From the IMG/VR virus record IMGVR_UViG_3300032116_015770: a stretch of 64,000 nucleotides of DNA. One strand, written 5' to 3'. The number at the start of each line of letters is the position of its first letter. Within the stretch, counting starts at the first letter, position 1. Of this stretch, positions 1 to 64,000 are shown piece after piece. This DNA comes from a virus. The notes beneath the pieces are model-generated. The model ran no database searches. It saw nothing but the letters and a program-made list of their open reading frames with translations, and had not been told where the DNA came from. The translations under genes were made by a program, and so were the position numbers.

Positions 1-150
1 TCTAGTCAGATAACAGGTTCATTTTCTATTGCGGATACAATATATCAAAACTACCACTCTAATAACAGTCAAGTTCTAGCTGTTATAGGATATAAATTAG
101 CTAATAACGCTGATACTAAAGCGTCTTTACGTTGGATAGAGGTAAGATGA
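1..150 (+). CDS. 3' end of hypothetical phage protein (partial)
   Basis: Frame 1 open from base 1 to TGA 148-150 (...KASLRWIEVR*); the stop overlaps the next ATG (ATGA). Confidence 0.7.
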   Translation, partial: SSQITGSFSIADTIYQNYHSNNSQVLAVIGYKLANNADTKASLRWIEVR

Positions 151-767
151 AGACATTTAAACAAGTTAGAGAAAATTTTATGGATGGTCGTAATCCTCAA
201 GATAAAGGGGATATGGCTAGACATGGTTTAAAGGGTAAATCTATTACTCAATTAAAAAAGATCAGATCATCTGACACAGCTACTAAGCGCCAAAAGCAAC
301 TTGCTCATTGGAAAATTAATATGACGCAAGGTAGACGTAAGATGGATGAAGAGCTAGACGAAGGTATCAAACAAGCTATTGCTGCTACTGCCCTAGCTAC
401 CGCAGCAGCTGCTTCGCCTCATACACATGCACAAGAACCTGTACAACATCCAAGCAATCCACATTTGGTTGCTCATGTTGAGCACGAAGGTAAAGTTCAT
501 AGATTTGACCTTGAAAAGATGTTTAAATCTCATGAACATGCGAGAAAACATATGACGTCCGCTTTAAAGAAGCATGGTATGGGTGGTGCGATCATGCATA
601 TTTCTGTTAAAGATCATGAGGAAAAATCCCCTTCCTACTCTGTAAAGCATAACGCATATATGGAAAAAGAGCCTTATTCACACAAAGGAAGTTCTACTGA
701 TTATTCGGATAACAAGCCTTATTCACCGAAACATTCAGATAAAGACTACTTTTCTCCAGCAAAATAA
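147..767 (+). CDS. Hypothetical modular protein, probable head-internal protein
   Basis: ATG 147 (ATGA overlap) gives MKTFKQVRE, resembling the T4 internal-protein capsid-targeting peptide MKTYQEFIAE. Confidence 0.65.
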   Translation: MKTFKQVRENFMDGRNPQDKGDMARHGLKGKSITQLKKIRSSDTATKRQKQLAHWKINMTQGRRKMDEELDEGIKQAIAATALATAAAASPHTHAQEPVQHPSNPHLVAHVEHEGKVHRFDLEKMFKSHEHARKHMTSALKKHGMGGAIMHISVKDHEEKSPSYSVKHNAYMEKEPYSHKGSSTDYSDNKPYSPKHSDKDYFSPAK

Positions 768-770
768 AAA

Positions 771-778
771 GATAAATA
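771..778 (+). promoter_or_regulatory. T4-type late promoter GATAAATA
   Basis: Intergenic match to TATAAATA (1 mismatch) about 30 nt before ATG 808. Confidence 0.6.
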
Positions 779-807
779 ATCCAATTGTAACGTTTTTAAT
801 ATATCCA

Positions 808-2010
808 ATGGCCTTCAAAGAATACTTAAAAGAAGCTGAAAAAGCTAAAACAGCCGCCATCTTATTTGGTCGCATGAACCCTCCTACTTCCGGTCACGAA
901 GAGAACGTAGAGGGTCTTAAAAAAATTGCTAAACAGCATAATGCCGATCATCTGGTAATTGCATCTCATTCTCAGGATGCAAAGAAAAATCCTCTTACTG
1001 CACAGCAAAAAACTAAACATTTAAAGCGTGCGTTTCCCGGTACAAATATTACCACCTCTTCAAAAGAAAAACCTACTATCTTCCATCATCTTTCTGATTT
1101 GCATAGCAAAGGTTATGAGCATGTAGTTATTGCAGGTGGTTCAGACAGAGCTGAAGAGTATAATCGTCTTAAAGCTTACAATGGTAAAGAAGGTAAGCAC
1201 GGGTATTATAATTTTAAATCCATTAAAACAGTTAATACTGGTGAAAGGAAGCAAGGTGTATCCGGTACTGATATGCGCACACATGCCACTAATAATGACT
1301 TTGCATCTTTTAGAAAAGGTCTACCAAGTAAACTTGCAGCCCATGAGGGACATGCAAAAGAATTATTTCACGATGTTAGATCAGGTATGGGACTTCACGA
1401 AATCTACGACCCACATTTAAAAGTATCTAAGTATCAATGGGGTGAAATAGAAGGAGTAAATAAAATGAAATCTATGACACCAGGTGAAAAACAACAGAAG
1501 AAAAAGATACGTGAAGATTATGTTTCCGGTAATACCTTTAAATTATATGAGAATGTTCGTACAATAGAGGGTAAGGATGCCAAAGTTGTTTTCCGGGGTT
1601 CGAATTATGTAACATTAAAGTACTTAGATGGTACCGTAGAGAAAAGATGGCTACATGATGTAATGGAAGCTAAGGTACCAGTTACGTATAGAACATTTGT
1701 TTCTAATAACGAAAGAAAAATTCCTTTACTTCTAATGAACGAAGATCAAAGACGTGAATTAGTAGAGCAAAGAATGCAACTTGAGTTCGATGGTATTGAA
1801 ACTAAGAACTTTGATATGTGTGCTGATGCTTTCGCACAATTTAGAAAAATGATTGAAACAATTCGTAACGGTGGCTTATTAGGTGAACCAACCGGTCACG
1901 CAGTTACTCCATCCCACAGTGCCCCTACTCATAAAACAGTGCAAGCTGGTATTGCTATGAAACCCGATACTATGAGACGTATGCAATTTAAACAATACTT
2001 GAACGTATAA
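808..2010 (+). CDS. Cytidylyltransferase-like (HxGH nucleotidyltransferase) protein with C-terminal extensions
   Basis: FGRMNPPTSGH, AGGSDR and SGTDMR motifs typical of the T4-like phage cytidyltransferase family. Confidence 0.8.
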   Translation: MAFKEYLKEAEKAKTAAILFGRMNPPTSGHEENVEGLKKIAKQHNADHLVIASHSQDAKKNPLTAQQKTKHLKRAFPGTNITTSSKEKPTIFHHLSDLHSKGYEHVVIAGGSDRAEEYNRLKAYNGKEGKHGYYNFKSIKTVNTGERKQGVSGTDMRTHATNNDFASFRKGLPSKLAAHEGHAKELFHDVRSGMGLHEIYDPHLKVSKYQWGEIEGVNKMKSMTPGEKQQKKKIREDYVSGNTFKLYENVRTIEGKDAKVVFRGSNYVTLKYLDGTVEKRWLHDVMEAKVPVTYRTFVSNNERKIPLLLMNEDQRRELVEQRMQLEFDGIETKNFDMCADAFAQFRKMIETIRNGGLLGEPTGHAVTPSHSAPTHKTVQAGIAMKPDTMRRMQFKQYLNV

Positions 2011-2014
2011 TACT

Positions 2015-2443
2015 ATGTTAAAAGATACTTTAAAACAAACTTTAGCAGATGCTTTTACTTTTTATTTAAAAGCTCAATTTTATCATTGGAATGTAGAGGG
2101 TCCTGATTTCGTTCAATATCATGATTTTCTAGGTGAGTTGTATGAGGACGTGCAAGGGTCGGTAGATACCATTGCTGAACTAATTCGTACTTTAGATGAA
2201 TACGCACCGGGTACTTTAAGACGTATGCAAGAACTAACATCTATTACAGAGTCGGATGTTATTCCTAACGGTCTAGAGATGATGCGCAATTTATTTACAG
2301 AGAATTTAAAATTGTTAGCTACATTAATGACAGCTTATAAAGATGCTACTGACGCTGGTGAAGAAGGTATTGCTAATTATCTACAAGACAGAATTCAAGC
2401 TCATGAAAAACATAGTTGGATGTTAAGGTCTATAATCAAATGA
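2015..2443 (+). CDS. dps: Dps/ferritin-like DNA protection protein
   Basis: HWNVEGPDFVQYH...LYE...D.IAE ferroxidase signature and C-terminal HEKHSWML. Confidence 0.92.
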   Translation: MLKDTLKQTLADAFTFYLKAQFYHWNVEGPDFVQYHDFLGELYEDVQGSVDTIAELIRTLDEYAPGTLRRMQELTSITESDVIPNGLEMMRNLFTENLKLLATLMTAYKDATDAGEEGIANYLQDRIQAHEKHSWMLRSIIK

Positions 2444-3417
2444 AATTAGAAAATCCAGAATTAAATAAGCAGCATGAGTTGCTAAAAAACGCCATGCAGG
2501 CTACTGACAACTACTTGTTTATTGAAAAAAAAGCAAAAGAGTTAGGTAAAGCTACCCCTCATATGATACATGATTTTACCTATCATATGTCTGCTGCCCA
2601 TGATGCTTTAGAGGCATTGGGTGTACTTAATCAACATGAAGACTACATGAAAGTACATGTTGAAGAAATGCGAAAATTAGCTATTCACGATGACCCGGTA
2701 TTAGCTGATTTACCCTACGCGCATGTACCAGCTTCGGATGTTGGTGAGGTAGAAGAAGCTGTAAAAATGCCAATGTCTGCGCATGAAAAGTTTAAACAAG
2801 GTCTTAAAAAGTCAGGTTATGATCCAGATGCAGGAGCCAAAAGATTATTAGACGTTATTGCTAAGAATAAAAAAGCCCGTGAAGATTTTGAAGCAAAGCA
2901 GAAAAAAGATCATGAAGCTCATTTAGAGCGTATGTCAAAACTTAATACTGAAGAAACTGAATCAGATGAGGAAGATAATTTAACCGAAGATGACTTAGAT
3001 AAAATGGTAAATGATCTTACATGGGAAGATATTGTAGATTATTACGAAGATGATGAGCTTGTTGAAGATGATAAAGAAGAAATAGAAGAAGCTCTCTCCG
3101 CTCAAGCTCGCATGAAAAAGAGACAAGCTTTTTCTAGAACCAAAGGCAAAAGAGGTGTAGCGTTACGTATGAAATTGCGTCGTGCCTCTACTTCTGAAAC
3201 CTTAAAGAAAAGAGCGATCTTAGCCGCCCGTAGAGCTTTGTACAAGCGTCTTTTACGTGGAAGAGATAAATCACAATTATCAGCTTCTGAAAAGTCTAGA
3301 GTTGAGCAGCAAGTGAAGAGAATGAAGACCTTCCAAAATAATCTAGTATTAAAAATGATGCCAAAGATTCGTTCTATTGAACAAAAAAGATTAGCTCACT
3401 ACAGGTCAAAAAAGTGA
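2440..3417 (+). CDS. Hypothetical protein with acidic middle and basic C-terminus, probable head-internal protein
   Basis: ATG 2440 overlaps the dps stop; modules separated by Glu-rich linkers. Confidence 0.6.
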   Translation: MKLENPELNKQHELLKNAMQATDNYLFIEKKAKELGKATPHMIHDFTYHMSAAHDALEALGVLNQHEDYMKVHVEEMRKLAIHDDPVLADLPYAHVPASDVGEVEEAVKMPMSAHEKFKQGLKKSGYDPDAGAKRLLDVIAKNKKAREDFEAKQKKDHEAHLERMSKLNTEETESDEEDNLTEDDLDKMVNDLTWEDIVDYYEDDELVEDDKEEIEEALSAQARMKKRQAFSRTKGKRGVALRMKLRRASTSETLKKRAILAARRALYKRLLRGRDKSQLSASEKSRVEQQVKRMKTFQNNLVLKMMPKIRSIEQKRLAHYRSKK

Positions 3418-3836
3418 AACAGTTTAAACATTTAAGACAGGAACTGTTTGAAGAAAGTTGTCCTGTAGCAACTCAAAACTTAGATGTGAATGTTGCTAAT
3501 AGACAACATGCTATAGATGAATATCATTATGGGCCTGCTAATCCAGACGTACCAGGTGACTATTGGAAAAAAGCCGCTAAAATTTGGGGCATAGATGAAA
3601 AAACTGCTATGTCTATGAAGTGTGAAAATTGCGCTGCATTTGATATCTCAGACAAAATGAGAAGATGTATAGAAGTAGGTATGAAAGGTAAGGAAGATGC
3701 GGCAGATACGATGGCAACTGCAGAAAAAGCCGATCTAGGTTATTGTAATATATTACATTTTAAATGCGCAGGTACAAGATCCTGTAGTGTATGGTTAACT
3801 AACGGTCCTATCGATAATCAAGACAGAACTGAGTAA
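3414..3836 (+). CDS. Cys-rich hypothetical protein (HiPIP-like cysteine pattern)
   Basis: CENCAAF...GYC...C.....CSVW; N-terminus MKQFKHLRQELFEE. Confidence 0.6.
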   Translation: MKQFKHLRQELFEESCPVATQNLDVNVANRQHAIDEYHYGPANPDVPGDYWKKAAKIWGIDEKTAMSMKCENCAAFDISDKMRRCIEVGMKGKEDAADTMATAEKADLGYCNILHFKCAGTRSCSVWLTNGPIDNQDRTE

Positions 3837-3838
3837 TA

Positions 3839-4459
3839 ATGTTTACAGTTACAGATAGTAACTTGAGGCCTTTTTTACATTTATGTAATCGAGTAAGTAA
3901 CGATGTAATAAATGAGCAGTATATTAGATATTTTGATAATGATGGTTTTGAGTTATCATACCTTGAGCAAGAATACTATAGAGAAAATAACATTAACATG
4001 AATTCCTGCCTTAATCATACATGCGATCAAAAAGTATGGTTTGAAGGTGGTAGTGATGGTTTAAAAGTTGATCATGCTTTAATTCTACATAGATGGGAAT
4101 TTCAAGGTGAAGCAAGATGTCAACTTTTAAATCATGTTCACAGGTTTCGCGAGCTTAATAAATACTTAATGCTTAAGCCCAAGTGGGGTATAGATTTTGC
4201 ATTAGAGTATTATACTGAGAATGAAGCTATTGAGGTAATGCATTTTGAAAATGACTATCCTTCTTATCAGCTAGCTCAAGAAGCAAAATTATATTTTGAG
4301 AATAAAATATTAAGTACTGATTGGTTAGATTTTGCTAAGTATCTAATTAATAATAAAGACCAATGGCAGTACTTACAGGGCATGGCTCAAAATGATTGGA
4401 AAGCTAAACATTGGGGCCTTAATAAAGCAGAAGAAACATTAAAGTCATTCACACAATGA
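3839..4459 (+). CDS. Hypothetical protein
   Basis: 206-aa ORF tightly packed in the operon. Confidence 0.65.
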   Translation: MFTVTDSNLRPFLHLCNRVSNDVINEQYIRYFDNDGFELSYLEQEYYRENNINMNSCLNHTCDQKVWFEGGSDGLKVDHALILHRWEFQGEARCQLLNHVHRFRELNKYLMLKPKWGIDFALEYYTENEAIEVMHFENDYPSYQLAQEAKLYFENKILSTDWLDFAKYLINNKDQWQYLQGMAQNDWKAKHWGLNKAEETLKSFTQ

Positions 4460-4998
4460 AATTTAAAGAATATTTACAGAGCGAAGCAGTTTGGGATCAG
4501 CCTAATCCTAATAGGGGTAAGGGTGGTAAAATGACACCAGCTCAGAAAGCAGAAGCTAAACGTCGTGCCAAAGCTGCAGGTAGACCATATCCAAATTTAG
4601 TAGATAACATGGCTGCTATGAAAGAGTCAATTATCTACAATACTTATTTTTGTGGTGAGGATGATGGTATAGTTGAAGATGTATTTACATCAGATGGAAA
4701 TGATCTTTATGAGGACTGGGGAGAGTTATCCGAAGAGGATAATGAGGGTAAGAAGCTTAACAAGCCGTTTCTTACACCAGGTGGTCCAAAAAAGAGAGCA
4801 GTTTACGTTAAGAATGACAAAGGTAACACAGTAAAAGTAAGCTTTGGGGATCCTAATCTTTCTATTAAAAGAGATGATCCTGAAAGAAGAAAAAGTTTTA
4901 GAGCCAGACATAATTGCAGCGATCCTGGTCCAAAATGGAAAGCAAGATATTGGTCATGTAAGTACTGGTCTTCTACCCCAGTTTCAAAATTAGATTAA
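4456..4998 (+). CDS. Two-module hypothetical protein (C-terminal DUF6321-like basic domain)
   Basis: VSFGDP...RRKSFRARHNC...ARYWSC..W motif common in phages; N-terminus MKFKEYLQSE. Confidence 0.65.
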   Translation: MKFKEYLQSEAVWDQPNPNRGKGGKMTPAQKAEAKRRAKAAGRPYPNLVDNMAAMKESIIYNTYFCGEDDGIVEDVFTSDGNDLYEDWGELSEEDNEGKKLNKPFLTPGGPKKRAVYVKNDKGNTVKVSFGDPNLSIKRDDPERRKSFRARHNCSDPGPKWKARYWSCKYWSSTPVSKLD

Positions 4999-5009
4999 GA
5001 GGAATAACA

Positions 5010-5702
5010 ATGTACGATTTAAGATCAATTTCAAAAAGTCTTCAGGATGCAGCTAGAGAAATTCTAGAAGCAAAAAAACCATTACATCCTAATCAGCAGA
5101 AGATTGATGTTCATGAGCCTGAGAAGGATAAAATTACAGCTAAAGATTTTGAGATGCTTCGCAAAGGTAAAAAAGTTGCTGAAGAAAAGATGAAAGAAAA
5201 AGAAGATGAGATGGAAGATGAGAACGATATGGATGATGAAAAAGAGGATAAAAAGAAAAAGCGTATGCATGAAGCGCGCTCGAAGAAATTCTTAGCTAAA
5301 GAAGATGTAGATGTGATGGATGATGCAGATGAGATTCTTTTAGCTACACCAATCGTGGTAGATATTAAAGAGTCATATATGTTTGGTGACTACTTATTAG
5401 CAGCTAAAGAAATTGTAGGTGAAGATCAAGCTATTGAGTTAGCTAACTATGCTTTCAATAAGCAAGACACTAATTTGTTTGTTGAACAAGTGACCAGAAG
5501 CGATATTATGTCAAAAGTTGCAACTCACAAAGCTGCAGGTCACCAAGTCTCTGAGCCTAAATATATGACAAAGGATGGTAAGCTCCATGCCGAATATGTA
5601 GTGACCGATAAGGAAACTGGTATTCGTAGAAAGTATATTCATCATGGAACTTCGCGAAAAGTCGAAAACATGGGCGCCAAAGGTAAAAGAGACGACGAAT
5701 AA
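5010..5702 (+). CDS. Highly charged hypothetical protein, probable prohead core/internal protein
   Basis: SD GAGG; K/E/D-rich, with several (L/I/V/M)xE motifs. Confidence 0.6.
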   Translation: MYDLRSISKSLQDAAREILEAKKPLHPNQQKIDVHEPEKDKITAKDFEMLRKGKKVAEEKMKEKEDEMEDENDMDDEKEDKKKKRMHEARSKKFLAKEDVDVMDDADEILLATPIVVDIKESYMFGDYLLAAKEIVGEDQAIELANYAFNKQDTNLFVEQVTRSDIMSKVATHKAAGHQVSEPKYMTKDGKLHAEYVVTDKETGIRRKYIHHGTSRKVENMGAKGKRDDE

Positions 5703-5712
5703 GGAGAATTAA

Positions 5713-6219
5713 ATGTCTTCATGGGGCAATTTAGATAACGTTGCTGCGACAGGTACCGTTACTGCATATGCTGGAAACACCCGTGTTAATGGTTCGGGTA
5801 CAGCATTTACATCAAACATTAAAGAGGGTGACTATCTTACAATTACAGGTTCAAAGTATCAAGTTGCAACTATTGCATCTGATACATCATTAGAGCTTAC
5901 AAGTAATGGTAAGGCTGTATCAGGGGCTACTGCTTATATTCAACAGGGCCCAAAGTACATTAGTAATGTTGCTGTTTCTGAAAATGTTTATACAATTCAG
6001 AGAGTTTACGGTGTAGATAGAACTGAAATTGGTGTTGCTAATGCAGCAGCAAACGCATCACATACCGGGTGGATCCATTTTACGGATTATACAGATGCCA
6101 ATGGTAGTTATAGGCGTAAGTCAGAAGTCTTAGTAGCTATGTCTAAAAACTTTAATGCAAATGTTACCGGGCATCTACAAACTGATGCTGCTGATGACAC
6201 CGTACTACCAGATAGTTAA
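5713..6219 (+). CDS. Putative virion structural protein
   Basis: SD AAGGAG; MSSWG start and GW...RRKSEVLVAM motif of T4-like structural proteins. Confidence 0.6.
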   Translation: MSSWGNLDNVAATGTVTAYAGNTRVNGSGTAFTSNIKEGDYLTITGSKYQVATIASDTSLELTSNGKAVSGATAYIQQGPKYISNVAVSENVYTIQRVYGVDRTEIGVANAAANASHTGWIHFTDYTDANGSYRRKSEVLVAMSKNFNANVTGHLQTDAADDTVLPDS

Positions 6220-6221
6220 TA

Positions 6222-6662
6222 ATGGCTGATTCAAAAGTTAGTGAACTAACAGCTGCCACCACCGTAGGTGGCAGCGACCTCTTATATCTGGTACAAAGCA
6301 ATACTAGTAAAAGATTACCTATCTCTACATTATTCGCAAACGCTAATAATGTTAACCTTAAAGGTAATGTTAATTTAGGTTCTAGCTCACAAGCACTAGA
6401 ATCTACTGGTAGTATAGATTTAGGTAATGTTGTTACAGTCTTGACATCAGATGCATCTGGAGGTAATGTTACTATCCCTAATGGAACACCAAATGCCTTG
6501 AAGATACTCGTAATGGGTAGTACTTCAGGTGGTTCGTACACATTAAGGGGAAATATTGCTGGTAATGCAAATGTATTATTTACTTCTGCAGGAAACACAG
6601 CTACACTTTTATATACCAGCGACAAGTGGTATATGATTGGGGGAACTGCTCAATTAATCTAA
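6222..6662 (+). CDS. Putative virion structural protein
   Basis: MADSKVSELTAAT fibre-type N-terminus; G/T/N-rich beta composition. Confidence 0.55.
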   Translation: MADSKVSELTAATTVGGSDLLYLVQSNTSKRLPISTLFANANNVNLKGNVNLGSSSQALESTGSIDLGNVVTVLTSDASGGNVTIPNGTPNALKILVMGSTSGGSYTLRGNIAGNANVLFTSAGNTATLLYTSDKWYMIGGTAQLI

Positions 6663-6663
6663 T

Positions 6664-7053
6664 ATGAGTTTTGAATTGACCGAAGATAATTTTGTATTGT
6701 ACGCTATGAAACATTATGATAATCCATCATGTAGTGGAATAGCTGAATTTAATGATGATTTAAAAAGATTTAGATATCTAAAAAGACTATTTAAAAAATA
6801 TAAGGCCGGTTCCGGTTTAAAGGAAAGACTTATTTTAAATCATATAGTAGTATTATATAATTTGTTTGGCGCATCAACAGTAAAAATGTTATTTTTTAAA
6901 ATTGATGTAAAACACTGGTCGCAGTTAAAAACTTTCCTAGTATTTTTAAGTTATATGCCGGTAGGTTTTACAGCTAGATCTTCTGAAGTAGAAATGCAGG
7001 GTTACGAAATACCACTAGACGATAAAGTTGCTAATGCGTTAGGTAAAATATAA
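6664..7053 (+). CDS. Conserved T4-like hypothetical protein
   Basis: YAMKHYDNP.C...EF.DDLKRFRYLKRL...ERLILNHI motif. Confidence 0.75.
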   Translation: MSFELTEDNFVLYAMKHYDNPSCSGIAEFNDDLKRFRYLKRLFKKYKAGSGLKERLILNHIVVLYNLFGASTVKMLFFKIDVKHWSQLKTFLVFLSYMPVGFTARSSEVEMQGYEIPLDDKVANALGKI

Positions 7054-7602
7054 ATGGGACGCTTTGTAGATTCAGTTATTGCTTATAGAATTTTAAAAAT
7101 GTTAGTAACTCCGTTTGAAGAAACGGATGCCTACTCACTTGGTATTATTGATGCCAAGGGTAAAGAGCTTAAAAAAATGAGTCAATTGAATACTGTCCAA
7201 GAAAGGGATTCGTATTCAATACTACATAGAATGATTTTTAGAATTAAAAGAATTATAGAAAAGGTTCCTGTTGAGTCTAAGAAGATAGCTACTTTTGCTG
7301 CAGCGTTGGCTTTAATAAAAGAAAATTATAATAGTACTCAAGAGCCTATAGATTTAGAGACACAGTTTCTAAATAGAATAAATATTAATCATGTAGACGA
7401 AATCATGATTTGCGAGCAGTTTTTTAGTAAAAATAATACTAAAACCTTTAAACAGTTTTTGGAAGATGCTCCTGCAAACAATGCAGCCGCTACCCCAGGT
7501 ATTGCGGGATTTACCCCAGAAACTCTAGGTGTAAAAAAGAAACCTAAATTAATTAGAAGAAAGAGACTAGACAATGTTTCAATTCCTTTTAAACCTATTT
7601 AA
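7054..7602 (+). CDS. Conserved T4-like hypothetical protein
   Basis: YRILKMLVTPFEETDAYSLGIID motif; internal KTFKQFLE/DAPAN. Confidence 0.7.
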   Translation: MGRFVDSVIAYRILKMLVTPFEETDAYSLGIIDAKGKELKKMSQLNTVQERDSYSILHRMIFRIKRIIEKVPVESKKIATFAAALALIKENYNSTQEPIDLETQFLNRININHVDEIMICEQFFSKNNTKTFKQFLEDAPANNAAATPGIAGFTPETLGVKKKPKLIRRKRLDNVSIPFKPI

Positions 7603-7765
7603 GGGTAAAAAGAAGGAAATAGTAGAACCGGCCGTTGAGCCGGTTCCGTTACCTTCGCCACCAGAAGAAATTAAAGTAGAAGTAAATTCTCAAATTACAG
7701 ACGCGGTTACTCAAGTTGAGAAGCCAGCTAAGTCAAAAAAACCCCGTCAGTCTAAGAAGAAGTAA
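7574..7765 (+). CDS. Small hypothetical protein
   Basis: Overlaps both neighbours; amphipathic N-terminus, Lys-rich tail. Confidence 0.55.
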   Translation: MFQFLLNLFKGKKKEIVEPAVEPVPLPSPPEEIKVEVNSQITDAVTQVEKPAKSKKPRQSKKK

Positions 7766-8124
7766 TGGCAACTGAAATGGCAAGAACAAGACCCGAGGAT
7801 ACTGCCTCTAGAATTTCTGTCCTTGAAAGCCAAGTAGAGGATATTTCGGCTGACGTTTTAAAACTAGAAGTAAAAATTGATGCAAATTATTCTACGCTTC
7901 ATCATAGAATAAGTGACTTACGTGATGATATTCACGCTAATATTGACGCAAAGCATACCCTGCTTGTCGACAAACTAGACAAACAGGCTCTTAATAGTAC
8001 ATTACAACATCAAGCATTATCTGAAAAAATTCAATCTATTGAAAAATGGCGTTGGATGATTATGGGTGGTGCAGTTGTAGTTGGTTATGTACTTGCGCAT
8101 GTAAAGTTAGATAGTTTATTCTAA
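7765..8124 (+). CDS. Coiled-coil protein with C-terminal transmembrane helix
   Basis: Heptad pattern followed by IEKWRWMIMGGAVVVGYVL. Confidence 0.65.
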   Translation: MATEMARTRPEDTASRISVLESQVEDISADVLKLEVKIDANYSTLHHRISDLRDDIHANIDAKHTLLVDKLDKQALNSTLQHQALSEKIQSIEKWRWMIMGGAVVVGYVLAHVKLDSLF

Positions 8125-8133
8125 CCTTTTTAA

Positions 8134-8162
8134 TTGATTATGTTTAAGTGATAACTTATAAT
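8134..8162 (+). promoter_or_regulatory. Sigma70-type early promoter TTGATT-N17-TATAAT
   Basis: -35 at 8134-8139, 17-nt spacer, -10 at 8157-8162, upstream of the primase SD AGGAGG. Confidence 0.8.
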
Positions 8163-8184
8163 TGAGTCTCTAGGAGGCTTAATT

Positions 8185-9195
8185 ATGTCGGTTTTTCTCG
8201 ACCAAAAATATCTACTGTTAATTAGTAACCGTCTTCCTTTGTTCAAAAAGAAAAAGGATCAGGTTTATAATTGTCGCTGTATTCTTTGCGGTGATTCAGC
8301 CAAGAAGAAAAATAAAGCGAGAGGCTACTTCTTTGCCTTTAAGACTGACTTAATGTATAAATGCTACAACTGTGGTGCATCTATGCAGTTTGGTACATTT
8401 TTAAAAGGAGTAGATACTCTTATACATTCCGAGTATGCTTTGGAAAGATATAGTGAAGGGCATGTAAATTCAAATGTAAGGTTACAGTTTACCTTTGAAG
8501 AACCTAAATTTGTTGAAGCAGAAGAAGCATTACTAGATAAAATCCTTGACAGGTTAGACAAGTTAGATGACACTAATGAAGCAGTGCAGTATTGTATAAA
8601 GAGAAATATACCAAAAGAAAAATTTAAACAATTATATTTTATAGACAACATTGCAAATATTGTTCAGTTAAATGATAAGTATAAAGCTAGCATCAAAGGA
8701 CAAGAACCCAGACTGGTACTACCGTTTTATGACGAACACGGCCAATTATCTGGAGTTACCTGTAGAGCACTCAGAGGGGAAGCTCTACGCTATGTTACCA
8801 TCAAAGTCAAAGAAGAAGTACCGCTCATATTCGGATTCGACTCAGTCGATAAAGAAAAAACAGTCTACGTAGTAGAAGGTCCTATTGATAGTCTTTTTTT
8901 ACCTAATAGCATAGCTATAGGTAGTTCTGATCTTAAAACAGTAGGGAAGATTAATTTACCTAAAGAAAAATTAGTATTAATCTTTGATAATCAACCTCGT
9001 AATACTGAAATATGCAAGTTAATTGACAAGGCTATAACTAATAATTATAAAGTAGTAGTATGGCCACAAACACTCCAGTATAAAGATATTAATGAGATGG
9101 TTCTTGGTGGTATAGACCCCGTTAAAATTATTAATAGTAATACATTTGAAGGTTTGACAGCAAAAGCAAAACTTATGTCATGGAAGCGGTGTTAG
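8185..9195 (+). CDS. gp61: DNA primase (T4 gp61-like)
   Basis: Zn finger CILCGDS...CYNCG; TOPRIM VVEGPIDSLF, FDN, KDINEM. Confidence 0.93.
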   Translation: MSVFLDQKYLLLISNRLPLFKKKKDQVYNCRCILCGDSAKKKNKARGYFFAFKTDLMYKCYNCGASMQFGTFLKGVDTLIHSEYALERYSEGHVNSNVRLQFTFEEPKFVEAEEALLDKILDRLDKLDDTNEAVQYCIKRNIPKEKFKQLYFIDNIANIVQLNDKYKASIKGQEPRLVLPFYDEHGQLSGVTCRALRGEALRYVTIKVKEEVPLIFGFDSVDKEKTVYVVEGPIDSLFLPNSIAIGSSDLKTVGKINLPKEKLVLIFDNQPRNTEICKLIDKAITNNYKVVVWPQTLQYKDINEMVLGGIDPVKIINSNTFEGLTAKAKLMSWKRC

Positions 9196-9315
9196 ATGGA
9201 TCAGAATGAATTGATTAGATCTCTTAAAAAGATTTATGTATGGATACCTGGTAATTCTACTGCAAAAGCTTTGATGAAAGATTTAATATTACAACTTGGA
9301 GGTAGATGTGATTGA
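9196..9315 (+). CDS. 39-aa hypothetical protein (not in ORF track)
   Basis: ATG directly after the primase stop; MDQNELIRSLKKIYVWIPGN...GGRCD*; fills the gap to thyX. Confidence 0.55.
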   Translation: MDQNELIRSLKKIYVWIPGNSTAKALMKDLILQLGGRCD

Positions 9316-9319
9316 GGAA

Positions 9320-9991
9320 GTGAGCAACGTTGAATTAATTTCTTATTCTCAACCTGATATGTATTTTGTGGAGAACACAACTGAGCTGATAGCTTTTTGT
9401 GCAAGAGTGTCTAACCCGTCTAATCAGATGAATAGTCAAACATCTGAAAAGCTTATTAAGTATCTTATTAAACATAAGCATTGGTCTCCTTTAGAAATGG
9501 TTTCAGTATGTCTTGAGATTACTACTACAAGAGATATCGCAAGGCAGATGCTTAGACATAGAAGTTTTTCATTTCAAGAATTTAGCCAGCGTTATGCTAA
9601 TCCTACAGAGGAATTAGATTTTGTATTCCGTGAGGCGAGACTTCAAGATGAAAAAAATCGTCAAAATAGTATTGAGATAGAGGATGAATATATACAAGAG
9701 AGGTGGGAAGAGGAACAAGCATCTGTTATATTGAGAGCTAGACAAGCTTATGAGTGGGCTATTAAAAATGGTTTAGCAAAAGAACAGGCTCGGGTAGTTC
9801 TCCCAGAAGGACTCACTATCTCGAAACTATACATGAATGGAACATTGAGGTCTTGGATACACTATATACAATTAAGAGCAGCAAATGGCACTCAAAAAGA
9901 GCATATTTTAATCGCTAGAAAATGTGCAGAAGTCATTGCTAAAATATTTCCAATGGCTAGCGAAATGGTAGAAGGTAATGTGGATTCTTAA
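9320..9991 (+). CDS. thyX: Flavin-dependent thymidylate synthase
   Basis: HWSPLE and RQMLRHRSFSFQEFSQRY ThyX motif; GTG start at 9320 inferred. Confidence 0.95.
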   Translation: MSNVELISYSQPDMYFVENTTELIAFCARVSNPSNQMNSQTSEKLIKYLIKHKHWSPLEMVSVCLEITTTRDIARQMLRHRSFSFQEFSQRYANPTEELDFVFREARLQDEKNRQNSIEIEDEYIQERWEEEQASVILRARQAYEWAIKNGLAKEQARVVLPEGLTISKLYMNGTLRSWIHYIQLRAANGTQKEHILIARKCAEVIAKIFPMASEMVEGNVDS

Positions 9992-10424
9992 TTTTCTTCC
10001 TTTCTGGGTTTTTCATTTAATAACCCTAGCAGGTGTTATTGGTTTAGTAGTAGGTTTTGCTCTTGGGTTTATTCCGTTCATTAATAAATACAAACTACCG
10101 ATTCAAATTTTCTCAATACTTTTATTAGTTGCCGGTATCTATATGGAAGGGGCTATAAGTAATGAAGAGAAATGGCAGGCATTGGTAAAAGAAATGGAAG
10201 CAAAAGTAGCACTAGCTGAAGAAAAAGCTAATAACGCTAATAGTAAAATTGAATATAAATTTGTCGATAAAGTTAAAGTTGTAAAGGACGTACAGGTGGT
10301 AGTTCAAGAAAAGATCAAAGAAGTATCTAAAGTTATTGATTCAAAGTGTGAACTAACACCGGAAGCCGTTTCATTAATTAACGCTGCAGCAAGAAACAGT
10401 GTTCCAGCAGGAGGGCAGAAATGA
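9978..10424 (+). CDS. Putative inner-membrane spanin (Rz-like)
   Basis: N-terminal TM helices, coiled coil, C-terminal Cys; overlaps a lipoprotein gene. Confidence 0.7.
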   Translation: MWILNFLPFWVFHLITLAGVIGLVVGFALGFIPFINKYKLPIQIFSILLLVAGIYMEGAISNEEKWQALVKEMEAKVALAEEKANNANSKIEYKFVDKVKVVKDVQVVVQEKIKEVSKVIDSKCELTPEAVSLINAAARNSVPAGGQK

Positions 10425-10687
10425 GATTGCTTCTATTATCTGCTATTTTATTGACCGGGTGCGCAACACAACCGGTTCCAGTTAAACCAAAATTTCCCGA
10501 AGCACCACAATCATTGAAGGCGTCATGCCCTGAACTTAAAGAAATACCACCTGAAACAACAAAACTATCAGATGCTATTTCTATCATTGCACAAAATTAT
10601 GGAACATACCAGGAATGTAAACTCAAAGTAGAACTTTGGAACGAATGGTATACTGAACAAAAGAAGATATACGACGAAGTAAAATAA
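10421..10687 (+). CDS. Putative outer-membrane spanin lipoprotein (Rz1-like)
   Basis: Lipobox LLTGC, Pro-rich segment, C...Y.EC pattern. Confidence 0.75.
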   Translation: MRLLLLSAILLTGCATQPVPVKPKFPEAPQSLKASCPELKEIPPETTKLSDAISIIAQNYGTYQECKLKVELWNEWYTEQKKIYDEVK

Positions 10688-10704
10688 TAACAATTAGGTA
10701 AAAT

Positions 10705-12498
10705 ATGGCCCAGTTTTTAGGTATAGAGATAGACTATTCTCGCGATAATTTATTCGATGAATTAGGTGTTAAAAGATTGCAAGAGTCTTACATGCGAGAA
10801 GACGAAAAATCACCACAGGAAAGATTCGCATATGTTTCAAAAGCTTTTGGTAGTAATCAAGAACACGCTCAGCGCCTTTATGAGTATAGTTCTAAGCACT
10901 GGCTTAGCTACTCTACTCCTATTCTTTCTTTCGGCCGTAGTAGTCGTGGTTTGCCTATTAGTTGCTTCTTACCCTATTTGGACGACAGCGCGGAAGGCTT
11001 GGTCAGCACATTGTCAGAAGTCAATTGGCTTTCAATGCTAGGGGGAGGGGTAGGTATTGGATTGGGTATTCGCTCTGCTGATGATAAGTCCGTTGGCATT
11101 ATGCCTCACTTACGTACTTACGATGCATCTTCACTGGCATATAGACAAGGTCGTACAAGGAGGGGTTCTTACGCTGCTTATCTTGACATTTCTCACCCTG
11201 ATATTCTCTTGTTCTTAGATATGCGTAAGCCAACGGGTGACCCTAATATGCGTGCGCTAAATCTTCATCACGGTATTAACATCCCTGATTCTTTTATGGA
11301 ATTAATCGAAAGATGTATGCAGGATAAAGAAGCAGATGATTCTTGGCAACTTGTTGACCCACATAACGGTGAAGTAAAAGAAGTAGTTTCGGCAAGAGAG
11401 CTCTGGCAAAGAATTTTAGAAGTAAGAATGCAAACCGGTGAACCGTATCTGCATTTTATCGATACTAGTAATAATAAGATGCCTGAGTTTCAGAAGAAGT
11501 TAGGGCTAAGTATTAAGCAATCTAACCTTTGTTCAGAAATTATTTTACCAACAGATAAAGAACGTACTGCTGTATGCTGTTTATCATCTGTGAATTTGGA
11601 GTATTTTGATGAATGGAAAAATGACCCTCTTTTCCTCAGAGACACGGCTGAGATGCTTGATAATGTGTTACAGTATTTTATTGACAATGCTCCTGATGCA
11701 ATCGCCCGTGCAAAATATTCTGCATCCCGTGAGCGTAGTATTGGGGTTGGTGCTCTCGGTTTCCACGCTTATCTACAACGCAATAATATTGCTTTTGAAA
11801 GTCCAATGGCAGTTGGACAAAATAGACGAATCTTTAGGTATATACGTGAAGGACTAGATGATGCAAACCGACAACTTGGTAATGAGCGTGGGGAAGCGCC
11901 GGATGCTGCAGGTACTGGTCTCCGCTTCAGCCATCTCATGGCTATTGCACCCAATGCTAGCTCTTCTATCATCATGGGCAACACTTCACCTAGCGTTGAA
12001 CCTTATCGAGCAAATGCATATAGACAGGATACACTCTCAGGGGCGTTCTTAAACAAAAACAAATATCTAGATAAAATTATCAAGGATAGGTGTAATGATG
12101 ATCCAAAACTCGACTATAATGAAATTTGGTCAAGTATCATTGCTAACGATGGATCGGTACAGCACCTGGACATTATCGACGACTGGACCAAAGATGTATT
12201 CAAAACGTCTATGGAGATTGACCAAAGATGGGTCGTGGAGCACGCAGCTGACAGACAACATTACATTGACCAAGCGCAATCCATTAATTTATTCTTTAGA
12301 CCCGATGTAAATGTTAAATACCTACATGCAGTACATTTTCAAGCATGGAAGCAAGGGTTAAAAACATTATACTACTGCCGCTCAGAAAAAATTGGTAAGG
12401 CAGATAAGGTAGCTAAAAAGATAGAAAGACAAGCTATACAAGAAATAGATTTGAAAGCATTAACTGAAGGTGATGTTTGTTTAGCATGTGAAGGTTAA
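10705..12498 (+). CDS. nrdA: Ribonucleotide reductase class I alpha subunit (no ATP cone)
   Basis: ISCFL, SNLCSEI, APNASSS, KTLYY and C-terminal CLAC. Confidence 0.96.
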   Translation: MAQFLGIEIDYSRDNLFDELGVKRLQESYMREDEKSPQERFAYVSKAFGSNQEHAQRLYEYSSKHWLSYSTPILSFGRSSRGLPISCFLPYLDDSAEGLVSTLSEVNWLSMLGGGVGIGLGIRSADDKSVGIMPHLRTYDASSLAYRQGRTRRGSYAAYLDISHPDILLFLDMRKPTGDPNMRALNLHHGINIPDSFMELIERCMQDKEADDSWQLVDPHNGEVKEVVSARELWQRILEVRMQTGEPYLHFIDTSNNKMPEFQKKLGLSIKQSNLCSEIILPTDKERTAVCCLSSVNLEYFDEWKNDPLFLRDTAEMLDNVLQYFIDNAPDAIARAKYSASRERSIGVGALGFHAYLQRNNIAFESPMAVGQNRRIFRYIREGLDDANRQLGNERGEAPDAAGTGLRFSHLMAIAPNASSSIIMGNTSPSVEPYRANAYRQDTLSGAFLNKNKYLDKIIKDRCNDDPKLDYNEIWSSIIANDGSVQHLDIIDDWTKDVFKTSMEIDQRWVVEHAADRQHYIDQAQSINLFFRPDVNVKYLHAVHFQAWKQGLKTLYYCRSEKIGKADKVAKKIERQAIQEIDLKALTEGDVCLACEG

Positions 12499-12513
12499 AT
12501 TATAGAGGAACAT

Positions 12514-12759
12514 ATGAAAAAAATTTTACGATTCACGGCAGAATGGTGTAAGCCATGTAAGTCGTTAAAGGAAATATTAAATAGAATAGAAACAAGTATT
12601 CCTATTGAGGTAATTGATATTGACGAGAATATGGAACTAGCTACAGAATATGGAATACGTTCAGTACCAACCATGATTATGATAGAAGATAATACTATCT
12701 TAAAAAAGATGGTTGGATTACAAACAATACAAGAGGTTGAATCTTTTATTCACGATTAA
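12514..12759 (+). CDS. trx: Thioredoxin
   Basis: FTAEWCKPCK active site; IRSVPT cis-Pro motif. Confidence 0.9.
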   Translation: MKKILRFTAEWCKPCKSLKEILNRIETSIPIEVIDIDENMELATEYGIRSVPTMIMIEDNTILKKMVGLQTIQEVESFIHD

Positions 12760-12760
12760 A

Positions 12761-13144
12761 ATGTCATATTCAGAAAAAGTTTTAGATCATTATGAAAATC
12801 CACGTAATGTAGGAACTTTTGCAAAAGAAGTAAAAAGAGTTGGTACGGGTATGGTAGGTGCACCAGCCTGTGGTGACGTTATGAAGTTGCAAATTAAAGT
12901 AAGCGAAGAAGGTGTAATAGAAGATGCGAAATTCAAGACGTACGGTTGTGGTTCGGCGATCGCTTCGTCGTCACTGGTCACTGAATGGGTTAAGGGAAAA
13001 ACTCTGGCAGAAGCGTCGCAAATTAAAAACACTCAAATTGCTACGGAACTTGCATTACCACCAGTCAAAATTCACTGTTCTATTCTTGCAGAAGATGCGA
13101 TTAAAGCAGCGATAAAAGATTATAAAGACAATTATAATGAGTGA
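12761..13144 (+). CDS. iscU: Fe-S cluster scaffold IscU
   Basis: MSYSEKVLDHYENPRNVG, GAPACGDVM, GCGSAIASSS, LPPVKIHCS; all three Cys present. Confidence 0.96.
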   Translation: MSYSEKVLDHYENPRNVGTFAKEVKRVGTGMVGAPACGDVMKLQIKVSEEGVIEDAKFKTYGCGSAIASSSLVTEWVKGKTLAEASQIKNTQIATELALPPVKIHCSILAEDAIKAAIKDYKDNYNE

Positions 13145-13862
13145 GTTAATTTACCTGCTTTTGACAACCCATATTACTATTATCTGCGTTACTTTATTTT
13201 TACATAGAGGCCAGGCACATAAAGCATTAATTTTTCATCCCGTTCTATCTCACTTTATGCGCTGGTGGTTATGGATGACTACTGGTATGGTAACTAAAGA
13301 ATGGGTTGCAGTTCATAGATTACATCACCGTTATTGTGATAAAAAAGAGGACCCTCATTCACCTGTTCATTATGGTTTATTAACAGTGTTGTTTAAAGGT
13401 GCTTGGTTATATAATAGTGCGGCTAAAGATAAAGCTATGGTCAACACGTATGGTGTAGGTACACCGGAGGATTGGTTAGAGAAGAATGTCTACAGTAAGT
13501 ATACTTATCTTGGTGTACTTGTTTTGCTTTGTATTAATATTATTCTGTTTGGCTTTGTTGGGTTTGGACTTTGGCTGTGTCAAATCGCTTGGATACCGTT
13601 TTGGGCAGCTGGTGTGGTCAACGGCGTGGGACATAGCTGGGGATATAGAAACGGCGATACGAGAGAGGAATCTCGAAATGTTATGCCGATTGATGTTTTG
13701 GTTGGTGGTGAGTTACTTCATAATAATCATCATCTTGATCCTAGTAATCCAAAGCTTAGTTTAAAATGGTTTGAGTTTGATATAGGTTGGATGTATTTTA
13801 ACATCTTCAAATTTTTAAGGTTAGCAAAGCAAAATGATCACCATCAGCGATTCAGCAGTTAA
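13137..13862 (+). CDS. desA: Membrane fatty acid (delta-9 acyl-CoA/lipid) desaturase
   Basis: His boxes HRGQAH, HRLHH and HNNHH, EFDIGW motif, TM segments. Confidence 0.9.
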
Positions 13863-14157
13863 AAAAATTAAAGAAATTATTGAAGAAGAAGACCCTAATC
13901 TAAAGCTAAGAATCTTCGTACAAGGTGGAGGTTGCTCTGGGTTTCAGTATGGATTTACATTAGAAGAACAACCTGCAGCGGAAGATGATTTTATCTTTGA
14001 AAGAGATGGAGTAGGTGTTATAGTAGACTCTATGTCTATGCAATACTTAACAGAAGCAGAAATTGATTACGAAAAATCTATTATGGGTGCAGAGTTTAAA
14101 ATAAAAAATCCTAACGTCAAAGCAACGTGTGGATGTGGTTCAAGTTTTACAGTTTAG
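13834..14157 (+). CDS. erpA: A-type Fe-S carrier ErpA/IscA
   Basis: [17 protein letters not shown] and NPN...TCGCGSSF. Confidence 0.92.
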
Positions 14158-14164
14158 GAAAACA

Positions 14165-15154
14165 ATGACAAAAACAAAAAGTAAACTAACAGACGAAAGA
14201 AACTTCTTTAGACCATTTTCATATCCTTGGGCATACGATGCTTGGTTAAAGCACGAACAGAGCCATTGGTTACATACAGAAGTACCAATGCTGGAAGATG
14301 TTAAGGATTGGAAGAAAAAACTATCACCATCGGAAAAACAATTTCTTACTCATATCTTCCGTTTCTTTACACAAGGAGATATCGATGTAGCAGGTGGTTA
14401 TGTTAAAAACTATTTACCTTACTTCCCGCAGCCTGAAGTAAGAATGATGCTTGCAGGGTTTGCAGCGAGAGAAGCTCTACATATTGCTGCGTACTCACAT
14501 CTTATTGAAACACTTGGGATGCCTGATACCACATACAATGAATTTTTTCAGTATGCAGAAATGAGAGACAAACATGATTACATTCTTGATATTAGCTCAC
14601 AGAATGGCAATGCTGCTAGTACTGCTACTCATATTGCAGTATTCTCTGCTTTCACCGAAGGGATGCAACTATTTAGTTCCTTTATCATGCTACTTAACTT
14701 CCCTAGGCACGGTAAAATGAAAGGCATGGGTCAGATTGTCACCTGGTCCATTGTAGATGAGACTCAACATGCAGAGTCCATGATTAAATTGTTCCGTACC
14801 TATGTAGAAGAAAACAGAGAGATCTGGAACGATGATCTAAAATCTAGAATTTATACTATTGCAGAAAAAATGGTTGAGCTTGAAGATCGGTTTATTGATT
14901 TAGCATTCTCTATGGGTGATATGCCTGATTTAACTGCTAGTGATGTTAAAACATATATTCGTTATATTGCCGATCGTAGACTTATTTCTCTAGGGTTGAA
15001 AGGTATCTTTAAAGTTAAAAAGAATCCTCTACCTTGGGTTGAAGAAATGATCAATGCACCAACACATACTAACTTCTTTGAAAACAGAGCGACCGACTAT
15101 GCCAAAGGCGCCTTGTCAGGAGACTGGACTGATGTATGGGGTAAAGCGGCTTAA
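14165..15154 (+). CDS. nrdB: Ribonucleotide reductase class I beta subunit
   Basis: FFTQGD, REALHIAAY, EGMQLFSSF, DETQH, NFFE....Y; start at ATG 14165 after GGAA. Confidence 0.96.
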   Translation: MTKTKSKLTDERNFFRPFSYPWAYDAWLKHEQSHWLHTEVPMLEDVKDWKKKLSPSEKQFLTHIFRFFTQGDIDVAGGYVKNYLPYFPQPEVRMMLAGFAAREALHIAAYSHLIETLGMPDTTYNEFFQYAEMRDKHDYILDISSQNGNAASTATHIAVFSAFTEGMQLFSSFIMLLNFPRHGKMKGMGQIVTWSIVDETQHAESMIKLFRTYVEENREIWNDDLKSRIYTIAEKMVELEDRFIDLAFSMGDMPDLTASDVKTYIRYIADRRLISLGLKGIFKVKKNPLPWVEEMINAPTHTNFFENRATDYAKGALSGDWTDVWGKAA

Positions 15155-15162
15155 TTTAAATT

Positions 15163-15435
15163 ATGAATAAAATAAAACCTGAAGAGGAAATACAAGACGA
15201 AGAAACTCGTATTCGTCGTGAGAATGAAGAGAATTATATACTTAAAGGGTATTTTCGATTTGCAAAAGAGCGATATAAAATTTGTATGGAGTGTGAGGCC
15301 TTTAGCAAGATAGTTAAAGCATGCGGGGAATGTTATTGCTTTATGCCGGCAAAAGTAATTATAAAAAGTACTTCGTGTCCAGTAGGTAAGTGGGGAGCTG
15401 TTGATGAACAAGAGAGTAATACAATCCCACCTTGA
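15163..15435 (+). CDS. Small Cys-rich protein (DUF6171-like)
   Basis: R..IC..C...C.EC.CFM..K......CP.GKW pattern. Confidence 0.65.
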   Translation: MNKIKPEEEIQDEETRIRRENEENYILKGYFRFAKERYKICMECEAFSKIVKACGECYCFMPAKVIIKSTSCPVGKWGAVDEQESNTIPP

Positions 15436-15844
15436 GGTTGCAGAAACTTACTCTAAGTTATCTTATGCAAGAAGACTTAAAGTAGGGGCTATTATTGTAA
15501 AGGATAATAGAGTAATAAGTATCGGTTACAACGGTACACCTTCAGGTTGGGATAATAATTGTGAGATTGTTACTAGAAGATACGAGAATGGTAAAGAAGA
15601 GTTGCAGACTAAACCTGAAGTTATTCATGCTGAAGCAAACGCTATAGCTAAATTAGCTCGTAGTCAAGAATCAGGTGAAGGTTCAGATATGTTTATTACA
15701 CATGCACCATGTTTAGAATGCGCAAAGCTAATTTACACAGCAGGTATAAAAAATGTATATTATAAACATGTTTATAGAAATGAAGACGGGTTAAATTTCT
15801 TACATAAGTGCGGAATAGGGACGGAAAGAATTACGGATGTCTAA
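15404..15844 (+). CDS. cd: dCMP deaminase
   Basis: GYNGTPSG, HAEANAI and PCLEC zinc motifs. Confidence 0.93.
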   Translation: MNKRVIQSHLEVAETYSKLSYARRLKVGAIIVKDNRVISIGYNGTPSGWDNNCEIVTRRYENGKEELQTKPEVIHAEANAIAKLARSQESGEGSDMFITHAPCLECAKLIYTAGIKNVYYKHVYRNEDGLNFLHKCGIGTERITDV

Positions 15845-15992
15845 GCAATACGAATGCTATAATTGCGATGCCATTTTTAAAATAAAAAATAATAATGACG
15901 CATCAATTCAAGAACAATACGAGGTTTACTATTGCCCCTATTGTGGTGGGGAAATAGAAGATGAGGTAGACGACGAGTCTGATGATGAATGA
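15837..15992 (+). CDS. 51-aa zinc-ribbon protein (not in ORF track)
   Basis: MSKQYECYNCDAIF...YCPYCGGEIEDEVDDESDDE*; the stop overlaps the next ATG. Confidence 0.75.
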   Translation: MSKQYECYNCDAIFKIKNNNDASIQEQYEVYYCPYCGGEIEDEVDDESDDE

Positions 15993-16387
15993 TTGATTGG
16001 TTTTATAATGGTGAGCCGTTTCTTGAACCTGGAGAATATTATGGATTTGTGTATATTATTACGAACAAAACCGATGGTAGAAAATACATCGGTAAAAAGT
16101 TCTTTTGGGCAACAAAGCGTAGACAAGTTAACAAAGTTAGAAAACGTTATAAGGCAGAATCTGACTGGAAAACGTATTGGTCTTCTTCAGATGAATTACA
16201 AAGAGATGTTGAAAGACTTGGAAAAGAAAACTTTACACGTGAAATAATTCATCTATGTAAAAACAAAGGTACTACAAACTATCTGGAAGCAAAAGAGCAA
16301 TTTACCAGATCAGTTCTTGAAAATAAGGATTTATGGTATAATACGTGGATATCAGTTAAAGTGAACCGTTCCCACGTTAAATTATGA
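15989..16387 (+). CDS. denA: GIY-YIG endonuclease, T4 endonuclease II-like
   Basis: GFVY...KYIGKK, WKTYWSSS, E and N catalytic positions; short stand-alone domain. Confidence 0.75.
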   Translation: MIDWFYNGEPFLEPGEYYGFVYIITNKTDGRKYIGKKFFWATKRRQVNKVRKRYKAESDWKTYWSSSDELQRDVERLGKENFTREIIHLCKNKGTTNYLEAKEQFTRSVLENKDLWYNTWISVKVNRSHVKL

Positions 16388-17307
16388 TTACTGTAATTCT
16401 TACTCTTCTTTCAGCCCTGGCTATCTCAGCTATTGCGGCTTATTTTTCAATTATAGGTTTAATAGCTATATTTCCAACTACACCCTGGGCAATTGCCGTT
16501 ATGGGTGGTAGTTTGGAATTAGCTAAACTAGTCACAGCCTCCTGGTTGTATCGTAATTGGAAAACCGCTCCACGTACTATTAAGTACTACTTTACAGTTG
16601 CAGTATTAATACTTTCTCTTATAACTACTATGGGTATCTTCGGTTACTTATCGAAAGCTCATATGGATCAGAGTGTACCCATTGGAGACGTTGCTGCACA
16701 AGTAGCAATGATAGATGAAAAAATAAATGTTCAAAAAGAAAATATAGAGACTAATAGAAAAATTCTTCGCCAATTAGATGAGGCTGTAGATAATGTCATG
16801 GCTCGTTCTAATGATACGAAAGGTGCTGAGAGAGCGGTACAAATTAGAAAAGCACAACAAAAAGAAAGATCACAACTTAATGAAAATATTCAACAAGCGC
16901 AGAAAGAAATAAAAGCACTTAGTGAAGAGCGAGCACCACTAGCTAAAGAAGCCCGTAAAGTAGAAGCTGAAGTAGGGCCAATTAAGTACATCGCAGCTTT
17001 AATGTATGGTGATAACCCTGATCAAAATTTACTAGAACGTGCCGTAAGATGGGTTATCATTCTTATTGTTATTGTATTTGACCCGTTAGCTATCTTACTT
17101 CTCATTGCTGCTAATATGACGTTAAGAGAAGTAAATGGTGAAGCTATTGAAGATATTACAGTGGATTTTCAACCGAAACAAAAACGAAAATATAACCGTA
17201 AGTCTAAATGGAGTAAAGAGTTAGATAATAGAGTAGATATTGAAAAATCTAGAATTTACGAAATCCCTAAGGAAATACTAGATAAAGTGTTCCGTAGTAA
17301 ATCTTGA
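16384..17307 (+). CDS. Membrane protein with long coiled coil
   Basis: Three N-terminal TM helices, coiled coil, C-terminal TM (VFDPLA). Confidence 0.7.
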   Translation: MITVILTLLSALAISAIAAYFSIIGLIAIFPTTPWAIAVMGGSLELAKLVTASWLYRNWKTAPRTIKYYFTVAVLILSLITTMGIFGYLSKAHMDQSVPIGDVAAQVAMIDEKINVQKENIETNRKILRQLDEAVDNVMARSNDTKGAERAVQIRKAQQKERSQLNENIQQAQKEIKALSEERAPLAKEARKVEAEVGPIKYIAALMYGDNPDQNLLERAVRWVIILIVIVFDPLAILLLIAANMTLREVNGEAIEDITVDFQPKQKRKYNRKSKWSKELDNRVDIEKSRIYEIPKEILDKVFRSKS

Positions 17308-17332
17308 TTTACTTTTTTAATTATTATATAAT
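17304..17332 (+). promoter_or_regulatory. Sigma70-type early promoter TTGATT-N17-TATAAT
   Basis: -35 at 17304-17309, -10 at 17327-17332; same hexamers as the 8134 promoter. Confidence 0.8.
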
Positions 17333-17343
17333 ATGGGGGTAGT

Positions 17344-17646
17344 ATGAGTGTGTTCTGGGAAGGATTTAATGAGGAAGAGCGCAAGGTCTTTATAAAATGG
17401 CTTAACGACCATTTACGTTATGGTGAAGTAACGGTTAAGTTTAATAAAAAAGACGGTGAGTTGCGTACCATGAGATGTACGTTAAATTCAGAGCTTGTAC
17501 CTCAGGTAGAAAAGAAAACAGAACGAGTTAAAGAAGTAAATGAAGATGTCTGCCCTGTTTACGATCTTGATAAGCAAGGCTGGCGATCCTTTCGTTATGA
17601 TAGTGTAAAAGAGGTGTCAATTGAAATTAACGGAACCAAAAGTTGA
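17344..17646 (+). CDS. SH3/Sm-like beta-barrel protein (WYL_2/DUF2693-like)
   Basis: V.F.KKDGELRTMRCTL...VYDLDKQGWRSFRYD. Confidence 0.75.
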   Translation: MSVFWEGFNEEERKVFIKWLNDHLRYGEVTVKFNKKDGELRTMRCTLNSELVPQVEKKTERVKEVNEDVCPVYDLDKQGWRSFRYDSVKEVSIEINGTKS

Positions 17647-18682
17647 TGTAACTTCAGATGACTATACGTCACATCTTGCGCATGCATTCTCTTTCTATAA
17701 CATGAACAATGATAAGAAAGATGCACGTGCATTCATGCGTACATATCTTAAAAATTCAGACAAAACAGGGCAGGCAGTAAAAGCTTTTGATAACGTCCCT
17801 GATTCCTTTTTTGTATCCACATACGGTTGGTTAGCACGTATAAAAAACAACGGATACAACTTACGTGAAGAACACGATAAAAAGTTTAATCAATACATTA
17901 CTAATATGCTAGTAATGAAGTACCCTACTAAAGAAGTTGAAGTAGTAGATACACCTAGACCAACTATTCAAGACCATTTAAAAGAAAAAGTAAAAGAGTA
18001 TTTGGGTGATCTAGAAGGTGCATTGGATGACTTTATTAAACAAGGTACACCGTTTAATCTTTATAATGATTTAAAAACAAAGAATATTCCAAAGCAGTTT
18101 GGTAGCGATATAATTGAGTGGGCGGATAAAAAGACTGTTGAATTTGCTCAAGCTTATGAAGCCACTGAGGGTGATCTTAAAGAAGGTTATTCTAATCTAG
18201 GTAAACGTAAACTATCTCAGTTAGTAAAATTAGTCAATGAGTTTGTTGACGATGTGAACCGCTATTCAGAATTTAAAAAAGCTAATCGTAAACCTAGAGT
18301 TAAAAAAGTCAAGCCTGCATCACAACAAGTAGCAAAAATGAAGTATAAGAAAGAAGATACAGAAGCAAGAGTAACCTCTATTCATCCTGCCGAAATGGTA
18401 GGTGCATCACAGGTATGGGTATATAATTCTAAGTATAAAAAGCTGGCTGTTTATCGTACTGATTCGGCTTTAGGTATTCAAGTTAAAGGCACTACGTTAC
18501 AAAATTATGATCCGGAATTATGTGAACAAAAAGTAGTTCGTAGACCCGAAGCTTTTTTACCTATTGTACTACAAGCTACAAAAATACAACTACGTAAGAT
18601 AATGGAAAATCTTACAACTAAAGGATCAGACGTTAACGGACGTATTAATGAAGAGTGTATTATTTTGAGAGCGATTAAATGA
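17621..18682 (+). CDS. Conserved T4-like hypothetical protein
   Basis: 353-aa ORF; GASQVWVYNSKYKKL and NGRINEECIIL motifs, found before rnh in T4-like phages. Confidence 0.7.
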   Translation: MKLTEPKVDVTSDDYTSHLAHAFSFYNMNNDKKDARAFMRTYLKNSDKTGQAVKAFDNVPDSFFVSTYGWLARIKNNGYNLREEHDKKFNQYITNMLVMKYPTKEVEVVDTPRPTIQDHLKEKVKEYLGDLEGALDDFIKQGTPFNLYNDLKTKNIPKQFGSDIIEWADKKTVEFAQAYEATEGDLKEGYSNLGKRKLSQLVKLVNEFVDDVNRYSEFKKANRKPRVKKVKPASQQVAKMKYKKEDTEARVTSIHPAEMVGASQVWVYNSKYKKLAVYRTDSALGIQVKGTTLQNYDPELCEQKVVRRPEAFLPIVLQATKIQLRKIMENLTTKGSDVNGRINEECIILRAIK

Positions 18683-18933
18683 TAGCATACAGCACACTTA
18701 TTGAACTAGAGACTAATCTCATTCGTATTGATAGTATTCGTAAAACTATGGAGGCAGTAGCAGCTGGTATTGCTACTATCCCTTCCGAGGATGCTAAGAC
18801 AGATATTCTATACTTTTTATCAGAAAGCTTAGGTCAAGAGACGGAACTAGCTCTTGATAAGTTTCAACAAGCCTTCGAAGCTATTCGTGAATACTCTTAC
18901 CGGCCTGAGGAAAACTCAATTGATAATTCTTGA
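18679..18933 (+). CDS. Hypothetical protein
   Basis: ATGA overlap with the upstream gene. Confidence 0.6.
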   Translation: MIAYSTLIELETNLIRIDSIRKTMEAVAAGIATIPSEDAKTDILYFLSESLGQETELALDKFQQAFEAIREYSYRPEENSIDNS

Positions 18934-19807
18934 TTATTCGCAGGTAGTGATTTCTAACCTCATGGCTGAAATTGGTAATAGGCGTGGGGAAGATATCGGT
19001 TTGGATGTCGGGTTACTTCGACATATGATCATCAATACTATTCGAAGCTTAAAACAAAAATTCGAAGGTAATTATGGTGAATTAGTTATTGCTTGCGACA
19101 ATAAGAACTACTGGCGTAAAAAAGTATTTCCGTATTATAAAGCTAATCGTAAAAAAGCTAGAGAAGAATCTGGCTTAGATTGGCCTATGATCTTTGAAAC
19201 TATTAATCTCATTAAAGAAGAAGTAAAGACATTTTTTCCCTACAAAGTAATAGAAGTAGAGACCGCTGAAGCAGATGACATTATAGCTACATTAGTTAAA
19301 TGGTCAGAAGAGAATGACTTAGGGGAAGGTATGTTTCCTGAACCTAAACCTTTGCTGATTTTATCGGGTGATCACGACTTTATTCAACTACAGAAATTTA
19401 AACACGTTAAACAGTTTTCACCTGTAACTAAGAAGTTTATTTCGTCTGAAATCACCCCTGAAAAATACCTATTTGAGCATATTATTAGGGGTGATAAGGG
19501 TGACGGTATTCCTAACGTTCTTTCTGATGATACTTCTATAGTTGAAAATGAACGTCAGAAGAAGATAATGCAAGTTAAATTAGATCAATGGTTTAGTGAT
19601 TCGAGTACTTTGCCTCAAGATGAGAATTTTAAACGTAATTTTGATCGTAATAAAGCATTAGTAGATCTCACAAGAATACCAGATGATCTACAAAACACTA
19701 TTATAAATACGTTTGTAAATACACCTACTAGAGGTAGAGAGTTACTTCTAGATTATTTTATCAAGAATAAGATGAAACTTATGATTGAACATATTGAGGA
19801 ATTTTAA
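18920..19807 (+). CDS. rnh: T4 RNase H (5'-3' exonuclease, FEN family)
   Basis: IILDYSQ, YWRK...YYKANRKK, EADDIIA, SGDHDF.QL, GDKGDGIPN; TTG start at 18920 after GAGG. Confidence 0.93.
   Translation: MIILDYSQVVISNLMAEIGNRRGEDIGLDVGLLRHMIINTIRSLKQKFEGNYGELVIACDNKNYWRKKVFPYYKANRKKAREESGLDWPMIFETINLIKEEVKTFFPYKVIEVETAEADDIIATLVKWSEENDLGEGMFPEPKPLLILSGDHDFIQLQKFKHVKQFSPVTKKFISSEITPEKYLFEHIIRGDKGDGIPNVLSDDTSIVENERQKKIMQVKLDQWFSDSSTLPQDENFKRNFDRNKALVDLTRIPDDLQNTIINTFVNTPTRGRELLLDYFIKNKMKLMIEHIEEF
19702..19709 (+). promoter_or_regulatory. T4-type late promoter TATAAATA inside the rnh 3' end
   Basis: Perfect consensus about 100 nt before ATG 19807. Confidence 0.55.
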
Positions 19808-20298
19808 TGAACAAACTTGTATCTGAAATGTTAGAGGATATTGATAAAGCAAAGAGCCGTGAAGAAAAGATCGCTCTTCTACGTCAATATAAAAGACCTG
19901 ATCTTATATCTGTCTTACGTATTAACTATGACCCTAACTTAGTTATGGATTTACCAGAAGGTGAACCTCCTTATAAGAAAGAACTGGATGTACCTATGGG
20001 TATGAGCCATACTAGCTTGCTAAAAGAAGTTAGACGGTTTTACATTTGGTTAGATAAAAAGACAAATCTACCTAAAATTAAAAAAGAAAGTCTCTTTATT
20101 AATATGTTAGAAGGCCTTCATTGGACAGAGGCTGAAGCTTTAATTTTAGCTAAAGATAGAAAGCTAACTAAAAAGTATAAAACTATTAAAGAAGATTTAG
20201 TACGCGAAGCATTTCCTTACGCATTACCTCCTACAGAAGAGGTGGAGAAACCCGCACCAAAAAAAGCAAAAGCTTCTCGGGCTTCTTCAACCACATAA
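19807..20298 (+). CDS. Conserved T4-like hypothetical protein (DUF6433-like)
   Basis: LPEGEPPYK...E.LFI.MLEGLH..EAE.L...KD motif. Confidence 0.75.
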   Translation: MNKLVSEMLEDIDKAKSREEKIALLRQYKRPDLISVLRINYDPNLVMDLPEGEPPYKKELDVPMGMSHTSLLKEVRRFYIWLDKKTNLPKIKKESLFINMLEGLHWTEAEALILAKDRKLTKKYKTIKEDLVREAFPYALPPTEEVEKPAPKKAKASRASSTT

Positions 20299-20398
20299 AA
20301 GAATACTTTATGTCACCTTCTTGGTCTGTATCATCTGATATACCTGAGTCTGAGAAGCATTTTAATATTAATGAAGTAAATTTAAGAAGGATGAAGAA

Positions 20399-20638
20399 AT
20401 GAGCCGTTTTTATTTTGTTCATGAAGATACTGATCCCTATTCAAGGGTGGCAGTAGAGACTGACGCAGTTACCTTACCTGATGTATTAAAACAGGTAGAA
20501 AATTTTTTACGGGGTGTAGGCTACTATATTGATGGTAGGCTAGAAGTTGTGGGGTGGGATCCTGTTGAAGGTTTACCAGAGGTAAGTCAAGATTTTCTAG
20601 ATCATTTTGAAAGACAGAATAATGAGAACTCTGTATAA
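20399..20638 (+). CDS. Hypothetical protein
   Basis: L.DVL...E.FLRGVGY motif. Confidence 0.6.
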   Translation: MSRFYFVHEDTDPYSRVAVETDAVTLPDVLKQVENFLRGVGYYIDGRLEVVGWDPVEGLPEVSQDFLDHFERQNNENSV

Positions 20639-20807
20639 TTTAGAATACTGCGTAGTAGATAAGCTCAATCGCGCTAAAAAGAAATATCATGTAGGAGTGT
20701 TTAAATCTGAAAGTGAAGTAGAGCAAGCTAAATCTAGAGTTCTTAGTACTATTGAGGGTGATGATAGTATTACTTTTAATGTATACATCTGTGAGAATAT
20801 TTTCTAA
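20622..20807 (+). CDS. Hypothetical protein
   Basis: Tightly packed ORF. Confidence 0.55.
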   Translation: MRTLYNLEYCVVDKLNRAKKKYHVGVFKSESEVEQAKSRVLSTIEGDDSITFNVYICENIF

Positions 20808-21070
20808 TGGCTGAAATACTTAAATTTCCGTCTAGAAACAATAAGTCAATAGTTAGACTTAAATTGTTTTCAGAAGATGAAATTTTTGTAATCTTAATAG
20901 CTATTAATACATACAGTGCAGACGATTTTAAATATACAGAACATAATATTGAATTTTTAGATCCCGAAATAGCTGTACTTTGTTTAGAAAATTCTTTAAA
21001 ATCATCTTTCTTCTCGGATGAATTTAAAGTTGTAGCTCAAAATATTTTAGATAATGTAGAAAGACAATAG
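20807..21070 (+). CDS. Hypothetical protein
   Basis: TAATG overlap; MAEILKFP start. Confidence 0.6.
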   Translation: MAEILKFPSRNNKSIVRLKLFSEDEIFVILIAINTYSADDFKYTEHNIEFLDPEIAVLCLENSLKSSFFSDEFKVVAQNILDNVERQ

Positions 21071-21606
21071 TGAATATATTTTATCTTAGTAACAATACTA
21101 CGCTATGTGCCATGCAGCATGTTGACAAGCATGTGGTTAAGATGATCTTAGAATATGGTCAGCTTATGTCAACAGCTCATAGAGTATTAGATGGTGAGCC
21201 TTACTATGATAAAACAAAGAATAATAGAAGAATTCAACGTTGGTTGTTACCTGATGAAAGAGAAGATGTAATTTGGAAAGCTTCTCATGTCAAGCATCCT
21301 TCAGGTATTTGGGTGAGAGCATCATCGGCTCACTATTATTGGTTGTATTATCTCTGGTTAGATTTATTAGATGAGTATAAATTTAGATATGGAAAAACTC
21401 ATTCATCTACAAGGATGAAACATATTTTTAGTATGTTACCTAATAACATTCCTAGGATTGGTTGGTTATCGGATCCTACACCTGCCATGCCAGATAAATA
21501 CAAGGTAGACGGTGATAGTATTCAATCTTATAGAAATTACTATCTAGGTGATAAACAAAAATTTGCTTCATGGAAACGAAGAAATGTTCCTGAGTGGTAT
21601 TTATAG
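21070..21606 (+). CDS. Pyrimidine dimer DNA glycosylase/endonuclease V family protein
   Basis: MNIFYL...H.DKHVVKMILEYGQLMSTAH, HP..IW.R, AMPDKYK...YRNYY. Confidence 0.75.
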   Translation: MNIFYLSNNTTLCAMQHVDKHVVKMILEYGQLMSTAHRVLDGEPYYDKTKNNRRIQRWLLPDEREDVIWKASHVKHPSGIWVRASSAHYYWLYYLWLDLLDEYKFRYGKTHSSTRMKHIFSMLPNNIPRIGWLSDPTPAMPDKYKVDGDSIQSYRNYYLGDKQKFASWKRRNVPEWYL

Positions 21607-21617
21607 AAAGGTTTAAT

Positions 21618-22025
21618 ATGGTTATTAAAACAGCCGATATGGATGTAGATCCTGGTAAGTTAGGATATTTTGGAAATGTATTTTTAAGAGAATTTAAACT
21701 AGGTTTAAAAGAATATAATTTAGGTCATACACACGAGTATGATCATGTTACATTATTAGCACAGGGTAAAGTACAAGTTGAAATTCAGGGTCACGAACCT
21801 AAAATTTTTGAAGCACCTACCTACATTGTAATTGATAAAAATCTCAGACATAGATTTCTTTCGCTGGCTGAAAATACTGTTTATTATTGTATCTTTGCTT
21901 TAAGAAATGCAGACGGTGAAGTTATAGAAGACATTTATTCTGCTGATCATGATCCTAGATCTGAAATAGACCCTAAATCTATTAAAAATCGAATTACACC
22001 ACTTCCCCCTCCGACTATGGGTTAA
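21618..22025 (+). CDS. Cupin-fold protein
   Basis: GHTHEYDHVTLL..G.V.V and H.F motif; ATG 21618 after GAAAGG. Confidence 0.7.
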   Translation: MVIKTADMDVDPGKLGYFGNVFLREFKLGLKEYNLGHTHEYDHVTLLAQGKVQVEIQGHEPKIFEAPTYIVIDKNLRHRFLSLAENTVYYCIFALRNADGEVIEDIYSADHDPRSEIDPKSIKNRITPLPPPTMG

Positions 22026-22031
22026 TTCCTA

Positions 22032-22286
22032 ATGCCGAGATATACGTTTCTTAACAAACAAACTAATCAAGTAGAAGAACATTACTTTGGTATTTCTTCT
22101 TATGATGAGTTTATAAAAAATAATCCACAACTAGAACGCTACCATGAATCAGGTCAAGCTGCTGCAATGGGCGATTCAGTGCGTTTAGGTATTCGTAAAC
22201 CTGATAGTGGATTTCAAGAAGTCTTATCTAAGATTAGTGCCGCGAATTATAAAAGTAATCTTTCAGATAAGCTATCTAGACGATGA
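22032..22286 (+). CDS. FmdB-like small protein lacking Cys
   Basis: MPRYTF.N..T..., KPDSGF.EVLSKI; usual position before phoH. Confidence 0.6.
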   Translation: MPRYTFLNKQTNQVEEHYFGISSYDEFIKNNPQLERYHESGQAAAMGDSVRLGIRKPDSGFQEVLSKISAANYKSNLSDKLSRR

Positions 22287-22320
22287 CAGTAAATATCTTC
22301 TTTTCAACCATATCAAGAAA

Positions 22321-22355
22321 GGGGTCTATTTGACGTAGATCCCTTTTCTTTTTTT
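22321..22355 (+). terminator. Rho-independent terminator-like hairpin
   Basis: GGGGTCTA-TTTGACG-TAGATCCC followed by TTTTCTTTTTTT. Confidence 0.7.
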
Positions 22356-22366
22356 ACGAGGGTTCC

Positions 22367-23110
22367 ATGGCAAGAAAGCAAGCTCAGTTAAACGTAGATA
22401 ATCAACCAAAAGTTTCATTAGTATCAAATAAATTGAAACTACGAATTGATGACCTAAGAACAATACAACCTTTAACTAATAATCAAAGAAAGTTTTTTGA
22501 GCTTTATAAAAATTCATCAGCCATTTTATTACATGGAGTCGCAGGAACAGGAAAATCTTATATTGCACTTTACAAAGCCCTAGAAGAAGTTCTAGATCGT
22601 TCAACCCCCTATCAAAAAGTTGTTATTGTAAGATCAGCGGTCCCGTCCAGAGATATTGGACATTTACCTGGAGATGAAAAAGAAAAGACCGAGGTTTATC
22701 AGCAACCGTATGTAGAAATCTGCGAAGATCTATTCTCTAGAAAAGATGCATTTCAACGTCTTCAGGAGCAGCAATCTGCTGCTTTTATGATAACTTCATT
22801 TGTTCGCGGGATTACATTGGATGATTCTATTATTATCGTAGATGAATGCCAGAACATGACTGATATGGAGCTAAATAGTATAATGACTCGTGTAGGTAAT
22901 CGTTCCAAAATCATCCTATGCGGGGACTTCAGACAGACGGATTTATATAAGAAAACTGATATGTCCGGTCTGAAGAAATTTATGGCCATCGCGGATATGA
23001 TGCCATCATTTAATGTTGTAGAATTCGAAGTAGGTGATATTGTTCGTTCGGCTTTAGTTAAAGAGTATATTTTAGCAAGGATGGAATATGAAGAAAAATA
23101 CGGAACGTAA
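22367..23110 (+). CDS. phoH: PhoH-like ATPase
   Basis: GVAGTGKS Walker A, IGHLPG, RGITL, IVDECQN, GDFRQTDL, DIVRS. Confidence 0.95.
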   Translation: MARKQAQLNVDNQPKVSLVSNKLKLRIDDLRTIQPLTNNQRKFFELYKNSSAILLHGVAGTGKSYIALYKALEEVLDRSTPYQKVVIVRSAVPSRDIGHLPGDEKEKTEVYQQPYVEICEDLFSRKDAFQRLQEQQSAAFMITSFVRGITLDDSIIIVDECQNMTDMELNSIMTRVGNRSKIILCGDFRQTDLYKKTDMSGLKKFMAIADMMPSFNVVEFEVGDIVRSALVKEYILARMEYEEKYGT

Positions 23111-23128
23111 TCTATCACTTAAGGAAAA

Positions 23129-23341
23129 ATGGACGAGTCACCAGAGGATTTTAAGAAGAAACTAAATAAACTTAAACCTAAAAAGAAATTGACCGTACCT
23201 AAGGAGTTTTTAGAAGGTGCAAATAGTTACGATGATAAACTTATTTTAGTTAAACATTTGACAGAGAGAGAAAAAAACCGCGTATTATTAATTATTAAAG
23301 GTATGTTGAAAGACTCGGTTGCATCTAAAAATCGTAAATGA
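23129..23341 (+). CDS. Lys-rich hypothetical protein
   Basis: SD AAGGA; 70-aa ORF. Confidence 0.6.
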   Translation: MDESPEDFKKKLNKLKPKKKLTVPKEFLEGANSYDDKLILVKHLTEREKNRVLLIIKGMLKDSVASKNRK

Positions 23342-23589
23342 AGGAGCTCCTAAAAAACCTACCCCAGATACTATCTGCGTTACCGGAGATAGTCAAGTAT
23401 TTAAAATACTTACCTATTATAATGTTACTAGGTGGGGTAGGTTATGGAGCATACACCTTTTTTTCATCTTACCGTGATCCTTATAAATGTGTAGATAATG
23501 AATTATATGAGCAAGTTCGAGTTGATTCAAACGTTTATATTTTTAAAGGGGGGTACTGCGTAGAAAATGCTCCTATACAAGAAAAATAA
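23338..23589 (+). CDS. Small single-TM protein (possible holin/antiholin)
   Basis: TM YLPIIMLLGGVGYGAYTFF, two Cys; directly upstream of the endolysin. Confidence 0.5.
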   Translation: MKELLKNLPQILSALPEIVKYLKYLPIIMLLGGVGYGAYTFFSSYRDPYKCVDNELYEQVRVDSNVYIFKGGYCVENAPIQEK

Positions 23590-23601
23590 GAAGGGGAATA
23601 A

Positions 23602-24237
23602 ATGAGTAACGGATTTGATTTTAATTTCACAGAAGCACAACTGAAAGAATTATTACCTAAATTAAAAAACATTCGCGATTGGTATGAGTCGTTAGTAGAC
23701 GCTCTACCTCAATATGGTATTAATTCTAGAAAAAGAGTAGCTGCATTTATTGCTCAATGTGCGCACGAATCGGCAGAATTTACAAGATTGGAAGAGGGTC
23801 TTAATTATAGTGCTAAAGGTTTAACAGGTACCTGGCCAAAAAGATTTCCTCCAGATGTAGCAAAGCAATATGAGAGACAGCCTCAGAAGATTGCTAACAA
23901 AGCTTATGCTGATCGCATGGGTAATGGACCAGAAGCTTCTGGCGATGGTTGGAAGTACCGTGGTAGAGGAATTTTGCAACTAACTGGTAAAGATAATTAC
24001 CGTGCTTGTTCAAAAGTTTTATTCCAAGATGATACCTTACTTACTGACCCAGATATGTTATTTGATCCATATTATGCTATTCACTCAGCATGTTGGTTCT
24101 GGCATGTAAATAAATTAAATCAGTTTGCGGACTCAGGTGATATTTTAACTATGACTAAAAAAATCAATGGCGGTACACTAGGGTTAGAGGATAGAATTAA
24201 ACATTATAATCACGCAATAGAAGTCTTATCTCATTAA
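23602..24237 (+). CDS. Glycoside hydrolase family 19 endolysin
   Basis: AAFIAQCAHES, E.LNYS, GDGWKYRGRGILQLTGKDNY, TKKINGG..GLEDR. Confidence 0.92.
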   Translation: MSNGFDFNFTEAQLKELLPKLKNIRDWYESLVDALPQYGINSRKRVAAFIAQCAHESAEFTRLEEGLNYSAKGLTGTWPKRFPPDVAKQYERQPQKIANKAYADRMGNGPEASGDGWKYRGRGILQLTGKDNYRACSKVLFQDDTLLTDPDMLFDPYYAIHSACWFWHVNKLNQFADSGDILTMTKKINGGTLGLEDRIKHYNHAIEVLSH

Positions 24238-24240
24238 TTA

Positions 24241-24906
24241 ATGCATTTTAATCATGTAAGTTTTGATCGTGAACAAATCACTCTCAAACAAGTAAACGAA
24301 GACGGTACACGTTATTATGTTACACCGAAGGGTAGCAAATATCCTTCGGTGACTACCGTATTGGCTGAACATTCCAGGCAAGGTATTATGGAATGGCGCA
24401 ATAAGATAGGTCATGCTGAGGCCCAGATTATAACTCAACGAGCATCTTCTAGAGGTACAAAGATGCATAAACTTTGTGAGACGTATCTTAACAATGAAGA
24501 GTTAAGTTACAAAACACCTATTGAAAAAGAGTTATTTCAAAGCCTGTTACCTTATATTCATAACATTAATAACATACATTGTCTTGAATCGAGAATGTAT
24601 TCTGACTATTTACGTCTAGCAGGTACGGTTGATTGTATTGCAGAGTATAATGGTAAGCTTGCTGTAATTGATTTTAAATCATCTAGTAAACTTAAAAAGA
24701 AGGAATATATTAGTAACTACTTTATGCAATGCTCAGCATATGCTATAATGTATGAAGAGTTATATAAAATACCAGTCAACCGTCTGGTAGTAATTATTGG
24801 TGTTGAAGGGGAACCACCTCAGTTATTTGAAGAAAAAAGAGATAACTGGGTGAACGATTTATTACATTATAGGGATTTATATGAAACAAGATACAAAACT
24901 AACTGA
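24241..24906 (+). CDS. PD-(D/E)XK exonuclease (T4-like exonuclease A / Cas4-like fold)
   Basis: YPSVTTVL, RGT.MH, AGTVDCI...IDFKSS, Q..AY. Confidence 0.85.
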   Translation: MHFNHVSFDREQITLKQVNEDGTRYYVTPKGSKYPSVTTVLAEHSRQGIMEWRNKIGHAEAQIITQRASSRGTKMHKLCETYLNNEELSYKTPIEKELFQSLLPYIHNINNIHCLESRMYSDYLRLAGTVDCIAEYNGKLAVIDFKSSSKLKKKEYISNYFMQCSAYAIMYEELYKIPVNRLVVIIGVEGEPPQLFEEKRDNWVNDLLHYRDLYETRYKTN

Positions 24907-25432
24907 TTTAATTTTAACAATTGACAATGTGTTACCTAAACAACATTGTGAAAAAATGATTGAGCAATTTGAGAAGGAAAAAGAGCAATGGGAAGAAAAG
25001 AGAACGGTAGGTTATAAGTTCGATCAACTTAACATTAATAAGACCCCTGGTTGGGAACCTATAGTAGAGTATCTTACGGATGTTTCTATAAAGGCATTCG
25101 ATCAATACTTTAATCATATTAACTACAGAGATCCACCTAAGATTCAAGCATTAGAAGAAATTCGTATTAAGAAGTATGAAAACGAAGAACGTTACTTCGA
25201 CTATCATGTAGATGTAGCTGATTATAATAGCGCAAGACGTTACTTAGTTGGATTTATATACTTAGATGATAATGAAGAGGGTAAAACAGTATTCCCTGAT
25301 TTTGATATTGAAATTAGTCCAGTTGCAGGTAGAATGTTAATTTTTCCACCACTTTGGATGTATCCTCATGCAGGAATGCCACCTAAAGACAAACCAAAAT
25401 ATATAATCGGTACTTACGCACATTACGTTTAA
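24881..25432 (+). CDS. 2OG-Fe(II) oxygenase
   Basis: YHVD (HxD), YLDD...G.T.F, FPP.WMYPH.G....KYI. Confidence 0.88.
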   Translation: MKQDTKLTDLILTIDNVLPKQHCEKMIEQFEKEKEQWEEKRTVGYKFDQLNINKTPGWEPIVEYLTDVSIKAFDQYFNHINYRDPPKIQALEEIRIKKYENEERYFDYHVDVADYNSARRYLVGFIYLDDNEEGKTVFPDFDIEISPVAGRMLIFPPLWMYPHAGMPPKDKPKYIIGTYAHYV

Positions 25433-25445
25433 TTTACCAAAAGTA

Positions 25446-25474
25446 TTGATTTTCTGTTGCCTTGACGTTAAAAT
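25446..25474 (+). promoter_or_regulatory. Sigma70-type early promoter TTGATT-N17-TAAAAT
   Basis: Third copy of the TTGATT -35 with 17-nt spacing, intergenic. Confidence 0.7.
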
Positions 25475-25501
25475 CTTATTGTGGTCGGATGAGAATAGGT
25501 T

Positions 25502-25693
25502 ATGATAATTTGCTCCTGTAGAAATATACGTGAATCAGACTTTCCAGATAAAGATAAATTAATTTTACGTCTGTATGAGGATGACGCGCAATGTAGGGTT
25601 TGTTTAGAGAATATCGATAGGTACAAGAGTAAACCGAATACGTTTATGGGTGCTTGGGCTTACTATAGTTTAAACAAAGAGTTTAGTAAATAA
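25502..25693 (+). CDS. Bfd-like [2Fe-2S] ferredoxin
   Basis: MIICSCRNI...CRVC matches the Bfd CxC...CxxC ligand pattern. Confidence 0.65.
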   Translation: MIICSCRNIRESDFPDKDKLILRLYEDDAQCRVCLENIDRYKSKPNTFMGAWAYYSLNKEFSK

Positions 25694-25696
25694 ATA
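25689..25696 (+). promoter_or_regulatory. Late promoter AATAAATA for the tmRNA precursor
   Basis: Predicted +1 near 25702, at the apparent start of the acceptor piece. Confidence 0.55.
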
Positions 25697-25701
25697 TTTT
25701 T

Positions 25702-26056
25702 AATTGTTGTATGATGCAAACTGAAAAGGGTTCTGGACGCGGGTTCGACTCCCGCCTGGTCCACCAAAAGGAGATTGTATGCCAGTAGATATGTACTACT
25801 ATACTGAGAGTGAATGGAATCGTTTAGGGTGTGGACCTCTTCCACCTGAACGAGATATTCGTAATAAGGTAAAGTCTTCTTTTGAGGGGCCAGACATGGT
25901 TTCGACAGGGTCAAGAGTAGGGGAGTGGACAACACGTCAGGCGATCGACGTTAATGAAGCAAATAAGTAATCGCAAATGACGAGTACTACGCTCTAGCAG
26001 CTTAAATTGCTAGATGGGGTTTCGGTAGCTGTCCTTATTACCCAATCAGCTACCTT
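25702..26056 (+). ncRNA. ssrA: Circularly permuted two-piece tmRNA (acceptor piece ~25702-25766, intervening segment 25767-25886, coding piece 25887-~26056); tag ANDEYYALAA
   Basis: T-arm GCGGG-TTCGACT-CCCGC plus CTGGTCC-ACCA precedes GGGCCAG-ACATGGTTTCGAC; 7-bp acceptor stem with G3.U70; tag frame 25973-26005. Outer ends approximate. Confidence 0.93.
25779..25970 (+). CDS. ORF starting in the tmRNA intervening segment
   Basis: SD AGGAG 25769-25773 and ATG 25779; reads through the 5' end of the coding piece. Confidence 0.4.
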   Translation: MPVDMYYYTESEWNRLGCGPLPPERDIRNKVKSSFEGPDMVSTGSRVGEWTTRQAIDVNEANK

Positions 26057-26076
26057 AATGATTTTCAGTACGGTAG

Positions 26077-26084
26077 TATAAATA
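26077..26084 (+). promoter_or_regulatory. T4-type late promoter TATAAATA upstream of pqqA
   Basis: Perfect consensus, intergenic. Confidence 0.7.
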
Positions 26085-26160
26085 ATATTTTAGTAGATTC
26101 ACTTCATATGTTCAATAGATAATATGGACCGGCAATAGTGCCGCCATAAAGGAGAAAAAT

Positions 26161-26235
26161 ATGAAGTGGACTACACCTGCAGCTCAAGATATGCGTTTTG
26201 GTTTTGAAATTACCATGTATATCGCTAATCGATAA
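26161..26235 (+). CDS. pqqA: Pyrroloquinoline quinone precursor peptide PqqA (24 aa, not in ORF track)
   Basis: MKWTTPAAQDMRFGFEITMYIANR*, with W..P leader and E-x-x-x-Y core; SD AAAGGAG 26148-26154. Confidence 0.95.
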   Translation: MKWTTPAAQDMRFGFEITMYIANR

Positions 26236-26238
26236 ATA
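26231..26238 (+). promoter_or_regulatory. Late promoter GATAAATA overlapping the pqqA stop
   Basis: Upstream of the strongly SD-led ORF at 26297. Confidence 0.55.
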
Positions 26239-26296
26239 AATTGAGTTGGTAGATCTCTAAAACTACCATCACACAAACACACAAAAGGAGATGTAA

Positions 26297-26569
26297 ATGA
26301 GTAATATGTCACCATTCGAGATCCGTCTCGAACTTCTTAAGATGGCCAAGGAAATGCTTACTGAAGATTATTACAGTAAGCGAGATCAAGTTTCCAACGA
26401 CTGGCAAGTTAAAGTAGAAAACGCTCGCCACGCCGGTGCAACACCACCTGATCATCCAGGCTTTCCATCATACCCCACTGAAACAGATATTATTAATAAA
26501 GCGCAAGCTTTGAATGGTTTTGTTTCTCAACTTCCAGATGTAAAAGTTACTAAGAAATCTACCGCTTAG
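26297..26569 (+). CDS. Conserved phage hypothetical protein
   Basis: PFEIRLELLKMAK...YPT..DII.KA..LN.FVS; SD AAGGAG with AC-rich leader. Confidence 0.75.
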   Translation: MSNMSPFEIRLELLKMAKEMLTEDYYSKRDQVSNDWQVKVENARHAGATPPDHPGFPSYPTETDIINKAQALNGFVSQLPDVKVTKKSTA

Positions 26570-26574
26570 TATGG

Positions 26575-26591
26575 GGGGGCTTGCCCCCTTT
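26575..26591 (+). terminator. GC hairpin (GGGGG-CTTG-CCCCC-TTT), weak terminator
   Basis: Just after the stop at 26569; short U tract. Confidence 0.5.
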
Positions 26592-26607
26592 AATAGGAGA
26601 ATTACAC

Positions 26608-27147
26608 ATGACACGCTTTTTTACCGTTGCATTAGCAGCTGTTTTATTACTAGGTACGTATACAGGTGTTAGCGCAGTTACTAAACACAAGATTAAAAAT
26701 ATTAAGCAAGTTGAAAATATTAAAGATAAGCCACCCACATTAGCACAAAGGGAAAGACAACTTAATTGTTTGGCAAAGAATATTTATTTCGAAGCAGCAT
26801 CTGAGCCTTTTGAAGGTAAGGTTGCAGTAGCTCAAGTCACATTAAATAGAGCAGAGTCAGGAAAATTTCCTAATGACATCTGTCAAGTAGTATATCAAAA
26901 GACAAAGATTGATGAAAAGATCGTTTGTCAGTTCTCATGGTACTGCGATAAAGGACCTGTAGTAAGATCTAAAGAGATGTATGCGGAATCTATGGAAGTA
27001 GCTAAAAAGGTCCTGTTAGAGGATTTTAGATTGCCATCTGTAGAGAAGGCATTATACTATCATGCTGACTACATTAAAAAACCTAACTGGGGTAAACCAG
27101 TAGTGGCACGTATTGGACGTCATATATTTTATGGAGATAGAACGTGA
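26608..27147 (+). CDS. SleB-like cell wall hydrolase (Hydrolase_2) with N-terminal signal/anchor
   Basis: CLAKNIYFEA, AVAQVTLNR, CQFSW, YYHADY, IGRHIFY; ATG 26608 after AGGAG. Confidence 0.88.
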   Translation: MTRFFTVALAAVLLLGTYTGVSAVTKHKIKNIKQVENIKDKPPTLAQRERQLNCLAKNIYFEAASEPFEGKVAVAQVTLNRAESGKFPNDICQVVYQKTKIDEKIVCQFSWYCDKGPVVRSKEMYAESMEVAKKVLLEDFRLPSVEKALYYHADYIKKPNWGKPVVARIGRHIFYGDRT

Positions 27148-27461
27148 ATTTAATGGAAACACTTATAGTATGGAAAGAAAAAGCAGTAAAGTTTTTTGAG
27201 TCGTTTCCTAAAGCATCTGCTGATGTATTTGCCTGGATAAGTATTGTTATATTATGCTTAAGTAATATACCAAGTTATTATGCATTGATGACGGCTGTAA
27301 CGGATAAGACTCCTCCCCTGGATATGTCCTTAATTGTATGGGTCGGTCTATTGCTTTATTTCTTCCGTTCAGCTATACTTAAAGACATGATTATGGTAGC
27401 AACTATTGGATTAGGTTTTGCTATTCAACTCATCTTTTTAGGGCTCATTTATTTCATATGA
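27144..27461 (+). CDS. Small multi-pass membrane protein
   Basis: Three hydrophobic helices. Confidence 0.65.
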   Translation: MNLMETLIVWKEKAVKFFESFPKASADVFAWISIVILCLSNIPSYYALMTAVTDKTPPLDMSLIVWVGLLLYFFRSAILKDMIMVATIGLGFAIQLIFLGLIYFI

Positions 27462-27721
27462 CCGACGACATAACTGAACTAACTGATGCGTTAGTAATTA
27501 CCAAGCGCTTTAGATCACCTAATGAGTTTAGTATCTTCATTGATGAGCGAGTTAATAAACTAAAGATTGGTTACATGGATGCAGTTATTAATTACTGCCA
27601 GGAAATGGATATTGATGTTGAATCCATAGGTCCATTAATAAATCAAAAACTTCGTGAAAAGATACAAGTAGAGGCCGAGCAGGCAAATATGATTAAACCA
27701 AGAGGTCATCTGCCTATATGA
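27458..27721 (+). CDS. gp33: Late transcription coactivator gp33
   Basis: YMDAV..YC....ID.ESI..LI...L.EKI..EA...N; synteny with gp59 and gp32. Confidence 0.85.
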   Translation: MTDDITELTDALVITKRFRSPNEFSIFIDERVNKLKIGYMDAVINYCQEMDIDVESIGPLINQKLREKIQVEAEQANMIKPRGHLPI

Positions 27722-28332
27722 TAATGGAACCATTTGAAGTTTATCGTTATTACCTAGCATTAAGATTACATTTTACTACTGACAAGTATGATGTGATTAA
27801 GCAACAAGGAAAAGTCAGAGCATCACGCCAGGCGTTTAATAAACGTAAGGATCTATTGTCCATTAAACGCGTTGCAGATACCTATAGTGATAAAGATGTA
27901 GTAGATTTTTTAGTAGCAAATTTCGTATCAGGTGATCGCTGGGGTGGTGTATTTGATTCTGAGGCTAAAACCAGATATACGGAGTGGAAGCGGCGCATTG
28001 AATCTTTAAGCTATACCTTCGATAAGGAGATATGTAAACTTAGAGATATATGTGATCGAGATAATTTACCGTACGATACTATATTTAAAGTAACAACCGG
28101 GCAACACCCGTTTATACTTAAAGCATTCTTGCGCAACGACATTTCTATAGAAACTCTAGTTATATTGGATAGCATAAATAACTATGTTGCAGCATTAGAC
28201 GAAGTACTTGCTTTAGACTTAATCTGGCCGGATATATCGAGAACTATTAAGAAGTATAAACCTTTTCTTACGGTAAAAAAAGAAAAATACAATGACATCT
28301 TTAGAAGACGATTTGGATCTAGTACAGACTAG
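27718..28332 (+). CDS. gp59: Helicase loader gp59
   Basis: YLALRLHFT..KYD, FLVANF, ISIETL..LD, KYKPFL. Confidence 0.88.
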   Translation: MIMEPFEVYRYYLALRLHFTTDKYDVIKQQGKVRASRQAFNKRKDLLSIKRVADTYSDKDVVDFLVANFVSGDRWGGVFDSEAKTRYTEWKRRIESLSYTFDKEICKLRDICDRDNLPYDTIFKVTTGQHPFILKAFLRNDISIETLVILDSINNYVAALDEVLALDLIWPDISRTIKKYKPFLTVKKEKYNDIFRRRFGSSTD

Positions 28333-28510
28333 AATTATACAAATTGAGAAAAACATTAATATGTTAAATGAGAATTGCCAACATCTAGCTGATCATATGA
28401 GAGAAACTCAAAGATTTTTGGTAAAGTTAGCACAAAATCAGGCTGAGATTACTAAGAGGATATCGCAGTGGCCTTATATTGCGGTAGAACGTAAAGGTGA
28501 AGAAGAGTAA
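28292..28510 (+). CDS. Coiled-coil hypothetical protein
   Basis: Heptad-rich 72-aa ORF. Confidence 0.6.
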   Translation: MTSLEDDLDLVQTRIIQIEKNINMLNENCQHLADHMRETQRFLVKLAQNQAEITKRISQWPYIAVERKGEEE

Positions 28511-28523
28511 ATAGTTAATTTAT

Positions 28524-28715
28524 ATGAAGCAGAAGAATATAGATTGGGATCGCGAAAAGAAAATTCATCGCGTCGAAAAAGGTTCCAATAAGATGGATAA
28601 ACATCGGAACAAGATATATAATTTAGTTATCAATTCCGATGATTATAATGATCTAGAGGATGAGATTTACAGTGAAGTTTATGATGGCAACACCTTAAAA
28701 CATAAACGTCGCTAA
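28524..28715 (+). CDS. Hypothetical protein
   Basis: 63-aa ORF before gp32. Confidence 0.55.
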   Translation: MKQKNIDWDREKKIHRVEKGSNKMDKHRNKIYNLVINSDDYNDLEDEIYSEVYDGNTLKHKRR

Positions 28716-28748
28716 TACAACGCTATACACATTTATACGGAGATACAC

Positions 28749-29663
28749 ATGGCATTAGATTTTTCTGCCCTGAAGAAGGGTCGTGGTAATTTTGATTCAT
28801 TGATGAAAGAGGTTGAGAAGATCGCGCAACCCCAAGGTCAAGAATCGCAAAAAGATGATCGCTTCTGGCAACCAGAAGTAGATAAATCAGGAAACGGATT
28901 TGCAGTTATTCGTTTTCTACCCCCTCCTAAAGGTGAAGAACTTCCTTGGACACGTATTTGGAATCATGGATTCCAGGGTCCTACAGGTAAGTGGTACATC
29001 GAAAATTCACTAACTACATTAGGTAAGCCAGACCCTGTTTCTGAGCTTAACACCGAATTGTGGGCTACAGGTCTTGAGTCTAACAAAGACATCGTACGTA
29101 AACAAAAGCGTAGATTGACTTACATTTCTAACATCTATGTAGTCAAAGATCCTGCGCATCCAGAGAACGAAGGTAAAGTATTCCTTTATAAGTTCGGCAA
29201 GAAGATCTTCGACAAGATCAAGGATGTTATGCAGCCTCAATTTGAAGATGAGGATCCAATTAATCCTTTTGACTTCTGGAAGGGTGCTAACTTCAAACTC
29301 AAGATTCGTAATGTAGAGGGTTATCGTAACTACGATAAGTCTGAATTTGAATCACCATCAGTACTAGCTGACGATGATGAGATGGAAAAGATTTGGAACA
29401 GCCAGCATTCTCTACAAGAGTTTTTGGATCCTAAGCACTTTAAGTCTTACGATGAACTAAAGACTAAACTAATGAATGTGCTTAATGCTAGTGGTAGTTC
29501 CCTACCTGCTGCACAAGATCTAGATAACGAAGAGTTTGAATCACCACCTAAACCAAAAGCAGCTGCTAAACCACATGCAGCACCTTCGCAACCTAAACGT
29601 GAGTATGAAGAAGATGACGATGAATCACTATCCTTCTTCGCCAAGCTCGCCAATGACGACTAA
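28749..29663 (+). CDS. gp32: Single-stranded DNA-binding protein gp32
   Basis: DDRFW.P..DKSGNG.AVIRFLP, WYIENSLTT, YRNYDKSEF, acidic tail. Confidence 0.96.
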   Translation: MALDFSALKKGRGNFDSLMKEVEKIAQPQGQESQKDDRFWQPEVDKSGNGFAVIRFLPPPKGEELPWTRIWNHGFQGPTGKWYIENSLTTLGKPDPVSELNTELWATGLESNKDIVRKQKRRLTYISNIYVVKDPAHPENEGKVFLYKFGKKIFDKIKDVMQPQFEDEDPINPFDFWKGANFKLKIRNVEGYRNYDKSEFESPSVLADDDEMEKIWNSQHSLQEFLDPKHFKSYDELKTKLMNVLNASGSSLPAAQDLDNEEFESPPKPKAAAKPHAAPSQPKREYEEDDDESLSFFAKLANDD

Positions 29664-29672
29664 GAGGTAACT

Positions 29673-29834
29673 ATGAAACTACTACTAGCATTTTTTCTAG
29701 CGGTTAGTTCTTCTGCTTACGCAGCACCACCTAAGAAAGAAGAACCTAAAAAACTAGAAGTTAAAGTAAAGAAGCCTTGTAAACAAGGGCAAACTGAAGC
29801 AGACGGTTGTAGGGTAATGAAGAAACAGAAATAA
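29673..29834 (+). CDS. 53-aa secreted basic peptide (not in ORF track)
   Basis: SD GAGG; MKLLLAFFLAVSSSAYA signal peptide, Lys-rich mature part with two Cys. Confidence 0.7.
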   Translation: MKLLLAFFLAVSSSAYAAPPKKEEPKKLEVKVKKPCKQGQTEADGCRVMKKQK

Positions 29835-29835
29835 G

Positions 29836-29860
29836 AAAAGGGGCATTAAGCCCCTTTTTT
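29836..29860. terminator. Bidirectional rho-independent terminator
   Basis: AAAAGGGGC-ATTAA-GCCCCTTTTTT between convergent genes. Confidence 0.85.
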
Positions 29861-32033
29861 AATAAGTAGATACTCTATCTAGATGTTTATCTAAAGAAGA
29901 ATTAGTGTGACTTCTTGGTACTGCTTTCATTGGAGCAAACTGTGTACCACTACTATTATTAGTCGTATTGTTCATTATTACAGGTGCAGGGGCTGGTTTA
30001 GATTGAGCGGCCTCACGTATCTGGTCATTATATTCAACACTTAAATTACCTAAACTACTAGGCTCTTTCTTTACTGGAGCTACATTTGGTGCACCACCCC
30101 CTTGTTGTAAATAGCGAGCTTTAGCTTCTCTTTCAGCTTCCCTTACTTGACTCACGCTAAGCGTTTCCGAAGCCTCTCTACCTTCACCAGCAGTACGTAC
30201 ATTTCTACCCCTAATAACTTCTTGCTCTTCTTGTAATAACTTTTGATACTTTGGATCTTTAGTATAGTCTTTAGAAAAAACTTCTTTAGAAGCAGCAGTA
30301 GCCTTTACTGGTTTAGCTTTATCACCAGGGGGTGTAAGAGGAAAAGCTGCAGCACCTGTGGTTGTATTAACAGCATCTGCAGGTATTTCTTGCTTTGTAT
30401 CGCCTGTAAAATAATTCATTACTTTACCACCCAGTTCACCAGCTTTCTTACCTAATGAACTTCCTGCGAAGGCTCCTATAGCCCCGCCTGCTACACCTCC
30501 AACAACTGTACCTACAGGTCCGGCAAACGAACCTAATGCAGCACCTAGTTTCATACCGGCTAAACCACCGGCAGCCATACCTACACCTTCACCAACAGCT
30601 CCACCTTTTTTCTCGGTAGCTTGCTCATTAACCTGCTTAGTCATAGCATCAGCTTGTTCAGCAGTTAATTCACCAGATTTCTTTTTAGCTTCAATGTCAG
30701 CTAATGCAGCTTTTTGTTCATCAGATGCTTCTGAAAAACCAGAGTAGGCAGCGTAAGCGCCACCGGCAACAGCCAATGCTGCGCCACCTACTTTAGCAAC
30801 AGTACCAAGCCTACTAAAACGACTAGCTGCACCAGCAGCTTTTCCTGCTGCACCACCTTTCCCTCTACCACCTAATAAATCCTTTGCAGTATCTAATAAA
30901 CTACCACCCACACCACCGCTACCACCGGTAAATTCTTTTTCTTTTACAGTAGTTATAAGTTCGTCTAGTTTTTTGGTAATAGGTTGGTATTGTAAATCTA
31001 AATCAACTGGTTCCTTGGGAGAAATAGACTCAGATATTTTTCTTACAGAGTCTAATTGTTGTTTAGAAGTTTCTAATAAATCAGCAATAATAACATTATT
31101 TTCTTCCATGGACTTAGCCATAGCCTCTTGAGAGGTAACAACATTATCATCATTTTCTTTTTCTGATGCTTTTGCACCTTCCGCTTTTACTTCTTTTAAA
31201 TTCTGCTCTGCTTCTCTTACTCTTGGATCAATAGCTGCTAAATTAGTTTGTGCAGCTTCTAATCTAGCTTGTTCTGTATCAGTAGCCTCAAAACCACGTT
31301 TTTTGGCAGACGAAATATCACCTCTAGCTCCAGCTAGCTCTTGTTGAGCACCTTTTGTAGCTTCGTACCTTTTCCTACCTTCAGCCATTGTTTCATCTGA
31401 AACATACTCATCAGCTTCTTTTAATCTTCTTTCTGCTTCTTTTTTATCATACCCTGCTTTAAGGATACGTTCACGCATTTCGTCACGCTTACTTTGATCT
31501 CTTGCTCTACCTTCTTCGGTACGTAACCCGTAGTCTTTTGCAAATTGTTCTTTTTCCGGATTATAACCCGCTGGTGCAGAAATTATATCTCCTATGTCAC
31601 CCATTCTTTCATAGGCTTTATTTTGAACACTAGATGCAAAACCACCTATTGATTCTTTTATATTCTTTATAGGTGCTTTTAAGAACTCTTTTGTAGCTTC
31701 TCTTCTAGCTCTAATACCACCAACAGCAGACATTAATTTTTCTTTTAATGTTACCGGGGCTTCTTTTTCCCCTAACTTGGTGCTTTCACCAGGAGTCTCT
31801 TTATCCTCTTTTCCTCTGCTCGGCTTATTAAAACTATCTTTTAAATCTTTTAAAGTTTTATTAATATCTTCTAACTGTTTACCAACTTCATCCTTTAAAG
31901 TCTTATCTAAGGTCTTCGTACCTTTTTCTGATATCTGTTCAAACTTCTTTTCCTCAAGTAATACACCTAACGGTTTTTCCCCGGCATCTCCAGTAGATGC
32001 AGATTTTTTTATGTCTTCTATTGCTTTTTTCAT
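29859..32033 (-). CDS. Tape measure / baseplate hub protein (gp29-like)
   Basis: 724 aa, helical, glycine-zipper segment, N-rich C-terminus; follows gp26 and gp51. Confidence 0.65.
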   Translation of the reverse strand: MKKAIEDIKKSASTGDAGEKPLGVLLEEKKFEQISEKGTKTLDKTLKDEVGKQLEDINKTLKDLKDSFNKPSRGKEDKETPGESTKLGEKEAPVTLKEKLMSAVGGIRARREATKEFLKAPIKNIKESIGGFASSVQNKAYERMGDIGDIISAPAGYNPEKEQFAKDYGLRTEEGRARDQSKRDEMRERILKAGYDKKEAERRLKEADEYVSDETMAEGRKRYEATKGAQQELAGARGDISSAKKRGFEATDTEQARLEAAQTNLAAIDPRVREAEQNLKEVKAEGAKASEKENDDNVVTSQEAMAKSMEENNVIIADLLETSKQQLDSVRKISESISPKEPVDLDLQYQPITKKLDELITTVKEKEFTGGSGGVGGSLLDTAKDLLGGRGKGGAAGKAAGAASRFSRLGTVAKVGGAALAVAGGAYAAYSGFSEASDEQKAALADIEAKKKSGELTAEQADAMTKQVNEQATEKKGGAVGEGVGMAAGGLAGMKLGAALGSFAGPVGTVVGGVAGGAIGAFAGSSLGKKAGELGGKVMNYFTGDTKQEIPADAVNTTTGAAAFPLTPPGDKAKPVKATAASKEVFSKDYTKDPKYQKLLQEEQEVIRGRNVRTAGEGREASETLSVSQVREAEREAKARYLQQGGGAPNVAPVKKEPSSLGNLSVEYNDQIREAAQSKPAPAPVIMNNTTNNSSGTQFAPMKAVPRSHTNSSLDKHLDRVSTY

Positions 32034-32233
32034 TATAGGTGCTTACTATTCTGTTGAAGAATTTTTAATTTATCGTTTTCTTTTTTAACATGATCAACCA
32101 GAAGAGCTACGTAAATTTCCCTTTCCCAGGGTAACATATTTTCTAATTCTGTCAACGAGTACTTGTGATGTTGCATTAACGCAAAATTTAAAGTATAATA
32201 ATTAAGTAAGTTATCTTGAGAAAGGGTTATACG
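32033..32233 (-). CDS. gp51: gp51-like baseplate hub assembly protein (not in ORF track; probably made as a frameshift extension of gp26)
   Basis: RITLSQDNLLNYYTLNFALMQHHKYSLTELENMLPWEREIYV...KHL*; the stop overlaps the tape measure ATG; first ATG only at 32176. Confidence 0.85.
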   Translation of the reverse strand, partial: RITLSQDNLLNYYTLNFALMQHHKYSLTELENMLPWEREIYVALLVDHVKKENDKLKILQQNSKHL

Positions 32234-32922
32234 AAAAAATTTTGTAATCCGGTTAATTTAGTAACATTATGCTTACCACACTCATTACAATCTGCTTCTA
32301 TAGTCTGTACAACTTTAGGAGAAGTTGTAAAAAACTTCTCTATTTTTTCGAACTGAGATTTTGTAAAAGATTCAACAAACTCTCTTAATTCGTTTTTAGT
32401 CTGATCCTGTGCTTCATAGTATTCATCATTACTATAAACACCTTTAATACTGTTAGCAATTAACTCAATAATATCATCTGTACTACCATCTCCGATAACA
32501 TTTACCACATCATCAAATACTGGATAATTCATCTCAATACTATACATATCCGTTAACTTTATAATATTAGAGTGATCAGGTTCTTTTTCAATACTAACAT
32601 TTTCAATATTATAAGTTGCATCGATCTTATTTCCACATTCACAATTTACAATTACTTCTACTATTTCACTAATAGATTTTGCCCTTAAGTGTAAAAAGAT
32701 GTACTCTACATCGAAATGCGGCAGTTTATTAACTTGTAACTTATTAAAGGTACAAACATCTACTAATTCTCTTACAACTCTAGAAACTTCTTCTTCATTA
32801 GCGTCAGTTAGTGTTAATAAAATCTTATGTTCTTTTACTAGAAAAGGTCTATATGAAATTGGTTTATTGGTTGAAGGTAAAATCAATTCATACGTTGGTG
32901 TATCTAATTTTGGTAAAGCCAT
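32227..32922 (-). CDS. gp26: Baseplate hub assembly protein gp26
   Basis: MALPKLDTPTYEL..PS....YRPFLVKE.K, FDVEYIFL.LRAKS, C..C, GLQNFF. Confidence 0.9.
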   Translation of the reverse strand: MALPKLDTPTYELILPSTNKPISYRPFLVKEHKILLTLTDANEEEVSRVVRELVDVCTFNKLQVNKLPHFDVEYIFLHLRAKSISEIVEVIVNCECGNKIDATYNIENVSIEKEPDHSNIIKLTDMYSIEMNYPVFDDVVNVIGDGSTDDIIELIANSIKGVYSNDEYYEAQDQTKNELREFVESFTKSQFEKIEKFFTTSPKVVQTIEADCNECGKHNVTKLTGLQNFFV

Positions 32923-32934
32923 TATATCTCCTAA

Positions 32935-33636
32935 TTAACCAAATGATCCTGCTCCTACTTGTTGTCCGTTTTGATTATCTAAACCATCCGCCAGTCTAGG
33001 GGAAGGGCTTTGGATAGGCTTATTCGAAACGCTCTTATTAGCAGCTGCAGTAGTAACTGTCTTATTAACAAATATAGGTGTGGGTACGTCAGCTACTCTT
33101 GTAGTGCTTAAGTCTCTCCAATAACGATATGCAAATAAAACATTTAATCTATGTGTTTGATTAGTTGAGTTGTGATTAAGATCTAATAAATTTGCATTTC
33201 TAGGAAATGCATCTATTAACTCAACTTCATACGTAATATTTTCTTCTTCATCTAACTGTCTTATAATAACAGTGCCTTTATAATCATTTAACCAACCTAC
33301 AGTATAGCTATCTTTATCTACTACGGAATGCAACCAAGAATCAAAAAACCTTTTAATTTTCATCTCTCTGTCTAGATGAAAAACAATAGATGTACCTTCA
33401 CCACCATAATCACTTGTGATTGGTTTTTGGTATGCAGGTCCAAATATCTTAAATGGTTTAGTTTGAATATTAAGAATAGGGAAAGAAGCCTGCTCAGCAA
33501 ATAAACTTACTAAATCTGAACTCTGTCTAAGAGCAGCAGGGGGAATAATTTGAATTTCAAAACGATTAGTTCTAGCTAGACTTTTAGCTAAAAGAGTGGC
33601 TCTAAAATCCGCAATTTTAAAATGTGCTTTATTCAT
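32935..33636 (-). CDS. gp54: Baseplate tail-tube initiator (gp54-like)
   Basis: LARTNRF, FF..W, IRQLD, AFP, V.FAYRYW tube-fold motifs. Confidence 0.7.
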   Translation of the reverse strand: MNKAHFKIADFRATLLAKSLARTNRFEIQIIPPAALRQSSDLVSLFAEQASFPILNIQTKPFKIFGPAYQKPITSDYGGEGTSIVFHLDREMKIKRFFDSWLHSVVDKDSYTVGWLNDYKGTVIIRQLDEEENITYEVELIDAFPRNANLLDLNHNSTNQTHRLNVLFAYRYWRDLSTTRVADVPTPIFVNKTVTTAAANKSVSNKPIQSPSPRLADGLDNQNGQQVGAGSFG

Positions 33637-34205
33637 TAGTATTTTTTCCTGGTCTCTCTCCAGACCGTTTCTTTAGTAGCACCTACAAAACGCTCTACTG
33701 GTAATTGAGATGCTGTTATCCAATCAGGATATTTAATTTTTAAAAAACGTGATTCTACATGATCATACAGATAATGTTTTACACACGCTCTTGCTGGCTC
33801 AAGTTTTGATACTGATTCTACAATCTGCCAATTTATTCTTACTTTTGTATCATCACCTATCTTCTCACTTGCTGTGTAATTATGCATTGCACCTAGTACT
33901 TTAAATCTTACCATATAGGGTAGATAATGAAGATTGATTCCATAGAATCCATTCTCAACTCGGCGAAATGCTAATATTAAAGGAAACTTATCCCAGTATG
34001 GTAAAGAGTCTTTAAGTTTCGCTTCATAAAAAAACATATACATGTTACCAGGTATAATTTGCGAAACTAGCTCTCCACCTCTGGACATTAAGCTTTCAGG
34101 TCTAGTACTCGCAAGAACTTTAAGGTTATCGCGATACCATCTAAGTGAGCGATCAAGCTGCTGATTATTTGCTGCTTGACGAATGTTTTCGAAAGGATTT
34201 GCCAT
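33636..34205 (-). CDS. gp2: DNA end protector protein gp2
   Basis: PGNMYMFFY.AK.K..LPYWDKFPL, GINLHYLP, VKHYL..HV, LPVERF. Confidence 0.9.
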   Translation of the reverse strand: MANPFENIRQAANNQQLDRSLRWYRDNLKVLASTRPESLMSRGGELVSQIIPGNMYMFFYEAKLKDSLPYWDKFPLILAFRRVENGFYGINLHYLPYMVRFKVLGAMHNYTASEKIGDDTKVRINWQIVESVSKLEPARACVKHYLYDHVESRFLKIKYPDWITASQLPVERFVGATKETVWRETRKKY

Positions 34206-34210
34206 GGTAA

Positions 34211-34218
34211 TATTTATC
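34211..34218 (-). promoter_or_regulatory. Late promoter GATAAATA for gp2
   Basis: Five nt separate the motif from ATG 34205. Confidence 0.65.
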
Positions 34219-34665
34219 CTAACCAATTCCAAGGTCTTTTTCAGTTAACACTAAAAATTTCATTCCTCTATCTTGGCAGAATTCACCAGCGGCTTTCCAT
34301 TTAGCCTGATTAGTGCCGTAATTAAAAACCTCCTCTATGAATCTTTTGGTTTTACGTTTAGGTATTTCAGGAGGTTTTGTGAATTTTTCCGGTTTAATTT
34401 CTATTAAATACTTGGTTACTTTATTGGAAGAATCTCTTATTTTTACATAAAAATCAACAAAATATCTATGTACCTTATTATCTACTGGTGAGCGATAAGG
34501 TATAATAATTGTCTCAGAACCCCATTCCACTACAGCATCATTAAAATCACAATACTTCATGAACCTAAGCTCCCACGAAGATCTGTATATTACTTCCTGT
34601 AAGTCTCCACGGTACTTGGAAGGGTTAGAGATACGATAGTAACCTTTGTAGGTTGATTTATACAT
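34219..34665 (-). CDS. gp4: Head completion nuclease gp4 (TnsA-like)
   Basis: NPSKYRGD...YRSSWE..FM.YCD, WGSE, HRYFVDF, IEIKP, NQAKW.AA. Confidence 0.92.
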   Translation of the reverse strand: MYKSTYKGYYRISNPSKYRGDLQEVIYRSSWELRFMKYCDFNDAVVEWGSETIIIPYRSPVDNKVHRYFVDFYVKIRDSSNKVTKYLIEIKPEKFTKPPEIPKRKTKRFIEEVFNYGTNQAKWKAAGEFCQDRGMKFLVLTEKDLGIG

Positions 34666-34669
34666 ACGA

Positions 34670-34699
34670 GATAAATATAGTACATTTTCACTATTTATA
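34670..34699. promoter_or_regulatory. Face-to-face late promoters: GATAAATA (+, 34670-34677) and TATAAATA (-, 34692-34699)
   Basis: Both lie in the 39-nt gap between divergent gp4 and gp48. Confidence 0.75.
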
Positions 34700-34704
34700 A
34701 CAAA

Positions 34705-35802
34705 ATGCCAACACAAGACCGCCCTAGTACCAGCTCAATAAGCAACCTAAAACCAGGTAAAGATGCAAGCACATCAAAAAATAGGTATCAGGCTGGTCCT
34801 ATTTTTCAGTACCCTGTAGATCTTAATAATAATGAACTTAAGCATTACATAACATTTGAATTGGTTTCGCGTGGTAAATCTGAGGCTGTAAAAGGTAAAA
34901 AAGTACAAGAAATAAGAAACAATCCAGATAGCGCAAATCTATCTAGAGAGCAACTATCGGGTCTAGGAACTGGTGCAGTAGGGGCAGGGGCTGTTACATC
35001 TGGTGGTGCAGTTTATGCGCTAACAAAAAAATTATTTGATACTGTAGGTAAAACTGGAGATCAACAAAAAGGCGCACCTGGTGTAAGTATACCGGGAGTT
35101 GTTGCAGGTGGTGTTGCAGGTGTTGCTGTAGGTAAAGCTATGGCTGATTTCTTGACACCTGATGTCAAATACAAGCTGGAACAAGTAATAGCTTTGTATG
35201 TAGACGGGCCTCCTACAGTTCGCTATGGTATGAACTACACAAATAAAGAGCTAGGTAACTTAGCAGGGTTGATTGGTGGAGCTATCGGGGACACTTATAA
35301 AAATTTAAATTCTGCAGAGGCTTTATCTGCTATAGGTCTTCAGGCTGCAAAATTACCAGGTATATTTTCTGGTGTGGATATATCTACAGCTGCTCAAAAA
35401 GGAGCAGGTGTAGCTCTGAACCCGTTTAAAGAAGTAGTATTTGAATCGGTAGATTTTAGAACATTCCAATTTAAGTATAGATTTTTTCCTAGAAGCCCTG
35501 AAGAATCCAGAAGAGCAAAAGATATAATTAGCTTATTTAAATACCATATGCACCCGGAGATGTCGGATAATAGGTTATTCTTTAAATATCCATCAGAGTT
35601 TATAATTACTTACAATTATAATAGCGGGCGTAATACCTATTTTCATAAATTTGCAAACTGTGTATTAGAGACTATGGATTTAAGTTATGGTGGTGAACAG
35701 TTCTCTTCATTTAGTGATGGCAGCCCTACAGAAATTAACATGAGTCTTACATTCCGTGAAATCGAATTGTTAACTAAGAAGATGATCGATCAGGGGTACT
35801 AA
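34705..35802 (+). CDS. gp48: Baseplate tail-tube cap gp48
   Basis: NPFKEVVFESVDFRTFQF.Y.F.PRS, FKYHMHP, YPSEF.I, LTFREIE. Confidence 0.85.
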   Translation: MPTQDRPSTSSISNLKPGKDASTSKNRYQAGPIFQYPVDLNNNELKHYITFELVSRGKSEAVKGKKVQEIRNNPDSANLSREQLSGLGTGAVGAGAVTSGGAVYALTKKLFDTVGKTGDQQKGAPGVSIPGVVAGGVAGVAVGKAMADFLTPDVKYKLEQVIALYVDGPPTVRYGMNYTNKELGNLAGLIGGAIGDTYKNLNSAEALSAIGLQAAKLPGIFSGVDISTAAQKGAGVALNPFKEVVFESVDFRTFQFKYRFFPRSPEESRRAKDIISLFKYHMHPEMSDNRLFFKYPSEFIITYNYNSGRNTYFHKFANCVLETMDLSYGGEQFSSFSDGSPTEINMSLTFREIELLTKKMIDQGY

Positions 35803-36293
35803 TGTATTTCGAACAGTTTCCAAAAACGTTTTATTCGTTAGATGACAATAAGAGCGTTCAGCTAGTTACCAATATTTTCTTACGTGTTATTCTTAGTGAC
35901 GAGATTAAAAATAATCTCACCTTGTATGAGCTATATGATATAAAAGAAGGGGAGACACCTGAAATTATTGCAGATCAGTTTTATGGCGATCCAAAATTAC
36001 ACTGGGTTATTTGCCACTTAAATGAGATAATTGACCCTAGATTTGACTGGCCTTTATCAACAAAAAATTTGAAAAGCTATTGTGAGACCAAATACGATAA
36101 TATTTTTGGTATTCATCATTACATTAATTCAGAAGGTTATATAGTAAATAGTACTGTTCCAGGTGCAACTTCAGTTTCTAATTTTCAATACGAAGAGCAG
36201 TTAAATGAAAAGAAGAGAAGAATACGTTTATTAAAACCTGAGTTTATTCGTAATGTAGTTAATGACTTTAAAAATATAGTGAGTAGTGTCTAA
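35802..36293 (+). CDS. gp53: Baseplate wedge protein gp53
   Basis: MYFEQFP, ETPEIIA...YGD..LHWVI, DWPL, NEKKRRI. Confidence 0.9.
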   Translation: MYFEQFPKTFYSLDDNKSVQLVTNIFLRVILSDEIKNNLTLYELYDIKEGETPEIIADQFYGDPKLHWVICHLNEIIDPRFDWPLSTKNLKSYCETKYDNIFGIHHYINSEGYIVNSTVPGATSVSNFQYEEQLNEKKRRIRLLKPEFIRNVVNDFKNIVSSV

Positions 36294-37651
36294 TGGTAGA
36301 TAGCGTTCAAAGAGCAGGTGCAGTAGATATTAGAACTTTAAAATTAATTACCACTGAAAATGTTGTAATTAATTTAAAGGAGTTTTTTGTTGAGCTTAAT
36401 ATTTACGAAGATATCTTTTCACCATGTATGAAAGGTGATATTGTTTTATCTGATAGTAGAAATATTATTGATTTAGGTAATTTAGTTGGTGAAGAATTAA
36501 TTAATATCGAATTTGTCACACCATCCTTCGAACATGTAATAAAAAAGACGTTTAGAGTATATCAAATCTCCGATCGCGCTATTGTAAGAGATAATAATAC
36601 GCAATTATTTACATTACATTTTGCATCAGTAGAATTTTTTTATGATATTAACCTACCATTATTCAGACCATTTGAGGGTGAAATAACAGATGTAGTTAAA
36701 GAAATATTTGGTCAATACATCGCTACGGGTAGAAATTATGATGCAAACCCTGATGATAAAGGTGCGAAAGAAGAAACCGAAATAATTACACCACTAGTTA
36801 TTTTAAACCCCACAACTAATAAAGTTAAATTTATTTCTCCTGGATGGACCCCTTTCAAATGCTTAACCTGGTTAGCCTCTAAATCTATACCTAAAGAAGG
36901 TAAAGCTAAAAATTATTTGTTTTTTGAATCTAATAAATCATTTTACTTTGGATCTTTAGAATATATTTTTAAAGAAACATTACAAAATAAAGAAACTATA
37001 GGTACATACTTTAAGTCAGCTGCAAACTTTAAAGAAGGTATGTTAGATTCTACTCATCTAAATCGAGAATATTTTATCGCTAAAGATGTTACTATGGTTG
37101 AAAATATCGACCATATTAAAAATTATACTAACGGGTATCTAGCTAATAGACTGTATTTTTTAGATGTAATGAATAAAACCTATGATGTAATTAATTATGA
37201 TTACGTTGAAGAATATAAGAACCAATGGCATACAGCAGGCTTTGGAGATTATGCCGTACCCATTTTCTCTAAGAATGCTTTTAGAAATTCAGCTTCACAC
37301 ATTAGTTATTACCCAAAAAATCCTAAACTGTTTGATAATTTTAAAGATAATATTAATGAAAAAATGGGTGAGATATATGGAAATAGATTGTCAAGTTTAT
37401 TGGATTTAACTAACATTAAATTGAATTTAACAATACCAGGAAGAACCGATGTAGAGGTAGGAAAGATGTTATACTTTTCTTATCCAAGTCTTGGTGGTAA
37501 AGATGATAGTAATAACGCTGATCCTTCTAAATCAGAAGATCCCAGTTACTCAGGTTACTATTTTATTACCGCAATTCGTCATAAACTTAACTTTAACGAA
37601 CATAACATGACTATGGAATGTGTTAAAGATTCATTATATACTCAGAGCTAA
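36293..37651 (+). CDS. Baseplate hub protein (gp27/late control D-like)
   Basis: ELNIYEDIF, YLFFE, IPG..D..VG, SGYY.ITAIRH; lies between gp53 and gp5. Confidence 0.7.
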   Translation: MVDSVQRAGAVDIRTLKLITTENVVINLKEFFVELNIYEDIFSPCMKGDIVLSDSRNIIDLGNLVGEELINIEFVTPSFEHVIKKTFRVYQISDRAIVRDNNTQLFTLHFASVEFFYDINLPLFRPFEGEITDVVKEIFGQYIATGRNYDANPDDKGAKEETEIITPLVILNPTTNKVKFISPGWTPFKCLTWLASKSIPKEGKAKNYLFFESNKSFYFGSLEYIFKETLQNKETIGTYFKSAANFKEGMLDSTHLNREYFIAKDVTMVENIDHIKNYTNGYLANRLYFLDVMNKTYDVINYDYVEEYKNQWHTAGFGDYAVPIFSKNAFRNSASHISYYPKNPKLFDNFKDNINEKMGEIYGNRLSSLLDLTNIKLNLTIPGRTDVEVGKMLYFSYPSLGGKDDSNNADPSKSEDPSYSGYYFITAIRHKLNFNEHNMTMECVKDSLYTQS

Positions 37652-38748
37652 TGCAAAGAATATTCAACAAAGATGGTTTTAATTGGTGGATAGGGGTTGT
37701 TGAAGATAGAAACGACCCTGAAAAAATGGGTCGTTGTAAGGTAAGAATTTTTGGTTATCATACAGAAGTTAAAGAAGTTTTAGATACTAAAGATCTACCC
37801 TGGGCAATTCCAATTCAACCTATTACATCAGCTGCTACTTCAGGTAAAGGATCCTCACCTTTAGGACCTTTACCAGGTACTTGGGTCCTTGGTTTCTTTT
37901 TAGATGGTACCGACATGCAGCAACCTGCTATGTTAGGTACGATTGCCTCTAGTACCGTGACATCAGGATTTGAAGAGACACCAGATCCTGAATATAATAC
38001 TAACCCTAATGATGGTGTTCTTAGAGATGGAACAGGTAAAGAAGTTCTTGATGAAAAAGGCGAACCGGTTAGATCAGGTACACCAGATATACCTGGGTGG
38101 AAGTTAGGACAGACATCAGAGAAGTATGAAGTAGGATCTGGCGGTCCAGGTACCATAAATGATTACAACGGTGCAGCAGCAGGAGACTTTGGAGGTGCAT
38201 CGTATGGTATCTATCAAATGTATTCTGGTTTACCTGTAAGTAGCCCTAGACTTAGCAAGCCAAGAGATGGAAGCGGGGGTACTGTTAAGTCATATGTTAG
38301 AGATCCTAACTGTAAATTTAGAGATAAGTTTGCTGGTTTAACTCCTGCAACTCCTGAATTTGATAGAGCGTGGAGAGCCTGTGCCTCTAGTAATGCAGCC
38401 GCTTTTAGAGAAGATCAACACGATTTTATAGAAAGAACTATCTATAATAAAGCAGTAAATATTTTAAAACGTCTTCAACTATGCGATGTAGATAAGTACG
38501 GCCCAGCAGTCAAAGATCTTGTATGGTCGACAGCAGTACAATGGGGCCCGGATAGAATTGATGATGCATTTAGAATTTTAGCAGATAAGAGTGTAATTAC
38601 AGAAAGAGAAATTGTTGATTTAGTCACTCAACATAAAATTAGCTTAATACCGAGAATGTTTGCAAGAAGTAGTGAAGCTACAAAAACGGGTGTACGAAAC
38701 CGTTACATTGCAGAGAAAGCTGACTTATATAAACTTATAAAATCATGA
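37651..38748 (+). CDS. gp5: gp5 N-terminal part: OB-fold plus lysozyme-like (VgrG3-type) domain
   Basis: WWIGVVEDRNDP...GRCKVRIFG.H, LPWA, GFFLDG; then SEKYE...GGASYGIYQ...VWSTAVQWGP. Confidence 0.8.
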   Translation: MQRIFNKDGFNWWIGVVEDRNDPEKMGRCKVRIFGYHTEVKEVLDTKDLPWAIPIQPITSAATSGKGSSPLGPLPGTWVLGFFLDGTDMQQPAMLGTIASSTVTSGFEETPDPEYNTNPNDGVLRDGTGKEVLDEKGEPVRSGTPDIPGWKLGQTSEKYEVGSGGPGTINDYNGAAAGDFGGASYGIYQMYSGLPVSSPRLSKPRDGSGGTVKSYVRDPNCKFRDKFAGLTPATPEFDRAWRACASSNAAAFREDQHDFIERTIYNKAVNILKRLQLCDVDKYGPAVKDLVWSTAVQWGPDRIDDAFRILADKSVITEREIVDLVTQHKISLIPRMFARSSEATKTGVRNRYIAEKADLYKLIKS

Positions 38749-41177
38749 GTAATCCTATTTTTGCTTCACAACTAAAAGGCATTTTTGAAAATCAAGTTTT
38801 TAATGCTATGAATGGTGTTGTCTCTAATATTCCAAATGAGACACTTAGAAAAATTGCTTCTAGAGTAGCTGAGACTACCGCTACACAAACCATTAGATTA
38901 GTATCTCAAAACGCCAACAAAAACATAACAGATATACCTAAAGCCTTAGTTGGACAATTTAACCCAGTTAATTTAGTAACAGGTAATCTAGGTAGCGCGG
39001 GTGTATCTAATAATTTAAATAATCTTTTAGGTACACAAGTTACTCAACAAATTAACAATTTAATTATTAATGAGCTATCTAGAGAATTAAGAACTATATT
39101 ACCACCTGGGGTTGGTGGAATAGTTAATACATCAGCTATTGTAGGTCGTATTGCAGAAATACTAGCTCCTACAGTATCTACGGGTATTACCTCCTCGCTT
39201 AAAAACTTTACCGACTCTATTTTTGGTGTAGGAGGCAAAACTCCTGCTACTGTAAATGGATTAACTACAATCTTAAGTTCAATTACTTCACCTTTCTTAG
39301 GTATTTTAGAATCTAACAAAGTCTTTTCTACAAGCATTGCTTTAAAAGGTTTAACTCAATCTAGAAATTTTAATGTAAATTCTACCGATAATAAAAACAA
39401 GTTAGCTGTTACTAAGCAAGGATTTACAGATCCAACTGCTAACTATCCAACTAAAGAGTATGCAAAAGGACCTGAGACTAATAAATTAGCTAGAGGTGAA
39501 ATTCAAGGTACTATTATACAAAAGAAAAATGACGAACGTATGATAGGTGCCCCTTTACCTAATGGTTCGACATGGGAACAACCTATATCTCCTTATAAAG
39601 GTGAATACCCTTATAATAAAGTAACTGAAACAGAAGCCGGGCATATTATCGAGGTAGATGATACCCCTGGTGCAGAAAGAATTCACGTATTTCACAAATC
39701 AGGTACGTTTGTAGAAATAGACAATACTGGCTCTTTGGTGCAGAGAATCAAAGGTTCTTCCTACACTATTGTAGATAGAAATGGAAAGATTTTTATTCAA
39801 GGTACCGCGGATGTATCTGTTAAAGGTGCTATTAACGTTTACGTAGCACAAGATGCAACAGTGGAAGTTAAAGGTAATGCTAGTATTGCAGTTTATCAAG
39901 ACATTAATGCAAGAGCCGGTGGTAATGTAAATATATCTGCACAAGATAATCTTAACTTAATATCTGCTAATGTTTACATCGAAGCACTAGAAAACTTTAA
40001 TATTAAGTCTAATGCTCTTCTAAGCATGCATGTATCTAAAGATTTGCATGTTAGATCTAATGCTAACGCATATGTTCAAGCTACTACTTATTATCAAAAT
40101 ACAACTAACAGTTACAATCAAACCATAGAGAATTCATATGAAAAACATGGTAAGTCCAGGTTTATTCAATCAGCAGAAAATATTCATGTAAAGAGTACAG
40201 GTACATATAATACTCAATCTGGTGGAGTAATGAACTTTAAATCGGGCAGTACATATAACATGCAATCAGCTGCTGCTATGAATCTCAAGGCTGGTGGTAA
40301 TATTAATGAAGATGGTGCGTTGATTTATTTAAATTCCGGTACAGCGGGCACTGCTGGGGATACTACTGACTCTAAAGATAGTAAACCAGCAAGAATTGCT
40401 GATCGTTCTCTTGCTGGTATGTTGAATACAAAAGTACTTGCTGGTAGTGCTGATGATGTGCTTGCTCCTAATGAAACTGAAGTAAAAGATCCTGTGGCTG
40501 CTAATTTAGGAGACTCCTACTCAGTCTTGTTAGATGAAGAAATTCAAACTTCCAAAGAGTATAACGCTCATAAAGATAAAATTGTATTATCAGGTATTAC
40601 TACAAATAGTGATTTTTCAAGAGCACCTGTCGTAGCTAGAAGTGAATCGGTTTCCTCGCAACAAACCAACACTGTATCTGCAAGTAATGATTTAAAGAGT
40701 TACAATGTACTACCAGGCAACTTTAATTTGTCTCCAAACTTTACAGTAGAAATGCTCTCGGATAAAACTAGCTATACTAAGAGTATAATTAAAACAACTA
40801 ATAATATTAAGTATGGTACTGTTATATTTAATTTAAGTAGTCTTGCATTAAATATATTAGAACCAATTTTATTAGTATATCCAGATTTGCAAATTGTTTC
40901 TGCATATAGAACACCTAACTTGGCACCAGCATCTTCATTACATACACAAGGTAAAGCTGTGGACATTCAGTTCCAAGGTTTATCCTATGAAGAATATTTT
41001 GATAGATCTATTCAATTAGCAAGAGTATTAAACTACGATCAATTTATTTTACATTATTGTAGCTATGCTAAATCACCCTGGATTCATATTTCATATCAAG
41101 GTTCGAATAATAGAAGACAAATATCTACATTCTGGAATAACAAAAAACACTCTTCTGGTTTAAAGGAGCTTAGATAA
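38745..41177 (+). CDS. gp5 C-terminal part: spike beta-helix plus peptidase M15-like domain
   Basis: YPYNKV.ETEAGH..E.DDTPGAERI...HKSGT, 8-residue beta-helix repeats, SAYR...SLH..G.AVD...WIHIS. Confidence 0.8.
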   Translation: MSNPIFASQLKGIFENQVFNAMNGVVSNIPNETLRKIASRVAETTATQTIRLVSQNANKNITDIPKALVGQFNPVNLVTGNLGSAGVSNNLNNLLGTQVTQQINNLIINELSRELRTILPPGVGGIVNTSAIVGRIAEILAPTVSTGITSSLKNFTDSIFGVGGKTPATVNGLTTILSSITSPFLGILESNKVFSTSIALKGLTQSRNFNVNSTDNKNKLAVTKQGFTDPTANYPTKEYAKGPETNKLARGEIQGTIIQKKNDERMIGAPLPNGSTWEQPISPYKGEYPYNKVTETEAGHIIEVDDTPGAERIHVFHKSGTFVEIDNTGSLVQRIKGSSYTIVDRNGKIFIQGTADVSVKGAINVYVAQDATVEVKGNASIAVYQDINARAGGNVNISAQDNLNLISANVYIEALENFNIKSNALLSMHVSKDLHVRSNANAYVQATTYYQNTTNSYNQTIENSYEKHGKSRFIQSAENIHVKSTGTYNTQSGGVMNFKSGSTYNMQSAAAMNLKAGGNINEDGALIYLNSGTAGTAGDTTDSKDSKPARIADRSLAGMLNTKVLAGSADDVLAPNETEVKDPVAANLGDSYSVLLDEEIQTSKEYNAHKDKIVLSGITTNSDFSRAPVVARSESVSSQQTNTVSASNDLKSYNVLPGNFNLSPNFTVEMLSDKTSYTKSIIKTTNNIKYGTVIFNLSSLALNILEPILLVYPDLQIVSAYRTPNLAPASSLHTQGKAVDIQFQGLSYEEYFDRSIQLARVLNYDQFILHYCSYAKSPWIHISYQGSNNRRQISTFWNNKKHSSGLKELR

Positions 41178-41404
41178 TGGCACATGAGTTCGTAGTAATG
41201 AGAAATGGGGTACTAGAAACTTATCACAACTATGATGACATACCGGATGATTTTCAACATGTCATTAAATTTATTCCCGAGGCACCTCCACCTCCCCATA
41301 CACACGAACAACATGAAGAGTTAGATTCTTGGTTAGGTAGACTTAACAGGCTTATGGAGATAGAAAAGAAAAATGCCGCTAAGTACTTACGGAACACAGT
41401 TTAG
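41177..41404 (+). CDS. Small conserved hypothetical protein
   Basis: SD AAGGAG; DIP..F.HVIKF.P..PPPPHT.EQHEE. Confidence 0.65.
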   Translation: MAHEFVVMRNGVLETYHNYDDIPDDFQHVIKFIPEAPPPPHTHEQHEELDSWLGRLNRLMEIEKKNAAKYLRNTV

Positions 41405-41975
41405 AACAATACCAGGTGAAACTGAGACTTTTAATTCTATATCACCTACAGGGGGTGTTGTATTTGTGGATGTAAAAGTTGACGGTATTGTAATATCTGG
41501 GCCTATAGTTACATTAACTTCTATTACACCCGGGCCAGGAGCTCCACCTGCATATTATACCTACCTATTTACATTTACAGGTAAGTATTGTACGGATATT
41601 GCAACAAACAATACTTTTATAGGTTATAATTCAGTAAACAAGACGACACATACTTACTCTTCAGCATCTGGAGGTGAATCGTTATATGCTACTTTTGAAA
41701 ACGATGTCGGTACTGTATTTGACAAATTAATTAGCTTTCAACCAGATATGTCAGATGAAAAAACAGCCATTTATACTTTTTTAGTAGATGGTGCACCTAC
41801 AACAAGATCTCAAAAAATACATCTAATTCCTACTAGGTGGTACGAGAGATTACAATTTATTTGTAATCAATTACATAGTGGTAGAAATATGGCCGATGGA
41901 TCTGGTTCTACTATAAATCCAATCGGTTATTACACATCAGACCCAGCTGGCTGGGTCATTCCTTCTAACTGTTAA
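41373..41975 (+). CDS. Hypothetical protein
   Basis: 200-aa ORF between gp5 and PAAR. Confidence 0.6.
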   Translation: MPLSTYGTQFRTIPGETETFNSISPTGGVVFVDVKVDGIVISGPIVTLTSITPGPGAPPAYYTYLFTFTGKYCTDIATNNTFIGYNSVNKTTHTYSSASGGESLYATFENDVGTVFDKLISFQPDMSDEKTAIYTFLVDGAPTTRSQKIHLIPTRWYERLQFICNQLHSGRNMADGSGSTINPIGYYTSDPAGWVIPSNC

Positions 41976-41984
41976 GGAACTAAT

Positions 41985-42278
41985 ATGCCTGCTGCAACTA
42001 GAATTGGTGATTTAGATATAACCCATTGCTCAACTCCTGCTAGAGCACAAGGAGCAACCAGAACCTATGTAAACGGTATTCCGTGGAGTTGCCAGGGGCA
42101 TATTAATACCCCACATCTTATTCCAAATGATGATCCATGTTCTATTCACGTGGCTGGAATATCGTCTGGCTCTTCTTCTGTAAAAGTAGAAAACCTAGGA
42201 GCCGGGCGAGTTGGTGATTCTATTTCAGGGTGTACCTCTGTAGCAACCGGATCTCCTAATGTTTTTGCAGGCGGTTAA
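41985..42278 (+). CDS. PAAR spike tip protein (gp5.4)
   Basis: MPAATRIGD...HC, GSSSV.V...AGRVGD..GC...GSPNVFAGG. Confidence 0.9.
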   Translation: MPAATRIGDLDITHCSTPARAQGATRTYVNGIPWSCQGHINTPHLIPNDDPCSIHVAGISSGSSSVKVENLGAGRVGDSISGCTSVATGSPNVFAGG

Positions 42279-42291
42279 CGTAAAAATTTAA

Positions 42292-42299
42292 GATAAATA
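42292..42299 (+). promoter_or_regulatory. Late promoter GATAAATA for gp25
   Basis: Intergenic; five nt before ATG 42305. Confidence 0.65.
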
Positions 42300-42304
42300 T
42301 TACT

Positions 42305-42703
42305 ATGGCCACCTTAAAAACACATAGAAGATACTCAGATATTAATCTGTTATTTTCGAGACATCCTACAACCGGGGATGTTACAAAGAAAACTGATGTC
42401 GAAGCTATCAAGGCTTCGGTGCGTAATATTATTCTGACTAAAAATTATGAAAGACCTTTTCATCCGGAAATAGGTTGCCAAGTACACAGCTTATTATTTG
42501 AAAATGTAACTCCGGTTACTATTCAAGTAATGCAAAGAACTATCGCTCAGGCTTTAGAAAAATTTGAGCCTAGAGTAACATTAGACAACGTTGTAATTGA
42601 TCCTGATATTGATAATAATGGAATTAGAGTAGATGTATATTTTACAATTAATAATACACAGGAACCTGTAGTCATAAGTACAACTCTAACAAGAATAAGA
42701 TAA
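42305..42703 (+). CDS. gp25: Baseplate wedge protein gp25
   Basis: YSDINL.F..HP.TGD, SVRNIILT...ERPF.PE.G, FEPRV. Confidence 0.92.
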   Translation: MATLKTHRRYSDINLLFSRHPTTGDVTKKTDVEAIKASVRNIILTKNYERPFHPEIGCQVHSLLFENVTPVTIQVMQRTIAQALEKFEPRVTLDNVVIDPDIDNNGIRVDVYFTINNTQEPVVISTTLTRIR

Positions 42704-44545
42704 ATGGCAAATTTACGAATTGCAGAGCTTGATTTTGATACTATCAAAACCAACCTAAAAACTTTTCTTCAAAGTCAATCTGAATTTTCAGATTACGATT
42801 TTGAAGGTTCGGGTCTATCAATATTGTTAGATGTACTAGCTTACAACACTCATTACAATGCTTATTTGGCAAATATGGTAATGAATGAAATGTTTCTTGA
42901 TTCAGCTGTCAAAAGAGCATCAGCAGTATCTATTGCAAAACATTTAGGTTATACTCCTACGTCTGTAACAGGAGCGGTCGCTAAAGTAGATATTGTAGTA
43001 ACCAACCCGGTTGGATTTCCTGTAACACTTACTCTAGAACGTTATACTCCTTTTACCTGTTTAATAGACGGCTCTCCATTCACATTCTTAAATATTGAAC
43101 CTGTATCTATCTCACCGGTTAATGGTGTTTACTTATTTTCAGATGTTAGTATAAAAGAAGGTAAATTATTAGAATACTCTTATGTCGTACAAACAGGAAA
43201 TCCATCAGAAAAATTTGTAATACCTAACTCCGATGTTGATATTTCTACGTTATATGTTACCGTTCAAAAATCTAATAATGATGCTACGTTAGAATCTTTT
43301 ATTCGAGCTACCGACATTTCAAATTATGACGGGGATTCTAATATCTTTTTTATAGAAGAAAATGCACTGGGCAATTACGAATTGTTTTTTGGTGACGGTA
43401 TTTTAGGTAAAAAGCTAGTAGCAGGTAATATTGTAACAATAAGATATCTGGTTAGCTCGGGTACAAATGGAAATGTATCTAATGTCATCGATCAATCGTT
43501 TACTGCAGCAGCTCCTATAGGTGGTTCCACTACAGTAGCTGTTACTACAGTTCAAAATTCTAATGGTGGTACAGCTAGAGAATCTATCGACTCTATTCGC
43601 TTCAATGCACCTCGAGCTAATTTAGCTAAAGATAGAGCAGTTAATAAATCCGATTATCAAACATTAATAAAAACATACTACCCAGGGATTAAATCTGTAT
43701 CAGTATGGGGTGGTGAGGAAAATGTTCCCCCAGCATATGGTAAAGTTTTTATTACTCTTGCTCCTGAACCTGGGTTTGTTATTGATACAGGTACAAAAGA
43801 AAGTATTAAAAATGATTTGCTCAAAGACAGGCAAATTCTAGTAGTCACTCCTGAGTTTATAGATCCTGAATATACATATCTTAATTTAGAAGTTGTTTTA
43901 AAATATAATAAAAATTTAACAACTTTACCAGTAACATCTATTGAAAGTCTAGCAAGAACCACTGTTAACAACTTCTTTGTAAACAATGTTCAAGCTTTTG
44001 GTAAAAATTTCTATTACTCACAGCTGTTAGAAGAATTGAATAACTGTAATCCTTCTATTGTTAGTTCTAACGCTGAAATAGCCATACAAAAAAGAATTAT
44101 ACCCATATTGAATGTTTCTAATGCATATACTGATGAAAATACTCTAAACTTTAATAATCGACTTCACCCAGGTGAAATTGAATCTACGAGATTTTTTATT
44201 AGTATAGGTGGCGATCTTATTCCAGTTAGATTGAGAGACGCCCCCGACACTATGCCTCCTAGTTATGATGGAACGGGTACCATTGTGATGTATAACCCTA
44301 TTACTATGGTAACTATTGATACTATTGGAACTGTAAATTATGCAACCGGTGAAATGAAGATTAACGGGTTTACCCCAGTAGGTTTTCCAACCGGTGTATT
44401 TGATATTAGGATAAATGCTAAGCTACAAGAAAATTCCACAGATGTTTCGGTATTAAGAAATCAAGTAATAGATCTGGATAATACTGTTGCGTTTGAAGAA
44501 GCAAATAGAGTCTCAGGTTTAACCATTCAGGTTACAGCAGTATAA
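42704..44545 (+). CDS. gp6: Baseplate wedge protein gp6
   Basis: ELDFDTIK.NLK.FL, DYDFEGS, LAYNTHYNA, FGDG..GK, WGGEEN.PP.YGKVFI. Confidence 0.93.
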   Translation: MANLRIAELDFDTIKTNLKTFLQSQSEFSDYDFEGSGLSILLDVLAYNTHYNAYLANMVMNEMFLDSAVKRASAVSIAKHLGYTPTSVTGAVAKVDIVVTNPVGFPVTLTLERYTPFTCLIDGSPFTFLNIEPVSISPVNGVYLFSDVSIKEGKLLEYSYVVQTGNPSEKFVIPNSDVDISTLYVTVQKSNNDATLESFIRATDISNYDGDSNIFFIEENALGNYELFFGDGILGKKLVAGNIVTIRYLVSSGTNGNVSNVIDQSFTAAAPIGGSTTVAVTTVQNSNGGTARESIDSIRFNAPRANLAKDRAVNKSDYQTLIKTYYPGIKSVSVWGGEENVPPAYGKVFITLAPEPGFVIDTGTKESIKNDLLKDRQILVVTPEFIDPEYTYLNLEVVLKYNKNLTTLPVTSIESLARTTVNNFFVNNVQAFGKNFYYSQLLEELNNCNPSIVSSNAEIAIQKRIIPILNVSNAYTDENTLNFNNRLHPGEIESTRFFISIGGDLIPVRLRDAPDTMPPSYDGTGTIVMYNPITMVTIDTIGTVNYATGEMKINGFTPVGFPTGVFDIRINAKLQENSTDVSVLRNQVIDLDNTVAFEEANRVSGLTIQVTAV

Positions 44546-46770
44546 TGTCACGAATAAAAGAAAGATTATCGAAACTGGTAGCAAGTCAGCTACCGGAATT
44601 CATCCAGTCAGACTATCCTACCTTCATAGCTTTTTTAGAAGCGTATTATGAATTTTTAGAGCAAGATCAAAATGCTCAAGAAATTCTACAAAACGCTGTT
44701 AGCTATAGAGATATTGATCGTACTACTACAGAATTCATTGAGTATTTTTTAAGAGAATATTGTGATAATATTCCAAGAGATGTACTTTCTGATAAAACAA
44801 TTCTAACCAAATATATTAAAGACCTTTATAACTTTAAAGGTAGTGAAAAGTCTTTTTATCTTCTATTTCAATTATTATACAAAGAGAAGGTAAATCTATA
44901 CTACCCTAGAGATGATATATTAATTCCATCTAGTGGTACATGGCAGCAGTCTACAATAATACAGCTTGAAACTTTAAACGGTAACCCTGATACAGCTGTT
45001 AATGTACCGGGTGTAATTTTATCTACATCTACAGTAAATCCTATAACTCTTAAGAGTAAAAAAACTGTCACAGCCGTTACTAATGTAGTAACTGGTGCTA
45101 TTAGTACGAGTACTACTATTTTTGATTTTGAAATTGACAGAATAGGAATACCGGTTAATATCGGTGATATTGTTGAAGTAGGAGGATACAGGGGTAAAGT
45201 TCTAGGGGTACCTAGTTCAGTTTCTGTTATTAAGCCAGGTATCGGGTTTAAAATTGGTGATACTTTTGAAGTCAAATCTTTTCCAAGAGGTATTGGAGCT
45301 TATGTAAAAGTTACTTCGGTTGATGAGAATGGTGGTGTTAAGAATGCAGAACTTTTAAGAGTTGGTTCTGGGTATGACATTAATTTTTTTGCCACTATTG
45401 TTTCACAGGTATTAATTACCCCGCCCACATTTCTATTTAACACTGCCACAGGCAATGTCTCGATTGTTGACCAATATGTCGGTCTTTCAGATTTTGGTAG
45501 AATAACTAAACCAACCTATGCTGATGGATCATATGTAGCTGGTGATTATTGTGACGAAGTTGTTAGAGTCTTTAATTACGGCCCAGTTAATCAAGGTGAT
45601 ATCTATTTCGGTGCAGAAGAAAAATACGAAGCGGTTCTAGATATAAAAGTTGGATCGAGAATTAACTACCCGGGTTATTACAAAACAAATAAAGGATTCT
45701 TAAGCGATAGTACAATTAATGTAGCTGATGCTAACTATTATACCCCATACACCTATGTAGTAGTTTCTAATAAACGTTTACAAGACTATAAGAGAGCAAT
45801 TTTAGATATTCTACACCCAGCAGGCACTAACCTGATTGGTGAATTAAGAATGCTAAATGAAATTGATGCTATTCCGACCGTTGGTACTACCTTCGACTTC
45901 TTACGTACTACTGTTCTGGATATTTTCAGCACTTCTGATATTGCTACTAAACAAGTAACAAAAGTTCGTAGTTCTAATACTACTCCAAGTGATAATGTAT
46001 TCTCTAAAGTCTTTGCCAAGGTTCTTACCACTAACCAAACAAGTTTTGCAAACGTAACATTAAGACACTTAACTAGATATCTTGCTAATATATCCAATAT
46101 TACTGTTAATGTTGAAAATATTATTTCTAACGTTAGCAAAGTTTTAAGCACCGTTAATGCATTAGATGATAATTCATCTGCTAATATTAATATAATTAGA
46201 GGTGATGCAGGTGATTTACTTGTTTCAAATGATCTAGCAATATTTAATATATCAACAGTTTATGAAAGTAACACGACTGTAGCATCTGCTAATACGATTG
46301 CCAACATAATCATAAACCCTGTTTCATTATCATCTCAGGTAGACGAGTTTCTTGCTAATGTAAATAAGGTACTAGGTAGTAATTCTAGTATAAATGATGA
46401 TATATTAAAAGATGTAACTATAGTAAAAGGTATAGGTGAGGATGAGGTATTTTCCAACGATTTAGCTACTATAAATTTTACATCTATTCAGTCTGATAAT
46501 CAATTTTTACTATCAGAAAATGCAATTTTTACTATAAATGCAGTATTAAATTCTGTCGATCAAGTTTTAGATAATCTTTCTAGCAACATAAATATTGTCA
46601 AGACTAATAATGTTGCTATACAAGATAACCTGGTAGTTTCAGTTGATAGTCTGGTTTTATCTAGTAACGTTAATAACTCTGATTCTGGTAGTATTTTTCT
46701 TTCCAATTACTCTAACATACCTAACGAATATTTTGCAGAGCAGTATGTTGGTGATTTAACAACGTTTTAA
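44545..46770 (+). CDS. Baseplate wedge protein gp7-like with repetitive C-terminal extension
   Basis: QLPEFI..DYP.F..FLEAYYEFLE, KGSEKS, YY....Y, LHPAG; lies between gp6 and gp8. Confidence 0.7.
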   Translation: MSRIKERLSKLVASQLPEFIQSDYPTFIAFLEAYYEFLEQDQNAQEILQNAVSYRDIDRTTTEFIEYFLREYCDNIPRDVLSDKTILTKYIKDLYNFKGSEKSFYLLFQLLYKEKVNLYYPRDDILIPSSGTWQQSTIIQLETLNGNPDTAVNVPGVILSTSTVNPITLKSKKTVTAVTNVVTGAISTSTTIFDFEIDRIGIPVNIGDIVEVGGYRGKVLGVPSSVSVIKPGIGFKIGDTFEVKSFPRGIGAYVKVTSVDENGGVKNAELLRVGSGYDINFFATIVSQVLITPPTFLFNTATGNVSIVDQYVGLSDFGRITKPTYADGSYVAGDYCDEVVRVFNYGPVNQGDIYFGAEEKYEAVLDIKVGSRINYPGYYKTNKGFLSDSTINVADANYYTPYTYVVVSNKRLQDYKRAILDILHPAGTNLIGELRMLNEIDAIPTVGTTFDFLRTTVLDIFSTSDIATKQVTKVRSSNTTPSDNVFSKVFAKVLTTNQTSFANVTLRHLTRYLANISNITVNVENIISNVSKVLSTVNALDDNSSANINIIRGDAGDLLVSNDLAIFNISTVYESNTTVASANTIANIIINPVSLSSQVDEFLANVNKVLGSNSSINDDILKDVTIVKGIGEDEVFSNDLATINFTSIQSDNQFLLSENAIFTINAVLNSVDQVLDNLSSNINIVKTNNVAIQDNLVVSVDSLVLSSNVNNSDSGSIFLSNYSNIPNEYFAEQYVGDLTTF

Positions 46771-46780
46771 GGAGATTTAA

Positions 46781-47230
46781 ATGAGTGGCTTAAATGAGAC
46801 ACTACAATTGAAAGGTACTCTGTTAATTACCAAAACAGATAAAGATGGTAATGTAACAAAAACCGAAGTACCAAATACTGTTGTTGCAAATGGTAAAACA
46901 TTTATTGCATCACGTATGGCTGCTAATACTACACCGGTTATGTCAACTATGGGTATTGGTACATCTTCAACCCCAGCAACTACATCAGATACGCAGTTAG
47001 GTGCTCAAGTACAATTAAATGCACTTTCACCTGTAGGTGGTTCACCATCAGCAAATACTGTTGTTTATACAGCAACATTTTTACCTAATGAACCAGGTAC
47101 AAGTGCAGCGTTAACTGAAGCCGGTGTTTTTAATTCGGCAAACACAATGCTATGCCGTACAGTATTTCCTGTAATTAACAAGCAAACCACTGACACCATT
47201 ACTATTTCTTGGACAGTATCGTTAATTTAA
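46781..47230 (+). CDS. Tail/baseplate-associated protein
   Basis: NTVV.NG, MGIGT, TEAGVFN, F..INK...DT..I.W fibre-anchor-type fold. Confidence 0.6.
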   Translation: MSGLNETLQLKGTLLITKTDKDGNVTKTEVPNTVVANGKTFIASRMAANTTPVMSTMGIGTSSTPATTSDTQLGAQVQLNALSPVGGSPSANTVVYTATFLPNEPGTSAALTEAGVFNSANTMLCRTVFPVINKQTTDTITISWTVSLI

Positions 47231-47233
47231 AAT

Positions 47234-50212
47234 ATGTCAACACTAATTAAACCGCTGCTGCACGGCAGTGTTGCTGAATCTTTACTTAATGAAATTAATA
47301 CACGAGCAGGGAGATACTACTATTTCCTTGGTAAAGTATTAACATGGTCAGATGAAACAGACCCTCCGTTGCCGGTTGATAGTGTAGAATATGAAAGAGA
47401 AGTAAGAAGAAATATTGTTATTGTTAAAGAAATTAGACCAGGGGATGTTAGTTTAATTATTGATAGAGTTAATTGGACATCTGATACCGTTTATGACATG
47501 TATGATGATAGAATTTCTGATGAGTTAGACGGTATCAATTTGGTGTCAGGGGGTACAGGGTATTCTAATAACCCAACTGTAACTATTTCTGGTGGTGGGG
47601 GATTTGGTGCTAAAGCTAATGCACTAACTAACACCGGGATAATTACAAGTATTGTTATGACCGATAGGGGGTATGGTTATAATTCTACTCCTACAGTTAC
47701 TATTACTGATCCTTATGGAAGTAATGCAAATGCAATCGCCGTACTCTCTCGTGCCACTTCTGGGGCTGCTAACCTACAGTCCTCTAATTTTTATGTTGTC
47801 AATGATGAATTTAATATTTACAAATGTTTAGACAATAACAACGGTGGAAGATCAACATTTAAACCAACTGATACAGGATTTGATGCCTTCTCTCTGCCAG
47901 ACGGTTACGTTTGGAAATACATGGGTTCAGTTCCTCCTTCTTTAAGACATAAATTTGCTTCAAGAACAAAAGTACCTATTGTTAGAGCCGTAAATGAAGC
48001 GTTTTATTCCGGTGGTGAGATTAAAAAAATTAGTATATTAGACACTGGAAATAATTATAATACTGCTTCACTCACCATCACAGGTGATGGTTATCTAGCC
48101 GGTGATCAGTATTACTTGTCTACATTTACGATAACTAATAGCGGCTCAGGATACTCGACCGCTACGGTTTCTATTGACCCTCCTGTATTTGGTTCATCTA
48201 CATGGTTACCAAATCTCTTAGTGTATGTAGGTACGTATTTAAATTATGATAATAACTATTACATCGTTGTAAATGGAGGTACAACTTCTACACAACCTCC
48301 TGTTCACACGGTAGGTGTAGAAGCCAATGGGTCTACAGGTTTAAAATTCTTAGGCAAGCGTGCAACTGCTAATGCAGTAATTTCTAGCGGTCAAGTAACC
48401 TCTATCGTACCAGATGGTAGTTTAAGATCTATTACTGCTATCGATAGCGGTACTGGATACGCTTATGCTCCAACTATATCCTTTACTGGAGGTAGTGGGT
48501 CTGGAGCAAATGCATATGCAGTCGTTTCAAATGGATCAGTAGTTTCGTATGTTATAACGAATATTGGTTCTGGATATACTTCACCTCCTACGGTTGTGGT
48601 AGGGCGCCCATGGGTAGCAAATGCTAAAGTTGAACTTAATGAACAAATTTATAATGGTGAATATCTATACACTATTACAGATGTAGATATTGATGGTACT
48701 ATAAGAGAAGCTAATGTCACATATGGTGGTAGTGGTCTAGCTCTAGGAAATGGTTATATTAAAGCACCTAACGTAACATTTGTTGGTGGTGGGGGTAATA
48801 ACTTATCGGCTTTTGCTCAAATTCATAATAATGCTATTGCAAATATTTTCATAACTAATATTGGTAACGATTATACATCAGCACCAACGGTAGTTATTGG
48901 AGATCAATGGGCAGCTAATTTAAATGTTATAGCAAATACTCAAATATTCTATTTAAGTAACTTATACACCGTTTTAAATACAGGTAACTTAAATACCACA
49001 GCTCCATTACATGTATCCGGTACACAACAATTAGGTACTTCCAACTTAAGGTTTGAAGGAAATATTGCTACAGCTACGGTAAGTTTATATAGATCAAATT
49101 TCCTAAACACCACAGCCCCTACCCATGTAGTAGGTACAGTTAAATTAGGTGGAGCTAATGTCACAATAGCTGGTACTCACGCCGAAGCTACTGCAGTGTT
49201 AAAGTATGGTTCTGGGTATAATTATACTCCTAACTTAACTATTTCCGGTAATGGAACCAACGCTGCTGGCTCAATTGCAGTTACAAAATCAGAAGCTCTA
49301 ATTAGACCAATTTTAGATAACGGTAGAATTGTTAGAGTAGCTATAGATGACGGTGGTACAGGATATACATATGCAGTTATAAATGTTATTGGTGACGGGT
49401 CTAATGCAAAATTCTTCATAGATTTTTCACCTGGAGATCTTATATCACTACAATCTTCTATTGAACTATTAGCTAACGAGGGCGGCATTCACGCGGCAAA
49501 AGTTATATCCGGGGGGTACAGCTACCCTGGTACTACCGCCAATGTTACTATTACTGGAGATGGTACAGGTGCTACCGCCACAGCGTCAGTGTTAGGTGGT
49601 AAGGTAACTAAAATAAACATAATTACCCCGGGCACAGGGTACTCCAAAGCTAACGTTAATATTATTTCAGAAGTTGGAAGAGGTGCGTCCGCTCGCGCTA
49701 TTTACCCTCCTAAAGGAGGGCACGGTAAAGATATTGTTCAAGAATTATTTGCAAGAGCTATAGCTTTTTATAGTAATGTTTCTGACGATACTAATCAAGG
49801 GTTTGATGTAGATAACGACTATCGTCAATTTGGTATCATAAAATCTATTTCAAATTATGATGATCCAAGGTATTTTAATGAATCTATCGGTTCTGCATGC
49901 TGGGTAATTTCGGGAGTGATGAGTCCTAGTGTTTTTGCACCAGATAGAATAATTACTAGTACATTCTCCGGTGGTAAGTTTCTCATAGTAGCTTCTACTA
50001 CTACTGGCGTTTTAGTACAAGCATTAGATAATATTGATCCAACTGTGGGTGAAAATTTCTTTACTGACACAGGTGAGGCCTTTGTAGCCACTGGAATTAC
50101 TAAACCAGCCGTGGATAAATATTCCGGAGATTTAATGTACATAGACAATCGTCTTGCATTTACCCCTTCTACAGAACAAGCAGTTTCATTGTTAACAGTA
50201 TTTACATTCTAA
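47234..50212 (+). CDS. Baseplate wedge protein gp8-like, expanded with repeated inserted domains
   Basis: YYYFLGK...W, YDMYDD, FYV.NDEFNIYKCLDNN, DGYVWKYM, GGHG.D, DYRQFGII, SGD..YIDNR. Confidence 0.8.
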   Translation: MSTLIKPLLHGSVAESLLNEINTRAGRYYYFLGKVLTWSDETDPPLPVDSVEYEREVRRNIVIVKEIRPGDVSLIIDRVNWTSDTVYDMYDDRISDELDGINLVSGGTGYSNNPTVTISGGGGFGAKANALTNTGIITSIVMTDRGYGYNSTPTVTITDPYGSNANAIAVLSRATSGAANLQSSNFYVVNDEFNIYKCLDNNNGGRSTFKPTDTGFDAFSLPDGYVWKYMGSVPPSLRHKFASRTKVPIVRAVNEAFYSGGEIKKISILDTGNNYNTASLTITGDGYLAGDQYYLSTFTITNSGSGYSTATVSIDPPVFGSSTWLPNLLVYVGTYLNYDNNYYIVVNGGTTSTQPPVHTVGVEANGSTGLKFLGKRATANAVISSGQVTSIVPDGSLRSITAIDSGTGYAYAPTISFTGGSGSGANAYAVVSNGSVVSYVITNIGSGYTSPPTVVVGRPWVANAKVELNEQIYNGEYLYTITDVDIDGTIREANVTYGGSGLALGNGYIKAPNVTFVGGGGNNLSAFAQIHNNAIANIFITNIGNDYTSAPTVVIGDQWAANLNVIANTQIFYLSNLYTVLNTGNLNTTAPLHVSGTQQLGTSNLRFEGNIATATVSLYRSNFLNTTAPTHVVGTVKLGGANVTIAGTHAEATAVLKYGSGYNYTPNLTISGNGTNAAGSIAVTKSEALIRPILDNGRIVRVAIDDGGTGYTYAVINVIGDGSNAKFFIDFSPGDLISLQSSIELLANEGGIHAAKVISGGYSYPGTTANVTITGDGTGATATASVLGGKVTKINIITPGTGYSKANVNIISEVGRGASARAIYPPKGGHGKDIVQELFARAIAFYSNVSDDTNQGFDVDNDYRQFGIIKSISNYDDPRYFNESIGSACWVISGVMSPSVFAPDRIITSTFSGGKFLIVASTTTGVLVQALDNIDPTVGENFFTDTGEAFVATGITKPAVDKYSGDLMYIDNRLAFTPSTEQAVSLLTVFTF
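50114..50121 (+). promoter_or_regulatory. Late promoter GATAAATA embedded in the gp8 3' end
   Basis: About 100 nt before the 2160-aa gene. Confidence 0.45.
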
Positions 50213-50222
50213 TAGGTAAAAA

Positions 50223-53200
50223 ATGGCAATTGATTTTAATGTAGCTCCTTACCATGATGATTTTTCACCGAGCTCAAGATATTATCGCATATTATATAAA
50301 CCTAGTCGTTCAGTTCAAGCTCGTGAATTAACTCAAATGCAATCGATTCTTCAGAATCAGATTGCAGCAATGGGTACTAATGTATTCAAAGAAGGAACTA
50401 TAATTTTAGGTGGTAAAACATTTTTTTACGTTATAGATTATGTAACTATCACAGGGACCTCTACCCCTACCGAATTTGTAGATAAAGTTATTGTAGGTGT
50501 AACTTCAGGTGCGAGAGCTCGAGTTATTCAGGTAACCCCATATGAAGTTTTCGATAGCGTAACATACCCACCTGCCCTCCATTTTCAATACATTGATGGT
50601 ACCGAAACATTTCAGGCCGGTGAAGCGATTGTTATTGAGGGAACCACTACCACAGTAACTTTAACTGACAATGCATTGTTCTCTGGTAAGTCCAAAGTTT
50701 ACAACATCCAAGATTCTGTTTTTTTTACTAACGGTTTTTTTGTATTTTGCCCTTCACAAACTGCAGTAGTAGGTCGATTAACTTCGGTACCTTCAGCAAT
50801 CATTGGTTTAAAAATAAAAGAGGGTATAGCTAACTCTGACGATGATCCGTCTTTATTAGATCCTGCAGTTGGTTCTAATAATTACTTTGCACCCGGTGCA
50901 GACCGTTATTTTATTGACTTAGAATTATCTGTTATTAATTTTGATCCAGATGTAGAAGGCTCTGAAGATCAAGAAATTCCTAACTTTATTCAGCTTGCAA
51001 AATGTTACTACGGTGACTTATTAAATCCTCCATTAAAAACAGATTTTAATGAAGTTGAAAGTATGATGGCGCGTAGAACTTACGATGAATCTGGTGATTA
51101 TACAGTAAGACCGTTTATTGCGCAAGTAGTTAATCATAGATACGGAAGTAATTTAGCTCATTCTATTAAAGTATCTACAGGTAAAGCTTATGTTCGTGGT
51201 TATGAATTTGAAACTACAGCTCCACTTTATTTAACTTTAGATAGAGCATTAGACACAGCAAGAGACTCCGACTTCCCTGTAGTACTGTCTTATGGTAATT
51301 ATATACAAATAAATGAACCTACGGGGATGTTTTATCCTACCAAGGCTGAATTAGTTTACTTAAGTAGAAGTACTGCACCTAATGTTAGTTATTCAAGCAA
51401 TGCAGCTTTTCAAGCTAATGTAGTCGGTACAGCCCGAGTAAGATATGTTGACTGGTCCGGTACGGGTAATGTTTATAATATGTACCTGTACAACATTGCC
51501 ATGAAAACAGATAATGTTACCGGCGCTAGTAACGTATTTTCAGAAACTAACAGTATTATTTCAGCCACTATTAGTGGAGCTTCTGTAACTCCTCTAGCTA
51601 ATAGTAATGTATTAAGTTTTGGTAATGCTGCTATTATATCACCGCAAAGAGATAATACCTCTTTATTCCTAATACCTCAGAGATTTGTTAAAACCTTAAC
51701 ACCAAACGCAGTTTCAAATATTTCGTTTTTAGGCGGGACATTATTTGAAGACGTTCAATTTACATCTGTAGGTGGTGGAAAATCTTCCGGTCAGATTGAG
51801 GTTGGTTTACCTAATAGATTTACTGGAACAGGTGAATTATCTGCTACTTTATCTAATTCATACTATCAAGGTGTAGTAGTTACATCTGCATCTGGTCCTC
51901 CGGTAGGTACCAGATTAATATTTGGTGTAACAGGTAAGTCTAATGTCGTGGTATCTTCTACAAGTTCTTTATCCAGAAGTACGCTTACTGTAACCGATGG
52001 TGGGTCGTTCACAGCAAATATTTTTGCTGTTGTAAATTATAGACAAGGCTCGGCTGGTAGTAAATTAAAAAATGCAAATACCAGAGTCAAAGTAGTTACG
52101 GCAGATCCAGACGGAAACGTTACAGGCAATCTTTTAGCCGTTATTTCTTTAGATTATCCTGATGTATCAGCTATTAATAGTGTTATTGATGCCACAGGTA
52201 ATTCTGCCGCATCCTTTTTTACTTTGGATACAGGTTTGCGTGATGATTATTATGAGCACGCTACTTTAAGAGCTCTTCCAGGTAATAACATTCCATTACT
52301 TAATGTTACAACTAACCCTAATCTTACAATTACTTATACAGTTTTAGAACATACTGATGTAAATCAAACCGGTTATTTTACTGTCGATTCCTATCAAAAT
52401 CTTGATTTTGCTGATATACCTACCTACACAAACGCACAAGGTAGAAAAGTAAATCTTTCAGACGTATTAGATTTTAGAGCAGTGAGATTACCAAATAGCA
52501 ATACATTTGTTTCACCTGTAGTTCCAGTTCCAGATTCCACATTTACTACAACTGTAGATTATTACTTACCTAGAAAAGATAAAATTGTAATTACTAAAGA
52601 TAGAAAGATGAAGGTCATAAAAGGTGTTCCTGCAAAAACACCTACCTTACCTTCTGATCTAACTGATGCAATGACAATTTATACCATCACTCTTGCACCG
52701 TATACTGCTAGACCTGAGGATGTAAAGTTAGTATATAATGAGAACAAGCGTTATACAATGCGCGATATAGGTAAATTAGAAAGAAGAATTAATAAACTAG
52801 AATATTATACTGCACTAAGTTTCTTAGAGAAAATTGCAGCTGATGAAAAAGTACCAAGCGCTCTTCCAGGTATCGATAGATTTAAAAATGGAATTATGGT
52901 AGATTCATTTGCTGGTCACTCGGTAAGTGATGTAGGTAATAAAGATCTAAGATGCTCCATTGATTACGAACGTAGATTACTACGACCAATGTTCGTAGCT
53001 GATTCCTATCTATACTCGGTATTACCTCAATCAAATAATTTTAAGTTAAGTGGTGATATTTTAACAATAGATTATAGAGAAGCTATTGGAGTTGTGGATC
53101 AAACTTTAGCATCCAACACTGTACCACTAATGCCTTTTGCTGTATTCAATTGGGTAGGTACAATGAAGTTAAGCCCTCAAACTGACTTCTGGAAGGATAC

Positions 53201-56200
53201 CAAAACTAACCCAGCGGTTATTTTTAATTTAAATGGTGAGAATGATCCGTTTACTATTATTGAACCTAAAAACGGATTTAATGCCACTGCATCTCAGATG
53301 AAATTCTCCAACTGGGAGAACACTGGTATTACAGATTTACAAGTAACAGGTTCTACTGAAGTAAGAGTTGATAACAATTTAGAGTTAAAGACCGATGGTC
53401 TTAATTTATCAGCGGGGATTACCTCACAAGCCACAGCTACAACTACAGTTAATACATCTTATAAACAAGTTCAAGGTAGAGTAGGATTAGAAATTAACTC
53501 GGCTGAACGTGTTATTAATGCAAGTATAGGTAATAGAATCGTTGATTCTAGTTTATTACCTTATATCCGCCCAAGAACTATTGAATTTGTAGCTCAACAG
53601 TTAAAACCTAATACTAAATTATTTGCTACTTTTGATAATATAGATGTTTCTGATTATGTTTTCCCTGCTGCGCGTATTAGAATTAACTCTAATTTAAATA
53701 ATGCAAACGTACGTTATTTGTCAAACACTATGTCTGGTGGTGGGCTTTATGCAAATGCAAGCGTTATTTTCCAAAGAAAAGATGGTCCTAATGTTACCGT
53801 ATTATTTGTAAGACATTCTGGACAATCTAATGTATTTGCTGTAGGTAACGTAGCTACTCTTTACCTAGATACAGGTGTAACGGCTACTCATGCTGTTACA
53901 GGGGTTACCTTCCCGTCCACAGAAGATGGATTAATAACCACTGAAAGAGGGGAAGCTGTTGGTGTATTTGCAATTCCAAATAATGACGCTATGAGATTTA
54001 ATGTAGGTGAACGTGCATTTAGACTATCCAATAGTTTGAATAGAGATTTAGAAGAGACAGTAGCAGAAACAATTTATCTTGCTCAAGGTATTACCCAAAC
54101 AAGAGAAGAAGCTATAGTTGCTACCCGAGTAAAAGATGTAAGTATTAATCCCGTGTTCCAGACTAAAGCTGGAGCAACAGTAAACAAAACTACCTCAACA
54201 ACAGTTACTGGGCCGGCGACATCCGCTGAATCTAATTCTGTAGCACTACCTGGGGGATCTTCTCGTACTTTATTTTGCGGTGAAGGAGCTAAAGCATCTG
54301 GTGGTATTGGATCCGCTGTCGGAAATCCGAACAACCCTGGTTCCGCCCCAGGGACTGGAATTGGGGTAGATGTAGGTACAGGGCAAGGTGTCCATGATTT
54401 TAGAATTAATCTTGGTGTAAAAACAGGACTAGTTAGAATTAGATGCTGGCACACTCCAGCAATAATTAATACCTATACAACAGGTGTCATGGGTGGTTTT
54501 ATGAGTTGGACATCAGTTAAGGCTTCTGATTCCGGGCAACCTGAAAAATTTACCGTAAGGTACAGAGGTGAAGAATATACTACAGGGTTTATTGGTAATC
54601 GTAATTTTAATCAAAGATTGTTAGATTTAGGTTATGAAGATGTGTTTAGTGCACCTCCAGGGGGATTTGCTGACATTACTTTCTTTAAACACGATATAGG
54701 TGAAGAGTTTTGTCATATAACAGTTGATGCTCCTATGCCAGGAACAGGGTGGCAATTTGCTGCTATTGCCTGCCCTAATACACTACCAGAGACAGCACCA
54801 GGTCAATGTTCAATTAGAGCAGCAGATGCACACGCATTCTTTATTGAAGAAGACGCTAGAAGAACTCTTCAAACCGTACATGGTATTTCTGGTGTAGTTC
54901 TTAGTGAAGTGGACCGTGAGGTTATTAGAACTTCTAGGTCTAAAGGTGATTATAAGTTTACAATTTCTAATCCTTCACAAGCTCGAACTTCTAGAACATA
55001 TAAAGCTGAGGACGATAGCGTCTACACGGATAGATCTATTACTATTAATTCTATTTCTGTAGATACTAGTAAGATGACTGCCCTAGATAATTTCTCTTAT
55101 GAAATTATTACAACTGGAGAATCCAAAGGTAACGACGATGCAGAAGGGCTTAATCCTGATAGAACAGATGCAAGACTAGGTGGTAGGTGGACCAATACTT
55201 TAGGTTCTTTACCAGTTACACTTTTACCTGGTCAATCTAGAACATTCTCTTTAAGACTATTTAAAGATAGCCCTAGACCATCTGTAGGTCGCTCAAAAGG
55301 GCCTAAAGGTAGATTAATTGTAACCGCTGATGTTGAAGGACCTACCGGCCCGGCAACACTTGCAAAAGTAAATGCAATTACAGGTAAACTTGAAATTGAT
55401 ACCGTGGTAGGTAGTTCTGCTAGATCCACAACAGTTCAGTACTATGACCCTGTTGCTCAAACTTTTATCGTTGATGCAAGATCTTTCCCAGATGGTTACT
55501 TCTTAAGCTCAATTGATCTATGGTTCCAATCTAAAGACCCTGTACAACCGGTTCAAATTCAAATTAGACCAGCTATCGAAGGTAGACCAAGTGCAGATAT
55601 AGTTTTACCTTTCGGGACTAAAACTTTAGCTGCAGAGGATATTGTAGCTTCAACTACATTTGATCAAAGTAAATTTACAAGATTTAAATTTGACACACCA
55701 GTATACTTAACACCTCAAGAATACGCTGTAGTTGTTTTATGTATGTCTACTGAAGCCAGACTATACATCTCAACATTGGGTCAATTTAAACTTGGTACTA
55801 CTACCCCTGAGAGAATTAGAGAACAGCCGTATCTAGGTGAATTGTTCTTATCTCAAAATGCTCGTTCATGGGTACCTGAACCATTATCTGATTTAACTAT
55901 CAGAGTTAACAGAGCTAGATTCTTGACAGAAAATACAGCTAATGTTACAATGGCTTCAACTACACCGGTAGCTAATACTGAATATGATCTATTCTATACT
56001 CAGGGTGATTTAATTGAATTCGCTGATACATTTACATCCTATGCTTTCTTAACCTCAACACCTAGTTATGATGGTGGAGGTAATATTATCGGGGCGTTAT
56101 CTGATATTCAATACTTACGCTATAATTTAGGTACTAATTACCCTCTTAATACTAGAAAAGTGGTATTGAGAGCAAGCGGTGAAACATTGAAGCTTAATTT

Positions 56201-56705
56201 ATTAATGGCATCTACAAGTGATTATATTTCCCCGGTAATTGATATGGGTAGATTAGGTTCCGTTCTTGTACGTAACATTATTAACAATGATGCAACTGGT
56301 GAAGATGGTATAGCAGGAGGAAATGCTCAAGCCCGCTATATCACTAGAAAGGTTGTTTTAAATCCGGACTTCGAATCACAAGATATTAAAGTCTATTTAA
56401 ACGCATTCTTACCTAAGAACTCAAGTATTAAAGTATATTATAAAGTTAATGCTCCAGGTACTACTAACTTTGAGTTAGAAAATAGATGGACATTGATGTA
56501 TGAAACAAATAAGGTGGGTAACGAAAGAGAAGGTTTTGCGGAATTTATTTTTGAAACATCACCTACTCTAAATGATCCATTTACAACAGCATTACCGGAC
56601 GGTGCTAAGTTTAGTATTTTCCAGATTAAGATTGTTATGTTATCGGATGATACTACCAAGGTACCGATTATTAGAGATTTGAGAGCTATTGCATTCGATG
56701 AGTGA
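50223..56705 (+). CDS. Large virion structural protein (VrlC/DUF4815-like)
   Basis: PYHDDF, VQARELTQMQS, APGADR, RRTYDESGDY, RYTMRDIG.LE.RI..LEYY, DPVAQTF. Confidence 0.82.
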   Translation: MAIDFNVAPYHDDFSPSSRYYRILYKPSRSVQARELTQMQSILQNQIAAMGTNVFKEGTIILGGKTFFYVIDYVTITGTSTPTEFVDKVIVGVTSGARARVIQVTPYEVFDSVTYPPALHFQYIDGTETFQAGEAIVIEGTTTTVTLTDNALFSGKSKVYNIQDSVFFTNGFFVFCPSQTAVVGRLTSVPSAIIGLKIKEGIANSDDDPSLLDPAVGSNNYFAPGADRYFIDLELSVINFDPDVEGSEDQEIPNFIQLAKCYYGDLLNPPLKTDFNEVESMMARRTYDESGDYTVRPFIAQVVNHRYGSNLAHSIKVSTGKAYVRGYEFETTAPLYLTLDRALDTARDSDFPVVLSYGNYIQINEPTGMFYPTKAELVYLSRSTAPNVSYSSNAAFQANVVGTARVRYVDWSGTGNVYNMYLYNIAMKTDNVTGASNVFSETNSIISATISGASVTPLANSNVLSFGNAAIISPQRDNTSLFLIPQRFVKTLTPNAVSNISFLGGTLFEDVQFTSVGGGKSSGQIEVGLPNRFTGTGELSATLSNSYYQGVVVTSASGPPVGTRLIFGVTGKSNVVVSSTSSLSRSTLTVTDGGSFTANIFAVVNYRQGSAGSKLKNANTRVKVVTADPDGNVTGNLLAVISLDYPDVSAINSVIDATGNSAASFFTLDTGLRDDYYEHATLRALPGNNIPLLNVTTNPNLTITYTVLEHTDVNQTGYFTVDSYQNLDFADIPTYTNAQGRKVNLSDVLDFRAVRLPNSNTFVSPVVPVPDSTFTTTVDYYLPRKDKIVITKDRKMKVIKGVPAKTPTLPSDLTDAMTIYTITLAPYTARPEDVKLVYNENKRYTMRDIGKLERRINKLEYYTALSFLEKIAADEKVPSALPGIDRFKNGIMVDSFAGHSVSDVGNKDLRCSIDYERRLLRPMFVADSYLYSVLPQSNNFKLSGDILTIDYREAIGVVDQTLASNTVPLMPFAVFNWVGTMKLSPQTDFWKDTKTNPAVIFNLNGENDPFTIIEPKNGFNATASQMKFSNWENTGITDLQVTGSTEVRVDNNLELKTDGLNLSAGITSQATATTTVNTSYKQVQGRVGLEINSAERVINASIGNRIVDSSLLPYIRPRTIEFVAQQLKPNTKLFATFDNIDVSDYVFPAARIRINSNLNNANVRYLSNTMSGGGLYANASVIFQRKDGPNVTVLFVRHSGQSNVFAVGNVATLYLDTGVTATHAVTGVTFPSTEDGLITTERGEAVGVFAIPNNDAMRFNVGERAFRLSNSLNRDLEETVAETIYLAQGITQTREEAIVATRVKDVSINPVFQTKAGATVNKTTSTTVTGPATSAESNSVALPGGSSRTLFCGEGAKASGGIGSAVGNPNNPGSAPGTGIGVDVGTGQGVHDFRINLGVKTGLVRIRCWHTPAIINTYTTGVMGGFMSWTSVKASDSGQPEKFTVRYRGEEYTTGFIGNRNFNQRLLDLGYEDVFSAPPGGFADITFFKHDIGEEFCHITVDAPMPGTGWQFAAIACPNTLPETAPGQCSIRAADAHAFFIEEDARRTLQTVHGISGVVLSEVDREVIRTSRSKGDYKFTISNPSQARTSRTYKAEDDSVYTDRSITINSISVDTSKMTALDNFSYEIITTGESKGNDDAEGLNPDRTDARLGGRWTNTLGSLPVTLLPGQSRTFSLRLFKDSPRPSVGRSKGPKGRLIVTADVEGPTGPATLAKVNAITGKLEIDTVVGSSARSTTVQYYDPVAQTFIVDARSFPDGYFLSSIDLWFQSKDPVQPVQIQIRPAIEGRPSADIVLPFGTKTLAAEDIVASTTFDQSKFTRFKFDTPVYLTPQEYAVVVLCMSTEARLYISTLGQFKLGTTTPERIREQPYLGELFLSQNARSWVPEPLSDLTIRVNRARFLTENTANVTMASTTPVANTEYDLFYTQGDLIEFADTFTSYAFLTSTPSYDGGGNIIGALSDIQYLRYNLGTNYPLNTRKVVLRASGETLKLNLLMASTSDYISPVIDMGRLGSVLVRNIINNDATGEDGIAGGNAQARYITRKVVLNPDFESQDIKVYLNAFLPKNSSIKVYYKVNAPGTTNFELENRWTLMYETNKVGNEREGFAEFIFETSPTLNDPFTTALPDGAKFSIFQIKIVMLSDDTTKVPIIRDLRAIAFDE

Positions 56706-56925
56706 TCCTGAACAACTTGAAGTTATTGATAGACCTGACTTAGTTAGAGATACTCGTTCTAAAGCTATTTTATCTAGGGATGTCCAGAAACTACAGGATC
56801 ATCGTAGAAAAGTAGCTTTAATGAGATCATTAATAAATAACACCAACGATATTAATGAGCTTAAACAGGAAATTTCAGAAATTAAAGATTTGCTCCGAGA
56901 GCTCATAAAAGAAAAAAATAAATAA
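56698..56925 (+). CDS. Small conserved coiled-coil protein
   Basis: LVRD..SKAIL...INELKQEISEIK.LL; usual position after VrlC-like genes. Confidence 0.7.
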   Translation: MSDPEQLEVIDRPDLVRDTRSKAILSRDVQKLQDHRRKVALMRSLINNTNDINELKQEISEIKDLLRELIKEKNK

Positions 56926-56950
56926 TAAATGATTTTAACAAGGTAAACAA

Positions 56951-57487
56951 ATGGCAATTTTAACGCTGCGATTAGTTAAAGGTACACCACTTACTAACTT
57001 AGAAGTGGATAATAACTTTTCTAATCTTCTATCTGATATTAATTCAATAGAAGCAAACTCAGGTGTATTATCACAGCTAACCACTTTTAATAAATCTAAC
57101 CTGGTTTCGGCTATTAATGAAATTGCCAGCGAAAGTACCAGTAATGTTACTATTACTGGTGGTACTATTTCCGGGGTTTCTATTTCGAGTGTTAGCTTAA
57201 CTAGTAACATTTCCTTAAGAGGTAACATTTCAGACTCTTTTGGTTCTAACGTTACAATAAGTAACTCGACATTAACAGGTATTACATTACTATCCTCTGT
57301 CTTTACGGGTAATGTTATATCATCTAATGTAGAGATTTCAGGTGGAAATATCACTGCACTTACTACCCCTCTACCAGTATCTTCAGGTGGTACTGGGGCT
57401 ACTAACGGAACCCAGGCTCTTTTAAATTTAGGGCTTGATGTAGGAGCTTTTGCAGACCCAATTCCATTCGCTATAGCCTTAGGATAA
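56951..57487 (+). CDS. Tail fibre/adaptor protein
   Basis: LRLVKGTPLT..EVDNNF N-terminus, LPVSSGGTGA, C-terminal FAIALG. Confidence 0.65.
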   Translation: MAILTLRLVKGTPLTNLEVDNNFSNLLSDINSIEANSGVLSQLTTFNKSNLVSAINEIASESTSNVTITGGTISGVSISSVSLTSNISLRGNISDSFGSNVTISNSTLTGITLLSSVFTGNVISSNVEISGGNITALTTPLPVSSGGTGATNGTQALLNLGLDVGAFADPIPFAIALG

Positions 57488-57499
57488 CAGGAGAAAAAA

Positions 57500-57838
57500 G
57501 TGGCTAATATTTTTAATCGCAAACTATCAAATAGTGTAGGGACTGCAAATACTATAATTGGTTCATATACTACTGGTGCAGGTGTTCGAACAGTTATTAT
57601 CGGTCTAACCATAGCAAACACATCTGCAGCTTCAATTACAGCAAGTATTATGTTTTCGGATAATACTGCAGGAAACACCTATATTGTTAAAGACGCACCA
57701 GTTCCAGCCGGAGGTTCTTTAGTAGCCGTAGGTGGGGATCAAAAGATTGTTCTAACAGAAGGTGACAAGATTATGGTAAGGTCATCAGCTGCATCTTCAT
57801 TAGATGCAATTATGTCTATACTAGAACAAACACCATAA
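57500..57838 (+). CDS. Small beta-sandwich virion protein
   Basis: IIGLTIAN...IVKDAPVPAGGSL...KIVL..GDKI; paralog of 63106-63462. Confidence 0.65.
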   Translation: MANIFNRKLSNSVGTANTIIGSYTTGAGVRTVIIGLTIANTSAASITASIMFSDNTAGNTYIVKDAPVPAGGSLVAVGGDQKIVLTEGDKIMVRSSAASSLDAIMSILEQTP

Positions 57839-57847
57839 GAGGTTGAA

Positions 57848-58309
57848 ATGCCTTTAACTAAACTTAGAAATTTTAGTATAGAAGATAACAATATTACTTC
57901 AAATAAATTAGCGTCTGTTAATAGAATTATTAGCACAGCTAATATTGTATCTACGGCAGGTATTATTGGTTCCCAAAATATTGATGTTTTATCTAACGCT
58001 ACCTACCTATTTACAGGTACTACCAGTGGTAATGTTACTTTAAATTTAAGAGGTAATTCTACTACAACACTTAATGCATCTTTAGCTACCGGTGAATCAG
58101 TAGAGATTATAGCTGGAATTACTAACGGATTAACTGGTTATGTCGCTAATGTTGCTATTGATGGTGTTGTTCAAAGTACTTTATGGTCAGGTAATACCAG
58201 ACCTTCAGGAAGCTCATATAACACGGATTTATATCACTTAAGAGTATTTAAAACTGGAAGTGCCACTTATAATGTATACGGTGAAAAGGTAAATTTTGGT
58301 ACCGGTTAA
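57848..58309 (+). CDS. Tail fibre-associated protein
   Basis: C-terminal domain paralogous to 58330-59106. Confidence 0.6.
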   Translation: MPLTKLRNFSIEDNNITSNKLASVNRIISTANIVSTAGIIGSQNIDVLSNATYLFTGTTSGNVTLNLRGNSTTTLNASLATGESVEIIAGITNGLTGYVANVAIDGVVQSTLWSGNTRPSGSSYNTDLYHLRVFKTGSATYNVYGEKVNFGTG

Positions 58310-58329
58310 TGTTTAACATAGGAATTTAA

Positions 58330-59106
58330 ATGACTTACTTAGGCGCAACAACCGTTTCAGATAAATCGGTTGCAAAGCTCGATGACATATCGAGTTCATT
58401 TGACGGTGTATCTGTCAACTTTACCTTAAGAATTAATGGAACAGAAGTGTTTCCTGGTAGCAGTGTTAGTGTCAATATATCTTTAGATGGTGTATGGCAA
58501 GAGCCCTTATCTGCTTACTCTATTAACGGGTCTACCATTACTTTTGATACCCCACCTAGAGCAGGTGTTAAGTTTTTCGGGGCAGCCACTTACTATGGTG
58601 GTTCTGCTTCAGCGGTATCACCTGATGCAGTAAACACAACACAATTAGTTAACAGTGCTGTAACTACGAATAAGCTTGCTGATGGTGCTGTTACTGCTGC
58701 TAAGCTAAGCTCTTTGACTTATTTAATTGAAACAGCTAATGTAATTAACTCTGCTCCTCCTCTACAAGCTAATATCGACGTTAAAAATAATTCATTTGTC
58801 TACTACACCGGTAATAATCCTGGTACTATAACTATTAACGTACGTGGTGATTCCTCGACAACATTAAATTCGATGCTTGCTAATGGTCAAATACTTACTT
58901 CGGTAGTAGCTTTAACTAATGGAAGTACTGGGTATGGTGTAAATATTAGAGTGGATAATGTTACTCAAACTCCAAGATGGTTAGGTAATGTTGCACCTAC
59001 TGGTGGTAACTCAAATAGTATAGATCTTTACAATATTTCTGTACTTAAAACAGACGTAAATACATATACAGTTCTTGCTTCACAATCGCAATTTGGAATA
59101 GGTTAA
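58330..59106 (+). CDS. Tail fibre protein
   Basis: LDDISSSFDG...LDGVWQEP domain, decapeptide repeats, C-terminal W.G..APT.G....DLY domain. Confidence 0.65.
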   Translation: MTYLGATTVSDKSVAKLDDISSSFDGVSVNFTLRINGTEVFPGSSVSVNISLDGVWQEPLSAYSINGSTITFDTPPRAGVKFFGAATYYGGSASAVSPDAVNTTQLVNSAVTTNKLADGAVTAAKLSSLTYLIETANVINSAPPLQANIDVKNNSFVYYTGNNPGTITINVRGDSSTTLNSMLANGQILTSVVALTNGSTGYGVNIRVDNVTQTPRWLGNVAPTGGNSNSIDLYNISVLKTDVNTYTVLASQSQFGIG

Positions 59107-59107
59107 T

Positions 59108-62100
59108 ATGCCAGTCTTACAGACACTTGCCTCAGCTTCTGCTAAATCGCTTGGGCAGGTAAAGAATACCTCGAAGAATTATTTAGTATCTGTTACATCT
59201 ACAGAGGATGGTGATCGTTATGTAAACAAGACTATATTTCATTTAGATCCTATTTTTGAGGATGGTACAAACTCCACGGCTAGTAGAACTGCAAACAACA
59301 TTGCAATTCCTGATATGGTCCTGACGGTCAGTGGTCGCCCATTTACAGGTACCTTCGGGCCATTAAGCGATCTAGGTTATAGTCTTGCTATTCAAAGATA
59401 TTCTAACGTAGGTTGGGGAGCTAATACCACTGCAGGAGCTCCTTCTGTAATCTATAGCGGAACACATAATAGATGGGATCTAGGATCAGGTGATTTTACT
59501 ATTGAATTCTGGATGTTTGTTAATAGGTTAGATATCGCACGTGCAAATGCTAATGCTCATATCCTATCTTCAGGTACGTTCGGTTCTGCAAACGGAACTA
59601 ATTTTTCTATTTCATTATTAGCTAATAATCAAATTAGATTTTTTAATAATGCTTTAGGACCTGTCACTACGTCAGCTACCAATGCATTTACACTTAATAA
59701 TTGGCATCATGTATTAATTACTCGTTCCGGTAACACTATTACTATGTATGTTGATGGTAAAGCTACTGGTTCAACATCTGGTTCAGTTACCGGGTCTACA
59801 ACCTACGGTGGTAATACAACACTTGCATTTAATAGATTATTAGATGATTCACCTATTAACTCAAGCGCTTTTAAAGGTTTTATTAGTGGTTGTAGAATTA
59901 TAAAAGGACAGGCTTTAGTCAGTGGTAACTTTACTCCATCTACAGTTCCTATTACTGATACAGTCATTGGTCATACAGGTGTAAACGTCGCCGGGTCAAT
60001 TACCGGAACTGCAACTACTTGGTTTACTTCACATGGTTCGATGAGCAGTTTTTCGGGAGATGGAATAGAACCACAAGGTAGATTTTTAGAACCAGTAATT
60101 ACCGCATTCACTCCTTTCTATAAAGATACTGCAGCTAATGCTAATGTAAAAGCAAGAACCTATAGCATTTACAATGATGGAACAACTCGACTTTCCTATG
60201 TTGAAACTACATCTAATGTTAGCTTGTTCAGATTCGATAGAGCCTTTACTATTGAAGGTTGGTGTTACATGTCTTCCAATGCAGCATCAGTTGGAGCCGT
60301 TTTTGAATTAGGACAGTACACCGATGGAATATTATTTAGACCAACTACAGGTGCTGGTGATCTTTGGATTAACAACACAAACCGTGGTGAAGCAAATTCA
60401 GTAGTTCATTTAAATCAATGGTATCATTATGCAGTTACTAGAGATAATGCAAACATAGCTAATCTTTATATAAATGGTAGAAGAATTTTATCTGCTACTT
60501 TTGCTGGTAATATTAATACTACAGGAGCTCCTTTACGAATTGGTGACGCAAGACACACCACAGGTCAAACAGCTTTTGCACATCATTCTCAAGTTAGAGT
60601 AGTTAGAGGTGACGCAGTTTACACAGGTAATTTTATACCCCCTATTTTAGGGCCCTTGCAGCTAGATGGTGCAAATTCGGCTGCTAGTTATACTTCTACA
60701 GCAAATGTAAACACTACATTTCCTGGATCTAATACAGTACTTTTGTTACATTTTGACAATCCAGATATCATTGATAGATCTGGTAATATGAGCATCTCTA
60801 TTGTAGGTGATGCTAGACCAAAGAGATTTGGACCACTTGATAATACTGTAAACAGTGTATTTGTAAATGGATCTTCTGGTTCGAGAGTGGAGGTAAAAGC
60901 AGCTGGTAATGCTATACCTTTACCTATAGAATGGATGTCTAATGCAAGTTCGTTAGTTGGAAGAATAGATTTTTGGGTATATCCATTATCTCTTACCACA
61001 GGATTGCCATTTAATACTGCCGAAAGTATTTTATCCGTAGGTCAAACTTTATTAAATGTAGGTATTTACAATAGAAACTTAAGTCTTTTTGTTGCACAAA
61101 ATACAACCTCTAACTCGTTTATTACTGGTTCACGTATAGTACCAGAATATCAATGGACACATGTCTCAGTAATTTTATCTGACAGAGATGGTGCAACTAA
61201 TGCAAGAATACTTCAAGATGGCATAGAAGTGGCTAATGGTAATGTTTCCAGAATGAACTGGGCGCACACCACATCAGGAAATGCATTATTAATTGGTACA
61301 GAATTTTCTAATCAAGCTAATTCAGGATTTAATGGTTACGTATCTGATTTAAGAATAACTTATGGGGATGAAAGACGTGAAGAGTTAACCGTTCCTACGG
61401 CACCTTATCCTCATCACTATTCTGGGTTAGCAGCTAACATTATTAGTAGTGCTACAGGTAATATTACTTCATCTCAATCAGAAGTACTGATTGTAGCCGG
61501 GGGAGGTGGAGGTGGAGCTACTAATGCTGCTAATACTAGTAGTATTCATGCAACAGGCGCTGGTGGTGGTGGAATTTTACATACTACATCCCTTTCCTTA
61601 CAAAAAGGTACATATACAGTCGTAGTCGGTGCGGGTGGAGCAAGATCTCAATACGGTGTCGATACCACTGCATTTAGTGAAGCTACAGTAGGTAGACCTA
61701 GACGTTCTACAGCAACTAACGGATCAAACTCATATATTATTACCCCTGGTAATGTTACTTACACAGCTATAGGGGGTGGAAGAGGTACAGGTTCAGATAC
61801 AGGAACACCGGCTGATGGTGGTTCTGGAGGTGGCGGTAATGCCTTCTCTAATATTTTTGGTTTTAGTAATCAAAATAGTATCCCTCCTTTTATAGGGTAT
61901 GGGAACAACGGTAATAATGGAAATATTTTTAGTAGTGGTAGGATTGTAGTATCTGGTGGGGGTGGAGGTGCCGGGGCTCCTGGTGGTAATAATTTTAATA
62001 TTGCCGGATTTACAGGTACCGGTCCATTTACTCCCGGTGCTGGAGGAGATGGTAGAGCATTCTTTACCGATGGATTAGATATACCTATTTACTATGGTGG

Positions 62101-62437
62101 AGGGGGAGCAGGATCGAGTGTTAATGGTGCTGGAACTGTTAGATTATACGGTTTACAACCTGGTGGTCAAGGCGGAGGGGCTTATACCCGTAATACAGAA
62201 ACGTATTTTTATTTAACACAATTCGATGGAGAGCCTAACTCTGGAGGCGGCGGCGCCGGATTTACTGGAATTAATAATAACTCGGTAGCAGGAGGAGCTG
62301 GAGGATCGGGTGTGGTAATATTTAGATACTCAGATCAGTATCCTCGTGCAATAAGCACCACAGGTAGAGTGATTTATAGACAAAGAAAAGGTTCACACAT
62401 TTATAAATTCTTAAGTTCAGGGACGATTACATTCTAA
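59108..62437 (+). CDS. Receptor-binding/tail fibre protein with LamG (ConA-like) domains and a glycine-rich C-terminal domain
   Basis: GDFTIEFW...WHHV..TR...YVDG repeated; VAGGGGGG...GGSGVVIFRY. Confidence 0.8.
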   Translation: MPVLQTLASASAKSLGQVKNTSKNYLVSVTSTEDGDRYVNKTIFHLDPIFEDGTNSTASRTANNIAIPDMVLTVSGRPFTGTFGPLSDLGYSLAIQRYSNVGWGANTTAGAPSVIYSGTHNRWDLGSGDFTIEFWMFVNRLDIARANANAHILSSGTFGSANGTNFSISLLANNQIRFFNNALGPVTTSATNAFTLNNWHHVLITRSGNTITMYVDGKATGSTSGSVTGSTTYGGNTTLAFNRLLDDSPINSSAFKGFISGCRIIKGQALVSGNFTPSTVPITDTVIGHTGVNVAGSITGTATTWFTSHGSMSSFSGDGIEPQGRFLEPVITAFTPFYKDTAANANVKARTYSIYNDGTTRLSYVETTSNVSLFRFDRAFTIEGWCYMSSNAASVGAVFELGQYTDGILFRPTTGAGDLWINNTNRGEANSVVHLNQWYHYAVTRDNANIANLYINGRRILSATFAGNINTTGAPLRIGDARHTTGQTAFAHHSQVRVVRGDAVYTGNFIPPILGPLQLDGANSAASYTSTANVNTTFPGSNTVLLLHFDNPDIIDRSGNMSISIVGDARPKRFGPLDNTVNSVFVNGSSGSRVEVKAAGNAIPLPIEWMSNASSLVGRIDFWVYPLSLTTGLPFNTAESILSVGQTLLNVGIYNRNLSLFVAQNTTSNSFITGSRIVPEYQWTHVSVILSDRDGATNARILQDGIEVANGNVSRMNWAHTTSGNALLIGTEFSNQANSGFNGYVSDLRITYGDERREELTVPTAPYPHHYSGLAANIISSATGNITSSQSEVLIVAGGGGGGATNAANTSSIHATGAGGGGILHTTSLSLQKGTYTVVVGAGGARSQYGVDTTAFSEATVGRPRRSTATNGSNSYIITPGNVTYTAIGGGRGTGSDTGTPADGGSGGGGNAFSNIFGFSNQNSIPPFIGYGNNGNNGNIFSSGRIVVSGGGGGAGAPGGNNFNIAGFTGTGPFTPGAGGDGRAFFTDGLDIPIYYGGGGAGSSVNGAGTVRLYGLQPGGQGGGAYTRNTETYFYLTQFDGEPNSGGGGAGFTGINNNSVAGGAGGSGVVIFRYSDQYPRAISTTGRVIYRQRKGSHIYKFLSSGTITF

Positions 62438-62841
62438 TGGCACATTTTGCAAGACTTAATAGTGATAACATTGTAACCGAAGTAGTTGTTGTTGATGATA
62501 GTATCATCAGGAATAGCGGTGGTGAGTTTGAAGAAGTAGGTGAAATTTATCTACAAAATCTTTTAAAAACTACTGATAGATGGAAGCAAACATCTTATAA
62601 TAATAGAATTAGAAACAAGTTTGCTGCTATTGGTTATAGATATGATGAGGAAAAAGATGCTTTTATAGATCCTTCGCCTTACCCTTCTTGGATTTTAAAC
62701 CGCGAAGAGTTAATCTGGGAAGCGCCAACACCTTATCCTATTGACGATAAATACTATTATAATTGGAACGAAGATTCGCTATCGTGGGAAATTGCTGGTG
62801 AAAAAGAAGTTCCTGAACAAAATAACACATTACCGATCTAA
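62437..62841 (+). CDS. Conserved partner of glycine-rich fibre proteins
   Basis: MAHFA...WKQTSYN..R.KFA.IG..YD...DAFI.P.PYPSW. Confidence 0.65.
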   Translation: MAHFARLNSDNIVTEVVVVDDSIIRNSGGEFEEVGEIYLQNLLKTTDRWKQTSYNNRIRNKFAAIGYRYDEEKDAFIDPSPYPSWILNREELIWEAPTPYPIDDKYYYNWNEDSLSWEIAGEKEVPEQNNTLPI

Positions 62842-62850
62842 AGGTTTTAC

Positions 62851-63096
62851 ATGGCATACATAGGATCTAAACCAGCAGAAAATGTTGTTGAAAACGATAG
62901 CATTGATACTGCTAAATTAGCTAATAATTCGGTGACAACAGATAAAATTGCCGCTGGTGCAGTAGCAACTGTTGACTTGCAAGATCAAGCTATTACCACG
63001 GATAAATTGGCTGATAATTCTGTTACAGGGCCTAAACTTAATGGAGGGGCTATCTTTGGTAGATTAACTGCCCTTTCCGTAATTTTTGGCCAATAA
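62851..63096 (+). CDS. Short fibre/adaptor protein with 10-aa repeats
   Basis: NDSIDTAKLA/NNSVTTDKIA/AGAVATVDLQ/DQAITTDKLA/DNSVTGPKLN; ends ALSVIFGQ. Confidence 0.65.
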   Translation: MAYIGSKPAENVVENDSIDTAKLANNSVTTDKIAAGAVATVDLQDQAITTDKLADNSVTGPKLNGGAIFGRLTALSVIFGQ

Positions 63097-63105
63097 GGAG
63101 AAATA

Positions 63106-63462
63106 ATGAGTGCGTTAAATATCGCAAATTCTACCGTTATTATAGGTAGAACTAGTGTATCAAATATAACTACCTTAGCATCTACGGTCGTGTCTAACGC
63201 CGGTGATACTAATGCTTTATTAAAAATAAATACTATCTTTGCTCATAATAGAGGTAACTCTGCGGCAGATGTAACGGTGTTGTTTAATAGAGGGTCTAAT
63301 ACTGTAATTATGGCTAACACCATGACAGTTCCTACTAGAACTACATTAACTTTACTAGCAAAAGACATGTCGATGTATCTAGAGGAAAATGACACTATTT
63401 CAGCATTTGCTAGTGCAAACAACGCTATTAATATTTTTGTATCATACGAACAATTGAGCTAA
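63106..63462 (+). CDS. Small beta-sandwich virion protein
   Basis: SD AAGGAG; KINTI...VP...TL...YLEEND. Confidence 0.65.
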   Translation: MSALNIANSTVIIGRTSVSNITTLASTVVSNAGDTNALLKINTIFAHNRGNSAADVTVLFNRGSNTVIMANTMTVPTRTTLTLLAKDMSMYLEENDTISAFASANNAINIFVSYEQLS

Positions 63463-63463
63463 T

Positions 63464-64000
63464 ATGAGTAGAAAAAATGGTGGTTATATCGGGTATCTAA
63501 GTGCTGACACTGTAGATAAAGAAGGTGCTTCCGGTGTTTATGATATATCCGATCAATTAGATTATAGTACTTCTGTGCCCTTCAATCAGCTTGGAGAACA
63601 GTTTGGTGCTGCTGTCTGGCCTCAAACAGACACTACTGAAGGTGACGACCCTTACCTAGGTGATGTTGTAGGGGGTATATATTCTCCACATATAGAAAAC
63701 ACCATTTTTACTGAAGCTTCTGGCAACTGGGATGAAGTATTTGATCCAAAAACTGGCCATCAAAATAGATTACCTACCCCTACTTTTTTACATCAAACCA
63801 ATAGATACTGGGCTTTAAAATTTTCTACTCATAGAAGAAATGCTATTGCTATAACCAATAAGCCAGAATTTAACTTTGGTGAAGGTAATTTTACTATTGA
63901 ATTCTGGTATAAACCAAATACCAGAGGTGACGGTCTCAGTACGAGTCCTCATTTTTATAATAAAACTATTTTAAGTTATGGTGAATCAGTTTCGAGTGTT
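63464..64000 (+). CDS. LamG-containing tail fibre protein (5' part, runs off the window)
   Basis: ATG 63464, MSRKNGGYIG...GDDPY...FNFGEGNFTIEFWYKP. Confidence 0.75.
   Translation, partial: MSRKNGGYIGYLSADTVDKEGASGVYDISDQLDYSTSVPFNQLGEQFGAAVWPQTDTTEGDDPYLGDVVGGIYSPHIENTIFTEASGNWDEVFDPKTGHQNRLPTPTFLHQTNRYWALKFSTHRRNAIAITNKPEFNFGEGNFTIEFWYKPNTRGDGLSTSPHFYNKTILSYGESVSSV

Follow-up and report, generated by a model that had tools for sequence, protein, structure and literature searches.

We describe a small-protein gene nested in the intervening segment (spacer) of a permuted tmRNA gene in a phage genome, and we consider it probable that the unprocessed pre-tmRNA serves as the messenger of this gene, which would make it a dual-function RNA. 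Sequence comparison shows that the gene is real, that a protein family stands behind it, and that its nesting, its phase at the processing site and the stem that encloses it are conserved. The locus lies in a window of 64,000 nucleotides from IMG/VR virus record IMGVR_UViG_3300032116_015770; it belongs to a viral record that is complete, has a length of 165,076 bp and bears terminal repeats.

The tmRNA locus and its nested gene

ARAGORN predicts a permuted tmRNA at 25674-26096 (+) with the tag ANDEYYALAA, and two Rfam covariance models match above threshold (RF04321 at 139.8 bits, gathering cutoff 47; RF01850 at 137.4 bits, gathering cutoff 84). An acceptor piece (T arm, 3' acceptor strand and CCA) is followed by the spacer and then by the coding piece, which is the order of a permuted tmRNA gene; the type is beta (RF01850). 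Pairing of GGGCCAG with CUGGUCC gives the G3-U70 pair of alanine identity, and the tag ends in ALAA. Judged from its sequence, the permuted tmRNA is functional-looking, with two-piece processing and trans-translation activity predicted; a search of the phage genome for a phage-encoded SmpB found none. The features of the locus are as follows.

25689..25696, +: AATAAATA box, T4-type late-promoter-like (read from the sequence)
25705..25766, +: tmRNA acceptor piece (RF04321/RF01850 alignments, ARAGORN and fold)
25739-25755, +: T arm
25756-25762, +: acceptor 3' strand, CUGGUCC
25763-25766, +: ACCA
25765..25776, +: closing-stem 5' strand, 12 bp (MFE fold)
25767..25886, +: intervening segment (spacer), 120 nt, between the encoded CCA and the 5' acceptor strand, removed on maturation
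25769..25773, +: Shine-Dalgarno (SD) sequence AGGAG, 5 nt before the ATG, doubling as closing-stem 5' strand
25779..25970, +: ORF of 63 codons plus TAA (start ATG 25779, TAA 25968-25970)
25794..25853, +: conserved protein core, Y6 to R25, YYYTESEWNRLGCGPLPPER ((nearly) invariant columns in alignments A1 and A2)
25873..25884, +: closing-stem 3' strand, also encoding K-S-S-F-E, the last codons before the cut (MFE fold)
25886/25887, +: predicted RNase P site, at the first base of the acceptor stem and between codons 36 and 37 (phase 0)
25887..26096, +: tmRNA coding piece (ARAGORN, Rfam)
25887-25893, +: 5' acceptor strand, GGGCCAG
25973, +: resume codon GCA
25973-26005, +: tag frame, ANDEYYALAA and then a stop

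The AATAAATA box stands 8 nt upstream of the first tmRNA model position and may serve the pre-tmRNA as a promoter; related loci have the same ATAAATA box ahead of their pre-tmRNA. From tRNA-like geometry, RNase P is predicted to cut at 25886/25887. A preliminary description of the locus had held that AGGAG and ATG 25779 open a 120-nt spacer, that the predicted cut falls directly after codon 36 with no stop before it, and that in the uncut precursor the ORF ends 2 nt before the resume codon, and the sequence agrees on each count. Codons 1 to 36 come from the spacer, which contributes no stop, and the last base of codon 36 is position 25886, exactly at the predicted site. Codons 37 to 63 run through the tRNA-like 5' half and the stretch up to the resume codon, with the TAA ending 2 nt ahead of the GCA.

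In the MFE fold of positions 25730-25910, the T arm and the 7-bp acceptor stem are followed by a 2x2 loop and a 12-bp stem that holds the SD. This fold has a z-score of -3.27, and none of 200 shuffled sequences folds equally well. The earlier view that the SD is buried in a helix extending the acceptor stem is thereby borne out, with 12 bp in that place (25765-25776 with 25873-25884); the SD itself lies 3 nt from the CCA end of the acceptor piece. The closing stem is kept in the window's relatives, with one compensatory change from A-U to U-A.

For codon-level comparison, the window DNA was aligned with three lineages carrying the nested gene (L173-175, L176-178, and L122-126). The differences concentrate at third codon positions (10 of 14 relative to L173, 20 of 29 relative to L176, and 19 of 27 relative to L122), and the third-position substitution bias across relatives is significant at p = 2e-7. 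Over codons 1 to 27, L176 differs from the window by 18 synonymous and 2 non-synonymous changes, and the synonymous swaps include CGT/AGA (Arg) and CTT/CTG/TTA (Leu). Where synonymous sites are unsaturated, dN/dS is 0.08-0.11. The SD, its spacing and the ATG are invariant in these comparisons, and four lineages retain SD, ATG and reading frame; the related lineages share ancestry, and their counts are not independent trials. A fourth lineage besides the three aligned ones, L218, is more distant and combines this SD-ATG layout with a different T arm. Codon-level conservation in the spacers of relatives had been proposed as the check on the ORF, and the peptide, the SD and the ATG are indeed retained with a clear codon signature. 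Because relatives differ almost solely at third codon positions, these alignments confirm the spacer ORF as a real small-protein gene under strong purifying selection.

The phage is judged to be a T4-like myophage on the basis of the genes that flank the locus (gp32, gp59, the gp33 coactivator, a PD-(D/E)XK nuclease and a 2OG oxygenase), a weak DNA similarity to OM43 phage Melnitz and pelagiphage Mosig, and its RNA-gene content of 25 tRNAs and one tmRNA. The best DNA matches of the window come from freshwater and lake metagenomes. Two other small ORFs adjoin the tmRNA gene. Directly upstream is a 63-codon ORF (25502-25693, +) with a CxC...CxxC pattern, whose stop overlaps the AATAAATA box and which has no match in Pfam or NCBIfam. 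Right after the tmRNA lies a stand-alone pqqA, encoding the PQQ precursor peptide (24 codons, 26161-26235, +; TIGR02107 at 39.1 bits, cut-off 20), with a T4-type late-promoter box, TATAAATA, ahead of it at 26077-26084. No pqqB-E genes were found near pqqA, and the lone pqqA hints at a methylotroph host. Over the whole window, TATAAATA occurs 4 times against 13.7 expected from shuffles, a scarcity that fits a reserved late-promoter signal.

Elsewhere in the phage genome, outside the window, three ORFs contain the 5' end of a tRNA. One of 118 codons (G000:C1 18703-19138) reaches its first stop only after tRNA-Met (19058-19132); one of 138 codons (G000:C1 733-1158) stops 3 codons inside tRNA-Trp (1149-1224); and one of 79 codons (G000:C1 162852-163100) stops 3 codons inside tRNA-Asn (163091-163166). 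With tRNA 5' ends inside the reading frames, RNase P cleavage would leave all three ORFs stop-less.

The protein family and its genomic settings

The nested protein belongs to what its sequence indicates is a previously undescribed phage protein family, seen in metagenomes only. Its members have in common a core formed by the 25 N-terminal residues, YY-x3-EW-x-RLG-x-GPLPPER, followed by variable tails. Residues E12, W13, R15, L16, G17, G19, L21, P22, and R25 are invariant in the core (alignments A1 and A2), and the window protein has all of them. Protein searches returned six clusters with the same nested arrangement as the window and many stand-alone homologs that share only the N-terminal core; these measure 46-67 residues in the first protein search and 46-142 aa over all searches. 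A profile search retrieved 53 clusters at 50% identity among 1.84 billion representatives; two long profile matches to the family were spurious. No match to the family was found in Pfam, PHROGs, NCBIfam, PDB sequences, or the ESM Atlas, nor in a tblastn search with both family forms of 50,697 GenBank (cultured) phage records. A search for fused, longer forms of the protein was negative, and a metagenome scan turned up no further lineage of the family. In AF2 (AlphaFold) models, the core reaches a pLDDT of 72-87 and forms two short helices, and the tmRNA-encoded tail, at about 50, is predicted to be disordered.

The core motif was used to collect 51 viral loci, 44 of which are stand-alone genes with ordinary stop codons and longer conserved C-termini. 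In about 26 of these 44, the gene comes directly after a tRNA, which is tRNA-Met in every case except L170 (tRNA-Ala). Such tRNA-linked genes start 13-20 nt past the CCA end of the tRNA, behind a TAAATA box. A permuted tmRNA follows 120-1080 nt downstream on the same strand in 21 of the 44, a count to be read with several of the other stand-alone loci being cut by contig ends. The synteny of L127-L170 exemplifies this order: tRNA-Met, TAAATA box, small gene, and then the permuted tmRNA 120-1080 nt on. The window's phage genome has no second copy of the gene; its sole copy is the nested one.

A second nested architecture, in which the reading frame is threaded through the tmRNA gene, was found at L071, L171, L172, L195, L204, and L225 and in 48 protein clusters, the protein-database matches being biased towards intact ORFs. 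In this threaded form, no start codon lies in the spacer. The frame opens instead at a GTG or ATG located 4-7 nt after the ATAAATA box, at the 5' end of the pre-tmRNA, runs across the acceptor piece (...TCC ACC AAA...), continues through a spacer that encodes the same core, and then passes the cut. Threaded ORFs span 69-102 codons (for example, L071:3855-4088), and many indels in their spacers are multiples of three. Since the threaded ORF has mature tmRNA sequence on both sides of the spacer, it can be encoded by the uncut precursor only, and its layout suggests near-leaderless translation of the tmRNA precursor. Two clusters depart from the pattern: in P0043 the frame shifts after the cut, and in P0065 the open frame is kept with the conserved core lost.

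Spacer ORFs across phage tmRNAs

To separate what is specific to this family from what is generic, we surveyed phage permuted tmRNAs, sampled by the T arm only, which gave 58 non-redundant spacers of at least 40 nt. In eleven of the 58, an SD and an ATG 10-14 nt past the CCA lead a spacer-filling ORF; shuffles produce 0.36 such spacers, with a maximum of 3. When an SD-like word is present in the stem strand, an ATG-led, spacer-filling ORF accompanies it in 11 of 12 spacers, as opposed to 4 of 46 spacers without the word (Fisher p = 7e-8). Spacer genes are thus, on this survey, a general habit of these phages.

The individual cases are diverse. An SD and ATG 10-14 nt past the CCA, with an ORF filling a stem-closed spacer, are found in L003, L009, L020, L038, L047/L073/L111, and L090. 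The viral contigs L047, L111, and L073, with spacers of 87-89 nt, encode an unrelated family of hydrophobic peptides of 23-24 residues (M-N/D-...-ALVLL), and their ORFs are SD-led, begin at an ATG 13-14 nt past the CCA, and end in a stop 1 nt short of the RNase P site. Further unrelated SD-led, spacer-filling ORFs, of 38-71 codons, occur in L009/L108, L003, L020, L038, L078, and L090; the one in L009/L108 is Cys-rich and, like the window ORF, crosses the cut in phase 0. Several of the other spacer ORFs are hydrophobic, whereas the window protein looks soluble, belongs to a different family, is encoded through a stop-free spacer, and has stand-alone homologs.

Some features stressed in the preliminary description proved to be generic or variable, although all of them are present in the window. 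Closing stems beyond the acceptor stem have a median of 12 pairs in spacers with and without an ORF alike, so the stem is best described, on this comparison, as a standard precursor architecture into which the SD was written rather than one that evolved for this gene. The distance from stop to resume codon varies: in relatives, the ORF ends either 7 nt short of the resume codon or, in another frame, three codons beyond it. The stop in the window, with its gap of 2 nt, is the UAA/UAG that tmRNAs usually have at -5 to -3. An open phase-0 frame after the cut is likewise common in tmRNAs (median of 17 codons; at least 19 codons in 26 of 66), and its length therefore does not separate the models considered below.

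What does set the family apart from other spacer ORFs, as far as these sequences indicate, is stop-free, in-phase passage across the cut. The stop falls 1 nt ahead of the cut in 7 of the 11 surveyed spacer ORFs. In the SD-led lineages of the family, a UGA stands at that same position (-4 to -2) but out of frame; the nested members, about 10 lineages, all reach the cut in phase 0 without meeting a stop. In addition, at least four indels arose independently downstream of the core, each with a length divisible by three.

These surveys also bear on the reading in which the AGGAG is merely a stem strand and the open frame an accident. A generic closing stem and the frequency of open frames after the cut are what such an accident would draw on. 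They are opposed by the third-position bias with its dN/dS of about 0.1, by the existence of homologous stand-alone genes, by the excess of SD-led, spacer-filling ORFs over shuffles, and by the co-occurrence of the SD word with such ORFs, on which the stem-strand-only alternative named at the outset as the refutation was not upheld. A chance ORF is already contradicted by the comparative sequence data, and we assign it almost no remaining probability.

Probable translation of the precursor and its possible bearing on trans-translation

In the scheme that we infer, which extends to the promoter, the RNase P site, the sequence of steps, the length of the product and its function, the pre-tmRNA would be translated before it is processed. 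Ribosomes would load at AGGAG/ATG 25779 cotranscriptionally, while the complementary strand, some 100 nt further on, has yet to be made. Staying in phase, they would pass the position at which RNase P later cuts and terminate at the UAA shortly ahead of the resume codon, releasing a product of 63 residues; its last 27 residues, read from tmRNA sequence, would be unstructured. Formation of the closing and acceptor stems would then occlude the SD, and the RNA would be processed into the two tmRNA pieces. As folding both hides the SD and leads to processing, translation and maturation would be mutually exclusive for any one molecule. Any molecule that RNase P cuts with a ribosome still on its spacer would necessarily become a stop-less template. 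RNase P processing is often fast, which would tip the balance away from full-length translation and towards such templates. The functional product of 63 aa is also putative, since the tail is predicted to be disordered, is dictated by the RNA, and ends at a variable stop. Contigs from RNA runs matched only the conserved tmRNA parts of relatives with other spacers.

Stop-less templates could alternatively be the purpose of the arrangement. The preliminary description had suggested either a switch between translation and tmRNA maturation or an excised spacer that acts as a built-in tmRNA substrate; the comparative data are compatible with both ideas and fit translation of the uncut precursor equally well. 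In the substrate version, by analogy with the rescue factors ArfA and BrfA, the cut pre-tmRNA or the excised spacer would be a stop-less mRNA for a 36-residue peptide. Trans-translation would tag this peptide (...SSFE-AANDEYYALAA) and have it destroyed; when rescue is short, untagged peptide would accumulate and act, and its level would report trans-translation capacity. The constant phase 0 and missing stop at the predicted cut in about 10 nested lineages speak for such a design, as does the contrast with the 7 of 11 other spacer ORFs that stop 1 nt before the cut, where the UGA is here skipped by the frame. The conserved core is encoded in full ahead of the cut, the tail is predicted to lack structure, and the three tRNA-overlapping ORFs of the same phage genome would fall into the same pattern. 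There is also a precedent in the E. coli arfA mRNA, in which an RNase III cut yields a stop-less message whose product is under tmRNA control (PMC3989581).

The likeness to arfA would consist of a small ORF that crosses an RNA-processing site, a predicted one in the window, of a processed message left stop-less, and of a direct logical link to trans-translation. The two differ in that the nuclease here would be RNase P, acting at a predicted cut inside the tmRNA gene itself, in that the uncut RNA has an in-frame stop, and in that the present case, which shares no sequence similarity with arfA, is known from sequence alone. Searches against Pfam, NCBIfam, and PDB gave no similarity of the spacer protein to ArfA or any other known rescue factor. 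Moreover, the stand-alone homologs, with their ordinary stops and longer conserved C-termini, indicate that the family needs no stop-less mRNA; threaded spacers have no start codon, so that an excised spacer cannot be the template there; and the conserved phase may reflect descent. On balance, a design built around stop-less messages seems unlikely. The more specific proposal that an RNase P-made stop-less message constitutes an ArfA-like sensor or rescue modulator built into the tmRNA gene is, in our estimate, quite unlikely.

The switch version places the function in the act of translation. A ribosome on the SD would hold the closing and acceptor stems open and delay both RNase P and 3' processing, so that tmRNA output would rise when free ribosomes are scarce and the peptide would be secondary. 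The geometry is suggestive: the closing stem, which adjoins the acceptor stem, is made up of the SD and the five codons that end at the cut, the SD is close to the CCA end, and a ribosome crossing 25887-25893 would have to unwind the acceptor stem. Strong purifying selection on the peptide, and its occurrence as a stand-alone gene in many phages, would be unexpected if only translating mattered, and a closing stem that is equally strong without ORFs did not evolve as a riboswitch for this one. We hold this version to be very improbable and prefer the reading of the unprocessed pre-tmRNA as the messenger of a selected nested gene.

Genes within removable segments of stable RNAs have been described in other settings. 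ORFs of the S23p type (Pfam PF05635) occur in 23S rRNA intervening sequences of Leptospira and Coxiella. LAGLIDADG genes sit in group I introns of tmRNA genes (PMC11915505). As in these cases, a segment removed from a stable RNA carries a translated gene, but the host RNA, the excision route (RNase III or self-splicing), and the proteins differ, so the analogy is one of arrangement only; the spacer protein has no match to S23p (PF05635) in Pfam. Closer in genomic terms are OM43 phage Melnitz and the pelagimyophages, aquatic T4-like myophages with a two-piece tmRNA, for which a glutamine riboswitch and an alpha-type tmRNA are reported and no spacer gene is described (PMC9004378). The present phage resembles them as an aquatic T4-like phage with a two-piece ssrA near the late-transcription coactivator gene, but its tmRNA is beta-type and its spacer is coding. 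A 2025 tmRNA database paper covering 97,179 sequences lists only tRNA-Ala and a repeat element inside permuted-tmRNA spacers, and we found no description of a protein gene in such a spacer in the literature searched, which lay mostly outside subscription journals.

tmRNA spacers, which are treated as disposable, can therefore hold a strongly selected gene, and proteins of this kind will escape any annotation pipeline in which RNA genes are masked. If the pre-tmRNA is a dual-function RNA, its translation and its maturation must compete. The spacer protein is a candidate for a phage-encoded factor in ribosome rescue. Its family sits beside or inside tmRNA genes in many uncultured aquatic phages, and, should the sensor reading be true, this constant position would stem from direct involvement in trans-translation. 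The locus offers a natural system for asking whether RNA processing makes stop-less messages that are under trans-translation control.

Follow-up and report, generated by a model that had tools for sequence, protein, structure and literature searches.

A stand-alone pqqA gene and its candidate regulatory elements in a T4-like aquatic phage

The pqqA locus

The window, that is, the whole stretch of 64,000 nucleotides analyzed here, corresponds to bases 33057-97056 of a 165,076-bp IMG/VR virus record. The genes and features considered below are listed in the order of their positions in the window, followed by one gene located elsewhere in the phage genome.

25446-25474, plus strand: sigma-70-like promoter TTGATT-17-TAAAAT upstream of the tmRNA unit, a consensus match only
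25657-26096, plus strand: two-piece (circularly permuted) tmRNA gene with the tag ANDEYYALAA, directly upstream of pqqA
26055-26071, plus strand: operator-like box TTAATGATTTTCAGTAC, a degenerate 17-bp palindrome with 14 of 17 matches to the Methylotenera-type box
26077-26084, plus strand: TATAAATA, a T4-type late-promoter motif, 76 nt upstream of the pqqA ATG
26098-26103, plus strand: weak -35-like hexamer TTCACT, pairing with the candidate -10 (8 of 12 positions)
26118-26125, plus strand: candidate host-type -10 (GATAAT/TAATAT), 4-6 nt before the hairpin core
26126-26145, plus strand: 5'-UTR hairpin (CGGCA, loop AUAG, UGCCG, two outer G-C pairs; -8.1 kcal/mol, z = -1.7)
26149-26154, plus strand: Shine-Dalgarno sequence AAGGAG, 6 nt before the ATG (AGGAG at 26150-26154)
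26161-26235, plus strand: pqqA, 24 codons plus TAA, with W3, P6 and the cross-linking pair E16/Y20 (E-x3-Y)
26232-26238, plus strand: another ATAAATA copy, which shares bases with the pqqA stop codon and lies 58 nt upstream of the following ORF
26297-26569, plus strand: ORF of 90 amino acids downstream of pqqA, of no known family (no PHROG or Pfam match)
27458-27721, plus strand: gp33-like late-transcription co-activator (phrog_254, 69 bits)
Genome position G000:C1:124401-125009: gp55-like late sigma factor (phrog_234, 203 bits)

Pyrroloquinoline quinone (PQQ) is made from the Glu and Tyr residues of the Glu-x3-Tyr motif of PqqA, one peptide being consumed per cofactor. The N-terminal part of the precursor is a leader bound by PqqD; PqqD and PqqE form the Glu-Tyr cross-link, and PqqB, PqqC, and a protease complete the cofactor. 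The peptide encoded at 26161-26235 scores 39.1 bits (E 4.8e-10) against TIGR02107 and 38.9 bits against PF08042, about twice the curated cut-offs of 20 and 21.1 bits, respectively. In the whole-genome HMM search the gene was found as a single copy in the 165-kb phage, and the pqqA HMM had no matches in 14 control genomes, so the ORF is not a chance match. The 24-residue product (the family range is about 20-40 residues) has the core FGFEITMY with both cross-linked residues, as well as Trp-3 and Pro-6 of the leader, like the bacterial copies, and AGGAG/AAGGA-type sites occupy the equivalent place in phage relatives. Judged by the profile scores and conserved residues, the ORF is a bona fide stand-alone PqqA precursor gene. 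The original prediction of a 24-codon pqqA with a strong Shine-Dalgarno sequence was thus recovered down to the same peptide, and the TIGR02107 family that it named agrees.

The IMG/VR record has direct terminal repeats and is estimated to be complete; its source is a complete 165-kb T4-like aquatic phage with a GC content of 36.5%. T4-like genes of the window encode the baseplate wedge, hub-lysozyme, and tail-tube-cap proteins, and a ribonucleotide reductase is encoded as well. Downstream of pqqA are the genes for the gp33-like co-activator, gp59 helicase loader, and gp32 single-strand binding protein, and pqqA lies within this gp33-gp59-gp32 neighbourhood with all genes on the same strand. 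The terminal repeats and the baseplate, gp32, gp59, gp33, and gp55 genes show that pqqA is carried on a bona fide virus genome rather than on contaminating host DNA. By gp6 identity, the nearest cultured relatives are pelagiphages HTVC008M (40%) and Mosig (39%) and the OM43 phage Melnitz (36%).

The statement that the window holds no pqqBCDE extends to the complete phage genome, where HMM searches for pqqB, pqqC, pqqD, and pqqE and tblastn with the Acinetobacter PqqB-E proteins gave no match. No match to the PQQ alcohol/methanol dehydrogenase family was found by HMM search of the complete genome either. Since the phage has no PQQ processing enzymes, function of its PqqA would require PqqB-E of the host. 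The absence of pqqBCDE is no argument against membership in the PqqA family, because orphan pqqA copies are normal in Methylophilaceae, whose genomes contain 3-12 pqqA copies versus a single pqqBCDEFG (PMC4109929). This ratio is consistent with precursor dosage being important in these bacteria.

The tmRNA unit and genes flanking pqqA

The tmRNA gene was identified both by Rfam (beta_tmRNA RF01850 at 25657-26067, 137 bits; tmRNA_permuted RF04321, 140 bits) and by ARAGORN (25674-26096, tag ANDEYYALAA). Its 3' end lies approximately 65-95 nt upstream of the pqqA ATG, and TATAAATA is situated at or just past this end, inside the ARAGORN span and 10 nt beyond the Rfam match. The adjacency of tmRNA and pqqA was not remarked upon in the original prediction. 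No terminator-like site was found between the two genes, so transcription may read through into pqqA, and the sigma-70-like promoter at 25446-25474 is a possible source of such transcripts. The same gene order occurs in two other viral pqqA loci, L074 and L068 (L-numbers denote viral pqqA loci). In other large phages, namely Melnitz, L011/L050, and L035, pqqA stands beside tRNA genes (25-28 tRNAs in L011/L050 and L035), whereas most viral pqqA loci have no nearby stable-RNA gene. The two-piece tmRNA of Melnitz has been described, in a paper that mentions PQQ only as a medium additive, at 1 nM in the ASM1 recipe (PMC9004378). Like the window phage, Melnitz is T4-like and has a two-piece tmRNA, but its pqqA adjoins tRNA-Leu rather than tmRNA and has no TATAAATA.

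On the other side of pqqA, no terminator was found, and the segment 26233-26296 folds no better than shuffled sequences; therefore, the 90-residue ORF is probably on the same transcript as pqqA. An ORF with a homologous start follows pqqA in L068. In relatives, the ATAAATA at the pqqA stop codon is not conserved.

Occurrence of pqqA in other phages

When 50,697 GenBank phage records were searched with the peptide by tblastn, 12 of them gave matches. Ten of them are phages: four Melnitz isolates, Venkman, MEP301, MEP401, MEP402, the LD28 phage P19250A, and a spring-water podovirus. The remaining two are mislabelled Acinetobacter chromosome contigs with pqqABCDE. Every cultured Methylophilales phage returned by the search carries pqqA. 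All phage matches are complete ORFs of 23-24 codons with ATG and stop, most of them preceded by an SD-like AGGA/AAGGA, and all scored PqqA peptides of cultured phages reach 34-41 bits on TIGR02107. As in the window, the cultured Methylophilales phages have an orphan gene for a 23-24-residue peptide, with box-like upstream elements in most of them. The peptides differ in sequence, with 64-75% identity between the window PqqA and those of cultured phages; the former is of the ...ITMYIANR type, compared to the ...VTMYVMNK type of Methylophilaceae.

The core MRFGFE(V/I)TMY was detected by a degenerate DNA pattern in at least 120 IMG/VR contigs. All 120 matches listed are intact ORFs of 23-25 codons; the start, leader, tail, and stop lie outside the pattern, while conservation of the peptide core is partly built into it. 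No pqqB-E genes were found in the available flanks of these 120 contigs. The Pseudomonas/Acinetobacter-type core was found in no viral contig and the alphaproteobacterial type in one; viral pqqA is thus common but almost confined to the betaproteobacterial peptide type. Overall, the gene is spread across unrelated myo-, sipho-, and podoviruses.

The tblastn search did not detect pqqA in the SAR11 phages HTVC008M and Mosig. These phages are as close to the window phage as Melnitz is, judging by gp6. The presence of pqqA appears to track the host, as it is carried by Melnitz, which infects the PQQ-dependent methylotroph OM43 (H5P1 in the cultured system), but was not found by the search in HTVC008M and Mosig.

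Candidate host

The bacterial matches listed for the pattern are mostly Methylophilaceae, with some Methylophaga, Caballeronia/Paraburkholderia, Limnobacter, and Rhodoferax. The window peptide is of the ...DMRFGFEITMYIANR type, and its nearest bacterial counterparts among the matches listed are from Rhodoferax and Burkholderiales MAGs (92% amino-acid and 77-81% nucleotide identity, versus 67% for the Methylophilaceae type). The nearest matches overall, again among those listed, are viral (91% nucleotide identity with L050/L011 and 87% with L074). PqqE scores above the cut-off in each of the five bacterial genomes in which the nearest peptide types occur, and a PQQ alcohol dehydrogenase is present in three of them. 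The phage probably infects a PQQ producer from the Burkholderiales in the broad sense.

A 24-residue peptide is too short to settle the host, and the GC content is of no help. Naming the host through phage relatives was abandoned, the nearest cultured phages having 36-40% gp6 identity and infecting SAR11, OM43, or cyanobacteria; a "methylamine utilization" PHROG label on an ORF beside gp55 had no Pfam backing and was likewise dropped as a host clue. A two-piece beta_tmRNA scoring above the cut-off was found in none of the five genomes of candidate host types, and the Melnitz host also has no two-piece tmRNA (PMC9004378).

The late-promoter motif

The perfect TATAAATA that had been predicted upstream of pqqA is present at 26077-26084. 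The motif is depleted in the window as a whole (4 occurrences versus 13.7 expected from shuffles); its mere occurrence thus does not exceed chance, and the only information lies in its placement. Intergenic sense-strand DNA makes up 5.8% of the genome, and the shorter ATAAATA occurs in intergenic regions of the whole genome 14 times in the sense and once in the antisense orientation, compared to 3.8 in shuffles. The complete octamer is found there 7 times, whereas 1.3 would be expected, and its reverse complement does not occur there. Six of the eight other plus-strand copies of TATAAATA are intergenic and start 13-59 nt before a gene start. Several of the genes behind these copies are long ORFs. 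Copies of the shorter ATAAATA are found upstream of the gp48-like baseplate gene and the ORF at 42305 as well, and the other intergenic ATAAATA copies adjoining gene starts lie 5-51 nt from the start codon. Given the sense-strand intergenic enrichment together with the gp55 and gp33 genes, the phage clearly uses T4-type late promoters, and an intergenic sense-strand octamer taken alone is, on balance, likely to be functional.

The element coincides with that of T4 late promoters, which are read by gp55 together with gp33 and the sliding clamp (Geiduschek and Kassavetis 2010, as cited in PMC9004378), the homologues of gp55 and gp33 are encoded here, and the motif is enriched before structural genes. 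From a T4-type late promoter, transcription would begin late in infection, approximately 6 nt past the element. The copy upstream of pqqA differs from the others in being further upstream, its 76 nt being the longest distance to an ATG among all copies, and it is not conserved in relatives: TATAAATA is absent from the syntenic L074 and L068, as well as from the large-phage loci L011/L050, L058, and L035. Among 115 distinct viral upstream regions compared (among the matches listed), it occurs at a comparable position in one other locus, the T4-like L043 (at -87). The original assignment of pqqA to a late promoter therefore holds for the motif as a genuine genome-wide signal in a phage encoding gp55 and gp33, while the distance from the ATG and the absence from L074 and L068 leave the pqqA copy as a candidate. 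Late in infection, pqqA is fairly likely to be driven by TATAAATA at 26077; a principal or exclusive role of this motif in the control of the gene is rather unlikely.

The operator-like box, -10-like hexamer, and leader hairpin

Comparison of upstream regions of bacterial pqqA genes revealed a 17-bp palindrome with the consensus CTCATGAAAATCATGAG and a variant TAATGA...TCATTA. Among the loci listed, a perfect ATGAWWWTCAT core precedes 25% of bacterial pqqA genes versus 0.13% of control windows, which corresponds to an approximately 200-fold enrichment of the perfect form, and the box in general precedes 36% of bacterial loci versus 1.6% of controls. In Ca. Methylopumilus universalis, both perfect palindromes of the genome precede orphan pqqA genes, and a copy with one mismatch precedes pqqB; Rhodoferax-type loci also have the palindrome. 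The box (at least 7 of 8 core matches) is found upstream of 22% of the viral pqqA genes listed versus 2.7% of controls, an 8-fold enrichment. The phage form, AATGAWWWTCA(C/G)TA, is degenerate and, when the window is aligned with ten phage loci related to it, nearly invariant in 10 of the 11 sequences, and a box-like element is present in most cultured methylophages.

The window box is located at -106 (the range for this class is approximately 80-140 nt upstream) and matches 7 of 8 core positions plus WWW, its right half-site deviating from the palindrome. Matches of 14/17 quality occur in the 165-kb genome 12 times per strand versus 9.8 in shuffles, so this single site, being near the background, is claimed only as a member of the enriched class. 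It is made persuasive only by its position (approximately 1% by chance) and by its membership in a conserved class.

In most relatives, a -10-like hexamer follows the box at 23 nt (sometimes 45 nt), with a hairpin immediately next to it. Among the loci listed, 55% of the viral ones, compared to 16% of controls, have such a hexamer 3-9 nt ahead of the leader hairpin. Neither the window nor L043 has the -10 that usually stands 23 nt from the box. In the window, the spacing between the box and the hexamer is 46-49 nt, and TATAAATA is situated within this spacer. The candidate -35/-10 pair falls below the threshold of the consensus scan (9/12) and was not called. The leader hairpin of the window is modest (z of about -1.5 to -1.7). 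Relatives have a hairpin at the equivalent position, with a sequence differing from locus to locus, and the viral leaders listed are more structured than random DNA (mean z of -1.19 versus -0.31). An initial hairpin criterion proved too loose, with 67% of controls passing it, and was replaced by fold z-scores and the pairing of -10 with hairpin. Rfam has no family for the pqqA leader beyond chance-level matches. Finally, among the loci listed, the stop codon is followed by a terminator-like hairpin at similar frequencies in viruses (41%) and bacteria (42%), compared to 3% in controls. Compared to the late motif, the host-type package of the box, the -10-like hexamer (in most relatives), and the 5' hairpin appears to be the more general regulatory feature of viral pqqA.

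Models of pqqA expression

The elements described above allow several sources of pqqA transcripts, and more than one of them is most likely used. Early in infection, transcripts could reach pqqA by read-through from the tmRNA unit; a host-type promoter with a degenerate box of the host PQQ regulon could provide another source; and the gp55/gp33-dependent late promoter TATAAATA, lying between the box and the -10, could provide a third one. Control of pqqA is thus probably layered, combining early read-through or host-type initiation with a late promoter that is particular to the window phage and L043. A more specific version of this scheme is offered tentatively: the phage may have retained a host operator, through which host RNA polymerase and a PQQ-demand regulator of the host would turn pqqA on early, and its lineage may have gained a gp55/gp33 late promoter placed between operator and -10, with pqqA moving as a cassette among unrelated phages. 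If so, precursor supply would continue after takeover of host transcription, and the mobile unit in phages of PQQ-dependent Burkholderiales would comprise the operator, -10, 5' hairpin, Shine-Dalgarno sequence, ORF, and, often, terminator.

Each of the sources could also act by itself. Transcription of pqqA essentially from TATAAATA, with the box and the -10-like hexamer as inert relics, is supported genome-wide by the intergenic excess of the octamer without reverse complements, its placement before gene starts, that of ATAAATA before the gp48-like gene and the ORF at 42305, and the presence of gp55 and gp33; the same motif in L043 and the lack of the usual -10 in both loci are in agreement. 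However, this copy is the most distant from its ATG, is absent from L074, L068, L011/L050, L058, and L035, and belongs to a one-strand gp33-gp59-gp32 neighbourhood behind a sigma-70-like promoter and a terminator-less tmRNA, and late-only control seems rather improbable. Transcription by the unmodified host RNA polymerase under a host regulator bound to the palindrome, TATAAATA being incidental, is possible, if doubtful. The window box is degenerate and has 12 equally good sites per strand, its spacing to the -10 is unlike that of most relatives, the -35/-10 pair is weak, pqqA is not followed by a terminator, and the regulator of the palindrome is itself putative. In favor of the host regulator are the enrichment of the box before both viral and bacterial pqqA and its near invariance in the alignment, its occurrence in cultured methylophages and before pqqA or pqqB of Ca. 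Methylopumilus and Rhodoferax-type genomes, the hexamer preceding the leader hairpin, and the terminator kept at similar frequencies in viral and bacterial loci. The conserved tmRNA-pqqA order in L074 and L068, the lack of an intervening terminator, and the tRNA genes next to pqqA in Melnitz, L011/L050, and L035 would be explained if pqqA were part of the tmRNA precursor transcript and were freed by the processing that matures tmRNA, the hairpin protecting the new 5' end. Yet most viral loci keep the box, -10, and hairpin with no stable-RNA gene nearby, and the adjacency could reflect an insertion-tolerant region; we regard such a passenger origin of the transcript as unlikely.

Two further explanations concern the peptide rather than its transcription. 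A decoy that ties up PqqD/PqqE and hinders PQQ synthesis of the host, or a role outside PQQ, is very improbable, as a decoy would not need a substrate-competent core, whereas both cross-linked residues (Glu, Tyr) as well as Trp and Pro of the leader are kept, and many phage peptides among the matches listed are identical to the commonest bacterial ones. That pqqA is an unexpressed neutral hitch-hiker could be suspected from its very small size and location in a variable region; nevertheless, the integrity of all 120 listed IMG/VR copies and all cultured-phage copies, most with an SD-like site, and their recurrence across unrelated myo-, sipho-, and podoviruses make this extremely improbable.

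Proposed role of phage PqqA

Returning to the scheme with multiple sources of expression, we consider pqqA to be very probably a genuine, selected stand-alone auxiliary metabolic gene that sustains the PQQ supply of the host. The phage peptide would serve as a substrate for host PqqD/PqqE, PqqB, PqqC, and the protease, yielding PQQ; by transcribing its own pqqA, the phage would keep up the precursor supply when host transcription fails, and PQQ-dependent periplasmic dehydrogenases of the XoxF/MDH type would be sustained, providing energy for phage production. The identity, integrity, and orphan status of the gene, its broad recurrence in phages, and the sequence elements are observed here; its expression and timing, the use of its product by host enzymes, and the benefit to the phage are inferred. 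The idea that respiration may be kept running in this way after host shut-off had been part of the original prediction; it is reasonable and agrees with the interpretation given to phage PqqA in the relevant passages of PMC7678222.

Methanol and alcohol dehydrogenases that depend on lanthanides or calcium use PQQ as their cofactor, and these enzymes feed abundant freshwater and marine methylotrophs. A phage gene for the precursor only would point to the cofactor-synthesis step that fails first in an infected cell. Movement of a self-contained pqqA cassette between unrelated phages, if true, would single out precursor supply as the stage at which PQQ synthesis limits phage production. A retained host operator would suggest that some auxiliary genes stay wired into host regulons. 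An analogous case is psbA of cyanophages, a phage-carried gene for a host component that is consumed or quickly turned over, which allows energy metabolism to go on after host shut-off. However, the psbA product is a complete working protein, while that of pqqA is only a consumable substrate, dependent on four or more host enzymes.

Relation to known viral and bacterial pqqA

PqqA of viruses is not new. As the original prediction stated, viral pqq genes had been noted in freshwater metagenomes: according to its passages on PqqA, the study of Coutinho et al. (2020, Microbiome 8:163; PMC7678222) describes both PqqA and a viral methanol dehydrogenase from phages of Lake Baikal whose predicted hosts are Methylophilaceae, and the gene is common in IMG/VR. 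The Baikal phage VP_266 resembles the window phage in carrying PqqA as an auxiliary metabolic gene with a methylotroph-type host and no full pathway, but it encodes a methanol dehydrogenase, which the window phage does not; the passages on its PqqA are silent on promoters, an upstream box, and tmRNA adjacency (PMC7678222). The novelty that had been placed in regulatory integration is weaker than proposed.

The dispersed pqqA genes of Methylophilaceae (PMC4109929) likewise stand apart from pqqBCDE, and the 17-bp palindrome lies upstream of bacterial orphan copies, with a terminator-like hairpin behind the gene in 42% of the bacterial loci sampled. These copies are chromosomal, whereas that in the window has a degenerate box, an added late motif, and no terminator.

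The gene is easily overlooked. It is annotated as pqqA in none of the GenBank phages found here, and gene callers miss it in every cultured methylophage examined; in Melnitz and the spring podovirus ctXG6705, an antisense ORF is annotated over it. The practical value of the finding lies mostly in annotation; pqqA also marks phages whose hosts make PQQ.

Stable-RNA neighbourhoods and detection of phage pqqA genes

In three pqqA loci of large phages (L050, on a 166-kb contig, and L011 and L035, on contigs of 11 and 19 kb, respectively), a tRNA-Leu gene lies 44-45 nt from pqqA, at the edge of an array of 25-28 tRNA genes. These loci, and the adjacency of pqqA to the tmRNA gene in the window, suggest that pqqA of large phages tends toward stable-RNA neighbourhoods. 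A tRNA-Leu gene also adjoins pqqA of Melnitz, a cultured T4-like OM43 phage, where the gene is unannotated:

L002:3001-3075 (MZ577097.1, 76134-76208), plus strand, Melnitz pqqA

It is overlapped by an antisense 'hypothetical protein', MelnitzEXVC044M_152, which is probably a spurious gene call. Likewise, pqqA of the spring podovirus ctXG6705 is covered by an annotated antisense ORF, and no annotated feature lies over pqqA in the cultured Methylophilales phages Venkman, MEP301, MEP401/402, and P19250A.

The tmRNA-pqqA block and other ORFs of the phage

Three features of the window lie in or next to the tmRNA-pqqA block:

25779-25970, 63-aa ORF in the permuted tmRNA, within its intervening segment
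26232-26238, second ATAAATA, late-promoter-like, overlapping the pqqA stop codon
26297-26569, 90-aa ORF

The second ATAAATA is located 58 nt upstream of the 90-aa ORF and is not conserved among relatives. The 90-aa ORF matches no PHROG or Pfam family. In the syntenic viral relative L068, pqqA is likewise followed by an ORF start homologous to it (MSN..PFEIR), and thus this ORF travels with the tmRNA-pqqA block. The 63-aa ORF gave no match in a Pfam search. In L068 (4042-4975), the two-piece tmRNA has about 450 nt, with a reverse-strand ORF, between its tag-coding part and its 3' terminal helix; this segment may represent an insertion, or a mobile element, within the tmRNA gene.

Elsewhere in the phage genome that contains the window, one ORF is found just upstream of gp55:

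G000:C1:124019-124459 (L274:1020-1460), 146-aa ORF

It has a 53-bit match to a PHROG labelled 'methylamine utilization' and lacks Pfam support; the label is probably unreliable.

A palindrome upstream of bacterial pqq genes

Copies of a palindrome mark three loci of the Ca. Methylopumilus universalis genome (G004:C1):

416025 (L261)
1186146 (L262)
576378 (L266)

The perfect 15-bp palindrome TCATGAWWWTCATGA occurs only twice in this 1.27-Mb genome, both times about 100 nt upstream of an orphan pqqA gene, and pqqB is preceded, at about 90 nt, by a copy with one mismatch. These sites appear to mark a dedicated PQQ-synthesis regulon.

Other records

The 'Acinetobacter phage MD-2021a' record of the phage collection (L008, CAKLQF020000010.1) contains ppk and a full pqqABCDE operon, and looks like bacterial chromosomal DNA rather than a phage. 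A single IMG/VR contig was found with PqqA of the alphaproteobacterial type, with no pqqB-E within the 9.8 kb examined:

L275:2712-2804, alphaproteobacterial-type PqqA, core VGMEVTSYE

Follow-up and report, generated by a model that had tools for sequence, protein, structure and literature searches.

The gp26-family gene of this phage probably yields two hub and tail assembly chaperones, one by ordinary translation and the other, a predicted gp26-51 fusion, by a ribosomal -1 slip at the end of the gene. A preliminary description of the locus had proposed that gp26 and gp26-51 are the equivalents of lambda G and GT, and reading them as the short and long forms of such a chaperone pair is supported by sequence and structure comparisons: the added C-terminal domain has homologues in known phage proteins, the proposed slip site is invariant among related loci, the gene is present in a single copy and the N-terminal part of its product is modelled with a fold resembling that of tail assembly chaperones (TACs). 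The window analysed here is the whole stretch of 64,000 nucleotides, and the features discussed below are collected in Table 1. The phage of this genome is a freshwater, T4-like one.

Table 1. Features of the gp26-51 locus and its neighbours in the window
Feature	Coordinates	Strand	Basis or remark
Probable tape measure protein (gp29 analogue), 724 aa	29859..32033	minus	ORF list; TAATG overlap
-1 extension, gp51-type C-terminal domain of the long form (TAC-NC)	32033..32233	minus	translation; 66 codons + stop
Internal ATG, Met20 of the extension; start of rival 47-aa ORF	32174..32176	minus	without SD
gp26-family gene, short chaperone form (TAC-N)	32227..32922	minus	ORF list; 231 aa
Slippery heptamer T TTT TTC, X XXY YYZ phase	32233..32239	minus	zero-frame codons AAT TTT TTC
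Predicted transframe CDS	join(32922..32233, 32233..32033)	minus	230 + 66 = 296 aa gp26-51 fusion; predicted
gp54-like tube-fold protein (baseplate-tail tube initiator)	32935..33636	minus	phrog_3629, phrog_45

The end of the gp26-family gene and the frame behind it

The gp26-family gene is preceded by an AGGAG Shine-Dalgarno (SD) sequence at 32932-32928, 5 nt 5' of its own ATG, and its product matches the Pfam family PF12322 (T4_baseplate) with an E-value of 1.3e-58, residues 9-230 aligning with profile positions 2-218 of 219, such that the domain spans the full length of the short form. The same protein matches phrog_150 (E 1.8e-64) and is 28% identical to T4 gp26 (E 2e-17). The 3' end of the gene reads AAT TTT TTC GTA TAA, the zero-frame stop being the TAA at 32229-32227 and the protein ending in ...TGLQNFFV. 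The heptamer T TTT TTC lies here in a phase that permits both tRNAs to re-pair after a -1 slip, as at canonical bacterial -1 sites; the heptamer, its phase and the gene end had all been put forward in the preliminary description, and each was verified in the sequence. Motifs of the form U_UU.U_UU.Y belong to the -1 motifs that are efficient in E. coli, where they are more than 0.1% active without a stimulator and where the motif class H_HH.U_UU.Y is efficient (PMC4066793). TTTTTTY occurs 60 times in the AT-rich window against 82 ± 14 expected and is thus not enriched, and the significance of this copy therefore comes from its conservation and from the coding content behind it, not from the number of motifs.

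A stimulatory element, either a downstream structure or an upstream SD-like sequence, is common but not obligatory at -1 sites. We detected no conserved hairpin or pseudoknot downstream of the heptamer (RNAalifold energy 0.0; mean z -0.8), and in this window the single-sequence z-scores for upstream or downstream RNA structure were about zero (+0.3 to -0.1), with no RNAalifold consensus. Many relatives carry an SD-like GAAGG at -14 to -10, a feature confounded by a conserved Gly codon, and the corresponding position in this window reads ACCGG. Since neither a conserved structure nor GAAGG was found here, the efficiency of the shift may be low, and probably is.

Translation of the -1 frame after a shift would give FF-RITLSQDNLLNYYTLNFALMQHHKYSLTELENMLPWEREIYVALLVDHVKKENDKLKILQQNSKHL followed by a stop at 32035-32033, that is, 66 new residues (RITLSQ...SKHL), with base 32233 being read twice. 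The predicted junction of the fusion lies between ...TGLQNFF and RITLSQ, and the predicted tryptic junction peptide is LTGLQNFFR, followed by ITLSQDNLLNYYTLNFALMQHHK, with LTGLQNFFV as the zero-frame C-terminus. A TAA closes the -1 frame 7 codons before the first F, or 9 codons before R, the first new residue, and the first ATG, GTG or TTG of this frame is the ATG at 32176, codon 20 from R, which is preceded by TTTAAATTTTGCGTTA and has no purine-rich SD. Both the nine-codon distance to the upstream stop (as counted from R) and the lack of any start before an SD-less codon 20 had been claimed beforehand and are confirmed.

The peptide encoded in the -1 frame matches positions 58-119 of 121 of phrog_634 (E 5.4e-26) and also positions 235-280 of phrog_150, and in a BLASTP comparison it aligns with residues 201-244 of T4 gp51 (E 6e-6). 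By these alignments, the extension is homologous, from its first residue onwards, to the C-terminal domain specific to gp51. A tblastn search with this domain (henceforth referred to as the C-domain) found matches in 560 GenBank phage records, mainly those of cyanophages, pelagiphages, KVP40-like vibriophages and Sinorhizobium phages, and in most of them the homology begins at residue 1. Mean column identity is 58% in an alignment of the C-domain from 38 diverse loci (alignment A3), and identity to cyanophage, pelagiphage and KVP40-like relatives is 63-70%.

Conservation of the site and competing explanations

A census based on single-protein scans collected 242 related loci, 215 of them unique. 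At every one of the 242 loci a run of six to eight Ts, in the same phase, precedes the C-domain, which is in the -1 frame, and among the unique loci the T6 and its phase are invariant (215/215). Without exception the codon before the run is NNT, with 7 codons and 6 amino acids represented, as opposed to a baseline T frequency of 80% at two-fold sites. The zero-frame stop follows within 0-1 codon of the heptamer at 204 of the 215 unique loci, and equivalent sites occur in Kyanoviridae, Schizotequatrovirus (GAT TTT TTC GTA TAA), Emdodecavirus and a Methylophilales phage. In marked contrast, the FF of T4 gp26 (..EFFELL) is encoded by TTC TTT and no shift occurs there. Set against this T4 sequence, the invariant T6 and the invariant wobble T upstream of it show that the site is under nucleotide-level selection. 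The prospect that synonymous variation might destroy the heptamer in relatives is thus not realised, TTTTTT[CT] being kept at 215/215 unique loci. The further suggestion that the FF end of gp26 reflects the shift site holds for the choice of codons and the preceding T only; it fails for the FF residues themselves, since these are kept in T4 gp26, where there is no shift.

The same fusion (NFF-RITLSQ) would also arise if RNA polymerase slipped on the T6 and added one U in some mRNAs, because one additional U leads to precisely the reading that is conserved. Every lineage has a homopolymer at the junction, with T7-T8 at 17 of the 242 loci; the conserved upstream T makes the run longer and also completes the heptamer; and U7 is avoided in genes, possibly through transcriptional slippage (Sharma et al., PMC4066793). 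Against this, the seventh position of the heptamer is C at 202 of the 215 unique loci (T at the other 13) even though the residue begun there varies (R, L, Q, H), which indicates that the run is held at the heptamer minimum and not lengthened. Bacterial RNA polymerase as a rule slips only on runs of some 8-9 or longer, or with the aid of a hairpin, which counts against a T6. The run is, moreover, always in exact X XXY YYZ phase, and no conserved flanking RNA structure was found. Overall, we consider polymerase slippage as the source of the fusion unlikely, and it is quite unlikely that the T6 works wholly or partly by U insertion through a phage-modified host RNA polymerase. Were U insertion true, natural transcriptional slippage would here depend on an unusually short signal, kept throughout the T4 superfamily outside the Tevenvirinae, and T4 would have swapped an RNA-level recoding step for gene duplication.

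It is very unlikely that there is no recoding at all and that the C-domain exists solely as a separate 47-aa 'gp51' started from the ATG at 32176, the form given in most GenBank annotations. Such an ATG is present, small gp51 ORFs are annotated in Mosig, P-SSM2, phiM19, Melnitz and ValKK3, and a cyanophage subgroup has an ATG 5 codons past the heptamer, so that a C-domain of almost full length could be made on its own in that subgroup. However, the 19 residues before the ATG at 32176 are no less conserved than the remainder and can be aligned with T4 gp51 and phrog_634, the ATG has no SD, and its Met is not conserved (LINHH, LVQDH and MITHG being found): the first ATG of the -1 frame varies among relatives between codons 5, 20/21 and 34 and is absent in some loci. 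Only 5 of the 215 unique loci have an upstream start codon in the -1 ORF, and in 23 unique loci this frame is closed 1-2 codons before the heptamer, with conservation still beginning at the heptamer. Independent initiation also leaves the invariant T6 and upstream wobble T unexplained. An assembly or sequencing indel in the T-run, with a single in-frame gp51-like ORF as the true gene, has hardly any probability left: homopolymers are prone to indels and one Logan contig (run X7) ends inside the T-run, but the run is crossed without any difference or gap by contigs of two other studies (X8, lake water; X9, freshwater, 2024), and 215 unique independent assemblies and cultured-phage genomes show one and the same frame relation. 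The spanning contigs and the 215-locus census effectively refute the indel.

Chaperone likeness and neighbouring genes

The AF2 model of the gp26-family protein has a pLDDT of 88.9, and its residues from about 90 to 231 form an additional alpha/beta, partly Cys-rich domain. We compared residues 1-93 of the model with 48,161 chains using VIA-align. The three best matches were 3FGX (Z 7.2, rmsd 3.8, 85 aligned), 2OB9, the HK97 tail assembly chaperone (Z 6.9, rmsd 4.3, 84 aligned), and 3KLU, YqbN (Z 6.5, rmsd 4.4, 85 aligned), all others having Z of 5.0 or less. We take 3FGX and 3KLU to be chaperone-type as well. Because a Z of about 7 is counted as middling by the tool, we place the weight on a named chaperone, 2OB9, being second among the top three. 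Judged by these best matches to the model, the N-terminal 90 or so residues of gp26 appear to have a TAC-like fold, and the structural comparison with tail assembly chaperones that had been suggested as a check thus turned out in favour of the idea. A Foldseek search of the model against the PDB gave nothing at E <= 0.001, and a profile search of alignment A2 against PDB sequences gave two chance-level matches only and no TAC.

Xu, Hendrix and Duda reportedly described in 2004 a conserved -1 frameshift in long-tailed phages. In such systems the short and long forms (TAC-N and TAC-NC) both bind the tape measure protein, the long form also recruits the tube protein, and neither form is found in the virion. 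As in lambda G/GT, the gene described here is a short ORF just upstream of a tape-measure-like gene, with a heptamer near its 3' end, a predicted long form that includes the short one in full and no evident strong RNA stimulator. Unlike lambda G, with which it has no detectable sequence homology, gp26 is twice the size and carries an extra domain; the upstream neighbour is gp54-like and not the major tube protein; and the motif is U UUU UUC, whereas that of lambda G/GT is G GGA AAG.

Downstream, the overlap TAATG couples the -1 frame stop to the ATG of the 724-aa ORF, the last base of the stop being the A of the ATG, in agreement with the overlap noted previously. This ORF is probably the tape measure protein (TMP): its Atlas feature score is 0.89 to a PF25671 T4_Tape_measure cluster and 0.81-0.82 to other TMP clusters, and it has an N/T-rich motif about 30 aa from its C-terminus, as in T4 gp29. 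A Pfam search of the ORF gave no TMP family match, and BLASTP with T4 gp29 was not significant. Upstream, the gp54-like product matches phrog_3629 and phrog_45 'tail tube' (E 3e-26 and 4e-25). The gene order gp4-gp2-gp54-gp26-[51]-large ORF is shared by this phage with ValKK3, phiM19 and Melnitz. A complex prediction for the 66-aa C-domain (alignment A3) and phage gp19 tube protein scored 0.00, which speaks neither for nor against.

Cyanophages, pelagiphages and KVP40-like phages with a gp26 and a small gp51 labelled 'baseplate hub assembly catalyst' (P-SSM2, S-PM2, Mosig, ValKK3 and others) have the same architecture and the same T TTT TTC (GTA TAA) site. In their records the two are independent ORFs or the C-domain is unannotated, whereas the present reading joins them; all seven frameshift-type GenBank records that we inspected contain a truncated 'gp51' ORF or nothing, and no joined CDS.

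T4 gp26 and gp51, and the proposed mechanism

The complete 165-kb genome of this phage contains one PF12322 gene and one C-domain, adjacent to each other, and no separate full-length gp51. Two PF12322 genes are present in T4, and a single one in each of P-SSM2, ValKK3, phiM19 and Melnitz. T4 gp51 (249 aa) matches phrog_150 over positions 13-280 of 282 and PF12322 over residues 1-201, and by sequence it is a gp26 paralogue with an added C-terminal domain. The predicted fusion thus has a natural single-ORF equivalent. T4 gp26 ends at the aligned FF, which is the shift position. The two systems therefore share the PF12322/phrog_150 family, a short form ending at the same FF position and a long form that consists of the short form plus the same C-terminal domain of about 45-66 aa, but T4 uses two paralogous genes without a slippery site and this phage one gene and a predicted -1 shift. 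The preliminary description had remarked that T4 gp26 and gp51 are treated as separate genes, which is right in that they are true separate paralogues on opposite strands; they do not represent a missed frameshift. Both T4 proteins are listed as hub assembly chaperones, gp51 being 'required for assembly, not in the particle' (PMC3004832). An unrooted tree of gp26 and gp51 N-domains (12 rows) resolves three groups, namely gp51, T4-type gp26 and frameshifting gp26, and cannot tell when the gp26/gp51 duplication took place; only its wide distribution leads us to view the frameshift state as ancestral.

In the mechanism that we propose, most ribosomes would read AAU UUU UUC GUA and then stop, giving the 231-aa short form (TAC-N), the equivalent of T4 gp26. 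A minority would slip back by one base with two tRNA-Phe on UUU UUC. Once these had re-paired on U UUU UU, the next codon read would be CGU and a further 66 residues would be added, giving the 296-aa long form (TAC-NC), which in function would correspond to T4 gp51. If the analogy with lambda G/GT and T4 gp26/gp51 holds, the tape-measure-like protein of the next gene would be the target of both forms while hub and tail are being initiated, neither form would be part of the virion, and the long form would gain an additional contact through its C-terminal domain.

The concept of a gp26/gp51 frameshift in T4-like phages is already known. According to the accounts of it in PMC10885494 and PMC12846349, the study of Vladimirov, Gautam and Davidson (Virology 2022;566:9; PMID 34826709) identified the TAC-N and TAC-NC genes of T4-like phages and described poly-T -1 signals in the TAC-N genes as well as the two-gene solution of T4; with the concept proposed there, as so reported, the present result will not surprise a specialist. 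In the literature searched, we found no paper directly on a gp26/gp51 or 'baseplate hub assembly catalyst' frameshift and no direct experimental proof, be it a junction peptide, a reporter or a distinction between an RNA and a ribosome mechanism. For annotation, the value of the finding is a joined gp26-51 CDS in place of truncated gp51 ORFs. For the biology of these phages, it shows how a T4-like phage with one gp26-family gene can obtain both of the chaperones that T4 needs to initiate its hub and tail, and it would place the T4 pair, gp26 and gp51, within the G/GT logic that is universal among long-tailed phages.

The gp26 frame and its out-of-frame extension

Re-reading of the sequence bore out all that the preliminary description said of the heptamer, its phase, the -1 frame, the stops and the starts. 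The gp26-like ORF belongs over its full length to PF12322 'T4_baseplate' (Pfam, E 1.3e-58) and phrog_150 'baseplate hub' (E 1.8e-64), is 28% identical to T4 gp26 (E 2e-17) and ends ...ACC GGA TTA CAA AAT TTT TTC GTA TAA. TTTTTTY occurs 60 times in the AT-rich window against 82 ± 14 expected, so the heptamer by itself is unremarkable. One base back at the heptamer, translation gives FF-RITLSQDNLLNYYTLNFALMQHHKYSLTELENMLPWEREIYVALLVDHVKKENDKLKILQQNSKHL*, which adds 66 new residues (henceforth referred to as the 'C-domain'). A TAA seven codons before the first F closes this frame, and no start codon of any kind occurs in it before an ATG at 32176, which lacks an SD and is residue 20 of the C-domain.

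Starting at its residue 2, the 66-aa peptide matched phrog_634 'baseplate hub assembly catalyst' (gp51; E 5.4e-26); it also matched the C-terminal 45 positions of phrog_150, beyond the reach of the gp26 ORF. With this peptide as the tblastn query, the C-domain was present in 560 phage records (query coverage at least 80% in 508) from cyanophages, pelagiphages, Methylophilales phages, KVP40-like vibriophages, Sinorhizobium phages and Aeromonas phages. Among the matches listed, nearly all began at residue 1 or 2, indicating that the residues before the internal ATG are coding and conserved.

Features of the gp26 locus in the window, and C-domain regions in GenBank and RefSeq records of relatives (L, relative locus)
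Sequence	Feature	Coordinates	Strand	Remark
Window	gp26-like ORF, 231 aa	32922-32227	-	AGGAG precedes start
Window	slippery heptamer TTTTTTC	32239-32233	-	X XXY YYZ phase
Window	-1 frame stop	32035-32033	-	last A is the A of the ATG of the 724-aa ORF
Window	tape-measure-like ORF, 724 aa	29859-32033	-	ATG shares A with -1 frame stop
L001 (S-WAM1)	C-domain	1501-1697		
L002 (Mosig)	C-domain	1558-1692		
L003 (P-SSM2)	C-domain	1510-1683		
L085	C-domain	2507-2674		
L087	C-domain	2516-2677		
L088	C-domain	2555-2698		

The window is part of a complete virus record (165,076 bp, with terminal repeats) in which the only PF12322 gene lies next to the only C-domain; control genomes contained two PF12322 genes (T4) or one each (P-SSM2, ValKK3, phiM19 and Melnitz-2). 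An assembly indel in the T-run, a caveat of the preliminary description, was rejected: two other studies, run X8 (lake water; 31800-32275) and run X9 (freshwater; 32007-32574), yielded contigs that cross the T-run with 0 differences and 0 gaps, and the frame relation is the same in cultured phages as well as hundreds of independent assemblies.

Conservation of the putative shift site among relatives

Queries with the window protein yielded 80 IMG/VR loci (45-67% identity), and those with the gp26 proteins of P-SSM2, ValKK3 and phiM19 ~160 more; to these we added annotated GenBank regions, and HMMs of the gp26 and C-domain parts were run on three-frame translations. Each of the 242 loci with both parts had its C-domain in the gp26 -1 frame and a run of T where the two parts join (T6 in 225, T7 in 12 and T8 in 5). 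Removal of duplicates left 215 unique loci, every one with the heptamer, as T TTT TTC (202) or T TTT TTT (13). The codon preceding FF was AAT, AGT, GAT, GCT, TCT, ACT or CAT, encoding six amino acids with T as the third base in all 215; baseline T use at comparable two-fold sites of the same genes is 80%. The best conserved stretch of a 180-nt interval, column-wise and including third positions, was the 22 nt AATTTTTTCGTATAACCCTTTC.

An ATG, GTG or TTG upstream of the heptamer in the -1 ORF was found in only 5 of the unique loci, and in 23 the -1 frame was stopped only 1-2 codons before the heptamer. The zero-frame stop lay 0-1 codon past the heptamer in 204; since the zero frame extends 8 codons beyond it in seven (Mosig, L002 1494-1528, and a few IMG/VR loci), a near-immediate stop is common, not obligatory. 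The putative slip site is the same across distant lineages: GAT TTT TTC GTA TAA in Schizotequatrovirus vibriophages, AAT TTT TTT ACT in Sinorhizobium phiM19, AGT TTT TTT TAA in Methylophilales phage Melnitz and AGT TTT TTC GTA TAA in P-SSM2. Short contigs of non-identical phages (same lake, 'fungus' metagenomes) match ~36 nt at 32208-32247 with 2-3 differences, which fits the view that nucleotide conservation in the locus is highest at the slip site.

Chaperone-like fold, T4 counterparts and gene neighbourhood

An AlphaFold2 model of gp26 from a 38-row alignment (mean pLDDT 88.9, pTM 0.83) gave no Foldseek match against the PDB. The comparison with tail assembly chaperones that had been proposed was made by VIA-align, an exhaustive structural search over 48,161 chains, whose three top ranks were small proteins all aligned to gp26 residues 1-93: 3FGX, an uncharacterised Bacillus stearothermophilus protein (Z 7.2), 2OB9, 'bacteriophage HK97 tail assembly chaperone' (Z 6.9), and 3KLU, YqbN (Z 6.5). 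These Z values are modest, and the weight of the suggested likeness rests on the named chaperone 2OB9 at rank 2; 3KLU and 3FGX are presumably also chaperone-type. In BFVD the overall gp26 fold is widespread among myovirus proteins. An additional alpha/beta domain (residues ~90-231) carries two Cys pairs (94/96, NCECG; 212/215, CNECG), which look like a zinc-ribbon-type site. T4 gp26 has counterparts (CTCG, CPECG), and most of these Cys are lost in P-SSM2-, phiM19- and Melnitz-type relatives (alignment A1, which includes T4 gp26 and gp51).

T4 gp26 and gp51 are indeed separate genes, as the preliminary description said they are treated: gene 26 runs on the minus strand and gene 51 divergently on the plus strand, and they cannot be joined. 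T4 gp51 (249 aa) nevertheless matches the gp26 families end to end (phrog_150 positions 13-280 of 282, E 2.6e-84; PF12322 over residues 1-201), whereas the phrog_150 match of T4 gp26 (208 aa) ends at position 235. In A1 the T4 gp26 end ...RGLKEFFELL aligns with the window protein end ...TGLQNFFV, and T4 gp51 continues past the aligned FF into the domain found in the window's -1 frame. Thus, judged by these alignments, T4 carries the short and long forms as two paralogous genes, whereas the window phage has a single gene with the C-domain out of frame; the FF codons are a non-slippery TTC TTT in T4 gp26 and TTT TTC within T TTT TTC in the window. A review of the T4 tail lists both T4 proteins as hub assembly chaperones, with gp51 needed for assembly and absent from the particle (PMC3004832).

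The downstream 724-aa protein, previously called a tape measure, is long; its N-terminal part is helical, and its centre is hydrophobic and rich in Gly and Ala (Pfam Gly-zipper E 0.011). That name gains from an Atlas feature score of 0.89 to a T4_Tape_measure cluster (other TMP clusters 0.81-0.82) and from an N/T-rich motif, IMNNTTNN, ~30 residues from the C-terminus, but no significant direct match was found to Pfam TMP families or, by BLASTP, to T4 gp29. Parallel motifs in T4 gp29 (SINNTNNV), ValKK3 ORF318 (VQNTTNF) and phiM19 gp109 (NTTNATSTNINN) may mark a conserved hub-proximal end. The order gp4-gp2-gp54-gp26-[51]-large ORF is common to the window and KVP40-like, phiM12-like and Melnitz phages. 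On the opposite strand, a baseplate module (36293-41177, +) encodes gp48-like and gp53-like proteins, a 452-aa phrog_350 'tail protein' and a gp5 homologue split into ORFs of 365 aa (OB-fold N-terminus) and 810 aa (beta-helix and endolysin-like C-terminus).

Mechanism and published record

Overall, the observation is confirmed, and the proposal that gp26 and gp26-51 are the equivalents of lambda G and GT is supported by C-domain homology, the junction census, single copy and the 2OB9 fold match. The most likely mechanism, and a probable one, is -1 ribosomal frameshifting, in which both tRNA-Phe would re-pair in the -1 frame on U UUU UUC. The shift would be expected to be low-level and largely unstimulated, since no conserved RNA structure was found downstream of the heptamer, the zero-frame stop is conserved, and GAAGG, which lies ~9 nt upstream in many relatives and overlaps a conserved Gly codon, is absent in the window. 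The lambda G-T shift is likewise low-level and largely unstimulated. In E. coli, heptamers of the type H_HH.U_UU.Y rank with the most efficient -1 motifs, and U_UU.U_UU.C, used by IS elements, exceeds 0.1% without any stimulator (PMC4066793).

The main and serious rival is transcriptional slippage: a single U added by RNA polymerase at the T6 tract would yield the same fusion protein. We consider it less probable. The run is kept at its minimum length, with C at position 7 in 94% of the unique loci although the residue begun by that base varies (R, L, Q, H), and it is always in exact heptamer phase; both observations argue somewhat against slippage. A stand-alone gp51 initiating at 32176 is unlikely: this ATG is SD-less and preceded by coding, conserved residues (tblastn), the first downstream ATG varies among relatives (codon 5, 20/21, 34 or none), and the T-run and upstream wobble T are invariant at the junction across the unique loci.

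None of seven frameshift-type GenBank records inspected has a joined CDS, and no joined or ribosomal-slippage CDS was found in the six tabulated records. In these GenBank and RefSeq records the C-domain is annotated as a small 'gp51 / baseplate hub assembly catalyst' ORF from whichever ATG is available, and the S-WAM1 record leaves it unannotated. phrog_634 appears to be built largely from truncated gp51 ORFs, and phrog_150 combines gp26 and full-length gp51 proteins. Direct literature searches turned up no publication on a frameshift between gp26 and gp51. PMC10885494, which cites Vladimirov, Gautam and Davidson (Virology 2022), says that in some T4-like phages two separate genes, one short and one long and fused, take the place of frameshifting, and a 2025 paper (PMC12846349) credits the same 2022 work with 'polyT-containing' -1 signals in 'TAC-N genes of T4-like phages', TAC-N being the short tail assembly chaperone form. 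On this second-hand evidence of citing papers, the concept and the poly-T signal are already published and novelty is low; this analysis adds independent confirmation, a quantified site census, a single-copy control and a further member, from freshwater and uncultured.
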